Of a stretch of 64,000 nt of DNA, positions 1 to 64,000 are shown piece by piece (position 1 is the stretch's first letter; every line of letters starts with the position of its first letter). The notes beneath the pieces are model-generated. The model was not told where the DNA came from, searched no databases, and saw only the letters and a list, made by a program, of their open reading frames with translations. The position numbers and the translations under genes are program-made. The DNA comes from Tetramitus jugosus (Eukaryota; Protista; Heterolobosea), in NCBI GenBank assembly GCA_937625935.1, contig OW569359.1, forward strand, positions 124,001-188,000. Reading direction: 5' to 3'.

Positions 1-402
1 CGACGCAATGTCGCTGCCAACAGAGACAACAACACCTGAAATTTCATATCCCATGACAAAGCCCAGCGTGTTGTTACTGTTATTGTTCCCTTGATTTTTG
101 GGAGATGTGAGAAAGGAGAACATGCCCTTACGCACTTGAATATCAAGATGACTAACAGCACAAGACTTTACTTGAATGACAAGTTGATTGGCATTGTGGT
201 GAAGGTGATCAACGGGAACATGATGACTCGAAGCTTTCTGGTGATGTTGCCATATCGATGATGATTTTTGGTGATCACCACCACTTTTGCTTGTGGAAGC
301 AGAAGAAGCTTTTTTGATCTTGTTGTGGGTGCCGCTTCTGGAGCTAACATAGTGGAGTTGATCCACCGATCCATAAGCTTGCAAAATGACACTTCTTTGC
401 AT
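1..402 (-). CDS. MDR-family (quinone oxidoreductase/alcohol dehydrogenase-like) protein, N-terminal part, runs off the window edge
   Basis: Own translation from ATG 402: MQRSVILQAYGSVDQLHY...QLVIQVKSCAVSHLDIQVRKG...FVMGYEISGVVVSVGSDI, matching the GroES-like MDR N-terminal pattern. Not in the ORF track because it is open at the edge. Confidence 0.8.
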   Translation of the reverse strand, partial: MQRSVILQAYGSVDQLHYVSSRSGTHNKIKKASSASTSKSGGDHQKSSSIWQHHQKASSHHVPVDHLHHNANQLVIQVKSCAVSHLDIQVRKGMFSFLTSPKNQGNNNSNNTLGFVMGYEISGVVVSVGSDIAS

Positions 403-818
403 GTCTGTGTGAGCGGAAATTTTTCCAAAGAACTTTGCTGCCAAAGTTTGTGTGGGGTGCGCACTTCTTTTCTTATCGCTCCGTCACTTTTCAGTTCTCA
501 GCAAAAGAAAGGATATGGAGCTACCCACCATGCAGCAGTAGATGATAGTTTCCAAGCCAGCCAACTATCCAACTGGGAGTGATCAGCTTAAAATTGTCGA
601 GTCGTTTACGACCGGAAACAAATCGTTGGCTCTGAAATGGCAAACGATGTCAAGAAACTACCTAAAAACCCGCACCAAATCGTCACATGTCACAACTTTG
701 ACCCAACAGGAAGAAAGTGCGTGCGACTGGGGTGGGCTTGGCAAGATCCTTGTGTGGGCTACTACTAGAAACAAAACTTTCGTGGGTGTGGGAGTTCGTC
801 TTTCAAAACAAAATCGTC

Positions 819-3800
819 ATGTTATCGTCTATCCAAAGATTTTCAGTTCTCTTCTGGGGATTCTGCTGTTGTTCTCTGTTGGTGTTGTCATTGGTTAATG
901 TGCTGGCTGTATCTCAGGTGGCAGCTGTTGCCACTAAAGGTTCGTTTGGAAACGTTCGATTTCCTTATCGCTCACACAGCTTTGGTATGACGGGTGAGAT
1001 CTCTTTTGATCTGTATAACCAATCATCCATCTTCATGAGTGGTCAGCCGCTCATTGAAATGTCTTTGGATCCTGCTCTCAACAATATTACCTCCGTGTTT
1101 TTAACAAAGTTTAACAACGAGTTGAACTCATACGAGTGGCTCGTATCATTCAACAAGGCTGACCATGTTAAAATTTATGGCGTAAAGGCAGTTGACTCTG
1201 AGAATGTCCTTGTCTTGGGTGTTTATTCGAAAAAGGTGGACATGTATGGCTTCAATGATTCCTCTGTGATTGATAATAACATGTTTCTGGCAAAGCATGG
1301 ACCTATGGGTCAAGTGATTTGGGCCGAGTCCTCATTCCGAGGCTCAGGTATAGTTCCAGGTGATATCAAGGTTGATGAGACGGATGGCTCTATTTTCGTT
1401 TCTGGTTACTTCTACGGTAGTGTCAATTTCACATCTACCTTCCAAGATCCATATTCCTCAAACAATAGATTGTTTGTGGCCAAGTTTTCTTCCACAGGAG
1501 AGTATGAATGGGTAGTCACTAGCAATGCTATCGATGGTACATTCATTGATACAAGTTCTGACGTAGTCTATATCGGAGGTTTATTTGGATTCGATGCTGA
1601 TTTTGGACAACATAGGTTGACAAGTAACACCAGCAACGTCAATGCCTTCGTTGGAATGTTGAACAAAACTGATGGTGAGTGGCTAGGAGTTGTCAGTCTC
1701 GCAGGTGATTATGACACTTATGTCAGGGGAATGATTGTAAACTCAGTGGGAAATGTGTATGTGGACTTACAATCATGGCCTGAAAAAGATAGAGCGGATA
1801 CAAAGTTGATTCGACTAAATAGCAATCTTGGTAACAGACAAGATTTGATTGAGAAAAAGAATCAAGTTCTATCATGGGAAAAATGTGGACTAGCTCTGGC
1901 ATCCAATGATAACGTTCTTCTGTTATCTGTTGCTAATTCTGACAAGGACCCTTCAGTTGGACCATATACTCAAACAACCACTTCTTATGATTCAAGTGGA
2001 GTTGAGAAGTGGACTGCTTCTATCAGATCCGATTTCATACAGAAGAGTCATATCAGAGTTGGGGTTGACGGATCGATGTTCATCTATGGATTTGTTAGGG
2101 GAGCTTCTTCGTTTGAATCTCAATACATTGACCCAAGCGCGGGAGGTGCTATCGCATACTTGGCTGAGACCCTCTCCACACCGGAGTATAACTGCTTTGG
2201 TACTCCATCGTACAATAGAGCCACTTGCAGCGGACTCGGAAAGTGTGTCGGAAACGACGTATGTTCATGTAAATCAAAAGTGTTTGGTGCCAATTGTGAT
2301 AGTTTCCAATGCTTTAGCAAATGGAATAATGAGAGTAGTGTCTGCAATGGCCAGGGTGGTTGTGTTGATCACAATACTTGCAAGTGTAATTCCAAGTACT
2401 ACGGACTAGAGTGTGATTATGAAATATTCGACATTACAATCGAGTCGAACCACAAGAAAACTTTGTTCAACAGACAACAATCCCTATTGGCAACAGGTAC
2501 TTTCGATCCACCAAGCAGAATTACCAATTTCGGTTTTGAATGGACATTGGAGAGATCTGGTGTTGTCCAAGACATTTCAAAGTTTTTGAAAGAAGGACAG
2601 AGTAACATCATGAGAACTATATCATTCAAAGAAGGATCCTTGCAACCTAATTCTCTCTATCATTTAAGATTGAACACAACAGCCAAGGCAAACCTAAAGA
2701 ATGTGAAGCAAGCAGAGATAATTATTCAAACCAGCTCTCCTCCTGGAAGTGGTTCATTTACTGTCACTTCTCTAAATCAAGGAAGAGTGTTGGTAGATTT
2801 ATTTGATTTTGTGGCAAATGGTTGGCTCTCGAGTGAAACTCCCAACACATTGGAGTACAGATATGGTTATTTTGATGACAAGGGAAGAAAGCTCTGGCTC
2901 AACTCTTTCTCTCAAAACACTCGTCTCATGGTCTCTATTCCAGTCAGTGGAAGTATCAAAACGGTGGTTCAAGTGAGATCGTACTATGGCGAGGTTGCTG
3001 AGGTTACAAAGACTATTGCGGTCATGACTTCCAACTCTGCTGATCTTCAACAAAGCTTGCAAACCAACCAACAAGTACTCTCTCAAGGAAATTCGACTGC
3101 TGTTGAGACCTCTCTTGCTCTAATATCATCCATGCTAAACTCTGAGATACTTGGATCCAACGCTACAGTCTCTCTTATCAACATTTTGGTTGACTCAATC
3201 GTCAATCGAGAGAATGATATCTCTGTTGACTCGAGAGTTCAAACGATTCGATTAATAGCAGATAAGATCCAATCCATGAAAGAAGAACAGATCATCCAAG
3301 TAGCAACATTGACTCTAAACGTACTTCAGAAGACTGATGACATTGACCAAGAGATTCTTGAGCAATTGCTGGAAACTGCAAAGAACTTGGCATCAGTCAT
3401 GATTGGAAGCGGTAGTACGAGTGACCAAATGAGTGTATTCAGAGAGCTCTTAGATCACATAAGTAAGGAGATTCGTGCGACAATGATTGAAGGACAAACT
3501 GAGAGTGTTTCCATGCCTAACGTCGAAACAACAACCTCAAGAATTGGAAGAACAGAAAATTCCCTGGGTCAGACAAACACTACAATCCAAGTCGCTGTTC
3601 CAGGATCCAAATCATCCACAGATCAAACCATTTTTGTGCGTATCATTAACTCTGTGTTGGTGAGTGAGAAGAACTTGCCCGAGGAACCATCTGTATTCGT
3701 TCAAGGACAATCTTTCGCTCACGGTTCAGGTTCTGAGCAATATCCTAGCGAATGTAATACCAAATTGGCATCACCAAGATTGACTCTGCAATTATTCAAT

Positions 3801-4310
3801 GAGAAACAAGCGAAAGTGGATAGCTCGACAACAGAACCAGCATTCTTAACCAAATTGCCAGTGCCAGAAAGTCTTTCACCAAGCAACACATCATTCAGCT
3901 ATGTTTGCAAATACTTTAATGGATCGTCCTGGGTCAATGATACTAGTGTTTGTTCAACTGAGCACTCAGAGAGTGACATCAGGAGCGATGGCAGTGAGCA
4001 GCATTACGTTCTCTGTAGTTGCTCAAGACCAGTGCAGCACGCAGTTGCTTTGGACTACGTTCAATCATCAGAGGATATCGTAGAGGACGTATGCATGAAT
4101 CCTTGCGGTTGTGGACAGCGAAAACAGAAACCAGGACTCGCAGCTTGGGCCATTGCACTGATTGTGCTTGCTTGTTGTTCTGTTGTTCTGATCGTTGTTG
4201 TTGTATCAGTGCTCCTACTCATCTTGGTATCCTCAAAGGCCGGATTCATCAGCAAGAGTTCAAACCTGGAGATTGAAGCGCGAGAGTTAGGTGTTATCCA
4301 GCAAAAATGA
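819..4310 (+). CDS. Single-pass surface protein: beta-propeller-like repeats, EGF-like repeats, REJ-like domain, degenerate GPS-like motif, C-terminal TM
   Basis: Hydrophobic N-terminus from ATG 819; EGF-type CSGLGKC..C.C...FGANC repeats; REJ-like PPGSGSFTVT..G..L.D.F.F.A.GW...LEYRY; CKYFNGSSW...C...CSC; TM segment AWAIALIVLACCSVVLIVVVVSVLLLILV. Confidence 0.75.
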   Translation: MLSSIQRFSVLFWGFCCCSLLVLSLVNVLAVSQVAAVATKGSFGNVRFPYRSHSFGMTGEISFDLYNQSSIFMSGQPLIEMSLDPALNNITSVFLTKFNNELNSYEWLVSFNKADHVKIYGVKAVDSENVLVLGVYSKKVDMYGFNDSSVIDNNMFLAKHGPMGQVIWAESSFRGSGIVPGDIKVDETDGSIFVSGYFYGSVNFTSTFQDPYSSNNRLFVAKFSSTGEYEWVVTSNAIDGTFIDTSSDVVYIGGLFGFDADFGQHRLTSNTSNVNAFVGMLNKTDGEWLGVVSLAGDYDTYVRGMIVNSVGNVYVDLQSWPEKDRADTKLIRLNSNLGNRQDLIEKKNQVLSWEKCGLALASNDNVLLLSVANSDKDPSVGPYTQTTTSYDSSGVEKWTASIRSDFIQKSHIRVGVDGSMFIYGFVRGASSFESQYIDPSAGGAIAYLAETLSTPEYNCFGTPSYNRATCSGLGKCVGNDVCSCKSKVFGANCDSFQCFSKWNNESSVCNGQGGCVDHNTCKCNSKYYGLECDYEIFDITIESNHKKTLFNRQQSLLATGTFDPPSRITNFGFEWTLERSGVVQDISKFLKEGQSNIMRTISFKEGSLQPNSLYHLRLNTTAKANLKNVKQAEIIIQTSSPPGSGSFTVTSLNQGRVLVDLFDFVANGWLSSETPNTLEYRYGYFDDKGRKLWLNSFSQNTRLMVSIPVSGSIKTVVQVRSYYGEVAEVTKTIAVMTSNSADLQQSLQTNQQVLSQGNSTAVETSLALISSMLNSEILGSNATVSLINILVDSIVNRENDISVDSRVQTIRLIADKIQSMKEEQIIQVATLTLNVLQKTDDIDQEILEQLLETAKNLASVMIGSGSTSDQMSVFRELLDHISKEIRATMIEGQTESVSMPNVETTTSRIGRTENSLGQTNTTIQVAVPGSKSSTDQTIFVRIINSVLVSEKNLPEEPSVFVQGQSFAHGSGSEQYPSECNTKLASPRLTLQLFNEKQAKVDSSTTEPAFLTKLPVPESLSPSNTSFSYVCKYFNGSSWVNDTSVCSTEHSESDIRSDGSEQHYVLCSCSRPVQHAVALDYVQSSEDIVEDVCMNPCGCGQRKQKPGLAAWAIALIVLACCSVVLIVVVVSVLLLILVSSKAGFISKSSNLEIEARELGVIQQK

Positions 4311-4333
4311 GCACCATAAATTTATTGGTTGAC

Positions 4334-5836
4334 TTAATAAAAGGTTTCAATGTGTTCATCACACTTGGCATGCTCGTACTCGTAGTCAAGATGAACGTAG
4401 CATCTCTCTACCTCATCCAACTTTTCAATCTTCTTTTGTAACTGCTCGCCAATGTCATGAGCCTCCTTTAATGGCATATCCTCTGGCAGGACAATATCAA
4501 CTTCAACGTACTTGTTCATTCCAAGATACCAGGACTGAACCGTGTCAACCTTTAGGATATCCTTGTGATGATTCAGAGCGACATATGTCACCTTCTTCAT
4601 GAAATCAGACTCTGCAACTTGACCAATCAACTTTTGAATGTGCTCCATGCTCTGCATGATCCATGAATAGATAATGTAACAACTGAGAAGAATGGCAACC
4701 AAAGGATCCAACCACCACACCCACTTACTCACCAACAGAGCAGCCAACAGGAATGAATTGGTCAACAAATCATTTCTGTGATCGAAGGCATAGGCTTGAA
4801 CACTAGGGCTGTGCTTGCAACGCTTACACACTTGCCACAAAAGGCCCTTGACAATGGCCGTAAACGCCAAAACAGCCATTCCAGAATAGTAGAATATTCT
4901 CTGGGCCTTCTTGCTTCCAAAACTCAAAAATTGATTGTTTGTTGGATCACCGTTCCATCGAATCAATGGAGAACCGTCAATAAATCCTTGAATAATGTCT
5001 TGAAATCCTTGACGCACAATCTGAAGTGCCGCAGTAGCCATGACGGATGCAAAAATGATGAAACCCAACGGTTCCAATCGACTCTTTCCCATGGGGTAAT
5101 TGTGTCTGTCATGCTTTGCTTGTTTTGAGATTCGATTTGTAATAAACAAGATCAATCCACTCAACAAGTCCAAAAAAGAGTCCAATGCACTCGTAATCAC
5201 AGACAGAGACATGCTAGTGACTGAAGCAGTCAATTTCAAGCCAAACAAGCAAACATTGATCCAAAATGAACCATGTAAACAGTAATGTTCATATTTTAGC
5301 CAATACGGAGAAATTCCACGTTGATTGACTTCTTCATCCACCTCGATAACTTCTGTTGTGGATGATAGCTTCTTACTATTCTCAGCATGAGGATCCTGAT
5401 TCTTGTTGAGTCTACTCTTGAGTTGTCTCTTACTGTCTCTAAAAGAAGCTTCATTTTCCAATTCAATTTCTTCTAATTCTCCGCTATTGGCGCCAATCAT
5501 TGTCGGAGTAGCCAAAGATGGATCTTGTTCCGACAGGGGTTGAGAAAGAGGAGGAGCGACAGAAGAAGCATCATCATCAGACATGTGAGGTTCTTGATAG
5601 TGATGCTCAACCATGAGGTTCTGATAGTCCTTGACCAGTTCATTCTGTTGTTCATAAAATTCTCTCACCGCAGACTTCTTTTTTTCAAAGTCGCTCTCTG
5701 GAACCAGGATAAACTTTTTGAGCGGGAAAGTCCATGTGAGAGAACCGTTTTCTTGTTGTTCACGTTGAATGAGGTCTAGTGGAGTAGTGGTTTCAACACT
5801 GGTGGAAGTGTTATTGGTGGTGTTGGTGTTGGACAT
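4334..5836 (-). CDS. Cation diffusion facilitator (MTP8/11-like, Mn-CDF) transporter
   Basis: SALDSFLDLLSG, YPMGKSRLEPLG, AFDHRNDLLTN and EVDIVLPEDMPLKEAHDIGEQLQKKIEKLDEVERCYVHLDYE. First ATG at 5836. Confidence 0.92.
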   Translation of the reverse strand: MSNTNTTNNTSTSVETTTPLDLIQREQQENGSLTWTFPLKKFILVPESDFEKKKSAVREFYEQQNELVKDYQNLMVEHHYQEPHMSDDDASSVAPPLSQPLSEQDPSLATPTMIGANSGELEEIELENEASFRDSKRQLKSRLNKNQDPHAENSKKLSSTTEVIEVDEEVNQRGISPYWLKYEHYCLHGSFWINVCLFGLKLTASVTSMSLSVITSALDSFLDLLSGLILFITNRISKQAKHDRHNYPMGKSRLEPLGFIIFASVMATAALQIVRQGFQDIIQGFIDGSPLIRWNGDPTNNQFLSFGSKKAQRIFYYSGMAVLAFTAIVKGLLWQVCKRCKHSPSVQAYAFDHRNDLLTNSFLLAALLVSKWVWWLDPLVAILLSCYIIYSWIMQSMEHIQKLIGQVAESDFMKKVTYVALNHHKDILKVDTVQSWYLGMNKYVEVDIVLPEDMPLKEAHDIGEQLQKKIEKLDEVERCYVHLDYEYEHAKCDEHIETFY

Positions 5837-6284
5837 GTGAAAAGGAGTGTTCTCGTTATTTTTTTCAAAATGGACACTTGTAGAGAAAGCTTCCTTCACT
5901 GTCTGGTTACAGAGTGGGCGGGGTTGCGTGAGGAGGGGTTATGCGCAAGGGCAATTTTCTCGCAATGAAAGACTCGGATATTTTCCATTTTTTTGTTGTC
6001 TGGGCCTCCGATTTAATCGGTGATATTGATCTGAGAGGAGTAATTAGGAAGTTTCAATGATAGAGGCAGTTATCTTAGACGATGCACAGACTGCTAACAT
6101 GTTCATGGTTGTGCATCACTCAACAATTGTACTTGTATTCATGGCATTTCTTGACATGAATGTGAGACTGTAACGGTTTTTTGGTGGCGGAGTAACACGG
6201 CCGTTTCGACAAAGACTACGACATCCAAAACAAACCCGTTCTCCTTCCCCGTTTTTTTAATGGTTGTTCTGAGAGAAGAAGTAC

Positions 6285-7912
6285 ATGGTAATCACAGCGA
6301 TAGATAAAAAGTTTTCCAATCGAAAATTGAATGAAACAAAATCTATGCCTCTCTTCTCTTCCCCTTCAACAATGACTCAACCTCCCAGCCCACTGAGAAC
6401 ACCCTCAAAGCATGCTAGTTCGCAATCTCCAATAGTTGAAGTGACCCATAGTACAAAGAGTTATACCAGAGTTGAGCGAGAGGTTATGACACATGAGTCT
6501 CCGAGATTTCTAAAACAGGAAAGTACTTGTCAACAACACTCACAACACACCTTTTGGGACCGGGTGGAGAAGGATTTTACCTGCGTGCTTTCAGAGACCG
6601 ACCACTTATTCGAACTATTTTTTCTATGGTTGTTGATGGAGCAAGAAGAAGAGAGGTCCCATACGCATCATTCACAATTTTCGAGATTACAACAAAACAA
6701 CAGGAAAAGAAACAATAGCTACCAAAAAACAACGATATTAATTTATGAGGAAGCTTTTATTCAAATTGTAACATATTTTCAGGCTATTATTCAACAGCAA
6801 GTGAAGGAGGAGCGAATGATTTTTAAATGGAGCGAATACAAGCTGCTTGACACATTTGATACTTTGGACACACTGGATTGTGGACAAGTAACAAAGGAGT
6901 CAGTGTTTCTTATCCTGTGTACGATAGCAGCAACCAATGGATACATGGTTCTCCCCGTTATGTAAGTAGTGTCCCTGACACAATCTCGTTCGGTTTCACA
7001 TTCGTTGCGTACAAACTCACTTTCATGGTAGGGACAATTTTGGTCACACAATTTTTAAGCTTATGGGTGGAGAGTGGTTACAATCATTGCGGACATACTC
7101 CAACTCGCATGATGAAAGTAAGCAGATCCCTGTTCACAGAGCTAGAATGTTTGCCTACATTTTAGGAGTGAACGACTTGCTGTTCAATAGAACTCTTAAA
7201 CAGCTAAACATTAATGGATCAAAATCTATTGGTTATCTGGTAAGTGAATTAACTTTTTCACTTTACTCTTGTTCAACTACTAACTCTTGTTCAGTCGTTT
7301 GAGCAAATATTCCTCTGTTTGTTCGAGGACAAACCCAATGAGTTTCAAGCAGAAGAGGAGAATCGACTGTGGAGTCACGACTCTCCTGTAGCAAACGAAC
7401 GTTTTCTTAATGAATGCGAGCGGACAGAACCTCCTGACACACCAACTCGGCATCGAGGTTCATTGAACCCTCAACGAGTGGATAAAACTCCACGAAAAAA
7501 GGAGGAGATAGAACAAACATACACACCCTATGAAGGATATGAAGGAGTGACGCCCAATTCTCCTGACCACTCAGTTTTAAGTTTAATTCGAGTAAGGTCT
7601 AAGCAGATGAAAACTCCGAATCAATCAATTTGTGAGATACAGGAAAGGAATCGAACCGACGCGAACAATACTGATTCAATTGAAACTCCGAATGACAGCT
7701 GTCTACCCCAAAATGAAACCGTTCTGCTATCTCCTAAAGCTCTGAACGCATGGGCAAAGGACAGATTTTCAATCGATGAGGAGAGTGAGAACACTGAGAA
7801 CTTTATCATTATCAAGCGAGGACGTTTTCATCGCTCTAATAAGTATAGAGCGATAACACCCAACACTTACCTAGGTAAGGGAAAATGCGGAAGAAATTGT
7901 AGTTTGATGTAA
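6285..7912 (+). CDS. EF-hand-like protein (EFCAB9-like), 3 exons: 6285-6961, 7032-7239, 7295-7912
   Basis: Introns 6962-7031 (GTAAGT...TAG) and 7240-7294 (GTAAGT...TACTAAC...CAG) join three ORF-track fragments in frame. Degenerate EF-hand FDTLDTLDCGQVT; C-terminal CSLM is CaaX-like. Confidence 0.65.
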
Positions 7913-8420
7913 GATGCTACTGGTTTGACTAAATGTCGATGAATCGTCTGTCGAACCATCCAAACATTTCAAATATGTATAGCGAGGTCTCTATTTTTGA
8001 GGTCTCCCCTGCCTCATTTATCGGATTCGAGTTTGACGGATACCACATAGAGAAAAATTGGACCACACGCAAGTTTCATGAAGCATCCCCTTGACTCCCC
8101 CAGGTGTGGGTGTACTGGGGTAAGCTTTACCTAAGCGGCATAGTATTCGAACTATTGAGGTTGTCGTTTTTTGCGCAACAACAACACCCAATCAAACACA
8201 CGAAGTAACCTATCTCACCTACCACAACTACTACTGCCACATAAGCTTTGATAGTTTTACTTTTACTAGTGGCACCTTTTTCTCTCTTTCTGTTGTTTGG
8301 ATCCCATCCCACTATTTTTCAGCTACACAGCACCTTATCGTATTTATTTTCTACAGAACCTACCTACTCCAATCAACAATTTTTTTGTATTCGCAGTTTT
8401 CCCAATAAGCAAACAACAGG

Positions 8421-10280
8421 ATGGTCAGCGCTCTCCAAAGTTCAAAGGCACAACAACGAAAAAGAAACCAAGTCAATACCATGGTCCAGAAGAAGAAGAA
8501 GAATACAACAACCAATAACAAGACAACAAGAAAAGGCAAAGAGAAGATCAAAGATGCTCCCACCGATCAACAGAAGAAGGAGAAGAGGAAGAAAAAGGTC
8601 ATGTCTGACGAAGAACTGAAAGTGTTTCTTGAAGTAATCGAGCTACAACAAAAGATGGAGGGTAAGATCAAGTGGACAGACATCAATAGGACTTACTTTC
8701 ATGGCAAGTTTAGTGCCAATTTCCTGTTTCAAAAGTTCAAGAGAACGATCAAACCTCAGGAACACAAGCTAACTTGGTGCGTCGAATCAGAATTAGAGCT
8801 CTTGTTGCTCGTGCCTCGATACACCTCTCAAGACAATGGTGAAATCTCGTGGGCCACCCTACTCAAAGAAGAGTTTTTTGACTCGGAAAGTATCAGCTGC
8901 ACACAACTGAACAACAAGTACAAGTCCATCTTGAAACCTACCAAGAAGAATACGTATCTCGAGAAAATGTTGCTCGAAATGACTGAGAAGGAAAAGAATC
9001 TACTGATGAGCACCAGGAGAACCATGAGAAGGCAAAGAGTGCTTTCGAAGGAGTTCATAAGCTTAAAGCAACCCAGAGTCCACGACAGTAACAGCAGCAG
9101 TAGCTCTCCTCAACAAAGAGTTCAACAAGCTGGTTTCAAGCCAAAAAATAACTCTTCAATAAACCAAAGAGAGACAAGAGCTAACAAGGCCAAACAGAAG
9201 GAACCTTCAAAGAGAGAAGCCAGCAGTAGAAACACTAACAGTGGACCACCACGTAGAAAGAGAAGGCTTGTTGTCGATGACAGTGAGACTGGTGAGTCCG
9301 ATTACGAAACAACACCAGAGACTAAGAAACCTGCGAAAAAGAAGAGCAAGACCTTCAGACACAGTGATGATGATGAAACAAGCAATGAATCATTGCGACC
9401 ACAGAGACAACAACACCAAAAAGTACAGGTCAACATAGAGAACAATAGAGAATCAGAGCAGAAGAGAGGAGAGCTCTACCGGCTTGATGAACCTACGCGC
9501 AGAGTAACAAGAAGCCAGATGGCAGCGAAAACTTGTCCAGACAAGTTCAATAAGATTAACTATTGTGAGAGCGAAGAAGAGGAGTTGTCAATGTCTGAAA
9601 ATGAGATGGATTACGAGTTGCCATCATTCAACGAAAATTCCTGCTGGCAAGAAGAAGAGGAGGAAGAAGAGGAGCAAGAACAGGAAGAAGAAGAAGTAGA
9701 AGTAGAGTTGCAAAGTGATGTTGTAACCACTTCTGAACCTTTCATTGAATCCAAGAGGGATGTCGAGAGAGAATACGATCAAATAACCAGTCTTGAGGAG
9801 GTGATTCATGAAGAAGAAGGGCAGAGAGAGGACCAACATTATGTTTTGCCTATTGCTGAGAGAGAAGAACCAGTTCTCGACTATGAACCATCACTTTTCG
9901 AGGGCAGCGATACTCCAGAGGATCACACACTCATTCATGACCCTGCTACTGATCTAACCAGGGAAGACATCTTTGGCGTAGGAGAGGAACTGAACATTGA
10001 ACATGATGAAGAACTTGGTAATCAGTTCATCTGGGATCTCAAGACAATGGATCCCATACCTGATGTTTGTTCTTTGGATAGTGAGATATCTGCCGTCGGG
10101 CTAAAACAACAACCAAAGGAACCAGGGACAAAAGAACAGAAGAAAGAACCATTCTGTGAGTATGACGACGAGGATGATGATCAGATTATTGGTGCAGATT
10201 ATTACAGTACTTCCTGTACTCCTATGACTGCCTACGGTTTTTCCGAGGACGAAATTTTGCACAGCGATCGATTTGACTAA
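8421..10280 (+). CDS. Putative nuclear protein with two divergent Myb/SANT-like repeats and an acidic tail
   Basis: 619-aa ORF; spaced Trp motifs (KIKWTDINR, LTWCVESELELLLLVPRY, ISWATLL); basic NLS-like patches; Glu-rich C-terminus. Confidence 0.55.
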   Translation: MVSALQSSKAQQRKRNQVNTMVQKKKKNTTTNNKTTRKGKEKIKDAPTDQQKKEKRKKKVMSDEELKVFLEVIELQQKMEGKIKWTDINRTYFHGKFSANFLFQKFKRTIKPQEHKLTWCVESELELLLLVPRYTSQDNGEISWATLLKEEFFDSESISCTQLNNKYKSILKPTKKNTYLEKMLLEMTEKEKNLLMSTRRTMRRQRVLSKEFISLKQPRVHDSNSSSSSPQQRVQQAGFKPKNNSSINQRETRANKAKQKEPSKREASSRNTNSGPPRRKRRLVVDDSETGESDYETTPETKKPAKKKSKTFRHSDDDETSNESLRPQRQQHQKVQVNIENNRESEQKRGELYRLDEPTRRVTRSQMAAKTCPDKFNKINYCESEEEELSMSENEMDYELPSFNENSCWQEEEEEEEEQEQEEEEVEVELQSDVVTTSEPFIESKRDVEREYDQITSLEEVIHEEEGQREDQHYVLPIAEREEPVLDYEPSLFEGSDTPEDHTLIHDPATDLTREDIFGVGEELNIEHDEELGNQFIWDLKTMDPIPDVCSLDSEISAVGLKQQPKEPGTKEQKKEPFCEYDDEDDDQIIGADYYSTSCTPMTAYGFSEDEILHSDRFD

Positions 10281-10323
10281 ATAAATTCAGCCATTTTTAT
10301 GTTGGGGAAAACAACACTTGAAC

Positions 10324-11617
10324 ATGCTGCGACAAAGAAGAACGAACAATGTTCGCTATGAAGGAGGAAATGATGATGATTATGGTTACGATCGGAGGAA
10401 TCAAGATGACGATGAAGATGACCGGATCATCAGACGAGAGTTCACCCAAAAAGTCAAACATGTTTCATTTTTGATCGCAGTGACACTGATCACCAATGGA
10501 ATTGAATCGGTGCATCTCGGAGTGTCAGATGTAGTACGATGGCTCTATTGGGTGCCAGACACAGCCTCTTCCATTTTCAATAACAACGAAGTGGCTCAAT
10601 ATCTCTTTGGAAGCTTATTTGTTCGTACACTTGTTCTTTAATGTTGGATTCATGTCGTCTGACGACCAGGTTTCTAACGCAGTTCCTATCTCTCAGATTT
10701 TTTATGCGAGTTTAATGTTGATATCTAGTCCACTTAATCTGTGTGTTCCACGAAAGCTGAGAAGACTATTGGGTGCTGATTTTGTGCTTCTCAAGGTCGT
10801 ATGGTTCTTTGTGATTCTGTTCCTCTTGCTCCGAAGTGTCTGGTGGAAGGGGTATGACTTGGAGTTTATGACACCAGTTTATAAGTTTATGTATTATGTG
10901 GCATCAAGTTCCTACATACTTATTCAAGCATCACTCGTGTTAGAAGCATTGTTCAAGTGGAACAAGCTATGGACAGAGAAGGATGACTATTCTTGGAACG
11001 CTACTCAACTCATATCATTCTCATCTCTGTTTATCATTTTATCGTTTGTGATTTCAACGGTGCAAATGATGCTCTATACAGGTACATCTCGAGTGCCATA
11101 TGGAATTAGTGGGATCAATCTACTTTCCGCTCTCGTATACATTGCTCTCTCAATTTATGTGGATCATGGATCCTTGTTCACAAGTTCTGGTGTCATGCTC
11201 TACTCGAGTGTTCTCTGCTATTCTGGAGTGATATCATACTATAGCCATCTTGTCAAAGATAGAGGAAATGTAAGCTCAATGTCTCTTATGGCTCAGTGGA
11301 TTGATTTTGGGCTGCATTACTGTGTGACTGGTTTATTCAGCGTTCTATTTCTCAGCTATTGCCTGGTTGGAGATACTCAGATTGAACGATTCATTTCCAT
11401 GGTCTCAGGTGAAAAAGAAGTTGTTGAACTGTCCTCTAGCTCCTATACATTATTTCATGGAGTTATGATGTTGGCTACTGGGTTCTGTTATACAATCAAA
11501 TACGGAATCAGTTCTCAGCTTTTCTATGTGCAAGTTGGAGCTGCTACGCTCGTTGTGGCGTTGTACACCTGGTCTCTCCTAGCGCCAAGTCTTCTTCAGG
11601 ACCGAGATTTTTCATGA
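10324..11617 (+). CDS. Serine incorporator (Serinc/TMS) family membrane protein, 2 exons: 10324-10620, 10670-11617
   Basis: A 49-nt intron at 10621-10669 (GTTCGT...CTGAC...CAG) joins the two ORFs in frame. Serinc motifs YILIQASLVLE..KWN..W, SYTLFHGVMMLA and LYTWSLLAPSLLQDRDFS. Confidence 0.85.
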
Positions 11618-11807
11618 GCACGTTCTTCCTACTTAAATATTTGGCCTAAATTTCAAAGTGACGCCCAACTTTTCACTGCCTTGCGAGCGAAGTGTTGTTT
11701 AATACAACCAACTCCTTTTCATTTGTGTTCTGGCTCTAGGAGGAACATCCTTGCTCGAACGGCGGTGAATCGCGGCCAAAATGACCCATTCTACGGAATC
11801 CATGCAC

Positions 11808-11879
11808 GGCTCAATAGCACAGCGGTAGTGCACCAGTCTTGTAAACTGGGGGTCCCGAGTTCGATTCTCGGTTGAGCCT
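11808..11879 (+). tRNA. tRNA-Thr(TGT)
   Basis: Acceptor stem GGCTCAA/TTGAGCC, D-arm GCAC/GTGC, anticodon arm CCAGT-CT TGT AA-ACTGG, T-arm CCGAG TTCGATT CTCGG, followed by an oligo-T run. Confidence 0.96.
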
Positions 11880-11935
11880 ACTTTTTATTTAGGAAAAAGA
11901 ATAAAAAATTTTGGGTCGAAGGAACAAGTTCGCTT

Positions 11936-14900
11936 TTACGTGTGGACACTAAATTTGAAGGAGCACACCTCGTTGCCAACTGGGTCGACTACTTTTGTTC
12001 TTACTGTTGTCGAACCTAATTTTCCAAAATTGACAGACACCTTTTGTCTTTTCAGTGAGATTGTTCGTTTCTGGTTGTCTCCACCTTCTGCGTCTTCAAT
12101 ACTCACCGAGCTCGATGTTGCATTTCGACTTGACAAAGAACTAATTACTTGTTCGACATGATAGCCTTTGAGCGCACCCAACACGTAGTAATTCAAGTTG
12201 CATGTGAAATATGTTGAGCTGGTACAAAGTTTGATGCTGGGGTTGACCGAGGAATCGGGAGATAAAAAGATTGGAGCCAGTCCATCAACCTGGAGTTCCA
12301 TGACTTCAAACGTAATTGGAGATCGTATCTTTCTACTCACAGCAACAGTAAATGTTGAAGAACTTGTCACAGTAAACACCGAATGCTCATTGATAGTAGA
12401 ATCTTCAACAAACGTGCCGACTAAAGTCTTCAGCTTTCTTCTAAAGTTGAACGTGTTGGTCATGGATATAGATGCCTTGCAGTACCATTGGAGAGCGGTC
12501 AGAATCTCTGTTTTCTTTTCGGATGATATCAACAGATCCATACCAGATGAGACATGAATACAAAAGTAGTTATCACTGAGAGAGCTGACAGAGATACTCT
12601 CTACATCTGCCAGTGCAACACACCCCTTGATATGTTTCAATCCAGGATCAAGATAGCACAAGTTCTTTTCTGTGATGATCAAATATCTGGTCTGTACCTT
12701 AAAGTTTTCGTTCACTTTTTGCACTTCATCAAAGAATTTGATGGCAGAAGGATCTGGCAGCCTCTTGGGATCAAAAGACTTGAATGAAGAAACATAATCA
12801 CCATAGAACTTTCTGTCAATCGAAACTCTTCTTCTAACCTTTGCTCCCTTGTACACGTCAGAATTACTGGATGACATGTCCGATTCATAGAATGTATCTG
12901 GTATGGGGATTGGTACGGGTGTATCTGCAGTCTTCTCTTTCTCCTTCTCCTTCTCTTTCACTCTTTCCCTCTGTAGGAAGTTCTTGTTCATTCTGAACGA
13001 AGCATCATCGCTATTTGGATCGTATGCTAGTCTCCAAATATCATTATCCTGCTTTCGTACCTCAAAGTCACAATCCAAGAGTCGAGGTTCAACTCGCAAT
13101 CTCTTGATGAGTGTTGCAGCTGGTGAAAATATCATCGATGTGGCGACTTGAACATGGAATTCCTTTTCCATGGCTAGTTTTCGCTCTGCAAGAATTGCAA
13201 TAATTTCAGTCTTCTTCATAGAGAAGAATAAGAAATCAAAAAACTCTGCAGAATGCAGACAGAAGAAGTTGTCATCTAATGTACTCACTGACGCACACGT
13301 AAGAGCGACAAGAGGGACACGAACACGCACAGTTGTGTTATTCTGCTTAAACATATACATGGCCACATCAGTAATCAATAGACGTCTCATCGATGCGACT
13401 CCCTTGTCACTAATTACGTATACAACACTACTGAAGAATATTTGCTGATCTCCGTACTTGGTCATGATATTCTCTTTGAGACTGCTGCTCTCGACTGCGG
13501 AATAGTCTTGCGATACTATACTTGTTGCCACATCTTTATGAAGCATGATGGTTCCTCGTCTTCTTACTTTGTGGCCTCCATACAGATCGACAGAGTTCTC
13601 GTTGTTCTTGTCGATACTCTTTTCAGTTGGTTTTTCACTCGACTCTGGAGCTCGGAAAATACATGGTTCATCACTGAACACCTTTTGGAACGATAAGGAC
13701 TCGTCGTTTAAACCAGCAACGAGCATGCCATCTAACTTGCTTAATTGCTGTAGTTGATCTTGCAACCCTTGATCCAAACCTCGCAAATTGCTTTCAGTCA
13801 GTGTATTAAGCATGGAGAAATTCTTCTTATCCTCACGCAATTGTTTCAATTCCTCTTGAACTCTCCTCAGTTCCTCCTCTTTTTGCTCAATATTGTCAGC
13901 CAAAGTATGCAACTTTTTTCGGGAATCAAGACACATGAGCAAACTGTCATTCAACTGCTTTTGGGCAACTCTTCGTTTAGTTTCTACCTGAATACGCTCC
14001 AATGCTTGTTGACTCAAATTTTTGTCACTCAGATTCAATCGTTGCTCGTACTTTGATGTCATTGCCGTAATGGCTTCTGACAGTTCGCGCTTCAAAATCT
14101 CGAATTTCAACATATAATCCTCGTCTGCCTCCTTTGGCTTCAAATGAAGAGAGTACTTTTTGCTGTTGGCAATTGTTTCTAAGGATATGGTGAGCGGATG
14201 ATCGGTCGATTCAACAACTCCCAATTTTGTGTATACCAAGAAAAACAATTCAATGAACTTTGAGTCAGATGACGCTGGGTCACGCTCAATTACCAATGCA
14301 TCATTGAACAAATACACATTGTAAATTTCTTCCAATTCACTGAGAGATGATCTCACACTGGCTCTTGGTGTACCCAACACTGTTGCATCAGCGATTCTCT
14401 TCAGGGATTTCTTCAAATTTTGAGCCACAGAGTTTGACGTTGAATTACCACTGGAACCATTACTGGCAGTACCAGAATTGATTCCGACTCTTCGGCTCTG
14501 CTCCGTAATATGAGACGTCACTTGAACCTCACAAATAAATCGACGATGCGATTGAATAAAACTGTCGAAACCCAACTCTTTTCCCAACAAATTAGAAATT
14601 CGATAATAGACTCCGAGTGCGTTACTGACAGCCTTTGATTGATTGCAGTGTTGTGCAATCTCACAGATTTGTTTGAGAGAAGAGAGAACACACGAGTGAT
14701 CAGGATGACTCTCTTCTGTCACTTCACTAATGCTCTGCAGCAAAAGTTGATATCGCGGAATTCTCTGAACCGGATTAATCAACAGGGAGTGAATCGTAAC
14801 AGATTGCCTCACTTCCAAAGACTTTGGATCCTCTTCACACTCCAACAAATAATTTACAAAGTACTTGTGTTTGGACAAGCGCTCCACGACTTCAATCGCC

Positions 14901-15844
14901 GCATCATAATTGTTAATAAAATCAGTGTACATCTTAAAGTATGGCGCCAACTCCATGAACACTTTTCCAATGCAACAATTTTCCTCGTGTCCCTGGCCGA
15001 CTTGAGCCACTTGCGTTTTCAATCCTTGAAGCAATGCTCGATTCGCACCCAAAATCTGCTCCAAATTTCCAAACAAAACATACCAGTCCTTCTCCGTTAG
15101 TGAACCCAATTGTCTTGCCTTACTGGCATACACATCCCAGAACACACACAACAATTGAACATAGTTTTCCTCAGTTTTGATGACTTCTTTCACAAGCTCT
15201 CTCCTCTTTCTCATCTCCTTGGACACACCATCATCGATTTGTGGTTGTGATTGTGACGATGACGGAGTGTTTGCAGTTGTCGAGGTTGTCGTCGTTGAAG
15301 CTGCTGGAGTCGTCGGAGTAGTGAATGACGGTGTCTTCTTGAGAGGAGTCAGAGCTGCAGGTGATCTCGGACTGGCAGACACACCTACTGATGACGATGG
15401 AGTATTGGGAGTGGCAGGCAGTGGTGAATGTGTGTTCTTGGATGTCGTCAACAATTGTTGTGGTGTTGGTTTGGATGTCGACGATAAGCTCACATTCACC
15501 CTAGGAACTGACGGCAAATTTTTTCGTACGAGTGGGGGCGGTGAATTTGTATTCGTGGCATTGCTGCTGCTGTTGTTGGCGGTCATTGTATTTCCCGATC
15601 TTGGGGAGGACGGGAGGGCTTGGAGGAAATTTGACGGAATTAATCCGGTGGCCCCATCGCTCGGGCGCTGACACTTGGACCAACCAGGTTCGATCTCACT
15701 CTGCAGCACTTCTACGATTGTGTCTTGAGCAGAACTCAATTCATCGGAGCTTGAGCCTTGAAAGGTCGCAACGAGTTTGGCTCTCATACGAACATTGTTA
15801 GTATTGTTTCGAGAGGCAGTCAATGATGATGATGACATTGTCAA
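11936..15844 (-). CDS. RhoGEF: SH3 - DH - PH-like - coiled coil - two myosin-I TH1-like domains
   Basis: SH3 (DELSS..GW...GLIPSNFL); DH (EVIKTEENYV...LLINPVQRIPRYQLLL); two TH1-like blocks (YGGHKVRRR.../YKGAKVRRRVSIDRKFYGDY...SVSSLSDNYFCIH...KKTEI). Confidence 0.85.
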   Translation of the reverse strand: MTMSSSSLTASRNNTNNVRMRAKLVATFQGSSSDELSSAQDTIVEVLQSEIEPGWSKCQRPSDGATGLIPSNFLQALPSSPRSGNTMTANNSSSNATNTNSPPPLVRKNLPSVPRVNVSLSSTSKPTPQQLLTTSKNTHSPLPATPNTPSSSVGVSASPRSPAALTPLKKTPSFTTPTTPAASTTTTSTTANTPSSSQSQPQIDDGVSKEMRKRRELVKEVIKTEENYVQLLCVFWDVYASKARQLGSLTEKDWYVLFGNLEQILGANRALLQGLKTQVAQVGQGHEENCCIGKVFMELAPYFKMYTDFINNYDAAIEVVERLSKHKYFVNYLLECEEDPKSLEVRQSVTIHSLLINPVQRIPRYQLLLQSISEVTEESHPDHSCVLSSLKQICEIAQHCNQSKAVSNALGVYYRISNLLGKELGFDSFIQSHRRFICEVQVTSHITEQSRRVGINSGTASNGSSGNSTSNSVAQNLKKSLKRIADATVLGTPRASVRSSLSELEEIYNVYLFNDALVIERDPASSDSKFIELFFLVYTKLGVVESTDHPLTISLETIANSKKYSLHLKPKEADEDYMLKFEILKRELSEAITAMTSKYEQRLNLSDKNLSQQALERIQVETKRRVAQKQLNDSLLMCLDSRKKLHTLADNIEQKEEELRRVQEELKQLREDKKNFSMLNTLTESNLRGLDQGLQDQLQQLSKLDGMLVAGLNDESLSFQKVFSDEPCIFRAPESSEKPTEKSIDKNNENSVDLYGGHKVRRRGTIMLHKDVATSIVSQDYSAVESSSLKENIMTKYGDQQIFFSSVVYVISDKGVASMRRLLITDVAMYMFKQNNTTVRVRVPLVALTCASVSTLDDNFFCLHSAEFFDFLFFSMKKTEIIAILAERKLAMEKEFHVQVATSMIFSPAATLIKRLRVEPRLLDCDFEVRKQDNDIWRLAYDPNSDDASFRMNKNFLQRERVKEKEKEKEKTADTPVPIPIPDTFYESDMSSSNSDVYKGAKVRRRVSIDRKFYGDYVSSFKSFDPKRLPDPSAIKFFDEVQKVNENFKVQTRYLIITEKNLCYLDPGLKHIKGCVALADVESISVSSLSDNYFCIHVSSGMDLLISSEKKTEILTALQWYCKASISMTNTFNFRRKLKTLVGTFVEDSTINEHSVFTVTSSSTFTVAVSRKIRSPITFEVMELQVDGLAPIFLSPDSSVNPSIKLCTSSTYFTCNLNYYVLGALKGYHVEQVISSLSSRNATSSSVSIEDAEGGDNQKRTISLKRQKVSVNFGKLGSTTVRTKVVDPVGNEVCSFKFSVHT

Positions 15845-16241
15845 TGATTATGATTTGTTGTTGTTGTTGTTGGGTGTTTGTTGTTATTGTTGAAGATGTT
15901 GTGTTATTCGTATTATTGTTGTTGATATATCGGTGTGAAATTCACACAATCTTTGTTGTTTGTCGCGATTGGAAATTGTAGTATTTGTTTTGTGATTGGG
16001 TTTTGTGTCATCAGGGCGTGATGACGATATTTTGTGTTGGTGGTCTCTGCCGCGTTGTCAGACGGATTCTTCCTTGTGGTTTTGTGACATGTGACTTCGC
16101 CATTTTTTCCAAGGCGAATCAAAGGGAAACAACGATCTGATGTTTGACGTTCGACATTGAGACGGACAAATGTGAGAATACTAAATGCAACAAAAGGATG
16201 TCGTTGCGTGTCTCTTTCAACTAGACAAAGGGGATATTAGG

Positions 16242-18440
16242 TTAAGAGCGATTTTTTGGAGTTATTCTTCTCGGTGAGTAGACTCCTTGGGCGTATCTTG
16301 ATACAGTGGCCACAACAGGAGTTCTGGGCATTGGTTGCTTCCTCGCTGCTCTGGCAGCTTGGAGCTTATTCTGGGGTGACGCTTTCGGTTTGACAGGAGA
16401 GGAATGAAGGTTGATACCTTTGGTGGCTGGTGTTGTGGATTCTACAATTTTCTTCCTAACATGAGTTTGAACTTTGACAGGAGATTTGCACTGGTCTCTA
16501 CTCTTCAACATATCTTCCTCGGTTTGTGTTGAAGAGTCTCCTCTTTGTTCAGTTTCTCTTTTCTTCTTTAGCTGCTCATTCTGCTCCTGGGTATGATGAA
16601 GAGTCTCTTTCAATCGAGAATTGACTTCAAGCAACTCAAAACAACTTTGTTGAAGTTCAGTTATTCTTTGGGTCAATGTATCAATCATTCCTAAGTCTGA
16701 GCAATCTCCATCCGTGTTTTCAGGTTTTTGAAAGATGGTTCGGGACGGGTCAACAACTGACTTAACGACTGCTGCTGGGTGATGCTTCTGAAACACTGTC
16801 CTCAGGTTAGCCAAATTTCGATTGTCAGCTGAGAAGATTCCAAATACCATGTCAATCCATTTGTGAAGTTGAGATGTAACCATCGAGTTTTCTAAAGTAG
16901 CTCTCATGAGAAGAGCTAGATCCTCACTACTGGAAGCCCACAAGGGTAATTGGATGTAATCCTTGGTCAAAGCACCTGTGCTAGAAACATCATATAGCTG
17001 AGGAATGCATTCACCACCAATGTTCTTTGATACAGTAAGGCACCTGATTGCTGATAAATCGGGACAGTTTTTCAGAATTAGATAACCCATTAACATCTGT
17101 CGAAAAGTAGGTTTCTGAGGATCAAACGACTCAACCTTTGATGGCATACCGAAATCTCGATACATTATTGGATTGCTGGAATCGAATTCGTGGAGTGTTG
17201 CACTGTCAGACAGTAACCAGGGAAATATGGGATACTGTTCTAGGTCATGAAAGGTTCGACCACTGAAATGATTGATTTGCATTAGGTATTCAAAATTTGA
17301 GATCATTCGATACTGCCAGAGATAACAAAAATGTTGAATTGTGTATGTCTTGGAACTTGTTGATAAATGATCGATAGTTTGCAATGCCTTGTAACAGAAG
17401 GAACAGAATTTCGATTTAGAGAAAGCAAAGAATAGAGATGATCTATGATTCCCAAAAAATAGTTCAAGGGCTCTATCTTTCCCCTTCCACGGTTTTCTCA
17501 TTACTCGTGTGATGTCTTGATACTTTGTAACACTCAATGGGCCATCTCGTATTCCGTCTTTGAATGAATGGAAATAGGTTGCATGATCCGACAAGATAAG
17601 CAAGCCTCTGTCCCTAAAATGAAGGCTCACACGAGTAACGATTGTACTATAGGCAATGGGTATTTTGTGAACATGCATATACTGTAGAATTTGGGACTGA
17701 CAATTCTGTTCGTGAAGAGAAACTAACTTTGATAATTCATAACCTACTTGATTTTCAGATGTTGAACATTGCTTGTATATATCAACAATAGATTTCAGCA
17801 ATATAAGTGGTCTCGTGTCATTGTCGAGCTGGATTGTAAAGTGTGCTTTCCGTACTACTTCGGTACTTTTGGTTGGACTTTGGACTTCATAATACTTTCG
17901 GCAGGATATCACCAAATTGTTGTTCGATGTTCCATTACTGCCAGTAATAACACTGGTCACATCAGTTAAACTAATTCTCGTTAGTGGTAGTGTAGCCCTG
18001 TGATACACAGGGTCATACTCAATAAAAATATTCACTGATGTAATCGAAAGTCGAGAGATACTGTACTGGAGAGTGATGCCACATTTTGCGAAGTAGTCCA
18101 AGAAGTGATATTCTGAGTCATTCAAAAAGGAATGATGAAACATGACATGTTTTTGAAACAGCAAGTTGTTCGCAAGTGGAATTACCGGAGCTTCTCGGAG
18201 ACTGAGGTTCCAATTCTCAGCCTTCTGAACCTCCTTATCAATCTCCTCTACGACAGGAATCTCATCGACTTGGATTTCTTTCTTGACCCTCTCTTCTTCA
18301 CTTGCTGTCACACAGTCAGAATCACCACCGAGAAGACGTGGATCACGTGAAACTCTTTCTGTTGTGGATAGGGTTGCAGACTTGAGCTTGAAACTCTTTG
18401 ATTTCTTATTCTTTGTAACAATTGTTAAAGCTTGCCCCAT
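16242..18440 (-). CDS. PH-BEACH-like protein with truncated BEACH domain and coiled-coil tail, no WD40
   Basis: WQYRMISNFEYLMQINHFSGRTFHDLEQYPIFPWLL, ECIPQLY, LPLWASSSED and LENSMVTSQLHKWIDMVFG are BEACH signatures. Confidence 0.8.
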   Translation of the reverse strand: MGQALTIVTKNKKSKSFKLKSATLSTTERVSRDPRLLGGDSDCVTASEEERVKKEIQVDEIPVVEEIDKEVQKAENWNLSLREAPVIPLANNLLFQKHVMFHHSFLNDSEYHFLDYFAKCGITLQYSISRLSITSVNIFIEYDPVYHRATLPLTRISLTDVTSVITGSNGTSNNNLVISCRKYYEVQSPTKSTEVVRKAHFTIQLDNDTRPLILLKSIVDIYKQCSTSENQVGYELSKLVSLHEQNCQSQILQYMHVHKIPIAYSTIVTRVSLHFRDRGLLILSDHATYFHSFKDGIRDGPLSVTKYQDITRVMRKPWKGKDRALELFFGNHRSSLFFAFSKSKFCSFCYKALQTIDHLSTSSKTYTIQHFCYLWQYRMISNFEYLMQINHFSGRTFHDLEQYPIFPWLLSDSATLHEFDSSNPIMYRDFGMPSKVESFDPQKPTFRQMLMGYLILKNCPDLSAIRCLTVSKNIGGECIPQLYDVSSTGALTKDYIQLPLWASSSEDLALLMRATLENSMVTSQLHKWIDMVFGIFSADNRNLANLRTVFQKHHPAAVVKSVVDPSRTIFQKPENTDGDCSDLGMIDTLTQRITELQQSCFELLEVNSRLKETLHHTQEQNEQLKKKRETEQRGDSSTQTEEDMLKSRDQCKSPVKVQTHVRKKIVESTTPATKGINLHSSPVKPKASPQNKLQAARAARKQPMPRTPVVATVSRYAQGVYSPRRITPKNRS

Positions 18441-18824
18441 TCTCCTCTTCTGAAGCTTTTGAAGACTGATTTCGTTTTTGAAGCGATGCTTGAGATCGAA
18501 TCATATTTGTAGTGCGCAGAAATAGGAATTCGGAGCGTTGAATTTCGAGCTTGAAAGGCAAGTAAGCACTATTATCTGACGGTTGGTTGTGATTGGAAAG
18601 GATTACAGTCATGATACCATAGTTGGGATTGAAATAACAAATGACTGTGCCAGATCTTCGAGACATCTCGTCTCTCCGGGCAATTTACTATGGGATAGTA
18701 AATAGCTATTTTCCTGATATCGATCAAAAAAAACAAAACAATCCCTCCTGTGAGAGATCAGATCACAAAACAACAACAACACACAAACAACTAACCAGAG
18801 AATCATTGAGAGTACACACAAGCA

Positions 18825-21800
18825 ATGCTTCAAGTGCTCATCCATGTGATTCAACAGTGTCATCAACACGTGTTGACTCATCAACCACCACTGTACGTCG
18901 TCCCTACTTCATCAACCACTTCCACAACGCCATCTGTTCCTGTTGTTTCCATCCTATCGCACCTGTTACTCCAAGTGAACTCTCTCTCCAATCGTCCCAA
19001 CCTTTCTCAAAAATTGAAAGCTCATCAATTGTTGACACTGATTCACAACAATGCATCATCGATTATTGACATGATTCTCAAGGAATTGAATTTGCAATTC
19101 ATTTCCTGTATTGTTGGTGTGTCGAGTGTCGATCATGTCTTGTACATGCCCACTCAACAACAACAACATCAACAACAATCATCGGCTCAACAACCATCGT
19201 CGTTCATGTCCTTGAACACGACTGCCGATTTGTTTGATCGGTATAATCGCAAGATGAAGATGGAAGCTGTGAGATCCACATTGTCCATGAGCAGTAGTCA
19301 CACGCAACTCAGTCAGCAAATGACAAACGTGTCAGATTACTTGCTTTTGATGCAACAGTGGGTACAGGTGGGCACCAAGGAGTGTGCTTCCTTGATTGAA
19401 CTGATCACTGAGATTCTAGTGCACTATCGTGGTACTACGCATTTCATTAGCCCAAATTACTATAGGATAGTGACTCGTTTGCTCCAATTTCTGTTCACAG
19501 TATTGAACACGTACAAGTGTGAGGATAAATCAAAGGAATCCATACTTAAGATGCTATTGTTGAGGTGTGAGGATAGCAAAGATCGACTGTACCATGCAGA
19601 AGAGTCTGGCAGTGAAATCATTGTGCTGATACAGTCTCTACTAGAGACAATTGTCATGTCAAAGTACAGATTGCGGTTTTATAAGGTGTTGAAAGTGATA
19701 CATGAACATGAGACATTTGCTAGAAATTCAAGACTGCAAAGCTCTGCTTCTGCTACTACTGCCTCAGATACAACTGAAGAATCAAAGCCCAATTTGTTGA
19801 CTGATCCGTTCAATGATCGAAATTTACAAATTATGCTTGGACCATTATTTCACTATATACGCATGAGAAGGGATCGGTTGAAGCAAATGGTTACTCTGAG
19901 TGGTCATTACGCTCGATGTCCAACTTTCTTGTATCATCTGGATGGATTTCAAGCATCGGCAGTTATGTTGGGCTCTATTCAATCACTCAAATCTTCGGAC
20001 AATGACATACTTTTTGCATTTAGTGCTTCTGAACCAAAGATATCATCAGTTGAGTGGAACACTCGTGTGATGCAACTTGTCTCAATGCTATCTCAGCAAG
20101 CGAACCCCGAAGCCTTTTCATACATGTTGGCACAAAATGCGCACCTCAAAGAGTTGAAAACTGAAGTCTCAAAGGTATTTGCACCCAAATACACAGCGAA
20201 AATGCTGAACGAAGCGATTGTCTATCGAATATTACAAATTCTGAATGAAAAACAATCTGTTCCGCAAGCCGAAGATATGTTTGTGAATGTTTCGCAAGGA
20301 AATATTGGCAAGTGGATTACACTTGCTGACCAAATATATTCACTGATATCACCAGCGAGCGACTTCAGACAAATTGTGGTTGGTGAACCAGAAAACTTGT
20401 ATCAAAGCATCAATGAATCAACCATGAGCATTAGGAAGGCGGTAGAATTGTATGGAGATGATGTTAAAGATCACTTTGTTCTTTGGATCATACTACAAAT
20501 GGTGCCACTATATGGAGAATACTGTAACCCAGCACTCACAGAGGATCTTCTTTGCTTGGTGAGTGAACTCATGCATAAGAAATACACATCATGGAAGCCA
20601 CACGAGTTGGAATTGCTTCACTATCACCATCAGTTTATCATGCAAAGGTTAGCGAACTTGAATCAAATTACGTTTTCTGGCAGATTTATGTCGAGACATG
20701 TTCAACAGTGGAGAATTGAGTCAGAGAAGGCTCTCGATTATTATAATTTAGATGGAGTAGCCCGAAAAAATCTATTCTTACTATCAACCTACTTGTCTCA
20801 ACCCATCTCACAAGAGATACTGAAATTTTTGGAAACAGTTGATCAAACTCGAACTGATGTTGATGATGACAGCCCTTCGTTGGACGTGACTCACGTCCCA
20901 CAAGCTGGATACACAAACTCTGTAGTCAACGCGATATCGAGATACGTGGGAAAGCGGAAACCGTTGGATGTCAATGTATTGTTAGTTTTATCGACTCACT
21001 CACGAAAGAAGTTGTACACTCTGCTTGAGAAATGTATCTTCCGCCAAGATCTAGTCACTGCAGTGCAACCTTCTATTTTAGAAACTTTTGTGCGAATTAC
21101 ATACTGTTCTCCCTCGTTTTATTACCCTGATAGTAAGCTAACGCTCATGCAAAGTATACCCTTGGATCACAGTGGAAGATTCGTGATTATGGAGATGCTG
21201 AACTTTAGGATGATGAGATTTTTCAAGTATACTAACACAGAGAAATTATTTGTGTTGGTGAGTCAATATATGAAGGTGTGGTCAGAAATGAAGAGCAGCG
21301 CAGTGAACAATCATCGATTCTATTTGACGCTAGAGAATTTATTTTTGAAGATTATTTTGTATCTGGTCAATGATTTGCAGAGGTTAAGCGATTTTATAGT
21401 GCTCTTCAGGCCACTTAAAACACATTACACAGAATGTGTTAGACGTATCGTCATCTTTACTATTGCCCGAATCTTAAAACTTCGTGGAATATCTGCTTTT
21501 ACGAGTCATGAATGCACGAATCAACTCATGAAGACATTAACCGAACAATGCTCCGATGTTTTTAACGACATTATTTACTCAGAATCAAGAATGCAGTTCT
21601 TCCCAATGTCCTTGAAGTCATCACTCACGAAAAGAAAATCAGTACAACAAGCGAAAACCCGACCAACTCATCTGAATGAAATTGTAATGTCGATCGTGCA
21701 ACAAACCTATAGTACGACGAACTTGTTCTTAGAAAAATTAATCGCGAATCAAACACAAAAGTTGGAGGACTTAATAGTCGAAAGTCGAAAAAAGTTTTCA

Positions 21801-23849
21801 GAGGAACCAAAGTATTTACAGTCTCTCCTCTCTTCTTTGTGGTATACGATCTATCGTTCAAAATTCGAGCTGAGCAAGCCCGTTTCTGATGCGGTTAAAA
21901 CAGTTCTCAATATTGCCCAAACTGCCTTTGAGTACAACTGCAACATATATAGATTTGTCAACTTTTTGCTCGATGAATTCATTCCTTCTTTGGAGAAAAG
22001 TGTTGATGCGAACACTGGACAATCAGTCATTTCACAAGTCGAAGTATTGCTCTGCAAATTTATATGGCAGTATGAATTTTTACCGTTAGATACTATTGTG
22101 CAGGCATTGACCGATCGAGCTGGCTCTCGAGTATTAAGCCAAGCGACAACTGACGTACAAACAGAAAGTACTTACCCAATACCATTACTCAAATATTTAT
22201 TATTGGTCGATACCCAATTCAGCAGTCGCGTGAAGTACTACATATATTTAGGAGTGCATATCAACCATTGGGAGGAACCAGACTACTTTATGAAACATGC
22301 CAAATATCACGACAAATATCCTGAGAGTTGGGGAATTCATTTTTCCCCGGGAACTGCTAAACCGGAACATCTCCCCAGTTACTATGGCAATTTATGTCTT
22401 CGAATGATATCAATACTGGACTTGTTGTTGAGAAGACTAATAGAAGTAGGAGACAATGTTTTCTTCATTGAACTCATGGATAGATACACTCCTCTTCTCT
22501 TGTATCACGACTTTTCATTATCCTTTGTGAAGCAACTCTTCACGTACTACTTTGATACTTCGCACAAACTCATATTTGATCATGCAGTACAGAAGAGAAT
22601 TTTGCAATTCGCGATTGCTTGTGGAGCCAACTTCAGTCCGGAGCTTGTAATGTGGATTAGCCAGACAAACAGCGAATCAAACAATGCTGAGAGTTTCGCA
22701 ACTAATTACTTTGTACAAAGGATTCGCTATGCAGCATCAGTGATGCCAAGCACGACTCGCGCATCTGCCAATGATACATGCCCAATCGATCGTTTCAAAG
22801 AATTTTCAACCCCTTTCGAGCAAAGGATTAATGAGCTTGTAATTGAGATACTAGCTGTTCCCCTCCCTCTAAGCGAGAAACTAACGCGACTTATGAACTC
22901 GATAACTGCATGTTGTGAGAATCCAGAACAATTTGATTTTATCAATAGCATAGACGCCTACAGAATGACAACCACTACTGGCGTTCTTCTGACAAGTCTA
23001 CCTCAATTCGCTACGAGTAACTGCTTAGTAGATTACTTGCGAAAGTACCTAGTAACCAACAATAATATTGTCCTTAATGACTACGTTACCATGACAGGGG
23101 AAGCAACCTATAAGGCAAATATTCAATCAGAGCAGCAAGTAGGTGAATATTTGATAGACAATGGAGACACAGCATTGCTCTCAATTTTGCACACATTCTT
23201 CGGCAATGCCACCATCGATGGAATCAACAATCTAAAGGTTATTCTACAAGACTGTAATACTTCCATTCATAGCGCTCGAGCTCGAATACCAAATGAGAAG
23301 CAATGGATTTCTGCCATCAACCTGAATCATGTTTACTTCTTTTGCCGATTGGTAGGACCACTTCTACATCTTTTGCAAGAGCAACCATTCTCGAAAGGCA
23401 CCAAGGGTTCCCTGGACACAATTGATAGATTATTTACAGAGTTATTCAAGTCATTGTGTTATGTTACTGACACACCGATAGGACAGTATCTGGACTCCCT
23501 CAACGCAGCAAGTGAACGTACAACCCCTCTACTCAGTAAGGGTGCTAAAAAGAGGACGTTCGATGAGATGAATGAATCACAGATAGAGTTTCTGGATCAC
23601 TCAACTGTCTTCCAAGTTCTAAATCAACAGCTATCTCATCAAAGTATACCAGTTCTCCAAAACGAGCTCTCAAATGAAGCTCGCTCGGTAATCTACGAAC
23701 AAATTATGGATTTTCTACATCATGTGCATAATCTGGTGTCCAGTAGTATTTCCCCTCAGGTACGCAATCATCTGATTCAAGAACTGAAATCCTTCTGCTC
23801 AGATCCAACCATCCAACGTGACCTGCTGGTGATGATATCTGGAGAATAG
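18825..23849 (+). CDS. MED23: Mediator subunit 23-like
   Basis: 1674-aa helical ORF; HAKYHDKYPE...LPSYYGNLCLRMISILDLLLRRLIE...YHDFSLSFVKQLFTYY matches the conserved MED23 C-terminal block as I recall it. Start codon uncertain. Confidence 0.75.
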   Translation: MLQVLIHVIQQCHQHVLTHQPPLYVVPTSSTTSTTPSVPVVSILSHLLLQVNSLSNRPNLSQKLKAHQLLTLIHNNASSIIDMILKELNLQFISCIVGVSSVDHVLYMPTQQQQHQQQSSAQQPSSFMSLNTTADLFDRYNRKMKMEAVRSTLSMSSSHTQLSQQMTNVSDYLLLMQQWVQVGTKECASLIELITEILVHYRGTTHFISPNYYRIVTRLLQFLFTVLNTYKCEDKSKESILKMLLLRCEDSKDRLYHAEESGSEIIVLIQSLLETIVMSKYRLRFYKVLKVIHEHETFARNSRLQSSASATTASDTTEESKPNLLTDPFNDRNLQIMLGPLFHYIRMRRDRLKQMVTLSGHYARCPTFLYHLDGFQASAVMLGSIQSLKSSDNDILFAFSASEPKISSVEWNTRVMQLVSMLSQQANPEAFSYMLAQNAHLKELKTEVSKVFAPKYTAKMLNEAIVYRILQILNEKQSVPQAEDMFVNVSQGNIGKWITLADQIYSLISPASDFRQIVVGEPENLYQSINESTMSIRKAVELYGDDVKDHFVLWIILQMVPLYGEYCNPALTEDLLCLVSELMHKKYTSWKPHELELLHYHHQFIMQRLANLNQITFSGRFMSRHVQQWRIESEKALDYYNLDGVARKNLFLLSTYLSQPISQEILKFLETVDQTRTDVDDDSPSLDVTHVPQAGYTNSVVNAISRYVGKRKPLDVNVLLVLSTHSRKKLYTLLEKCIFRQDLVTAVQPSILETFVRITYCSPSFYYPDSKLTLMQSIPLDHSGRFVIMEMLNFRMMRFFKYTNTEKLFVLVSQYMKVWSEMKSSAVNNHRFYLTLENLFLKIILYLVNDLQRLSDFIVLFRPLKTHYTECVRRIVIFTIARILKLRGISAFTSHECTNQLMKTLTEQCSDVFNDIIYSESRMQFFPMSLKSSLTKRKSVQQAKTRPTHLNEIVMSIVQQTYSTTNLFLEKLIANQTQKLEDLIVESRKKFSEEPKYLQSLLSSLWYTIYRSKFELSKPVSDAVKTVLNIAQTAFEYNCNIYRFVNFLLDEFIPSLEKSVDANTGQSVISQVEVLLCKFIWQYEFLPLDTIVQALTDRAGSRVLSQATTDVQTESTYPIPLLKYLLLVDTQFSSRVKYYIYLGVHINHWEEPDYFMKHAKYHDKYPESWGIHFSPGTAKPEHLPSYYGNLCLRMISILDLLLRRLIEVGDNVFFIELMDRYTPLLLYHDFSLSFVKQLFTYYFDTSHKLIFDHAVQKRILQFAIACGANFSPELVMWISQTNSESNNAESFATNYFVQRIRYAASVMPSTTRASANDTCPIDRFKEFSTPFEQRINELVIEILAVPLPLSEKLTRLMNSITACCENPEQFDFINSIDAYRMTTTTGVLLTSLPQFATSNCLVDYLRKYLVTNNNIVLNDYVTMTGEATYKANIQSEQQVGEYLIDNGDTALLSILHTFFGNATIDGINNLKVILQDCNTSIHSARARIPNEKQWISAINLNHVYFFCRLVGPLLHLLQEQPFSKGTKGSLDTIDRLFTELFKSLCYVTDTPIGQYLDSLNAASERTTPLLSKGAKKRTFDEMNESQIEFLDHSTVFQVLNQQLSHQSIPVLQNELSNEARSVIYEQIMDFLHHVHNLVSSSISPQVRNHLIQELKSFCSDPTIQRDLLVMISGE

Positions 23850-24045
23850 GTGATAGAATGATATGGGCCGAGATTGAGACTCCAATGAAACGCGTTTGTT
23901 GTTGGTTTGCAAAGCAACGAATAAACAACTCCTTCCAGCATCATCTGAATCCTCTCCGACAGAAGAATGGTGTCCGAAGTTCAGAAAAAACCTCAGACTC
24001 ACTATTTAACTTCATTCATCAAAACTCAAAATCAAACAAACCATA

Positions 24046-24640
24046 ATGGAAGATTAGAAAACTTGTTCAGTACGGAGACTCACTAATTGTGTTTGGTTCC
24101 GGGATTTGGAAAATTAATGTGAAGACTCTTCATGAGCAGTGCTTAAGTAATGAATGTTGGAACGGAACATTGGGTATACCATGCAGCCGGAAAGGGATGA
24201 CTACCAAAGCGTTATTCACCATTGACAATACCATTTTCGTCATTTGTCAAAGGTTTGGTCATTCTCCCCAGATACCGTTAATGAATATCTGTGCGTGAAT
24301 CATGAAGATTGGGGATCAACCATCCCAACCGCTTTGATTCCATTGATTGGTAGCAACAAGTACCTTGAGCAACGGTAGTTCAGTTCAACTTTCATCTGAC
24401 AATTGGCACTCAACCAGAGCAATTGTTTATTTAGCACTTTGAGTGATGGCTGTTCTGTAACCAATAATGAGGATTGGACCAATACTTGTTGTACATTGCG
24501 AGTAACAACAAGGTTTGGGTTCTCAATCCTGTTACAGGAAAGTACGAGAGTGCAAGAACCGAATCCTCTTGGACTTAAAAAGAGAGAACGAACGTCTCCG
24601 AGCTGAGCTTGAAGAGAAGAACAACCAAATGGACAAGGGT
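24046..24640 (+). pseudogene. Decayed repeat (beta-propeller-like) gene fragments flanking the transposon
   Basis: Recurring motif LSNECWNGT / VNHEDWGST / TNNEDWTNT in different frames, separated by stops and frameshifts. Confidence 0.4.
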
Positions 24641-24644
24641 TTAA

Positions 24645-24659
24645 GGATGTAGTTCGGTG
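24645..24659 (+). repeat. Left terminal inverted repeat
   Basis: GGATGTAGTTCGGTG, reverse complement of 28169-28183 with 1 mismatch. Confidence 0.88.
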
Positions 24660-24758
24660 AAATAAAACCCATAATAAAAAAATTATGATTTCCCGAGAAG
24701 ACACCTTAACGCTCCTACATAATCGGGACTTACATAGCAGCTTGATGGAGTGAGCCTT
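24645..24758 (-). ncRNA. Putative Fanzor omegaRNA scaffold (3' part)
   Basis: Lies between the truncated Fanzor ORF and the element end. Stem TCCCGA/TCGGGA, hairpin CATAAT/ATTATG, and loop ATGTAG complementary to terminal CTACAT (pseudoknot). Confidence 0.55.
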
Positions 24759-26295
24759 GGAGGTGTTCCACCATTTTGATTAATTCTTTTGCGACCAAAA
24801 CCAGCATTGTCCATCCCAATTAACATGGTTCTTCCATTTGCTCTCTTTCGAAAGTCATTCATAACATTGGCAATCGTCTTATCTCTCATTATATAGCTAT
24901 CCCAATTCAGTCTCTTCACCCCAACAAATCATCCTCGACTTTCAATACAGAATTGATGTGTTCAAGGAACAGACCACTTGTTGGTACACCGGCCTGTTTG
25001 ATTGAGTTTTGGAGTTCATCCAAGTTCTTCTCATTCATTTCGTTCCATTCTGCTTTGTATTTCAACAATCGCTTGGAGTTTTTCGAATGGTGGGACAGAT
25101 GTCTATATGTTTTGTTAGACAACTCCCACTTCTTGCCATCTGAATCAACACAACTCACCAACGTAACAATACCCGGGTCAATCCCAACCAAATATTCAGC
25201 ACCTTCGTTCATACTTGTTTCCTTCTTTCTCTTCTTTGCTTCTTTCTGGTCCTTGGATTCCTTTGCCTTATTGTTCTTGTGATTGCCAACGAGTTGATGT
25301 CTGAGAACAACAGAGGCCTGAATACCGTCAGTTCTGATTGAGTCGATTTGAATCTTCTTTGTTCCAACATTCAAACACTTGAGATTACACTTCAATTCAG
25401 TTGACTCCTCGCCCTTCTTTTGTCTTCCTTGTTTCTTCTGTTTAAGCATATCAACTAATTCCTTTGTGCCAATCTCCATACACCTGCACTTGAAATGAGA
25501 CAAAGGAAGTAGTGCAAACGATTTCATATCATTGTTGATCAGAAATTGTTGAACATGCCAGTAAAACTTCAGCATGTTATTGGTGTTGTTCTTCACAAAT
25601 GATTCATCAATTACTTCATCAGTTTTAGCATCAACAAGTGTTCGAACCTCTCGGATCAACACAGGAATCGTCTCTATCAACTCTTTTGGAGGCAATTTGA
25701 TAAAATCGTGGACAGGAGTGCTAAATGTCAACCTTCTGATAATGTATTCAACAACCCTTCTTTGTTCTGACTTTGGAATAGATGAGTCACTGTGTAGTTG
25801 ATTCATTCTGACCCTCAGATACTTCCTCAGTCTTGGTTCCAATGTGAACTTGAGCATGTTGGAGATGTTGACATTGAGAGACCTGGCAACATAATTGATG
25901 GACGTGGCAAAACTCTGATAAATCTTTCTGAGTTTGACTACTACATCGTCCATGTTGACAGACTCGTTGATGAGACTTAAGTTATTGTCTCTTGGTTTTG
26001 AATTGCGTCCAAACAACACAGAACCTAATCTTTGAAGAAACACTTGATCTAATAAAGGGATTTGATAGTCAGACTCCAAGTGCCTCAAAACGAATATGTT
26101 TATAAATCTTGTGAGTCGAAGAGCAATCCTTGTAATCTCCAGAGCTTGAGTCTGTATGATTGGTAACAGAGTTGGATGATGCAACAACAGAGACTTCAGA
26201 CCGACCTTGACCACGTAATGTGATGAGTATTCATTTTTTTTGACAGTCTCTCTCTTTCTCTTTCTCTTGCCGTCCTTCGGCACGCCTCGTGGCAT
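24683..26295 (-). pseudogene. Fanzor1 (eukaryotic TnpB-family RNA-guided nuclease), frameshifted and C-terminally deleted
   Basis: N-terminal NLS-like KRKRKR; VVKVGLKSLL; FALLPL; IRTDGIQASVVL; RuvC-I YLVGIDPGIVTLVS. After a frameshift at about 24918: KRLNWDSYIMRDKTIANVMN...LIGMDNAGFG...GGTPP. No downstream DE..TS/CxxC/RD segment in any frame. Confidence 0.85.
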
Positions 26296-26302
26296 AATGT
26301 TA

Positions 26303-26348
26303 TTGTATTTGTTGTGTGTTGTATTTGTTGTGTTGTATTTGTTGTGTG
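26303..26348 (+). repeat. 3x tandem TTGTATTTGTTGTG(TG) immediately upstream of the Fanzor ATG
   Basis: Units at 26303-26318, 26319-26332 and 26333-26348. Confidence 0.85.
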
Positions 26349-26629
26349 AGTTGAATCAAACAGCGAAAAAGACAGCGCTTTTTAAACCGAGGAAGATGGC
26401 CGTTGCCGTTGTAAAGACAGTCTCAACGGAAATTTTTACAACTGCGCCAATTCCGCAGCTTAGAGGAAACTGATACAACATTTATTGTATTTTTTTAAAA
26501 TATATCCACCTATCTATCCAATCTTGAACCAACGAAAAACTTTCTCTCTGACACGACAACAACAACAACGAAAAACACAAGTCGCACAACGAACATCAAC
26601 AACAACAACGACCAAATCAATCAAAAAAG

Positions 26630-26735
26630 ATGGAGAGTCGACAAGAGGTGTCTTTTTGCAGCATTTGATCTCTGGTGTTGGCAAGTTGTTGAGTGCTGAG
26701 AGAGCGAGTCTGTTCCTCTTGTTGAGTGAAGAAGT
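26630..26735 (+). pseudogene. Captured 5' gene fragment with a GAF-like segment
   Basis: CAA-rich leader, ATG at 26630, then out-of-frame FLQHLISGVGKLLSAERASLFLL resembling the first helix and strand of GAF domains. Confidence 0.45.
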
Positions 26736-26745
26736 TTATTCTCTA

Positions 26746-27495
26746 TTAAATAGCAATCTCGGCATACTTTTCAGAATCACTCCTCTTCTTGGATCTCAAA
26801 TAGTTGATAGTGTTGCGATAGAAGACATTGGTTGGTGCAAAGACATCATCAGGAGTCTCCTCTTCTTCAATCTTTGAGATATTGTCAGCGATTAGATCAA
26901 TGAGACCGTTAATGTACTCGGCAGTCACCTTGTCATTGTCCTTGTCAAAGTGATAAGCGTACACGTTCAAAATGTCAACAAACAATGGAATTTGTTGTGC
27001 AGGCATGCATGCCTTGACAATCTTCAACGACCATTGCAAGCATTCAAGTGCCTTTGAACTGTTCTGAAGCTCTTCGTTATTCACGAACGGCCAGAACAGA
27101 TGAGAGCAAGTGAAGCCAGCTCTGCACTGATCAGGCTTCCTCAATAGCTTGGATGAGTATTGGCAGGTCTTTGTGGACAATGTGTCATAGTTTTCGCATC
27201 TCACAATGCTCAGTGCAATAAACTTTCTCTGTTCATATCCAAGAGAATGAATAATATCACCATACTTCTCCAACTTCAAAACTGTTAGCACATTGTTGTA
27301 TGACTCGAGTGGCACCAACAACAATCGCTTCAACATCTCTACAATTTCATCTGAAGCAAGTGCAGTGCTATTCAATTGACTAGCAATGTTATTAATAATC
27401 TTGTTGACATAGTCAGTGTTATCAGGATATGTTTGAAGAGCAAGTGTCATCAATGAGATCTGAATACTCAAGTTATCGGACAATTCAACACCTCT
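26746..27495 (-). pseudogene. VPS35: Captured VPS35 (retromer) fragment with an internal in-frame deletion
   Basis: SIQISLMTLALQTYPDNTDYVNKII, LLLVPLESYNNVLTVLKLEKY and TKTCQYSSKLLRKPDQCRAGFTCSHLFW are VPS35 motifs. The N-terminal ~300 aa are absent, as are roughly 200 aa between ALSIVRC and ENYDTL. Confidence 0.85.
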
Positions 27496-27613
27496 CTAAT
27501 GGTATCAATAGGACAGAATTTGACAAACGTCAGAAAACTCACACTCATCAGGTCACTCGCATTCACGATGTCCTTCAGAGTGTTTGTTTTCTGTTTTTTG
27601 CAAGTTTTTTTTG

Positions 27614-27955
27614 ATGAAAAAAATCAATGAACAAATGGGAAAACAAGGAAAAGGCGCCAAAAGAAGACATAACCAACACCAACAATTGGTAAAGTTTGGA
27701 GTCAAAAGAAAAGTAAGAATAACCGATATACATATTGATTTATTTGTGTATCTAGTTGGTTCGTTCCTTGGTGTAGAAGATGTGTTGAATTTGGTATTGA
27801 CGTGTCGGGATTTTCGATCTTCGATAGTCAATAATCTATCAACAATAAGGTCTTATATGGACAATTTGTACTCACACTGTTTGGCCGTTTGCAAGTCAGG
27901 CTTACCGTGCAAATTGCAAAGGAAATTTTTTGTGCCTGTTTTGATTGCTTGTTGA
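27614..27955 (+). pseudogene. F-box-like ORF fragment inside the transposon
   Basis: ITDIHIDLFVYLVGSFLGVEDVLNLVLTCRDFR fits the F-box pattern; no substrate-binding domain follows. Confidence 0.5.
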
Positions 27956-28168
27956 ATCAACCAGTACTTGACCGCATCCTGGGCAGAACCATGAGGCAGT
28001 GTTCATTATAATACTCTTGGCTGAGACGGAACCACAGCCGGAACAGAACCATTGATGAGATGTGGCAACCATGATCGTAAGCTTGTGTTTGTGATTGGGT
28101 GTCGTGCACCTGTTTTTTTGGGCAGTCTGGAAAATTTATAGGTAGAGTTCTATTTATACGTTGAGGTC

Positions 28169-28183
28169 CAACGAACTACATCC
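28169..28183 (-). repeat. Right terminal inverted repeat
   Basis: CAACGAACTACATCC followed by TTAA. Confidence 0.88.
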
Positions 28184-28262
28184 TTAAAAATAGTCGGTGG
28201 TTTGCACTCATTGAATAAAATACAATCAACAGTTGTTATTTTCATGTTTACAAACAAAAAAC

Positions 28263-29603
28263 ATGATCAACTCAATTTCTCACAACTGCTACCAAGCCTC
28301 ACTTGGGGTTCTCTTTCTTGTCTGCTCCTTGTCTCTTTTATGGCAGTTTACATTGGCACAATTTGACTTGCCTCTCTCGGACCAACAACTTCGATTGCTG
28401 CACTCGCTCATTCCCGATGAGTCACCAGAGTTTCAAAGTCTCCTTCTATCGGCTCCTTCCGAGGACTTTTACAAAAATGTGACGGAGTTGATTGAAGCAC
28501 GTGGTTTTCCATGGGAACAACACTATGTTACAACAAAGGATGGTTTCATTCTGTCCATGCAAAGAATTCCGCACGGAAGAAAGAAAAATTCCCCCAGCCC
28601 AAAAAAGGTTGCTCTCCTGCAACACGGACTCCTTGACGCCTCTGAAACATGGGTCCAGAACTTTGAAGATGAAAGTTTGGCCTTTATGCTGGCCGATTCT
28701 GGATGCGATGTGTGGTTAGGCAACGTACGGGGCAACATGTACTCCAACCGTCACGTTCACTATCAACCAACCAAGGATAAGGAGTTTTGGAATTGGAGTT
28801 TTGATGAAATGGCAATGATTGATTTGCCTACAATGATTGAATACGTTCTTAAACAAACTGGTCAAAGTCAACTAGATGCCTATATCGGTCATAGTCAAGG
28901 CACCATTATGGGATTCGCTTGTTTCTCATCCGGCACCAATTGCTCCACATCCACAATGACGGACGCATCCTCGCATGTCAAACAGTTTGTGGCATTAGCT
29001 CCGGTAGCGTATGTGAGTCATGTCAAGAGTGGACTCTTGAGATGGATGGCTGCTGTTCATGCGGACCAATGGCTCATTCACCTAGGTTTCAACGATTTTC
29101 TTCCATCCAACAAATGGTTACAAAAGTGGGTCCCTGAACTCTGTCACAACACCCTTGTCGGTCAACCGTTCTGTGCTCAAGTGTACTGTGCGTTCGCAGG
29201 ATGTGACTCACTGCGAGATAACGTGAATCGAACTCGATTAAGCACATACTTTTCTCATCTTCCTGCAGGTACCAGTGTGATGAATATAGCTCATTGGGCA
29301 CAGATGGTTCGTACAGGAAGATTCGAAATGCTCGACATGGGCACTCCCGAGAATAACATGGAAAGATATGGTCAAGATTCACCACCCATGTATCACATCT
29401 CAAATTTAAATGTAGACTTGAGTTTGTTCTACGGTGGTGTCGATACATTGGGCACTGTTGAAGACTTGAAATCTTGGTTACCATTGATACCACAGAACAG
29501 AGTCAAACAAGTCAAATACCTGGCAAACTATGGACACTTGGACATTGTGTGGGGCATTCGTGCCAACAGAGACATTTACGAACATATTATTCGCAAATTG
29601 TAG
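28263..29603 (+). CDS. Acid lipase (LIPA/gastric lipase family)
   Basis: Signal peptide; VTTKDGFILSMQRIP, LQHGLLD, WLGNVRGN, GHSQG nucleophile elbow, YGHLDIVWG. Confidence 0.95.
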   Translation: MINSISHNCYQASLGVLFLVCSLSLLWQFTLAQFDLPLSDQQLRLLHSLIPDESPEFQSLLLSAPSEDFYKNVTELIEARGFPWEQHYVTTKDGFILSMQRIPHGRKKNSPSPKKVALLQHGLLDASETWVQNFEDESLAFMLADSGCDVWLGNVRGNMYSNRHVHYQPTKDKEFWNWSFDEMAMIDLPTMIEYVLKQTGQSQLDAYIGHSQGTIMGFACFSSGTNCSTSTMTDASSHVKQFVALAPVAYVSHVKSGLLRWMAAVHADQWLIHLGFNDFLPSNKWLQKWVPELCHNTLVGQPFCAQVYCAFAGCDSLRDNVNRTRLSTYFSHLPAGTSVMNIAHWAQMVRTGRFEMLDMGTPENNMERYGQDSPPMYHISNLNVDLSLFYGGVDTLGTVEDLKSWLPLIPQNRVKQVKYLANYGHLDIVWGIRANRDIYEHIIRKL

Positions 29604-29934
29604 TGCCCAAAGTGGACCAAAAATGCACAAGTACTAGATGTTGTTTGTCTAAATCGGGTAATGACCACTCTGGAGCCAGTATACCTCGCTTTGAACAAAA
29701 GAGTACTCTTTCCCCGATTTGATGTCCCATAGGAGGAAATCTCGGATCGCTCTTTAAATAAAAGGAAACTAACCTATCGATTTGACCAGGTTTTACAGAT
29801 TCGCTCGTACGTGTCTAAAAAGCCTGTGCTTATTTTTAACAGACCCAACAGGGGATTGTATCTATTCACTTCCTCTATCCTCCTTGCAGTGCAAGAAAGA
29901 CAACCAGACAATTGCTTTCCAATACCAAAGAGGG

Positions 29935-30663
29935 ATGAACCCCAAAGGTGAACAATCACCACTGCTCTTTCTGTCACTCGACTATGACGATGAAGAATTG
30001 TTTAACTATGGTGTTCCGAGTTCAGCTTTCTCTCCTGTACCTCCAACGGGTGCCCAGAACTCCTTTATGAGTTTGATGAACCTTCCTCTCGCATGTTCCT
30101 CAAACGATCAACAAAAGTCTTCCACTCTGACACCAAACATCGATTTTGTACACTACTATGATCTTTCTGCATCGACCTCACCAATCACCCAACAATTGAA
30201 CTTCTACGACTCATTCAAAGAAGCTCAACAGGTACCCTCCAGCACCATGAATGTACCATCATCCAACTCTTCGTCTCCTATTCACTGTCAAATAGAGCCT
30301 CCAACTTGTGTATCATATTCGCCATCTTGTTTCTCGTTACTCCCATATTCTCATCCACCACCACTCCAAATGGAGACACCTATCATCCAGCCAAGTACCA
30401 ATGCTGTAGATCTAGAGTTGAAGCAACAGCAGCCACCGTCAGAACCGTCAAGTAATCAGCGAGAAGATTGGGTGTGGCATCAACAACAAAGAAACACTCC
30501 TATAAAGAAGAATAAGAAGGTCCAAAAACTGACGACCCCATACAATGCCCAATTTGTCGAGCATCGAAATTCTTACAAAAAGAAGGACAGACCATACGAT
30601 GGGTTAATGACCATTCTTGGACCAGCGAAGAAGAATCGAAAGAATTCTCGATCTAAAAATTGA
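29935..30663 (+). CDS. Hypothetical Ser/Pro-rich protein with a basic C-terminus
   Basis: Open frame from ATG 29935; no recognisable domain. Confidence 0.55.
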   Translation: MNPKGEQSPLLFLSLDYDDEELFNYGVPSSAFSPVPPTGAQNSFMSLMNLPLACSSNDQQKSSTLTPNIDFVHYYDLSASTSPITQQLNFYDSFKEAQQVPSSTMNVPSSNSSSPIHCQIEPPTCVSYSPSCFSLLPYSHPPPLQMETPIIQPSTNAVDLELKQQQPPSEPSSNQREDWVWHQQQRNTPIKKNKKVQKLTTPYNAQFVEHRNSYKKKDRPYDGLMTILGPAKKNRKNSRSKN

Positions 30664-30892
30664 ATATACAGTTGAGTTATCTATCTGTCTTCATCATGAT
30701 GTGCCATCACTCTCAAATTTTGTAAAGTAAACCTGAAATCTCCTATCGGTCACTTCAATGAAAACTCAAAAATGAGTGCCAACAATTTTGAACTCAATGG
30801 GAGGAAACAGTTTGACCTAAGTTCGAAAATAAATAGAGTTCAATTCCTAATCAGTTCAGAGACTGGTTTCAATGAAGTTAAAGGTTGTCCTC

Positions 30893-32308
30893 TTACGCCT
30901 CCAATTCGTCCTCTTCTTGTTCGATCATCTCATATCTCATCACCTGCAAAAAGATTTCTTCATTCTGAAACAGAATATTGTTCACTTGATCAATCACTGC
31001 TCTGCAAGTGTCAATCGTCTTATAGGATCTCTTAGGAGCAGCTCTATCAATCTCTAGAGATGTCTTTATCCAATTGTTGGTTGAGTACTCTAGCGGTGAC
31101 ACGTCTGCAAAATCTTCTGGATTCTCTAATAGATACTTATCCAGCGTAGGCACATTACTCATATTCTTCTTCTTCATGGCTTCGAACACTTGAAAGTGGG
31201 CAATAGGTGTATGGTTGTAATCGAATCCGAACCACCACATATCATCTGCCTTAATACCACAAAATTCAACATATTGCTCCTCACTCGGGAAGAAACTCTT
31301 CTTCAATGATCCGCGCTTCATCTTACCGGAAAATGTGAGCTTGTTCAGGGTTAAATCATTCACCGAACCCAAATACTGTATCATTGTGTGCGATTGCTCG
31401 AATAAAATACTCTGACTGTCCGCTGGTATACCTATGAAACACTTCCACACCTGAAACGATTCATCTCTCACAATCTTTGCCCACCTGTCCCTCGACTCAG
31501 TCATATCAAACAATAACAATTGATCCGTTGGATCAATGTCTTGATTAGAACTCAAAACCTTCAAAATATGCTCATCTGAACGATCCATTTTCCAAATGTA
31601 ACAGCTCGACAATGCAGAATCAGCCAATTGTTTCACTTCAGATGTCCACTCAAAATGCAATAACTGACTTTGACTCAAAAATTGAACCAAATCTTCCAAG
31701 CTCTGATGATTCAACACCACAGCCTTATCCTCTGTATCTGATGACGACTTTACAACCAAGGAAAACTCGTTTGCCGATCGACAATTCTCACTCAATGAGT
31801 CCCACTCGAACGGATTATTGAAAATCAAGACGCGATCATTCTCAATCGACAAGCAACCAAACGGAAACGGCTTTCCTATGCGCACTTGACCTGATCCACC
31901 ATCATACTCTAACCATTTTGCTAATTTGTGTAACACAATTGTGGATGATGATGACAAGGACAGCAATTGAGACCATTGTGGCATCAAACTCAACATGTGC
32001 TCCAGTTCTTCAACCGATGACAAATCATAATTCAATTCATTGTGTCGTATTTGAATGATTTCGTCCGGATACAGGATGTCAATGAAAAGGTTCACTTTGG
32101 GCGACGAGTTGTCATCATTGTACTCGAATGTCAATGTTTCATTTTCGTCCTCTTCTTCATCTAGTTGTTCAGCAACATCTTGTTGTTCTTCTGTGTCTTG
32201 AGCTTTATATTTGACTTCTTCCGTCCTTGTTGTTGGAGAAGGAGGAGGATTGCTTGTGACAGTGGGAGCACCCAACAGTCGTGTCAACTTTAAAACCATA
32301 AACTCCAT
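30893..32308 (-). CDS. Hypothetical protein (471 aa)
   Basis: Long ATG-initiated ORF; no family recognised. Confidence 0.7.
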   Translation of the reverse strand: MEFMVLKLTRLLGAPTVTSNPPPSPTTRTEEVKYKAQDTEEQQDVAEQLDEEEDENETLTFEYNDDNSSPKVNLFIDILYPDEIIQIRHNELNYDLSSVEELEHMLSLMPQWSQLLSLSSSSTIVLHKLAKWLEYDGGSGQVRIGKPFPFGCLSIENDRVLIFNNPFEWDSLSENCRSANEFSLVVKSSSDTEDKAVVLNHQSLEDLVQFLSQSQLLHFEWTSEVKQLADSALSSCYIWKMDRSDEHILKVLSSNQDIDPTDQLLLFDMTESRDRWAKIVRDESFQVWKCFIGIPADSQSILFEQSHTMIQYLGSVNDLTLNKLTFSGKMKRGSLKKSFFPSEEQYVEFCGIKADDMWWFGFDYNHTPIAHFQVFEAMKKKNMSNVPTLDKYLLENPEDFADVSPLEYSTNNWIKTSLEIDRAAPKRSYKTIDTCRAVIDQVNNILFQNEEIFLQVMRYEMIEQEEDELEA

Positions 32309-32695
32309 GATTAATGTTGTTTGATGTGTGTTTCTGTGGTGTTGTGTGAAATTTCACAATATCAGAGAGGAGAAATAAATGAACAACCAAGATCAGCTTT
32401 CGTCAAAATTTTACGTTTTATGTTTTTTGTTGTTATTATGCTTACATCATGTACACTGCAACGCATTGCCATTGTCCACATTGTGACAAAGGGCATTGCT
32501 TGTCTGTCCCGAATCAGTTGAATTGGGGTTTTCATTCGACACTTTGACTCATGGAACTGATCGGTACAGCAATACAGCGCTCGATTCACACTTCAAAACT
32601 TGCCAAAAATGTCAAACAATCACTCCAAACTCAACAACACCAAAGGAGATTCAGTATTCTATCACTTTGCTCAATAATTTGAGTGACAGTGAGAG

Positions 32696-34495
32696 TTATA
32701 GTTGATTGTTGTCCTTGCTTTCCGAAGCAGGTTCAGCACTGTTTGCCGCAGTGTTGTCAGGCTTGAATGTCCTCTTTGGTCGTCCACTGATTGGCTTCTC
32801 TGGCTTCTCACGTCTGCTGTGTTCGCTCACAGAGACAGTGTGACCTGCAACTGGGATTTCCTTGTCCTTGACTGCTTGTTGGACGGCTTGTTGAGTCTTG
32901 AAGAAGATCAATGCATAGCCCAGCTTGATGAAACCTTGCTTCTTCTCATTAGCCTTGGCACCATTGTTCATATCAACAATCTCACCGTACTTGGAGAATG
33001 CATCCTTCAAGTCTTGATCGGTGGTGCTTGGGTCAACTCGGGCAACATACAAACCAAACTTGTCCTCGGAGCTCATGGCAAACTTTGGCTTGAATTCACC
33101 ATCTGGCTTGACACCTCTTGGACCCTTCTTTCTCTTTTCGAATGGCTTCTCACCATCGGCATTTGGAGTAGCTGGAGTGCTGGTAGCGCTGTCACTTCTC
33201 TCCTTCTTGAAAAAGTCGCCCTTCTTTGACTTGCCAGTCTCAGTCTTTGTCTCAGTCTTTTGATCAGCAGCAACGGCAGCAACTGCAGCGGTAGCAGCTG
33301 GTTTGGCTTCCTTGGTAGTTTCCTTCTTCTCCTTCTTGAACTTCTTCTTTTGTTCAGTGGCTGGTTGAGCATTGTTGGCTTCACGACCGACAATGGAAGC
33401 ATAAGTACTTGGAACAGCAGGCTTTTCTTCCTCTTTTGGCTTTTGCTCTTGCTCTTGTGCAGGGGCGCTCTGAGCAGCCTTCTTATCTTCTCTTGCTCTT
33501 CTTGGCTTCTTCTGATGCTTTGGCTCAGCTGGAGCTTGCTCAGTAGATGGAGTTGCAGGGGTAGCAGTCTGTTCCTTTTGTTGTTGCTTGGTAGATGATT
33601 CTTGTGCAGCAGCAGTAGTTGTGGTCACAGGTGCACTCTCTGGAGTAGTTGCCTTGTTGGTCTTCTTGGTTGGTCTTCTGCTAGGCTTCTTCTTGTCAGT
33701 GTAAGCGGCAGCAGCAGTGGATGACTTTGCTGGTGCAGTTTCGGCAGCAACAAGATCTTCCTTGTCAGATGAGATGGACTTTGTTTCACTCATGGAATCA
33801 CCATTGAGTGCACTGTCAGAGCTCAACACATCTTCTTGATCCAATTGACCAGCACTGACGACACTTCCTTCACCAAGAGTAGCAACAGTACTGTCTTCTT
33901 CAGCACTGTCACGAGTGGAGGATGATGCTGCTGAAAGTGACTCAGCACTCAAGACATGAGAACTCAATGATCTCTTGAGTTCAGTAATTCTCAAAATATC
34001 ATTGCAAACATAGTAACCATTCTTTTGAGGGGCCAAAATGAATGATTGACTAAAGTGAACAATTTCAACGTGTTGAGCATTGAACAGGGAACCATTGACC
34101 AACACGAGGACAGAGCTGGCCAATGATGACTGGCATTCAACCATGTGAAGCTTCACCTTTACATTCTTTGCGATTCCATTCGTAAACTCAGCCAACGCAC
34201 CAGAGATGGCATCACCAGTGTAATGCTTCACATCTGCACCATCAAAGCAATGAGTAACTTGAGATGCACGCTTATAGAGCAAAGAAAGCTTTTGTGGCTT
34301 TTGAGTCAGAGTACCATAGTAAGAATGGATGAAAGAAGCACCAATTTCACTTGTAGAGTATGCGTTTGGAGTGGTAGGTGTGGTTGGAGTAGGTGTGGTA
34401 CTGGTGGTAGTAGGTGGTGATGGGGTAGTGGTGGCTGCTGTGGTAGGAGCAGGTGAGGTTGTGGTGGCTGCACTGTTGGCGGATTTCTTGGTCAT
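32696..34495 (-). CDS. G3BP/Bre5-like NTF2 + RRM RNA-binding protein
   Basis: NTF2 (IGASFIHSYY...FSQSFILAPQKNGYYVCNDILR), low-complexity linker, RRM (LYVARVD...GYALIFF). Confidence 0.88.
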   Translation of the reverse strand: MTKKSANSAATTTSPAPTTAATTTPSPPTTTSTTPTPTTPTTPNAYSTSEIGASFIHSYYGTLTQKPQKLSLLYKRASQVTHCFDGADVKHYTGDAISGALAEFTNGIAKNVKVKLHMVECQSSLASSVLVLVNGSLFNAQHVEIVHFSQSFILAPQKNGYYVCNDILRITELKRSLSSHVLSAESLSAASSSTRDSAEEDSTVATLGEGSVVSAGQLDQEDVLSSDSALNGDSMSETKSISSDKEDLVAAETAPAKSSTAAAAYTDKKKPSRRPTKKTNKATTPESAPVTTTTAAAQESSTKQQQKEQTATPATPSTEQAPAEPKHQKKPRRAREDKKAAQSAPAQEQEQKPKEEEKPAVPSTYASIVGREANNAQPATEQKKKFKKEKKETTKEAKPAATAAVAAVAADQKTETKTETGKSKKGDFFKKERSDSATSTPATPNADGEKPFEKRKKGPRGVKPDGEFKPKFAMSSEDKFGLYVARVDPSTTDQDLKDAFSKYGEIVDMNNGAKANEKKQGFIKLGYALIFFKTQQAVQQAVKDKEIPVAGHTVSVSEHSRREKPEKPISGRPKRTFKPDNTAANSAEPASESKDNNQL

Positions 34496-35045
34496 GATGC
34501 TTGTTGTTGTTGTGTTAATTGATTTTCGAAGAAGAAAATTTTTTGATCTTGTTTGTTTTTGAGAAGAAAATTTGTCGTATTGTTGTTGTGAGGCGGGAAG
34601 GAACTCTTTGGACACCAAAAAAATGTGGTCTCTGGAAAGCGTTTTGGGGGTGGTAAAAGCTTTGAGGTTGTTTTTTTGTGAGCTTGTTTTGGGGTAGTTG
34701 TGGCTTCTTTGCTCTTTTTTGTGAGTGAATGAATACGTGTGATTTTGCGTGATTCAACTTGGAGTGGTATTCGCCCAAGCTCATGGCCGCCAAAATTCGT
34801 GCAGCGAACAGGGACCTTGAGTGAAAAATTTGATTGTGTACATTTGGTGGTTGAATGCTTTCCGATTACAACGCTGGGATTCGAAAATTCCTTGGCGGGA
34901 TTTTGGTGTGTGAATTTACAAGATTAATTTGATGTTTGAGATGAATGAGTTTTTGTATTTGAAAAACTTTGAGTTATATACACTTGCTTGAGCGTTCAAC
35001 GGACAACATTGGACGGACCAGTTCTCTTTGGCATAAGATGAATAA

Positions 35046-37355
35046 TTACTTGATTCTTCTCTGTGCAACGCCAATGTCACATCCGTTGACCTTTGCAGCG
35101 AATCGCAAACTGCATAGAGTTTCACCTGCCGAAGGTTCTTCAGGTCCAACATTGACAAACATGAGGCACTTGCCTTCTCCGTCCAGGTAAGGTTGCAGCA
35201 GATAGGTGAGCTTGGAGTTTCTGTATGGCACATGTTGAGCCTTCTTTGACAATGCAAAGATGACATCTCCCAAACAAGAGAGCGAGCTGTTAATGTGTTT
35301 TGTTTCCTTCATTCTATCACCAACAGCACCAGAGCTGTTCAATCTTTCAGAACCGGCAAGATCAATCAAGTTCAAGACACCATGAGTTCTTTGCTTGGTT
35401 TCAGAGTTCATACCATGGATAGACAAGGTAAACACAGAGTGAGATCGAGAAGATCTCTCATTCATGTTGGTGCTAGCAACACTTCTATTCTTAGTGGCCC
35501 TTCTCAATAGAGACATCACTTCTTCTGGGCTGGACACTTGTTCCGTGATCAAGTTTGTGACAGATGCAACACCATTATCGTGCTTGATATCAAGCTTGGT
35601 CTCAGTCTTGGAGTTGTTGGCAGGTGCCAGCAAGTCACGAATGCTCTCATTGTAAATTTCCAAATAGGTGACACTCACATTGTAGGACCATTGCTTGAAC
35701 TCTCTCATACTCTTCTTCACTTCAATTGTATGGAAGATCTTTCTGACAGATTGTGGAATCACACCAGGATTCGAGGCTACACCCTCCATTGTATAAGTTT
35801 TGCCACTGCCTGTTTGGCCATAGGCAAATATGGAAACCTTGTAACCATCCAAGGCACTCTGTACGAGCTGAGAAATTTCGTTGAAGACAGATTCTTGACT
35901 ACTTTCAGCGCCAAACACCTTGTCAAAGTTAAAGTTCATCTTCTTATCCTTTTGGTTGACAGCGACCAAATTGTCACACTCTTGCCAAGAAACAACATTG
36001 GTAGCAGCGTCATTACTACTCGCTGGTCTAATACGACAGAATACACGGATATTACCCTTCAATTCAATGATGGTATTGTGAAGGAGACGTCTTTCTTCCT
36101 CACCCAACACCAATTGTTGCTCTAATGATTGCAATTCAGCCAACTTCTCTTTCAATGTGTTTTCCATTTGTTCAATCTTCTCCTTTTGATTCTTGCATGT
36201 GCTCTCTGAGAAGTCAAGGTCAATCTTGAGTGTTCTGTTTTCATTTTGCAATTGGTTCATGACTCTTTCATGCTCCATCTTTGTGTTTCTGTTAATCTTG
36301 TCGAAGTCGTCCTTCAAATTACGAGTTTGCTTCTCTTGCTCATCGCGCAAGGTTTCAACTTCCAACACGTGCTCCCTTCTTTGGCTATCCATCTTGGATT
36401 CAAGATCAATCTTCTCTCTTCTGTGTCTAGAGTCATCTTCTTCTCTATCCTTTTGGATACGGGCAGCGCGGTCTTCCAAAGCATTGTAGCGCTCTCTAAG
36501 GGCTCTGTGGTCGCGTTGAGAGTCCTCCAATTCTCTATTTGTCCTCTCAAGTTGAGATTGAAGCAGAACAGCTTGAGCGCTCATCTCATTTAACTTACGA
36601 GCCACTTCAGCATTGACACCCTCTGCTGCTTTCAGAGTATCTCTTTCCAATACAGCTCTTTGATATTGCTCCTTCAAGTCATCATAGTTGACTTGAATTT
36701 GTTGGCACTTGAATTCCTTCTCAGACAATTCTTCTCTCAGGTTCAAAAGTTCTTCTTCTCTTGCATTTTGTTCTTCTTGCTTTTGTCTTGCAATTGCACT
36801 TGCTTGTGGTCCTCTTCTTGTTGTTGTAGATGTTGTCGAGACAGGTGTTCGAGCACTGGTGACACCAGGTCTAGTCGTACCAACTCTTGAAGTGTTGGTT
36901 CTGCTTGTGGTTGATGCAGCTGTCGTTGTTGATCTGACGCTCGAAGTATTGAGACGACTCGTGTTCATTGCACCTGCTCTCGATGTGTTCAAAGTGCTTC
37001 TTGAAGTAATATTGCCCCCAACTCTTGATGTATTAGTTGCACCAGCACCAACTCTTGAAGTGTTCGTAGCACCAGTGCCAACTCTTGACGTGTTTACTCT
37101 CGAAGTGTTCATTAGTCTCGATCCTGCTGTAGTTGTTGTGTTACCTCTAGGGACAGGTGCATCAAGCAATGGCTTTGCCTTTTGTGGTGTACGAACGGCA
37201 GTAATTGTCTTATTGTCAGACTCCATTCTTCGCTTCTTGCAATCGTTTGCATAGTCAGCATAAGCAAAGGCGTTCGAAGATGGAAGGTTTGTGTCGAGCT
37301 CAGCAAGAGCACCAGTACGTTTTTGACCTCTAGGTGATGATAGATGGTTCATCAT
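35046..37355 (-). CDS. Kinesin-14 (Kar3/Ncd/KIFC1-like, C-terminal motor)
   Basis: Neck ELKGNIRVFCRIRP, P-loop GQTGSGKT, NERSSRSH, DLAGSE, central coiled coil. Confidence 0.96.
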   Translation of the reverse strand: MMNHLSSPRGQKRTGALAELDTNLPSSNAFAYADYANDCKKRRMESDNKTITAVRTPQKAKPLLDAPVPRGNTTTTAGSRLMNTSRVNTSRVGTGATNTSRVGAGATNTSRVGGNITSRSTLNTSRAGAMNTSRLNTSSVRSTTTAASTTSRTNTSRVGTTRPGVTSARTPVSTTSTTTRRGPQASAIARQKQEEQNAREEELLNLREELSEKEFKCQQIQVNYDDLKEQYQRAVLERDTLKAAEGVNAEVARKLNEMSAQAVLLQSQLERTNRELEDSQRDHRALRERYNALEDRAARIQKDREEDDSRHRREKIDLESKMDSQRREHVLEVETLRDEQEKQTRNLKDDFDKINRNTKMEHERVMNQLQNENRTLKIDLDFSESTCKNQKEKIEQMENTLKEKLAELQSLEQQLVLGEEERRLLHNTIIELKGNIRVFCRIRPASSNDAATNVVSWQECDNLVAVNQKDKKMNFNFDKVFGAESSQESVFNEISQLVQSALDGYKVSIFAYGQTGSGKTYTMEGVASNPGVIPQSVRKIFHTIEVKKSMREFKQWSYNVSVTYLEIYNESIRDLLAPANNSKTETKLDIKHDNGVASVTNLITEQVSSPEEVMSLLRRATKNRSVASTNMNERSSRSHSVFTLSIHGMNSETKQRTHGVLNLIDLAGSERLNSSGAVGDRMKETKHINSSLSCLGDVIFALSKKAQHVPYRNSKLTYLLQPYLDGEGKCLMFVNVGPEEPSAGETLCSLRFAAKVNGCDIGVAQRRIK

Positions 37356-37450
37356 GATTGATCAATCGCTTTAGAGTGAGTTGGAATATTGGTTGTTAGT
37401 GTAATGTTGTTTTTTAAAGTTGAATTTGGAGCTCATAAATTTTTTGGTGT

Positions 37451-37504
37451 TCCTAACGGTAAGAGGAATTGGAGGTAACGTCATGATTTTAAAATTGGCG
37501 GGAA
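37451..37504. promoter_or_regulatory. Candidate cell-cycle promoter motifs (MSA/Myb-like CCTAACGGT and E2F-like TTGGCGGGAA) upstream of kinesin-14
   Basis: CCTAACGGT at 37452-37460 and TTGGCGGGAA at 37495-37504, in the 150-bp intergenic region. Confidence 0.35.
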
Positions 37505-37505
37505 G

Positions 37506-38939
37506 TTATTGGCGGTGATTCACAACCATATCGGAAAGGAACGAGTCATAGTGGGGAGCCATTCCAGATTGCCAGTCAAAACGCGATACCTTCATTGACT
37601 CTCCGAGTTCCTGTACCTGCTGTAGAGCTTGGTTTGGATGGTTCAATGCCCAGGAAAGCTTTTCCACAAGCTCATTGAAGTTAGAGTACAAGAATTGCTC
37701 ATGCATACGTTGGGGTATCAATTCTGGGTAGCTCAGTCTGTTTGGTAACACCGGAAAGGTGTTGTGATAGATATTTTCAATCATTGAGATTCCAAAAAAC
37801 TCGTGGTTAGCCGTGGAAGCTGTGCACACGGCTTCATCGAGTAGTGAGTGGTATTGTTCTAAGTCTGCATATCCGCAATGAACAATGTTGTCCTTGATGG
37901 GGTTGATATTCTTTTCAAATTGTTGATGAGTAGATTGAGAACGATGAAAACTTTCTCCACATATTGCCAGCCTATACTTGGCACTATTGGAGGAAGATAT
38001 CTCTTGGAGTGCTCTGACAAATTGGAGAGGGTCTTTGTCATACTCCCACCTCTGATTCCAGATGATTAATGGCACTGGATTAGGTTTCGTTTTTGTAGAA
38101 TCTCCTTGTCGATGTGTATCCTTGGCGTGTTGGGACAACTCTACTCCCACGTAAAGAACCTGGGACTTACTTCTAATATAGTCAACTGTGTGCAACAACT
38201 TCTCATCTCTGTTACTATTGAGGTACTTTGGTAGACGTTCGAACCAATTCTCTAAATGGAATTTCGAGTTAAACAGTACAACATCACTTGCCATCTGACT
38301 CTTGTAGTTTATGTCAATGAACTGTGATTCTCTGTGGCCATTGTTCCTTCTGAAAACACCCTGACTTGCATCGGTTGGCTCCGGATATGTCAGCTGATTC
38401 TCGTGCATGTAAGTAGCCAGACACGTTCGATCAAAATTAATGAACCGTCTGGACTGAGCCACAAAGCTAGACATATCAAGCATGTCCGTGCCTATAATGA
38501 TATCAAAATGAAAATTCGAATCCCCGGATGTCCTTCTTCTCTCCTGCATATACTTTACATACTGTTCTGACAGCGAAAGGCCACCCAATTTCATTCGTTG
38601 TTTCCAGTACTGACCCGTCATGGACAATACAACCAGATTATGATTTGTATACTTGGAATAACCAGAGATATGGGCCCTATGACTACCAGTATGATACGGA
38701 GACAAGAAGCAAATATTGAGAGGGTTGTCAGATGTGGCAGATGCCCGAATCTTTCCACTCATGCATTGCAACTTTGAAACAGAATATGTCTGGCATCGGG
38801 AGATCCGAGAATCGAGCAACCAACGTTGGTGGTCAGTCATCATCAGGTGTTGTACAGCACGGGCATTGGGCAAAAGTTGATTGGCAATGGCTTTTTTCAT
38901 ACTGTTGTTTTGATCGATTTTTATTGAGTGAAGTTGCAT
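37506..38939 (-). CDS. GTDC1/QTMAN-like (DUF3524 + GT-B) glycosyltransferase
   Basis: SPYHTGSH, YWKQRM, YMHENQLTYP, FNSKFH, IWNQRWEYDKDP, STANHEFFGIS, PNRLSYPE. The true start may be a downstream ATG. Confidence 0.88.
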   Translation of the reverse strand: MQLHSIKIDQNNSMKKAIANQLLPNARAVQHLMMTDHQRWLLDSRISRCQTYSVSKLQCMSGKIRASATSDNPLNICFLSPYHTGSHRAHISGYSKYTNHNLVVLSMTGQYWKQRMKLGGLSLSEQYVKYMQERRRTSGDSNFHFDIIIGTDMLDMSSFVAQSRRFINFDRTCLATYMHENQLTYPEPTDASQGVFRRNNGHRESQFIDINYKSQMASDVVLFNSKFHLENWFERLPKYLNSNRDEKLLHTVDYIRSKSQVLYVGVELSQHAKDTHRQGDSTKTKPNPVPLIIWNQRWEYDKDPLQFVRALQEISSSNSAKYRLAICGESFHRSQSTHQQFEKNINPIKDNIVHCGYADLEQYHSLLDEAVCTASTANHEFFGISMIENIYHNTFPVLPNRLSYPELIPQRMHEQFLYSNFNELVEKLSWALNHPNQALQQVQELGESMKVSRFDWQSGMAPHYDSFLSDMVVNHRQ

Positions 38940-38957
38940 GGACAAAATGCAATGGAA

Positions 38958-41900
38958 TTATGTTTCTGCCACTGCCACCTTAACGCAACAGACTGCGTTA
39001 ATGAGATCCTTGACTTTCATGAGAACCCAGTTTGAGGCAGAGTTCTTGATTTTGAGAACCATGGAATCAGGACGAGAGAACCACAGGGCAATGAAGGCTA
39101 AAATTCTGAAGGCAAGTCCATAGCCCAACAGTGCGGCCCACATCCATTTCAGATCGGCCAAATCGTAACCGAACAAGTCCAATGATCGATTAATGTTGTA
39201 AATATGTTTGTAGTATACAAGTTCGCTGAGATAGCTCATCTCGAGTCCAAAAGATAAATAGGAAGTAAAAGGTAGGATATTAAAAGGAGGTGACATGTCC
39301 TTGAATTCCCTACGAGTAGTAGTTGAACCACTGAACACGTTCATAATGAAAATGAATACCACAGCGAACAATTGTGCGTTCACATTGTTAATAACAATAG
39401 ACACCAAATAACCGAGTCCGTATGAGGTCCAATAGATCAGGAATAGCACGTAGTAGATCTCATAGAGTTGGGCTCTGGGATCGAGAAGAGTGTAGTACAT
39501 GACTAAGAAGATCCAAGGAGCCAATATATTCATTGGCAATATGGAGATATCCTTAGACCAGAAGTAGCAGAAAGTACTGAGACCTGTTTGAGACTCTCTC
39601 GCATAAACAATCTTTTCTTTTCCAAATACTTTCAAACTAGCCATAACTCCAGTTAGAGCCATGGCCAAATTCATCATACTTGCAGTTGTAAATACAGGGT
39701 CGTCGAGTGGCATCTCACACAGAGATCGCAATGCTTTTGGACATTGATTAGAAATCTCAGACTCAACAGGTCCAACATAAGTCTTGTTGTAGTAGATCAA
39801 ACCGAGGAACAAACCACAGATAAAAACAAGGAAGAAATCTTGGAGAATACTCATTATGCCTCTAATTTGTTGAGTTATGCTTCGGAGGAAGCACATCCAA
39901 AATTGACGGAAGTAACTGAGACTTGGATTCTTGAACTCGTTGGCACCATTGTTCAGGCTATGGGTATTATCATGAACAGGGAGATCAGAATCTCCCTTCA
40001 ACATCTTCCATTTTTCCTGAAGTTGCTCTGGATTGTAAGGCAGAGTAAAACTGTTGTAATTGTCAGCAGGGAGAGCATTTCCAGCTGTGATATCCATCAG
40101 ATAATCGGCTACATTGACCTGTGGAGGGAATACGAATCCCATCCCCTCAAAGTATTTTCTCACACCTTTGACAGGTCCCAAATAAGAAGTCTTTCCACCT
40201 TTACCCAAGAGGAGCAGTTGTTCGAACATCTCAAATATTTCAAAGCGAGGTTGATGGATAACAGTGATCACAGTGATTCCACTCTTAGCGATATCTTGCA
40301 AGACTTCACATACTTCTTTGCTGCTCGCAGAATCAAGACCTGAGGTAGGCTCATCACAGAACAATATGACAGGTTGTGCAACCAGTTCAATACCCACGTT
40401 CACACGTTTTCTCTGACCACCAGAGATACCTCTGTTGGTCTCATCACCAATGATCGAATGTCTAATGTCCTCCAATCTCAATACACGAATAACGTTGTTG
40501 ACAATGTAGGTAATCTGCTTGTTGGTGGTTCTTCGATCGAGACGGGTCTTGGCAGCAAAGAACAGAGTATCCTCGACTGTACAGTCACGGCACATGATGT
40601 CCTCTTGAGGCACGAAGCCAACCCTGAGATTGAAGCTAGTTAATTTGCGCTCTACGCCATTGACCCTGATGATACCCTCAGGAATACCATAGTGAGCCCG
40701 TCCTGCCAATGTAGTAATGAAGGTGCTCTGTGTGTAGTGTGAGAGTCAGTACATGTACGTGAATAGGGACAAATAAAAAAGTTACAATATATACAAACCT
40801 TGCCAGCGCCGCTCAAACCCATGACACAAGTCAGCTCACCATGTCGAATCTCACCAGTGACACCGTAAAGAACTCTCTTTCCAGTTGATCGAACCGTGAG
40901 ACCCAACTCCTCAAACTGAATATCGGCAGTAAATGTTGGACGCAACAAAGAGACAGTGTCCTCTTCTTCCTGATCTGCTTCACTTTCGAGGTCACTCTCA
41001 GCAAGAAGCGCACTTCTTTCTGTTGGTCTTGCATTAATTGATATCTTTCTTCTGTTCTTTCGGATCGTATTCTTTCGATTTTGTTCTTCCAATGCTTGTA
41101 GCCGTTGCTTACGAGATATCTTTTGATACAGGGATACATAGAATTTGAAAGATAAATAAGCAACAAGAATGAGCAATAGAACACCTACCACGACACCGAC
41201 AGCAAAAGAGGTTAGAGAATCCTTCGTAGAGCCAGCAGGGCATTGACCGAGGAAGGAGCATCGAACTGGATTTGTAGATCCTTGTCTGCAGAAGTAACCG
41301 GATGGACACTTGATTTGCTGGGTGGGATCTGGGCAATAGTAGCCCTCCTTGCACACGTCAGACAAAAAGCTGCCTGGTGGGCAGTATTCGGTCTTTGAAC
41401 AGTTCTTGATTGTGCTTGGAGAGGAACAATAAAATCCTGCAGGACAAGGTTCCAAGTCATAGGTACCTGGAGGACAGTAGGGCATAACAGTGGAATTTCT
41501 TGTATCGTTATAAGGATAGCATGGTGTAGGAGAGAGGATGGAGGAATTTGAGCAGTAAGTATTTGCTGGACATTCCAAAATATCATCAGGATCATCAGCT
41601 ACCTCATTCAAACGATAATTCAGGGCAGATACTGTTACTTGCAATGCCAGGGGACAATAGTCACCGGTCAGACAAGCCTTGACATCTTTGCCAAGGACAT
41701 GCTCTCCTTGCTTAAGCAACCATAGAGCATAACCTGGTGGCGCCAATATTGGAGGCTGATCAGCTGTTGGGCAAACAGCTCCAAATGGACATGAGATACT
41801 ATTGAGCGGTGACAAGTAACAAGTGTCATCACTGTCGTCAATAGGACATGGATGTGGTGCTGGAAGTCCAGTTTCATCACATAAAAATCCTTTAGGACAT

Positions 41901-44206
41901 GAGTGTATCACACCATTGGAGCAATAAACACCAGCTGGACAAGGCACCTGTGTCAGATGATTGAAAACGAAGTGACCTGGGGTAACTGATGACTCTACCA
42001 CAAATTCACTAAATCGATTACATAACACTCCATTTGCACACGACGAGGATAACATTCCAAATTGACGCATATCGACTGGTGCTGGTGGAAAACTGATGCA
42101 ATATTGCTTATACTTCGAGAGTAATGCAGAATCGGGATCATCATCCAACATTGAACATATCTCATTAAATCTCGTTAAGGATTGCATTTCATATTGATAT
42201 CTGGCTTGGGCTAGATACATGTGTTGTCCATTTTGGGAAACATGCATATCCAACGCTTGACCAGTAGCCGTTATCTTATTCATTAGCGTTAAATTGAAAT
42301 TTCCAAAAGGTTCGTTTGGTGACAGAGACATGGTCCTGGAGATGACATGGACAGCAGATGGATTTGGCATGGGTAATATCTCAGCATACTCTTTTCCGGC
42401 CTTCGTTGATTGGTTGTTAAAATTATGAGCGAGAACAAAGATATTATCCTGCCAGAAGCTCTCAAAGAATGGTTGAAGAAGGTTATCATCCACATTCAAA
42501 ATGAGAGGATCACATTTGCCCAGAGTGGCATTAGTGTACAGTAGGGTGACAGATTCGATACAATCCATGTACATTTCATTATTTCCCAAATATTGGTAGA
42601 CAGTCTCACACACAATAAATGGCTCCAATGTTCCGTTTCGTTGATATGTGTTCATACCGTTAATATATGATGGAGCGTCCATAAATCTCGTTTCAATACT
42701 GTCGACCCAGTCATAATTAATTTGTGTAACCTGTTGTGCACAACCTTTGCAATTTGTAAAGGTTTTATCCTTTGTTCTCATCGCAGGATTAAAAACACAT
42801 TCATCGGATGAGTCAGGAGTTGTCTCATCCTGACAAATCTTTGAATAACTGTCAAAATCGACCATTGCTAAATCCTCCAGATGAACTGTTGTTATTGATG
42901 TGTCTACACGTGTTCCTGCGGCCATTTTCGTCACTGCAACTGACAAATAAACCTGCTGAGAAGGAGCAAATTGTGCAGACGAGCATGATACAATTCCATC
43001 CGATTTAACAATAGGGTCACGAATTGTAGCAGCAAATGGCTTAATAGTTGTCACAGTTGACGATGCAAGTCCATCACTTCTTCTACTTGACTTATCCATC
43101 ACCCATGCTAATGAATTTAAACTATTCGGCGAAATCATATCGCTCAAATCCATATCTTTATGACATGTAGTATTACTTCCTGACTCAATCGATCCAAAGT
43201 GAATCATACGAACTTGAATAGAATCATAGACAAATATTAGCAGTCGCTGTGTAATGCCATTTGGTAGTACGCTAGGGATCCTCATAGGAAAAGGATTTCT
43301 ATTCTGTTCTTGCCAAACGTCAAATCTACCTGCTTGGAACATCCAGTCAAAACCAAGGATATTACCATTGGCACCCTTGATGTTCAACGAACAAGATTTT
43401 TCACCAGTAACAGTGTAAAATTGCAAATTCTGAGGTGTAAGCACTGCATAAATTGGCTTCTCAGCATTCTTGTCGCTAGGCATGACTCTCCATTGCAGAA
43501 TCTCAGCTTCCTCAATGCTCCAAACCAACTTTAATCGACCAATAACGGTTAGATCAAAAGCAGATAGACGATCCTTGTTTTTCGCTTGATCACGCTGAAG
43601 CACAATCACTGTCGAATAGCTAAAGATATCCATACCAATCACCTCGCAATTATCACTGTTGGGTATCGCTACTGGTATGACTTTGGGCAATCCTTTGCTC
43701 ACATACTTCATCATATAAATATTGTTGTCGACTGTGGCGAGCACGACGACTCGAGCCTTCAGAAACCTATCATTCACATCCACTGTTCTAAATGCAACAA
43801 TACTCTTGCACAATTCTCCAGGTTGACCATTACCATCATTGTTGGTCGATGAGCACCAGTACTTGGTAGGTATGGGAGCAGAGGGATCCACAGGAACGCC
43901 TTGAGGGAACAAGAGTTGAAACTGTGATGAGAATGGATTGAGGTATTGACACCAGGAGGTCTCACTCGTGTAGTTTGAAGTTCTTTGCTTTTGACAAATG
44001 TGATCTGGACCGTGATACACATGATCATCAATCAAGACTTTCAAATCATGATTGCTATTCTTGTTGTTGCTGTTCTGACTCTTTCTTGTGTTCACAAGCT
44101 TCTTGTGAGTCATACGACTGTCAACTGCTGAGAGGCACTGATGCAAGGCAAGCAGTGCTACAAAGAAGAGAAGCCATAAGCCGTGCTTGATTGTCACCAC
44201 GCCCAT
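38958..44206 (-). CDS. ABCG half-transporter with a ~1000-aa extracellular N-terminal domain, 2 exons (44206-40799, 40727-38958)
   Basis: Intron 40728-40798 (GTTTGT...CTGAC...CAG) splits Walker A GLSGAGK|ST. Signature ISGGQRKRV, Walker B LFCDEPTSGLD, CPxGxYC repeats, a TM before the NBD and a C-terminal ABC2 membrane domain. Confidence 0.93.
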
Positions 44207-44721
44207 TGTAAGTTGTTTCTTATTGATGGTGTGTTGTTGGGTGGTGTTTCAAGCTCTTGTGTGAGTTCAAAAATTTGGTGTTGTTTGTGGTGTGGTTTTT
44301 TTGGTGGTGGTGTTTCTTTTGGATTGCCAAAACTCAATGTCAAACTTTCTGTGAACGACGTGCTACGAAATGATGTTGTTATGCCTTTTCTTCTTGTTAA
44401 AAAAAAAAGAATAGCTGCAGAGACTCAAGAAAATGGAAGATTATGCAGCCAAACACGCAACAGTAAAAGGATGACAATGACGAGTGGAAGTGTGTGGAAA
44501 GACAAGGGCAACTTTTAAGGTTTTTGGCATCTCAAACAGGAATTCCTTCCCTCCAATTTGGAATCACGTGATTGCTTCAACGAACTGCTTGAAATACGAA
44601 TTTGAACTTCAATTTCTCCCAAGCACTCCGCCACAAGAAAAAAAACGCTCCGACACCAAAAAGAGTGAAAAAAAAAGCTTCGCAACCAAAATCAACAACA
44701 ACAAAGCACAAAAGAATTATC

Positions 44722-46476
44722 ATGACCAAAGGAGCAGCAAGCGAATTGAGTCAATCTGAAGCGAGCGTCAAAGTCGTTGGTGAAATTGTTCAAGGACTCA
44801 TCAAAGCTTACGAAAGCGGAGAAACTGTTCACTTGAACAAAATTCGCGCCGAAGTACAAAAAAAATATCGAACCAAAACGGGTCCAAAACTCGTTGAAGT
44901 CATTGCGGCCATACCTGAAAAATACAAGGAAGCTCTATTGCCCATGCTAAAGGTCAAACCTGTTCGAACAGCCTCTGGTATCGCAATTGTCGCAGTCATG
45001 TGCAAACCACATCGTTGTCCTCACATTGCCATGACTGGTAACATTTGTGTGTATTGTCCAGGTGGTCCAGACTCTGATTTTGAGTATTCTACTCAGTCTT
45101 ACACGGGATATGAACCAACGAGTATGAGAGCGATCCGTGCTCGGTACAATCCATATCTACAGACACGTAATCGATTGGATCAGTTGAAGAGGTTGGGACA
45201 TGATTGTGACAAGGTTGAATTTATCATTATGGGTGGCACATTCATGTCACTAGACAAGGAATACAGAGATTATTTTATTAGGAATTTGCATGATGCGTTG
45301 AGTGGTCACACATCACAATCTGTCGAAGAAGCAGTCAAGTACAGTGAACAGAGTAAGACAAAGTGTATTGGTATTACGATTGAGACGAGACCAGACTATT
45401 GTTTGAAGCCTCACTTGTCCAACATGTTGTCCTATGGTTGTACGAGATTGGAGATTGGTGTTCAGAGCATTTATGAAGATGTGGCACGTGATACAAACAG
45501 AGGACACACGGTCGGATCCGTCACCAAGTGTTTCCAGTTTGGTAAGGACACTGGATTCAAGGTTGTGGCTCACATGATGCCCGATTTGCCCAATATGGAC
45601 ATGGAGAGAGACATGGAGGGATTCAAGGAGTTTTTTGAGAATCCAGCCTTCAGACCAGACGGTGTCAAGATTTATCCCACACTGGTCATTAGAGGAACAG
45701 GTCTTTATGAGCTGTGGAAGACTGGTCAATACAAGAATTACTCACCTAATGCACTGATTGATCTAGTGGCAAAGATTTTGAGTTTGGTGCCTCCATGGAC
45801 CCGTGTCTACCGTATCCAAAGAGATATTCCAATGCCACTTGTATCGAGTGGTGTGGAGAATGGTAATCTCAGAGAGTTGGCCCTGTGGAGAATGAAGGAT
45901 CTGGGACTCAAGTGCAGAGATGTTCGTACGCGTGAAGTCGGTATCCAAAACATTCACAACAAGATTCTGCCAGATCGTGTGGATTTGATCCGAAGAGACT
46001 ACTATGCCAATGGTGGTTGGGAAACATTTATTGCCTATGAGGATCCATATCAGGACATTTTGATTGGTTTGTTGCGTTTGAGAAAGTGCTCCTCTGAGAT
46101 GACATTTAGACCAGAGTTGACAAGGAACACCATGGACGGCAAGGTCATTCCAATGCCAAAGGAGTTCACAAAGGAGGAAGAAGATGAACAAGCACAGTAC
46201 GAGAAGCAACAAGCTGAGCAGGATGTTCAGTGTTCAATCGTTAGAGAATTGCACGTGTACGGTAGTGTTGTGCCTGTTCACGAGAGAGATCCAACAAAGT
46301 TCCAACACAAGGGCTTTGGTACATTGTTGATGGAGGAAGCTGCCAGAATTGCCAAAGAAGAACACGGATCACTGAAGCTTGCTGTCATTTCTGGTGTTGG
46401 TACAAGAAACTATTACAAGAGACTTGGATACTCACTCGACGGACCATACATGTCCAAGTGGCTCTATGATAATTAA
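44722..46476 (+). CDS. ELP3: Elongator complex protein 3 (radical SAM + KAT)
   Basis: [23 protein letters not shown]...[50 protein letters not shown]. Confidence 0.98.
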
Positions 46477-46512
46477 ATAACACATATTTTCCATCTTAGT
46501 TATTCAGCTACT

Positions 46513-48669
46513 TTATTGTAGAGTGCTAAGCTTGCGCAGGAAATCTCCCACCAAGTAGAAGCTTCCTGTCACGAGAAGATGCATATTTCCCTGTTCGAAA
46601 GCCCATCGTAGCAGAGCATTAATGCCTTCCTTTGTGACGATTTGTTGGTGTGCTTTTTGTTTGTTCTTCGTGAGCTCTAGCCACAGATCTTGCAACCGTT
46701 TGATTTGGTCATCGACTGCAGGGTCGTGCTTGTGAGTGTCACTAGACTTCTTACTCAGCGAAGTCTTTTGCGAATCAATTGGAAGGAACACCACGTAATC
46801 AAATATCTCACACTCCTCTGCTAGAGGAGCCAGTAGATCTTTTGGATCTCTAGTTCCCGTATAGTTGAAAACAAGGACGGTTTTCATCGATGGTTGATTC
46901 TTTTGTTGTGTCTTTGCATTTTGAACAAATGAACGCAGTTCAATCTCAGCGTCATCATCTGGAGCTGCAGGTTCGAGAGAGGTGGTGGACTCCACAAACG
47001 TTCCAGCACTAATCGGTTCGAGTGACTTGCGCTTGAACCATTGGGTACAATACTGGATGCTATCATCAGTGTGAGCTCCATCCAAGTAAAATAGAAGGGA
47101 GTGGTCCGAGAATGGAATGACGTGACCTCGGCCTGGCCATGCACAGCTCAAAAGACCTCGCACAAAGCTGTCACTCAGACCATTTGCTTGATATGGTTCC
47201 AATTCCAAGTGTTCATTGTTGATTTCAGTGACTGAGGAGCTACTACTAGCTTGTTCCGATTGAGACTGATTCCATGCTTGCATTCGCTCTTCAATCAATC
47301 GAACAGTCTCAGGCTTCAGCACATTCTTTGCATTTCGGTCGTTCAAATAAATAAAAGTTTCGCAAAGTGCAATCGCTAGCGCAGCGTTCCATCGTTGATG
47401 CTCTCCTCCACTCAATAAATTATTCTGGCTCTCCACAAGTGGAATATCAGAAAACAGTTCAAATCTCGATTCGTACAATGGATTCTTGTGTGATGTCTTT
47501 TTTTCCACTGCTGCATCCTCACTACCATTCTCCTTCATAGTCAATTGACACTTGTCCAACAGAGGATGCACATTATAGTACTTTAATCCCTGTTCAGACA
47601 AGAACAAGTCATTGAATTGCGAGACATCTGATTGTGCAAAATTGTAAAAGACACGCTTCACAATATCTCGCTGTCCCTGCGTCGTTATGCACACACTGTT
47701 CGGTTTCATAATACCTGCCTTCTGTAGTGCAATCTGATCCAAATTTTCTCCCAACAAATCCGTATGATCCATTCCAATGCTCGTTATACCGCACACCAAC
47801 GGTTCCTTGATTATATTCGTGCTGTCGTACACTCCACCGACTCCCACTTCCAATATACTGACTTGAACACCTTCATGAGCAAAGATTCGAAACGCCAAAA
47901 CAGTCAAAAATCGAAAGTACGTTGCCATTGACGGAAACACTTCATTCGTAGTTTCCATCAATCTCCGATAACAGTACCAAAAGTGTTGCATAAACACTGG
48001 TTTACTCACTGGTTGTCCATTGATCCGTATACGTTCTCTCACATCAATCAAGTGAGGTGACGTGAACATTCCAGTCTTGTATCCACAATTCCGAAGTATA
48101 CTCTCACAGAATGCACAAGTGCTTCCTTTGCCCTTTGTTCCTGCAATGTGAATCACTGGTGGAATAATTGATACTTCATCTGGTGATAACAATAACCATG
48201 ATACATTGTCACTATTCTCATCATATTTTTGTTCTTGTTCAGAAATGTTCAATCGATTCATATAACTGTTCATAGCTTCCAAATTGCACTGTTGTCTCGT
48301 ATCAGATGGTCGATTGGACTTTGGAAGACGCAAAATGAGTGATTCTAGTGCTTGCATTGTTTTTTCATAGCTCATTTCATCGTTTGTTGAGAATTCTGGT
48401 TGAACAAACAGTGATGAATAACGATTGGATGATGAGGAGCTATGTTGTTGTTGTTGCATTCTTGTGATTGAATTGCTGTTAACGAGAATGTTGTTGTTGT
48501 TGTTCGTGTGATAGTGATGATGTTGATGATGAAAGCTTTTGGAGGAGAAATGGAGAGGAGACTTGGTCAAAGTGATGACTTTCTGATTTTGATGATGATG
48601 ATGATGATGATAACAACAACGAGAAACTGGTTTTGATGATGATAATGATGAGTGAACAAATCTTTTCAT
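46513..48669 (-). CDS. FPGS: Folylpolyglutamate synthase, possibly with a mitochondrial presequence
   Basis: IHIAGTKGKGSTC, FTSPHL...RERIRING, LEVGVGGVYDSTN, WPGR, YLDGAHT, LVTGSFYLVG. Confidence 0.95.
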   Translation of the reverse strand: MKRFVHSSLSSSKPVSRCCYHHHHHHQNQKVITLTKSPLHFSSKSFHHQHHHYHTNNNNNILVNSNSITRMQQQQHSSSSSNRYSSLFVQPEFSTNDEMSYEKTMQALESLILRLPKSNRPSDTRQQCNLEAMNSYMNRLNISEQEQKYDENSDNVSWLLLSPDEVSIIPPVIHIAGTKGKGSTCAFCESILRNCGYKTGMFTSPHLIDVRERIRINGQPVSKPVFMQHFWYCYRRLMETTNEVFPSMATYFRFLTVLAFRIFAHEGVQVSILEVGVGGVYDSTNIIKEPLVCGITSIGMDHTDLLGENLDQIALQKAGIMKPNSVCITTQGQRDIVKRVFYNFAQSDVSQFNDLFLSEQGLKYYNVHPLLDKCQLTMKENGSEDAAVEKKTSHKNPLYESRFELFSDIPLVESQNNLLSGGEHQRWNAALAIALCETFIYLNDRNAKNVLKPETVRLIEERMQAWNQSQSEQASSSSSVTEINNEHLELEPYQANGLSDSFVRGLLSCAWPGRGHVIPFSDHSLLFYLDGAHTDDSIQYCTQWFKRKSLEPISAGTFVESTTSLEPAAPDDDAEIELRSFVQNAKTQQKNQPSMKTVLVFNYTGTRDPKDLLAPLAEECEIFDYVVFLPIDSQKTSLSKKSSDTHKHDPAVDDQIKRLQDLWLELTKNKQKAHQQIVTKEGINALLRWAFEQGNMHLLVTGSFYLVGDFLRKLSTLQ

Positions 48670-48890
48670 GTTGAGTGTTGTTGTGTCAGATTTTATAGCT
48701 TGCGAGAGCGGGAAGAGCGGGATAATAATTTTGAGGCCGCGCCGAGCGAGTGTTTACAATGGAGGGATTTTGGGACACGCGTTCTTTTGAGATGACTTCA
48801 GTAGGTTTATTGAGGTTGGCTGGGTTCTGGTTGATTGGAGATGATGATGGCTGAGGGAATTGGGGTGTTGTGTGAAATGGAAAGGTTTTC

Positions 48891-50169
48891 TCAAATGGTG
48901 AAAATGCTGATATCAAAGAGATGACCGCATGAGAGCATGGTACGGCCCATTCTCCTAGAGTGTTGTTCACTCTCATAGTTGAGAGATGGGAGTGAGAGCT
49001 TGATGTCCTTACCAGTGTGGAATAGAGTGTAACTTGATCCGCATTGAACATCCTGAGCACATCGCACAACAGGGTGAGACTCAATACATTGCAGAGCCTT
49101 CTCTGGTTCTTCATTGGATCCTCTGCGGTTCGTCTCTGGTGCATTTCCCAGGCGCCCCAGACTACCTGATCCAAAGCCACGTACATTACCAGTCTGTGAC
49201 AAAAACATTCCATGTTTACAGTTGCTTGGCATTGCAACGATTACTGCATCTGGAGAACTGATTCTGGTGAGAGTGGGATATTTGTTCGTTCCCAGTGCAT
49301 AAACATGACCTTTCTCTGTCAGAAAGAGGAACATGTCGTCAGGAGAAACAGCAACGTCGATAATCCGATGTTCACCCAAGTATCTGAATAGGGTCAGGTT
49401 CTTTGTCTTCTCCATTTGAGAACCAACCCCCGATGTATTCACTGATCCTGATCCGTAGACACGACCTTTGTTGGTGAGAAGTATGAGAGTATCATTCGTC
49501 ATACGAATGGTCCTTACATACTCACCATCGTCCATCTGATTTCCTTGGAACATGCAAGGTTCGATCTCTTCAGGCGTGTAGCATCGAATTTCCCTATTCT
49601 TGTTGGAATTGAGCAAGTTGCAATAACCCATGACATAAACTTTGTTGCTAAACTTTTCAATCACAAAACTACAGGTCTCAAAAGCATATATTTTGCTGAT
49701 GACCTTATCTTTGAAGAATTTAGGCACTGTGGGAACGACCAAGCTACTTCCGAATGTTGTTTGGCCATGATCTGATTTTCCGCTTGTATAAAGCAGACCA
49801 TCACGTCTAAGGAACAAGTGATGACCAATACCGATGGCCACATCAACAATATTAGACAACTGAGGAATAAGAACGGGTTCGTGGCATTGTTTCTTTGGGT
49901 AACCTTCAACTACTGTTTGGGACCCAAACATGTACACCCTTGAATTTGAATCAACGATTGCACCAGTAAAGGAACCACAAATAATCTTCTGAATCTTTAG
50001 ATGACCGACATCAGCAACAAAAGGCTTGAAATAATCCTTCTTTTCTTTCTGACAACATTGGCCGTACTATCCAACAAAAAATGCAAGGGTTAGGTCTTTC
50101 TTGACATAGTTCATAAAATAAAGGAAAGTTTACCTCATTCCAACCACAAGAGAATAACTGAGTGTTCAT
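48891..50169 (-). CDS. RCC1-repeat protein, 2 exons (50169-50134, 50066-48891)
   Basis: Intron 50067-50133 gives MNTQLFSCGWNE|YGQC; RCC1 repeats LYTSGKSDHGQ, VRGFGSGSLGRLG, VQCGSSYTLF. Confidence 0.85.
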
Positions 50170-50419
50170 GATTTGTTTTGTCTGGTAGGATTATCGGTTG
50201 TCGTTGCTTTTAAAGGCTCTTGGAGGGGGGTGTTGTTGGTATACCATCAACTTCAACAAAAAGTAGCCTTTTTAGAAACCGGCAGTGACTTTTTAAGCAG
50301 TGATTTTTGTAAAGTCGTTGTGCGCAATCCTTTTGTGGAGCAAACGTGAAATTGATCCTGCTGTTCCCTGAACGGATCCAAGGAGGATGTCAACTACGAA
50401 TTTTTTATTTGAAGTGTGA

Positions 50420-51610
50420 TTACTTTGGCTTTCCTATGATCATTGCGGATGGTGCTCTGGATCGGAACGTGCCGGTCAATTGGAATCCTGAAGCTTCATA
50501 AATGGCCCTGTATTCATCCAATGTTCTTTCCTTGGCATTGAGCACAGCCAACATCTGCAAATCTAACCATCTCGCATCCATCACAGGATCGTACACTCCC
50601 TCCTCGATGGGTTGCTCAATAAGGATTAAAGTAGCATTTGAATTGTTACCTATTGCCTTGCGGATTGTCTTCAATATTCGAATGGCATCCGCGTCATTCC
50701 AATCGTGGATAATGAATCGAAGCAAATAGACATCTCCGACTGGAACCTTATCGAAGAAGTCGCCCGGTACTAATTGAATTCGATCAGCGTACGATGACTT
50801 GCTCCAAACAGATTTTGCATGATCAATCACCAGAGGTCTATCAAACAAAATACCCTTGACACCAGGATGGTTCTCTAGAATGGAACGAAGCAATGCTCCT
50901 TCACCACCTCCAATATCAACAATAGTCTTGTATTGAGAGAAATCATAATCCTTACTCATCCATGCATGTGATCTCATCGACAGTGTTTTCATTGCCATGT
51001 CAAATATGTAAGATTCATCCTTATTCGCATCCATCGCACTCCAAAAGTTGCCCTCACCATAGTACTTTACAGGATCTCCTTCCTTCATATCGACAGTCTC
51101 TATCAAGTGTTCCCAAGGAGCATAGGTCTGTCCTACAAAATGCAACACACTGTAACGAACAGAATCCGGAGCGTTCGTTCTCAGTACATCAGACAACTTT
51201 GTATTCTCAAAGACACCCTTACTCTTCTCTCTAAATACACCAGCACTAGTCAATGCTCTTAGGATTCGATACAGATTCTTTGGATTTTTAACATTTGTTT
51301 TCTGGGCGAGCTGTTCAATCGTCAATGGACCTTTCTCTAAATGATCAGCAACAGCCAGCTTAGCAGCAACATAAACAGCTTGTGATTTGAAGAAACCTGC
51401 CGCCATCATTATCATGTAAGCTGGTGGAGGTGTGACAGTGCTCGAAAGGGAAGCCAAAGTACCCATCACCCAATTCATACCCTTCACTGCAACAGCAGGA
51501 GGGTCTTGACCCATTTTCTCGAGCCACTCTCTGTTGGAAGGAGACGCCCAAAAACCAGCGACCACAGCAATGATCGCAACGATCAATAGTACAAAAATCT
51601 TGGATAACAT
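50420..51610 (-). CDS. Class II SAM-dependent O-methyltransferase with an N-terminal signal/anchor
   Basis: Dimerisation HTH (LYRILRALTSAGVF), IVDIGGGEG, PGDFF, IIHDWND, AKERT. Confidence 0.93.
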   Translation of the reverse strand: MLSKIFVLLIVAIIAVVAGFWASPSNREWLEKMGQDPPAVAVKGMNWVMGTLASLSSTVTPPPAYMIMMAAGFFKSQAVYVAAKLAVADHLEKGPLTIEQLAQKTNVKNPKNLYRILRALTSAGVFREKSKGVFENTKLSDVLRTNAPDSVRYSVLHFVGQTYAPWEHLIETVDMKEGDPVKYYGEGNFWSAMDANKDESYIFDMAMKTLSMRSHAWMSKDYDFSQYKTIVDIGGGEGALLRSILENHPGVKGILFDRPLVIDHAKSVWSKSSYADRIQLVPGDFFDKVPVGDVYLLRFIIHDWNDADAIRILKTIRKAIGNNSNATLILIEQPIEEGVYDPVMDARWLDLQMLAVLNAKERTLDEYRAIYEASGFQLTGTFRSRAPSAMIIGKPK

Positions 51611-51752
51611 AGACAGGTATTACTTCTGTTTTTTTGTTGTTATTGAATTCTGATCTCACGTCACCCAAAGATAATCCGGACGCGTGTTATTGCCCAAAAA
51701 TAGATGTACGGTGGAAGTGATGGACAAAATAAGGTTTATCGATCGGCTACTC

Positions 51753-53222
51753 TCACAGAATCATGCTGCCTTGCATTTCCGTAAACTCACTTGATGGTAC
51801 CATCGCCTCATCTACACCGCCACCAGTAAACATAAAACTATTCTGATTTTCCGTGTCTGATGTCAGTTCTTCCACATCATCGAACTCATCCCGTGATCGT
51901 GTCTTGTAAGAAGAGGTGAATGACGTCATTTGTTGTGGTTTAAGAGCAAGAGTCGATTGCTTCTTTTTTCCAATGGCAATCACACCTTGTGGTTGTTCCT
52001 TGTCAATCTTTTCAGATATCGCAGCCAACGATGGAGGATGTTTTATCTCTTCTCCTAGCCGGAAGAACAATTCGATATCTTCTGCTTCTCTTGACTTGAG
52101 ATCTGAGCTCTTTTCTTTTGTGAGACGCTTCTTCTTTGCAGGTGGAGGAGTAGACAATGGAGATGCACTTGCTTGTTGTATTTTTGAGGCGGCCTTCTTG
52201 GCAGCCAATCGCGTTTTTCGTCCATTGTTGGTCTGCTTTTGTTGCGGTGTTGATTCCACTACATCGTCATCATCGTCCAATGTAATCACTTCACTCGTCG
52301 ACTTTGACTCGAACTCATACTCTTCTTCATCATTGTCCGACTGTTTATAATCGGGATCTTCTGGTTCGGAATCTGGACCTCCATCTTCATCTACTTCTTC
52401 TTCGTCATCATCATCCTCAATATCATCATCACGATTATATTCTTCATCATCATCTTTAGCGCGACTTCTCTTTGCTGCTGAGCTAGAAGAAGAGGATGCC
52501 TTTGCTGTGCCACCGCGTTTCGTAGTCTTTTTCGTTTTGGACGTGGATGCACTTGCTCGTTTAGCTCTTGTTGTCTTACTTGTTTTTCCCGTCAGTGCTT
52601 GATATTCTCTCCAGGTTGTCATGGCTCTTGGTCCTTGTTTGGCCTTTCCATTGACCATCAATGTGTTTCGACCATCCTTTTTTATCCAATAGACACTGTC
52701 TGTTGCCTTTATCTTTGGAGCTCGACTACTACTGCTTGTCGATGCAGCTTTTCTTGTTGTTTTTGTTGCCTTAGTGGTGCTGCTGGATGATGCACTTGCT
52801 TTGCTTTTGGATGATGCTTTTGAAGATGTTGTTTTCGTTGAAGCACTGCTCGTTTTTGTTGATGCTTTTGGAGCAGTCGTCTTGCTTTTCGGTGCCGAAA
52901 ATGACAGAGTCGATTGACTTGATGTGCGACTAGTACTTGTGACAGAAGAATCATCTTCATCATCACTTGATTTTTTATTGTTTTTGTTGTTGTTGGATGA
53001 TCGAAGAGTAATTGTTTTTGCTTGACTACCATTTGAGTTTGATGAGGATGCTGATGCTGAAGAGCGACTGCTAGTAGTGCTGTTGCTATTGTTACTACTA
53101 CTGTTGTTGGAGGGAGTGGGTGCACCTTTGAACATGCGAGAAAAGTTGACGGCAGAGTCAGAGCGTTCACTGATACGCGTAAACGTTCGTCTGACTGCAT
53201 TTTGTTGTTGGTCGTTGTTCAT
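51753..53222 (-). CDS. Low-complexity Ser/Lys/acidic nuclear-type protein
   Basis: 489-aa ORF with basic then acidic tracts and an NLS-like PAKKKR. Confidence 0.7.
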   Translation of the reverse strand: MNNDQQQNAVRRTFTRISERSDSAVNFSRMFKGAPTPSNNSSSNNSNSTTSSRSSASASSSNSNGSQAKTITLRSSNNNKNNKKSSDDEDDSSVTSTSRTSSQSTLSFSAPKSKTTAPKASTKTSSASTKTTSSKASSKSKASASSSSTTKATKTTRKAASTSSSSRAPKIKATDSVYWIKKDGRNTLMVNGKAKQGPRAMTTWREYQALTGKTSKTTRAKRASASTSKTKKTTKRGGTAKASSSSSSAAKRSRAKDDDEEYNRDDDIEDDDDEEEVDEDGGPDSEPEDPDYKQSDNDEEEYEFESKSTSEVITLDDDDDVVESTPQQKQTNNGRKTRLAAKKAASKIQQASASPLSTPPPAKKKRLTKEKSSDLKSREAEDIELFFRLGEEIKHPPSLAAISEKIDKEQPQGVIAIGKKKQSTLALKPQQMTSFTSSYKTRSRDEFDDVEELTSDTENQNSFMFTGGGVDEAMVPSSEFTEMQGSMIL

Positions 53223-53296
53223 TTTTGTTGTTTCTTTGCTTTTTGTTGTCTGGTGGACATGAACGGAAATTGTGTTCTTGTTTTTTGTTGACCTTT

Positions 53297-53310
53297 TTTT
53301 GGCGCCAAAA
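53297..53310. promoter_or_regulatory. Palindromic E2F-like site TTTTGGCGCCAAAA
   Basis: Perfect 14-bp palindrome 75 bp upstream of the ATG at 53222. Confidence 0.4.
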
Positions 53311-53336
53311 CGGCTATTTTGGTGCGAGTGTATTCG

Positions 53337-53924
53337 CTACCAAGCATGGTTCCAATCTGAGATGAGGAGACTGACTTCTTCGTTGAGGCACTCCAAAAGA
53401 CGACCTAGATTATACTGTAAGTCCCTGGAATGATCTCTGAATCTGTATTTGCAATGATAGTAAATGGCCATCGAAGAGGCACAAAGACCTTCTCCTTGTT
53501 GCTCCATTGGAGAAGATCTCCTCGACTGTGGAGTATCAATGAATTGAATTGTAATGTACTCTGGTCTCCTAAGAATGGAACTCCGTTGTTTGTAAGTGTA
53601 AGTCATGGTTCTATCATCAGAGAACTTTAACTTCATTTTGCGAGAGAGGAGTGGTGTGTTTCGAGTCGAGTACCGATCAAAGCTTGTCCTTGACTCACCG
53701 AATCCACTTACCAGAACATCTCCAATGATAGTGTCCCATGCTTCCTTGAGCAACTGCGCATTTATGTTTGAGTAAACGGGAGATGATTGATCCTGTGTGG
53801 CTTGGTTCTTGACAGAGAAGGTTGGATTGAATTTTTGACGAGGTGCATTCTCTGGAAGGAGAATCACAGTGGATCGCTTTTTGGGTTGAAGAGTATCAAA
53901 ATGGATTGGTTTCTGAGAAAGCAT
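53337..53924 (-). CDS. Hypothetical protein
   Basis: ORF of about 195 aa from ATG 53924; no domain recognised. Confidence 0.55.
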   Translation of the reverse strand: MLSQKPIHFDTLQPKKRSTVILLPENAPRQKFNPTFSVKNQATQDQSSPVYSNINAQLLKEAWDTIIGDVLVSGFGESRTSFDRYSTRNTPLLSRKMKLKFSDDRTMTYTYKQRSSILRRPEYITIQFIDTPQSRRSSPMEQQGEGLCASSMAIYYHCKYRFRDHSRDLQYNLGRLLECLNEEVSLLISDWNHAW

Positions 53925-54137
53925 GATTGACTGTGTGAGTGAGAAGTTTGTTTCATTCGAAGTGTGCACAACACAGATTAATTACAAAGACTTTGACGGT
54001 GCGTCGACCCAAAATAACTGAGGAAGTTTTCAAATACAATGAAAATATTATTAGATAAATGGTTAGCAAAACAGCTCCCCCTGCCCGAGTATGAATGAAA
54101 GGATTAATTGGAAAATTGGGAGGTGTTTCCATGTGTC

Positions 54138-57100
54138 TTAAACAATGGAGGGGTACATGTACTTATCACTGCATCTCTTCTTCAAAAAGATGAGAACATC
54201 TGAGAATAAGAGCCATGGCGCTTTCAACAACTTCATTCTCTCAGGTGGAGATGCTTCCCATTGGCTCTCGTCATAACAGTGTCGATAAAACTTCAGGACC
54301 ACACTGTGGTACATTGGATGATATTGTGTTAGAACAGAGGAATCCACACCATTGTCTTTGAGGATGAGCATCGAATACTCAATAGCATTCTCTTTAATCC
54401 TACAGACAGCTCTCTCAAAAGGGGTTTGTCCATACGATTTTGACATCTTCTTCAAATTTTGTTTGTGCAAGCTGAGATATTCACTATGATTGCCATAGCC
54501 AGTGGTGCTTAGTGCATCCTGAAGTTCCTTCAACCATAATCGAAAAGTTTCCTCACCACAGTCGACATGTGTATTCAGCATTTTCTGATTGGACAAATAG
54601 TGCTCATTATCTTTTGAGATGAATCTAGGAGGATCATCAATCAACCAACTCTTATTAATACGAACATATGTCTGACAAGCAATGTTTACCATTTTTGCAA
54701 TGATTGTAGCTCCATCATTGCAAGAGGTTTGACCACGGTGCTTGTCTGCGTTCTTTTTGCTTTCACAATACAGTCTAAGGACTCTCTCCTTGTCCAGCAA
54801 ATGATTTTCTTTAGTCCTTTCATCCTGAGTCGAAACCCACACTGGTTTTTGTGTGGATCTCCCACTTGTTTCAAGTTGTGTTCCGTCTATTGCAAGAGCA
54901 TATTCAACTGCCAATTTCTTGTATTTCTCGTCCATAATGTCTCCATTCGACGATTCATAAAGACACCTCAACGCATGTTCAACCAAACCCACTCCTGTAT
55001 CGATCTGCTTAATAAAATTCGTAATTAGATCTTTAGAGATGTCCTTGGAACGTGGGTCATCTGGAGATTTCACCACCTCGTACTTCCCTCTTTCAACTTC
55101 TCTTGGAGGTACAAAACTACTGTCCCAACAAACAAGGTACAAATCTCCATCAAGATCTCCTCCTCCCATACAGTGAGGTCCCGGAGGTTTATCCTTATGG
55201 ACCGAGAAGATAACTGCTCCTTTGATATGGGCTAGCTCTTCAATACTATTGTTGACGGTAAAGACTCTAAAATCACCTGGATGAGCTGCTGGATTTCTTG
55301 TCACTAGCACTCTCTTTCCATGCAGATTTTGATTAGGGAGATTCAAACAAATCTCACCAGAGGAGAGTGAAGTTGTCTCATCAGCAACACCAATAACATA
55401 TCGACTGTCCCTGCATGGTATCTTCAGATCATCGGCAAGAGCCATCTTCGTCACTCTCTCAGTGTACAAATCTCTTATCATCGATTGAATGTAAGGATCT
55501 TGGAAGTCGTCCTCGCTTTCGCAGGCTTTGATGGCTTCTCTCAGATGTTTCAATTCAAAATCATAAATGTTGTCTTCCTTGAGAAAAACCTTGAGGGCAA
55601 CTTTGGGATCCTCGATGGCCTCCTTGTATTGTTGCAAACGATCCTCGAATGATCTCAACACAACATCGTGAGAAACACCTAGTCCGCAGAGACCCATGAT
55701 GAAATGTCTGTTTAGCGATCCAGGCAACCCATTTACAGTCCCATAGTTATTTACATCGAGCAAGTGAATCTTGTCCTCGAAGTTAAACTTTCGCATACTC
55801 TTTCGGAAGAAGAAGTGAGTTTCCTGGGTGCTCCCCTGTCTGAGTTCGTGAATCACTTTGCTGTTATCTGGATAAGCAACCAACACACCCTTGTATCCCA
55901 CAAAACGAATTTGGAACACTCTTGTTGTACATGGCAAGTTCAGTATCTGACAAAGCTCTCTCGCTTTATATTCAGTCATCACTCCCACACCGTCTGTGTA
56001 GTTGAATTTTCCCTTTTTGTCAATTTCGATTTGCTTTTTGATATCTTTGATCTGGGTGTGTTCGTGAATCTCAATGGCAATAGAAGACATGGTCGTACCT
56101 AAACTCTGGCCTACTCTTTTCGCAAGTTTTCTTCTGCCCTCAACCTTGGAAAAGTTTCCGATCTTGTTGATTAATTGATTAATATCCTCTTTTGCATCTA
56201 CACACCAGAATGACTTCGACTTGAGGCCGCTGTTGCTGTAAGCAAAGAACTTGTAGATCTTGCCTTCAAACTCTATTTCACTAGAGAGGAATTCTTGAAG
56301 TTTTTCGGCCACTCCCGCTTTCTTCATGGCTCCGTAATTGATTGAACTTCCTGCTACATGAAGGAAATTGGTCATTGGAAACAATCGCACCACTCTGTTA
56401 CTGTTGTCAGCGTTCCTGTACTGTTTCTTCAACGAGAACTTGTTTTCTTGAAACTCGAGAGAACAAGTTGTCACATTCTTCACTTCACTTTCTCCTTTCT
56501 CGTTTGAATTGAGCAATAGGATCATCGAAGGACTCGGCTTGATCTCTGGGAGAGGTGTTCCAGAAGAATTGATCTTTTCGGGAATTTTGTTGTCAGAAGA
56601 TAAGCTCGAAGAGGTGCCGACTTCTCTGTACACCTTCGGGGAAGTTGAACTACTCTGTGGGCTAGAATTGGAATACAAAGGTGAATAGTTCTTCTTTGGC
56701 GTCTCGTATCCTTCAGATACCACCATGTGATTTGATACAGGACTTGTAGCTGGAGATAACTCGAGCAATCGGGCAGACAATGAACTTGGACTTGATAGTG
56801 CTGATGACACGGAGCCAGGAGAACGTACAGGTGTACTGCTCGAGCTTGAAGGAGTCGTTACTCGGAAAAACCAACAGGTTTTCAATTCTACTCCTCCAAC
56901 TGTGACTGTAAGTTGATACTGTTGCTTTCCTTGACGACTAGCTTTACCCCCAAGAAGTTTCTCATCAGGATTGTTCTTTGGTTTGAGGATTACATGATTA
57001 TCTCTAATGTCCACTCGATAGTCATCACTACCTAGAGCCAATCTGGAAGTAGCACCATGTAGACCCTTTCTTGTATCGATAGTGAACGATTGAGGAGTCA

Positions 57101-57230
57101 CTGATCCTCTCACGATATCTGGTTGAATTTTCCAAATCATTGGAGTCAAATTTCTTCCTCTCAACCTCATTAAATCTCCTTCATCTTGTTCCCAACTCTC
57201 ACCAACTGGAACTAGTTCATAAACACTCAT
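54138..57230 (-). CDS. Eukaryotic RNA-dependent RNA polymerase (RNAi type)
   Basis: FFAYSNSGLK, YTDGVG, FQIRFVGYKGVL, VTRNPAAHPGD and catalytic GGDLDGD. Confidence 0.95.
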   Translation of the reverse strand: MSVYELVPVGESWEQDEGDLMRLRGRNLTPMIWKIQPDIVRGSVTPQSFTIDTRKGLHGATSRLALGSDDYRVDIRDNHVILKPKNNPDEKLLGGKASRQGKQQYQLTVTVGGVELKTCWFFRVTTPSSSSSTPVRSPGSVSSALSSPSSLSARLLELSPATSPVSNHMVVSEGYETPKKNYSPLYSNSSPQSSSTSPKVYREVGTSSSLSSDNKIPEKINSSGTPLPEIKPSPSMILLLNSNEKGESEVKNVTTCSLEFQENKFSLKKQYRNADNSNRVVRLFPMTNFLHVAGSSINYGAMKKAGVAEKLQEFLSSEIEFEGKIYKFFAYSNSGLKSKSFWCVDAKEDINQLINKIGNFSKVEGRRKLAKRVGQSLGTTMSSIAIEIHEHTQIKDIKKQIEIDKKGKFNYTDGVGVMTEYKARELCQILNLPCTTRVFQIRFVGYKGVLVAYPDNSKVIHELRQGSTQETHFFFRKSMRKFNFEDKIHLLDVNNYGTVNGLPGSLNRHFIMGLCGLGVSHDVVLRSFEDRLQQYKEAIEDPKVALKVFLKEDNIYDFELKHLREAIKACESEDDFQDPYIQSMIRDLYTERVTKMALADDLKIPCRDSRYVIGVADETTSLSSGEICLNLPNQNLHGKRVLVTRNPAAHPGDFRVFTVNNSIEELAHIKGAVIFSVHKDKPPGPHCMGGGDLDGDLYLVCWDSSFVPPREVERGKYEVVKSPDDPRSKDISKDLITNFIKQIDTGVGLVEHALRCLYESSNGDIMDEKYKKLAVEYALAIDGTQLETSGRSTQKPVWVSTQDERTKENHLLDKERVLRLYCESKKNADKHRGQTSCNDGATIIAKMVNIACQTYVRINKSWLIDDPPRFISKDNEHYLSNQKMLNTHVDCGEETFRLWLKELQDALSTTGYGNHSEYLSLHKQNLKKMSKSYGQTPFERAVCRIKENAIEYSMLILKDNGVDSSVLTQYHPMYHSVVLKFYRHCYDESQWEASPPERMKLLKAPWLLFSDVLIFLKKRCSDKYMYPSIV

Positions 57231-57419
57231 TGTTTTTATTTTTTGTGATTTCTATCAGGGAAGGGAGAGAGGAGAAGATTTTTGCGTTGAAGACGGAGAA
57301 GTCCTCCTTTTCTTCCATTACAATTTTGCGGAAAAACAAAAACGGGCATCATCAAAAAGGAGGAACACGTCGTTTGGGCTCCTGCTTCTTCTATAAACGT
57401 TCGAATCTGGCATGCGATT

Positions 57420-58816
57420 GGTAAGTTTGCCTGCTACTGTGATGCTGAAGAATCCACAGCCTGACGGCACCATAGGTCTATGTTCCTGAATAACCTGAAG
57501 GAATACCGTCAGCCGGGCATTGTACTTTTCTCTTTGAAGGACAACTTATAATATATTTTTTCTTTTTTAAGTACAACTAGTGGTTTCGCTGCTTGTTCAT
57601 TGTTGCTTCCCTCCCTGTACATGATGTACCTAGTATGCTTGTGACAGCGGAATGCAATGATTTTTGATTTGTTCGTTGCAGAGCACCAACAACCAGCCAT
57701 CTCCTTGGAGTTTGTGAAGAGGCGATGCTTCACCTCAACAAATTTTCATTGCTTTCGTTTCTACACCTAACATTCCTAGCCTCTTTGACTGTCTTCATCT
57801 GTACATTCATTGAACACAAGGTTGCATGGAAAAACAAAAGTATTTGTTTTTACACAAGTCTCGCACATGTCCGAAGTGTAATTTCTCATTCCGGTAGCTC
57901 TTACACAGACACACAGTGGGTGTATCACTAGGATTGTACAGACCAAAGACAACTTCTTTGATGGGTACCACTTCTTACTTGCAACCACTCGAACCTTCTG
58001 TCCACACCGTGTGGGGAACTTCTGAAGTTGGCAGCCTTTTGCTGGTGGACACCACTTATTTATGTGCAGAGTAGAATCATTTCTAACATATTGCAGAGAA
58101 TAAAGTGGCAACACTCGTTGTATGGAAACAAAATCATTTCTACCGTCACACATGTACTATTTACCTTGTGTAAAGGATCAGCAATGAATGTGCAACCAAT
58201 GGTTGTATTAAAAAAATCTTTTGTTTGATCAGAGGGAAATTTTCGAGAGGAGTGTGACCGATCCAGCAATTACATCGTCGAACCATAGAGCCACCTGGCA
58301 GTGTCTAGTGATTTCATCCTGTTCAGCTTGACTTTTAGTTCCTCTGCCACTTTACTTCTTGCTGCTTTGGCATGATCGAACTCAACCAGCAGATGAACAA
58401 TGGTCTCAGGACATTTGCCACAAAGAGAACATGTGATATCACCCAGGGCATTGTACAACTTCTACATAACCTCTTTCGTATGTAGGGTACCACTCCTGAC
58501 CTAGTGGTAGAAACACAGTTCCTTCCTATCTAGTCCAAAAGGCCATTTCAGGAAATAGTTCCACCAACTTCTGTAACTCAGAATCAAGCCACCAACCTTC
58601 ATTCCATCCAATCTCTGTCCTCTGCTTTGTGAATGATTCCTCTACTCCTATAGAATATTGGGATACTCATAGATTACACCATTGGCTAGCACAGTAACTT
58701 CAGACTTCACTGTGCTTCTGGCACTGGTTTCCAAGCTGAGCGGCACAACAGGCACTGGTAGCAGTGGTGTTGGTACAGTCCTCTGTTCTTCGAATCTCCA
58801 CTTCCTCATTAATCCA
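57420..58816 (-). mobile_element. Decayed non-LTR retrotransposon remnant (zf-RVT C-terminus) plus further degenerate coding fragments
   Basis: Minus-strand frame through stops at about 58270-58590: SWWNYFLKWPFGLDRKELCFYH*VRSGTLHTKEVM*KLY...CSLCGKCPETIVHLLVEFDHAK, the zf-RVT pattern of L1/Tx1-type ORF2. Left boundary uncertain. Confidence 0.65.
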
Positions 58817-58855
58817 CTAATCAAGTAGTCCTGGGTTCGAGCCCCACCGACGGCT
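58817..58855 (+). pseudogene. 3' half of a tRNA gene (anticodon loop to discriminator)
   Basis: CTAA TCAAG TAGTC CTGGG TTCGAGC CCCAC CGACGGC T, with B-box GGTTCGAGCCC and correct arm spacing, then a T-rich tract. No 5' half seen nearby. Confidence 0.7.
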
Positions 58856-59022
58856 ACATGTTTGTTTTACAACCCGATCTCCTTTTGGATTTCGAAAGAC
58901 GTTCTGACTTGACAATCGAACTTCGGAACCTACGTGCCCCTACATCAACCAAAAACAAGCGCACATCATCGAACACACCCACAGATACCAACAACACTCC
59001 AACTCATATACTCTACAATCTG

Positions 59023-60750
59023 ATGATGTCACTTGGATTAATCACAAACTTGTTGCTATCATTGCTCATCCTCTGTGCAACAACAACAACACTGGCAACC
59101 ACCAAGCCACGTTTTCTCCATGTAGCCCCACTGCATCAACTCAAAGGTCTCAAACAAGGTCAATTTCGGCCTGTCATCGAGAGTGAATCTGCCTTCCACA
59201 AGACAATTCAAGTGTCTCCCTATGACTCCGTCTCCAAGTCACCATTCAACACGGAGAGCTTCTTTTCTCTGTTGAAGCAGTATCAGGACAGTGCGACACC
59301 CAATGTCTACACATCAGAGATTTTGAGCTCAAAGATGAAGAATCGAAGAAGAAGAAATATTGTGCCAACTTACATTTCGTCGTTTAGGCCTGATGGTGCC
59401 AATTTTTCATGGGAGGCACCTTGCTTCAAGCACAATGTTGGTTGGTTGACATACAATCAGAACAAGAAATCTTTTACGTTCACGTTTGAGAGCAGTAATG
59501 CAACGAGCTACATGTGCTCTGATTGGTACTTGTTTGCTACACAAGAAACCTTTCATGTCAAAGCAGCAGCTCTCAGAGGAAAGCACACATTAACGATCAT
59601 GGATTTGCAAGAAAGCGACTTCAACTCTATTTTAAACAGTGGACTCTATGCATTCGTGTTTGAAGATGGCATGTTGGGCACGATCATTGACGCTTACGTT
59701 GCCGCCAGAACCATTTACGGTGTATATTTTGAGAAGGACAAAATTAGCTTCTTGGCGAATAACATGCCCGATTTTCCGTTCGATGTGAGACCAAATGCCA
59801 TCACACCAATCACAAACACGTCACTCATTGGTAATGGTGATCTGTTGGGTGTGGTTACTCTGAGTGGACTCAATTTGATCTTAATGTACGGCACAGGGTC
59901 TCACATTGGTCATGTTGCTACCACGCTTTGGATCCCTAACGAGCAAACGGGTCAAAACGAGCTGTTTGTTGTTGAGTCATTGGATGGTGGTATCAGGAGA
60001 ACTGCGTACAGTCATTGGCTCGAGACACACATTCAAGATAAACAAGTGGTCATCTTTGGTAAGCTCAAGAAGGAGTATCAACAAAAGTTGAATCACAAGA
60101 AAGCTCTTGATTTCTTCTTGCAGAGTGAACATCTTCCCTATGGATATCAGAACATTGCTTATGCTTGGATTGATACTCTGAATCAGAACTATCCAACTCC
60201 TCTCGATGCCAGTCTCGTTCCCAGTGGGCTCACAATCTTTGGCAAATTGAGTCCAAAGTGGCTTGGTATCTTGTTTCTGGAAGGATTTAACATGAGACTC
60301 CAAAAGGTGTTTAAAGTCAACACTACTTGTGCAGACATGGATTGCATAGTTGTCACTGCGGAAGCATTGAACATGACTGTTCAAGAATTAATGATTGTTC
60401 CAGAGAGAGATGACTGGCTGTATCCACCACACAACCAAAGAGCTATGGTATGCAGTGTGTTTATTATGAGCATGTACAAGGCTGCTGGAATGTTCCCAGA
60501 TTTGGATATCCAAGCATCAGAGTTCACACCAAAGGATCTGTATATGCTAGATTTGTGGGATAAGCATTGGGAAAGACCAGCAGAATGCCTCAAGAACAAT
60601 GACAATTATCCATATTGTCAAATGTTGGGTGAATGGTATTGGCCATTGCCTGATTATGCTGGATTTGGAGTCGTTGAACCGTACAGCCAAATGAACCAAA
60701 GGTGTGGTGCATCTCCTCCAACCTATACTCGAACACCAGCCAAGTGCTAA
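59023..60750 (+). CDS. Secreted protein with a putative permuted papain-like (NlpC/P60, YiiX-like) catalytic domain
   Basis: Signal peptide; GDLL...GSHIGHVATTLW...LFVVES...PYGYQN...VCSVFIMSMYKAAG...EFTPKDLY, with His preceding Cys. Confidence 0.7.
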   Translation: MMSLGLITNLLLSLLILCATTTTLATTKPRFLHVAPLHQLKGLKQGQFRPVIESESAFHKTIQVSPYDSVSKSPFNTESFFSLLKQYQDSATPNVYTSEILSSKMKNRRRRNIVPTYISSFRPDGANFSWEAPCFKHNVGWLTYNQNKKSFTFTFESSNATSYMCSDWYLFATQETFHVKAAALRGKHTLTIMDLQESDFNSILNSGLYAFVFEDGMLGTIIDAYVAARTIYGVYFEKDKISFLANNMPDFPFDVRPNAITPITNTSLIGNGDLLGVVTLSGLNLILMYGTGSHIGHVATTLWIPNEQTGQNELFVVESLDGGIRRTAYSHWLETHIQDKQVVIFGKLKKEYQQKLNHKKALDFFLQSEHLPYGYQNIAYAWIDTLNQNYPTPLDASLVPSGLTIFGKLSPKWLGILFLEGFNMRLQKVFKVNTTCADMDCIVVTAEALNMTVQELMIVPERDDWLYPPHNQRAMVCSVFIMSMYKAAGMFPDLDIQASEFTPKDLYMLDLWDKHWERPAECLKNNDNYPYCQMLGEWYWPLPDYAGFGVVEPYSQMNQRCGASPPTYTRTPAKC

Positions 60751-61246
60751 ACATCAAATATAATTATTCCACCTCTTATCTAACTGAAGTCATTGGATGG
60801 TCAGCATTGCATACCGTCCAAATAATATTATGTCCTCGCAACAACCCAAATGGCCAAAGCGGGTCAATTTCCAGCCAGAAGTACGAAACAGTTCAAACCG
60901 CAGAACGATTCTTCTGTGCAAGTTCCTTTCATTCTATTAACCCGACGTCATTTGGTCAACTTGTCAACCGTCAATCTCACTCAGTACATTCAGGGAGAAA
61001 AAAATAACCACGACTAGACGAGAGCAACGATTCACCCACACCCAGCAACAAAGAACCCTCCACACAACAACGACAGCAACAGACCAACAACAAACAAAAA
61101 GAACAAACCCTTGCTGAATCGAGTTGAACCTTTTTCCAACCCACGAAAAAAAACCCTCTAGAGAACCAACAAACAACAACAAACAACAACAAGAGCTACA
61201 TCAAAAAAAACGATACAATATAACAACAAACTACAATCAACAAAAA

Positions 61247-62219
61247 ATGTCAGATACAGGAAGTGAAGAATATGATAATATCAAGTGCGTCGTTGTAGGT
61301 GATGGTGCTGTCGGTAAGACTTGTCTACTGTTAGCTTACAGTGAGAGGAGGTTCCCTGAACAATACATTCCAACTATTTGTGATAATTGTAAGTAAGAGA
61401 GAGCTTGAACTGACAAGCTTAAGCTTCCAACTCACAACAATAACGGGAAAATTTTTGGATTTTTTTTCACAAGGATTGTTGTTGTTAGCTATAGCTGTCA
61501 TTATCCTTTGATTTTCGACAGGACAATGGTTTTTTTTATAGTTCATGACAATTGACACTTTTTTTTTCTCTCAAAGATTCGACCAATGTGACCTATAAGA
61601 GCAGAACAGTGTCTCTATCACTGTGGGATACAGCTGTATGTACCAATATCCATTGTTGTTGTTTTTTTTACATCAAAACAACTGAATTGGAATTGACACT
61701 TCTTTTTTTTCACTATTCTCCATTCCTTGATTTTGTACAAATACCACCAAACAATCCATAATGACGATAACAAAATAACAAACAAAATAACAAACAAAAT
61801 AACAACAGGGACAAGAAGAATATGATCAATTGAGACCATTGAGTTACCCTGACACTCATGTCTTTATCGTTTGCTTCTCCGTCATTCATCCAATGTCACT
61901 CGAAAACGTCAAGCACAAATGGATTCCAGAATTGAAACAGCACTGTGACAATGTGCCTATTGTTCTCGTGGGAACAAAGACTGATTTGAGAGATGACCCC
62001 AATATTGTCAATGACTTGAAAAAGAAGGAAATGAAACCGTTGAATAAGCACGATGGTGACCAGTGTAAGAAGGATATTGGTGCAATGAGATATGCAGAGT
62101 GTTCTGCGAGAACAATGGACGGATTGAACGAAGTGTTTGACCATGTGATCGAAGTGCACTTTGAGAGGGTGATGGGTGATGACAAGACTGGAAAGAAGAA
62201 GAAGTGTACCATACAGTAA
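61247..62219 (+). CDS. Rho/Rac-family GTPase, 3 exons (61247-61388, 61577-61635, 61809-62219)
   Basis: [22 protein letters not shown]|[24 protein letters not shown] and CaaX CTIQ; GT-AG introns 61389-61576 and 61636-61808. Confidence 0.95.
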
Positions 62220-62753
62220 ATGACAATTGAGAGACAGAGAGAGAAGAATTATCATCACTATCACCATCAACAACAACAACAATAATATCCTATAATAATA
62301 ATAACAACAACAAGAAGAACAACAACAACGTGAATCATAATTTCGTAATCATTAATAACAATAACAAAAACATAATCGTAGTTGAAACAAAATCATCATT
62401 TGACAAAATTCCACACAAGCAGTAGTAATCAAAATTACTATCTCTCTTTCGAGGTTCATATGAAAAGAGGACCGCACACATACACACACAGTGTCTCACT
62501 CTCTTGCATATCCATCCTTCTCATTTATTCATAACCATCGTCATCCCTATATTATATACCTTGCTTTCTTAAGTAAAGGACAACCCAACACAATAAAAAT
62601 CATAGATTGAAAGTTTAGAATTGTTGTTGTTGTTGTTGCTCACTATTGGCAATCAGCGCTGAGACTTTTTCTTAACAAACATCCAAGCATCAAACAATAC
62701 AAAGCACTCCTGGAATCCACCAACATCTTCCTCTTTTTGACCTTTTTTGGAGT

Positions 62754-63563
62754 TCAAACAAATACCTCTTGCAATGTCTCACTGGCATGTGCAATTGCGA
62801 GCATCTCCATCAAATGACTCACTCCTTCTTGACTCTTGACCTTGTTGCTACGTACGCTGAGTGTGACCAGTGTATCATTGTGTCGTAACATTTGACTCAA
62901 ATGTTCCATTCCTTCGTTCCCTAATCGATTCATGCTCAAATCCAAGTGCTTTAACGTAAAGTTCTTGTTTGTGCTACTGATACTGCTACTGCTATTTGTT
63001 ACACTACTATTGTTATTGTTATTTACATTGGGATTGGATTGTCTAGGTGATCCAGACACTAATGACTGTTGTTGATTCTGATAGTGCTGATGATGATGAT
63101 GGTGATGATGCTTGTTTGTCAACACTTGACACAGGTGCTTTACACCAGAAGCCGAAATATCATTCATTGACAAATTCAATACTTCAATACTTTCGTTGTG
63201 AGACAACATTTGAGCAATGTGCTTGCATCCCTCACTCCGTATCAAATTACCAGTCAAATCCAAATATTTGATCGTGTTCCATGCGAAAAAAAAGGGTAGT
63301 GAATCACTGGGTGTTGAAACAGAGTTGGAGTCCAAATGAACACACAAAAGCATCATGTGCCTCGGAGTCAACAACTGGAAGGCCATTTTGAAGTAGGTTG
63401 GATTTTTGTTGTATTCTAGTTGGGCCAGATTAAGGAATTCACGCTCTTCTGAAGTGATGTCATCAGAAGATTGTTGTTGAGGTGTCCCATCATCTGTTGT
63501 TGGGGACTGTATGGGTGTTGGTTGATGGTGGTGTCGTGATGATGTGTCGAGATCAATGTTCAT
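62754..63563 (-). CDS. Leucine-rich repeat (RI-like) protein
   Basis: IKYLDLTGNLIRSEG, IEVLNLSMNDISASG, LKHLDLSMNRLGNEG. First ATG at 63563; the 3' end could be extended by an intron. Confidence 0.8.
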   Translation of the reverse strand: MNIDLDTSSRHHHQPTPIQSPTTDDGTPQQQSSDDITSEEREFLNLAQLEYNKNPTYFKMAFQLLTPRHMMLLCVHLDSNSVSTPSDSLPFFFAWNTIKYLDLTGNLIRSEGCKHIAQMLSHNESIEVLNLSMNDISASGVKHLCQVLTNKHHHHHHHQHYQNQQQSLVSGSPRQSNPNVNNNNNSSVTNSSSSISSTNKNFTLKHLDLSMNRLGNEGMEHLSQMLRHNDTLVTLSVRSNKVKSQEGVSHLMEMLAIAHASETLQEVFV

Positions 63564-64000
63564 GCTTTGTTGGTGTTTTTGGCGCGTAGTGTATTCCCCG
63601 CAAGACTCAAAAAATAGCGATACAAGCGGACGGACGAATATCGTGTTCAAAAATTCATCCCGACAATCGGGAGATTTGACCCCATCAATTATAATCCGCA
63701 GCAGAAATTTTACAATGAATCGTTTGTATAGGTCCAAAATCTTTTGCCACACCAACACAAAGCAAAAGCAAAAGCTTAAGCATCAACTCATACAACCATA
63801 CAATAATCAGGCAAACGAAAAAGCAACAACCAACATTCTTGCCAAATTTTCATTTTTCCTGAGAACTACAACCATTTCACCACAACATTCATGTCTCAAC
63901 CTACTCCTCAGCTCCAAGAAGCTCAAACACAGAATCAAAAAACAATACAAAACATTTTTTCTCCCACCATGAATAACCCTCACATTTTTATCAACACTAG

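Follow-up and report, generated by a model that had tools for sequence, protein, structure and literature searches.

The analysed window, a stretch of 64,000 nucleotides of Tetramitus jugosus contig OW569359.1, carries at 24641-28187 a non-autonomous DNA transposon of 3.55 kb that has TTAA duplications and ends in GG...CC. It is a single broken copy of a young, recently spread multi-copy family with about 35 loci in this genome. Its features, together with the adjoining predicted guide, are:

24621..24640, minus strand: predicted guide, i.e., the host flank read after CC-TTAA, of a length inferred from known Fanzor1 guides (PMC10432273, PMC13565253)
24641..24644, unstranded: TTAA target-site duplication (TSD) at the Fanzor-3′ end, predicted also to form the final 4 nt of the omega-RNA scaffold (copy flanks, ORF continuity, RNA fold)
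24641..24742, minus strand: predicted omega-RNA scaffold, intact in the window copy (fold prediction)
24645..24656, unstranded: 3′ terminal inverted repeat (TIR), type A, 12 bp perfect, GG...CC termini (inverted-repeat match, genome copies)
24730..26295, minus strand: Fanzor1 pseudogene, keeping the RuvC-I Asp (intact sisters 637-642 aa)
26296..26473, minus strand: upstream segment common to all subfamilies, likely the Fanzor promoter and 5′ UTR (subfamily comparison)
26745..27532, minus strand: captured VPS35 fragments (match to the native gene on C22)
27584..27955, plus strand: additional captured cargo; weak F-box-like signal (PF12937, E 0.034, below cut-off)
28153..28160, minus strand: motif CGTATAAA, subterminal and conserved at the 5′ end whichever the TIR type (A, B or B′; 18 matches, 1 control match)
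28172..28183, unstranded: 5′ TIR, type A (inverted-repeat match, genome copies)
28184..28187, unstranded: 5′ TTAA TSD, which at the empty site is the predicted TAM (X6 joint, copy flanks, ORF continuity)

The 17-bp perfect inverted repeat described in a previous sequence-only reading is real (24640-24656 and 28172-28188), but its 17th base belongs to the flank and the remainder splits into TTAA (24641-24644 and 28184-28187) and a 12-bp perfect TIR, GGATGTAGTTCG. With 21 genomic occurrences of the 16-mer against one control match, the ends are multi-copy and a chance repeat is ruled out; the family has about 45 3′ ends in all. The recurrence of boundaries and TTAA, proposed in the same reading, holds for 15 of 16 complete copies examined, with TTAA on both sides and unrelated flanks, the 16th having TTGG at its 3′ side. 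Only with a single TTAA do the host ORFs interrupted at three sister loci (L030, 146+152 aa; L034, 291+106 aa; L039, 98+251 aa) read through, which rules out TTAA as part of the element itself. The empty site also exists: a contig from a groundwater sample (run X6) skips exactly GG..CC, joining 24644 to 28184 and leaving one or two TTAA. Copy flanks, ORF continuity and the X6 contig agree on a TTAA-specific 4-bp TSD. The RR...YY termini likewise recur as GG...CC in end types A, B and B′ and in L042, L044 and L129; family ends read GGA/GGT with TIRs of 12-13 bp, and the type A 3′ end is also found on a 40%-identical Fanzor (L129/L131). The motif CGTATAAA is a candidate transposase binding site or promoter. 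That this is a TTAA-duplicating TIR element with a Fanzor1 we regard as practically certain.

Several other candidates were discarded. TA-duplicating Mariner was rejected as host superfamily, and so was the repeated motif TTAAGGTCATCTCG as a TIR because it is unpaired. Sola3 has a TTAA TSD, GAG (or CAG) termini and usually long TIRs; the GGA/GGT termini and 12-13-bp TIRs found here do not fit it. An odd 5′ end at C39:12541 is single-copy and absent from its 3′ side, where the type-B 5′ region has an internal match, that match is one end of a different, ~1.7-kb element, and TIR-pattern matches in viral contigs, one per contig, were taken as chance. Relaxed TIR searches returned no inverted partner for lone ends, and no Fanzor-free long element matching the 5′ ends was found. 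Seventeen further loci (lone ends, piggyBac genes and native VPS35) lie outside the set read as sequence.

The Fanzor1 identity of the ORF stands, but the window copy is a pseudogene. Two deletions, one of 19 bp near 24920 that shifts the frame and one of 325 bp at 24793-24796 that shows 4-bp microhomology, have removed the zinc finger together with the RuvC-II Glu and RuvC-III Asp, and only the first RuvC Asp survives. Sister copies supply the intact gene that was to be looked for, with 19 full-length, stop-free ORFs, but the accompanying transposase is absent from every copy examined. Intact sisters have the RuvC triad D373, E536 and D587 and the zinc finger, E536 lying 7 residues before C543. 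Between diverged copies dN/dS is 0.12-0.19, and the intact sisters are under purifying selection. A phmmer match to SpuFz1 (E 4e-13) supports the Fanzor1 call, and a structure model (pLDDT 91.6) has a TM of 0.71 to SpuFz1 (0.61-0.71 over SpuFz1, PpFz1 and GtFz1) and 0.24 to mimivirus Fanzor2 and TnpB. Both the sequence and the modelled fold are nearer to Fanzor1 than to Fanzor2 or TnpB.

Which transposase moves the family has to be read from its ends since, as already noted for the window element, none lies inside or between these ends in any copy examined. Mismatched flanks are a pattern of piggyBac at non-canonical sites, and the TCAA/TTAA flanks of L042 resemble it; piggyBac termini begin CC/YY. 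TTAA together with RR..YY is the Kolobok signature, and Kolobok is known in Naegleria (PMC9587614). The family has both the TTAA-specific 4-bp TSD and the 5′-RR ... YY-3′ termini, and from these termini a Kolobok mobiliser seems reasonably probable. A Kolobok enzyme would be a DDE transposase bearing the C/DxxH signature, and no such gene was found linked to these ends. PF20700 and THAP profile searches of the genome came back blank, as did their controls; PF25273 gave one weak fragment; none of the genomic PF13843, PF21787 and PF10551 matches lies near family ends; and metagenome and viral scans with the Fanzor alignment returned no element with a transposase.

A piggyBac transposase accepting unusual GG...CC ends could do the same work, and the genome does hold several long piggyBac-type ORFs (PF13843; open frames of 582-968 aa) of a TTAA-specific superfamily already listed as a Fanzor host (PMC13565253). 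However, piggyBac termini are unlike RR..YY (PMC9587614) and all family ends begin GG, no A, B or B′ end is near a piggyBac gene, and neither A nor B ends flank the PF13843 loci; the family shares the TTAA TSD but neither C/YY termini nor a transposase between these TIRs, and we hold this option to be improbable. We give a similarly low chance to a TTAA/TTAN-specific transposase of no assigned class, which a virus may carry and the assembly may lack. Such an enzyme would fit the insect-virus Fanzor1 elements, likewise transposase-less with 13-bp TIRs and TTAA/TTAN TSDs (PMC3627910), and the 2.17-kb type-B element L042 in a gene-dense, virus-like metagenome contig, but Kolobok is the one superfamily named with TTAA and RR..YY in the literature found.

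The claimed exact match between the element and the non-housekeeping interval does not hold: the housekeeping gene VPS35 is represented inside it by fragments (PF03635, E 6e-51), within ~1.7 kb of cargo, and a decayed ORF of ~790 bp lies outside, between the MED23 stop (23849) and the element. Positions 26745-27197 are 100% identical to the 3′ end of native VPS35 (C22:84173-84625) and 27195-27532 are 97% identical to its middle part (C22:83229-83572), the native gene being at C22:82.0-84.5 kb. Fragments recur at ~19 element loci with the intact gene elsewhere, as in Pack-TYPE elements. The cargo at 27584..27955 is common to A and B′ copies. In addition, L039 and L040 contain, at 91% identity, 197 bp of host DNA from upstream of L029 together with the TTAA+9-nt junction that comes next at that locus, and the scarred locus L029 appears to have given its host flank to a later subfamily.

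The last 156 bp of the window element are 100% identical to intact sisters. The RNA predicted from this end would form a short hairpin and then a long stem closed by GUUAAGG pairing with the terminal CCUUAA (fold z −3.4 in the window copy, −2.8 to −6.1 in four other copies). The same fold is predicted in five diverged copies, and the GUUAAGG/CC+TTAA pairing in copies down to 40% protein identity; RNAalifold on the MAFFT alignment, in which the stems are misaligned, did not recover a conserved fold. The flank at the guide position differs in every copy.

Truncated copies bear on what the nuclease does. Two 5′-truncated copies are bracketed by TTAA plus part of their own guide (12 nt in L038, 9 nt in L029), and the L039 remnant has TTAA and ~16 nt, imperfect. 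The null for a guide repeat of at least 9 nt is at most 2e-5 per site pair. An exact repeat of 9 nt or more is present in only 2/5 larger 5′-truncated copies; L026, L028 and L130, also 5′-truncated, keep TTAA with 0-1 matching nt. Fanzor loci with only the 3′ end outnumber those with only the 5′ end by 12:2 (p 0.006), a bias that may be inflated by unrecognised 5′ TIR types. Retroposition is ruled out for the truncated copies by their exact CC-TTAA ends and the lack of poly-A. Both the scars and the 3′ bias would be expected from Fanzor cutting the emptied site followed by aborted copy-back, and they lend indirect support to the RNA-guided transposon maintenance suggested earlier; we think it likely that Fanzor-initiated homing lies behind the scars. 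End trimming must be assumed, since the 9 and 12 nt retained fall short of the published Fanzor1 cut positions of 14-21 nt (PMC10432273).

Duplications and 3′ bias could instead stem from one-ended transposition or aborted transposase-gap repair, with Fanzor a passenger retained for some other purpose. For the three truncated copies with just TTAA and a few filler bases plain excision-gap repair suffices, and TTAA+n would likewise be duplicated if a one-ended DDE attack were combined with another break at random. Yet for 9-12 nt of the far flank to be copied to the near side, the resealed site would have to be cut again downstream, which excision-gap repair alone does not provide, and gap repair predicts neither the 3′ bias, nor purifying selection, nor a CC+TTAA-pairing scaffold across 40-60% identical lineages. 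We consider this account unlikely.

We judge a TTAA, DDE-moved family carrying a 3′ Fanzor1 OMEGA cassette and homing scars to be, on balance, the best overall explanation. This would be a non-autonomous cut-and-paste family that depends for its movement on a TTAA-specific DDE transposase supplied in trans, most likely Kolobok, with the cassette at the element 3′ end. Transcription through the 3′ TIR would yield an omega-RNA with CC+TTAA at the end of its scaffold and the flank as its guide; at the emptied site TTAA would act as TAM and Fanzor would cut ~14-21 nt downstream, after which the filled chromatid or homolog would serve as repair template and the element would be restored. If only the downstream end were copied before abortion, a 5′-truncated copy bracketed by TTAA and the first 9-16 guide nt would result, and later gap repair through a TIR-less copy into host DNA, with a regained 5′ TIR, would produce the cargo-laden subfamilies. 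The nuclease-dead window copy could still be moved and could guide sisters in trans because ends and predicted omega-RNA are kept. A transposase-free mode, in which Fanzor and host repair move the element to new sites, would account for the autonomous partner not being found; unlinked new insertions with exact ends and 4-bp TTAA duplications are DDE integration products, however, and a guide for a new site is absent before insertion, which makes this mode barely credible. The joint claim of a first Kolobok-Fanzor1 system, a scaffold co-adapted to CC+TTAA, homing footprints and homing-driven capture of host fragments is put forward tentatively, and we would not expect all of it to hold.

The Kolobok-Fanzor partnership had been thought undescribed, and Kolobok is indeed not among the published Fanzor hosts found, the single paper that names both leaving them unconnected, but the novelty is smaller than supposed since TTAA-type Fanzor elements are already known, Repbase listing Fanzor in piggyBac, also TTAA-specific (PMC13565253). 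If true, the pairing adds one host superfamily to about ten, a modest advance alone. According to a 2026 review, restorative homing is demonstrated for bacterial TnpB/IscB, not for Fanzor. The jugosus family makes a homing role of Fanzor directly testable: its host is a culturable amoeba with ~19 intact nucleases and a deposited second haplotype (GCA_937658345.1), the 4-bp target is fixed and predicts the TAM, one site is polymorphic for the empty state, and the duplications at truncated copies predict the cut position. For editing, too, a Fanzor1 of 637 aa whose predicted RNA is compact and whose predicted TAM is TTAA is a plausible candidate, although GtFz1 already has this TAM.

Among known systems, Spu-1 of Spizellomyces punctatus (PMC10432273, PMC3627910) is likewise a transposase-less TIR element with one Fanzor1 ORF of ~630 aa, an RNA at the 3′ inverted repeat and many intact and broken copies, and its SpuFz1 is the closest solved structure. 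Spu-1 has a TA TSD and a 33-bp TIR, whereas the jugosus family has TTAA, GG...CC TIRs of 12-13 bp, end types that can be swapped, and cargo from host genes, at a protein identity of ~19%. The insect-virus elements HAmv-1, HAgv-1, PUgv-1, SFav-1 and HVav-1 (~1.95 kb), listed in 2013 without superfamily assignment (PMC3627910), are alike in TSD, TIR length, size of about 2 kb and lack of transposase, a comparison made without their terminal bases; their TSD is relaxed (TTAN), while that of the jugosus family is nearly always TTAA, and no cargo is reported for them. Kolobok (PMC9587614; T2-MITE/XKol, PMC6004289) shares the TTAA-specific TSD, RR...YY termini and short TIRs, although Xenopus ends begin AG instead of GG. 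Kolobok lineages often carry accessory nucleases (KolobokP, E and D; PMC9587614, PMC6004289), and none with an RNA-guided nuclease is described in the literature found. Repbase piggyBac-Fanzor elements (cited in PMC13565253) combine a TTAA target with a Fanzor passenger but differ from the GG...CC termini seen here. TnpB restorative homing in IS605/IS607 (PMC13565253) would be alike in the 3′-flank guide, the target-matching TAM and the empty site cut and refilled; its experimental proof is bacterial, whereas the jugosus case is a eukaryotic DDE-type host with genomic scars only. Pack-TYPE and Pack-MULE elements (PMC8903248) are also non-autonomous TIR elements with host gene fragments; the jugosus family differs in its protist host, in having all cargo 5′ of a retained Fanzor cassette and in one traceable donor locus. 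The Chlamydomonas Fanzor Helitrons CRe-1/2/3 share 5′-truncated Fanzor1 elements, variable 7-19-bp duplications, for which a Fanzor role was tentatively suggested, and a 3′ overabundance (PMC3627910; 10.1101/2022.12.15.520654). Their duplications are not tied to a fixed TSD/TAM because the host is a Helitron, whereas those in jugosus start exactly at TTAA and run into the guide; homing, if true, would also explain the variable Chlamydomonas duplications.

The inverted repeat in the window resolves, as the sequence-only reading had it, into TTAA at 24641-24644 and 28184-28187 flanking a 12-bp perfect terminal inverted repeat (TIR), and a 16-mer of this repeat occurs 21 times in the genome versus one control match. 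A DNA search of the genome with the element returned 106 matches at about 35 loci, and 20 sister loci were examined at sequence level. The TTAA boundaries recur as anticipated, being present on both sides, with unrelated flanks, in 15 of 16 complete copies. Three types of end were distinguished:

Type A end: GGATGTAGTTCG, first bases GG
Type B end: GGTGGCGGTCTAC, first bases GG
Type B′ end: first bases GG
5′ end of types A, B and B′: subterminal CGTATAAA in common

Since three host ORFs are continuous across reconstructed empty sites only with one TTAA, this is a true target duplication. An empty site for the window's own copy was also found: a contig in an independent groundwater sample (sequencing run X6) unites the two flanks with exactly the GG..CC stretch absent, the joint retaining one or two TTAA (the table gives no count). 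The Fanzor1 transposon family is real and young, with copies of 2.55-4.6 kb and identity between sisters as high as 99%. Insertions at L030, L034 and L039 interrupt host ORFs; at L031, L033 and L037 the TTAA of the 5′ junction includes the host gene's TAA stop codon, leaving the gene intact. Between MED23 and the element, a decayed, frameshifted ORF (24040-24640) has a coiled-coil-like final stretch that reaches into the TTAA site, and the X6 strain differs from the window there by 52 gap positions.

The idea that the element coincides exactly with a non-housekeeping interval has to be dropped, as it contains pieces of the housekeeping gene VPS35. VPS35 fragments are found at about 19 element loci, the intact gene being on contig C22, and the 452 bp of window cargo 100% identical to the VPS35 3′ end point to recent capture. 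Cargo lies exclusively 5′ of the Fanzor gene. In L039 and L040 it also includes a PRP6 HAT-repeat-like stretch, recognised by eye, and a ~135-bp tandem duplication. Type-B copies contain the end of another, ~1.7-kb element (L034:4665-4900; in the host genome C14:514049-515791, C28:86541-88272 and C45:332440-332820), a terminus that we take to resemble pogo/Mariner.

The proposed Fanzor1 identity of the ORF holds, but two deletions disrupt the window gene, one of 19 bp near 24920 and one of 325 bp at 24793-24796. Intact counterparts exist in sister copies, where 19 full-length frames without stop encode proteins of 637-642 aa with D373, E536, D587 and a zinc finger. SpuFz1 is the only solved-structure match by sequence, and the structure model (pLDDT 91.6) gives TM 0.61-0.71 against Fanzor1 structures versus 0.24 against Fanzor2 or TnpB. 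Between diverged Fanzor copies, themselves mosaics of one another, dN/dS is 0.12-0.19.

TTAA with RR...YY termini marks Kolobok, a superfamily that is known from Naegleria (PMC9587614); we moderately favour a Kolobok mobiliser. Of the two genes of the full-length copy that had been envisaged, a DDE transposase and an intact Fanzor, the copies examined gave intact Fanzors but no transposase, and searches of the host genome did not find the Kolobok-defining transposase. The family is properly filed as Kolobok-like rather than as a Kolobok member. Mobilisation by piggyBac seems unlikely, though its enzymes are encoded in the host genome and a piggyBac-Fanzor is already in Repbase (PMC13565253). 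Long open piggyBac-type frames lie at C34:198515, C18:150044, C30:266267, C18:38735 and C39:393561, two pairs having identical scores. We give the same low credence to an unclassified transposase, for which there is precedent in Fanzor1 elements without transposase, with 13-bp TIR and TTAA/TTAN duplications, left unassigned in 2013 (PMC3627910). At C8:636185 and C11:180469 there are frames for P-like transposases, 951 and 1118 aa long. A Kolobok-Fanzor pairing, for which no link was found in the literature searched, is plausible and, as an advance, incremental.

Relatives extend beyond this genome. A 2.17-kb type-B element (L042) with a 75% identical Fanzor is found on a gene-dense, virus-like contig, L044 has GG...CC ends and a 59% identical Fanzor, and L129 and L131 have a type-A end on a 40% identical Fanzor. 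Type-A copies, including that of the window, appear mosaic, a B-type body being joined to ends of the L129/L131 lineage. A subtelomeric 2.18-kb mini-element (C32:2808-4989), which has type-A ends and whose diverged Fanzor is in two pieces, probably belongs to that lineage, which is present along with its 3′ flank in RNA sequencing run X12. Fanzors 61-62% identical, with no detectable TIRs, occur at L041:2437-4521 and L043:1631-3862 on gene-dense, giant-virus-like contigs of the same sample as L042, which suggests host-virus exchange. L128:509-3424 encodes a 971-aa Fanzor1 (P0010) that is extended at its N terminus by a long basic stretch, HMG-box-like by eye at its start.

For the terminal ~100 nt of five diverged copies, folding predicts a short hairpin and, after it, a long stem (z -2.8 to -6.1), the stem closed by GUUAAGG paired with terminal CCUUAA. 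This modelled fold fits the description of the 3′ TSD as part of the Fanzor1 RNA scaffold (PMC13565253) and predicts TTAA as the TAM, which is likewise that of GtFz1. Alignment-based folding of the region did not recover the hairpin/long-stem structure, so the RNA structure remains a prediction.

In copies without the 5′ TIR, the CC-TTAA 3′ end is still exact. Their 5′ junctions, among others, are as follows:

L038, 5′ junction: TTAA and the initial 12 nt of its own 3′ flank
L029, 5′ junction: TTAA plus 9 nt of its own 3′ flank
L039, 33-bp remnant: TTAA and roughly 16 nt in which small deletions occur
L026, L028 and L130, 5′ junctions: TTAA 2-6 nt from the junction, at most one matching base

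Runs of at least 9 nt arise in at most 2 in 100,000 random TTAA pairs. Fanzor loci with a single end comprise 12 3′-only versus 2 5′-only (p 0.006), an excess that unknown 5′ end types could inflate. Fanzor1 cuts 14-21 nt beyond the TAM (PMC10432273). An emptied site would be cut at this distance and its ends trimmed; one-sided copying from the filled allele, then end joining, would yield a 5′-truncated copy preceded by TTAA and part of the guide, that is, of the 3′ host flank. Scars and 3′ excess are the products expected of such a sequence of events. Within the complete B′ elements L039 and L040 lies a 197-bp stretch that matches the host DNA upstream of L029 at 91% identity, and after it the TTAA+9 junction of that locus. 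A scarred copy thus probably acted as the template: copying would have run on past it into host DNA, and the product would have acquired a 5′ TIR anew and moved again. A 319-bp miniature copy (C8:461447-461765) and unpaired ends (C10:247203, C24:126331, C25:365156, C32:442476, C47:28099, C47:119538, C15:15258 and C8:617477), the latter known, like the local transposase genes, from genome positions alone, are candidates either for loci that supply only a guide or for additional remnants of aborted repair.

Follow-up is warranted more by the scars and the capture trail than by the Kolobok pairing. Fanzor is absent from the systems with demonstrated homing in a 2026 review. Chlamydomonas Fanzor Helitrons likewise show truncation, 7-19-bp duplications and a 3′ excess, a pattern that was given no explanation in 2013 (PMC3627910) and that later work connected with Fanzor no more than tentatively (10.1101/2022.12.15.520654).
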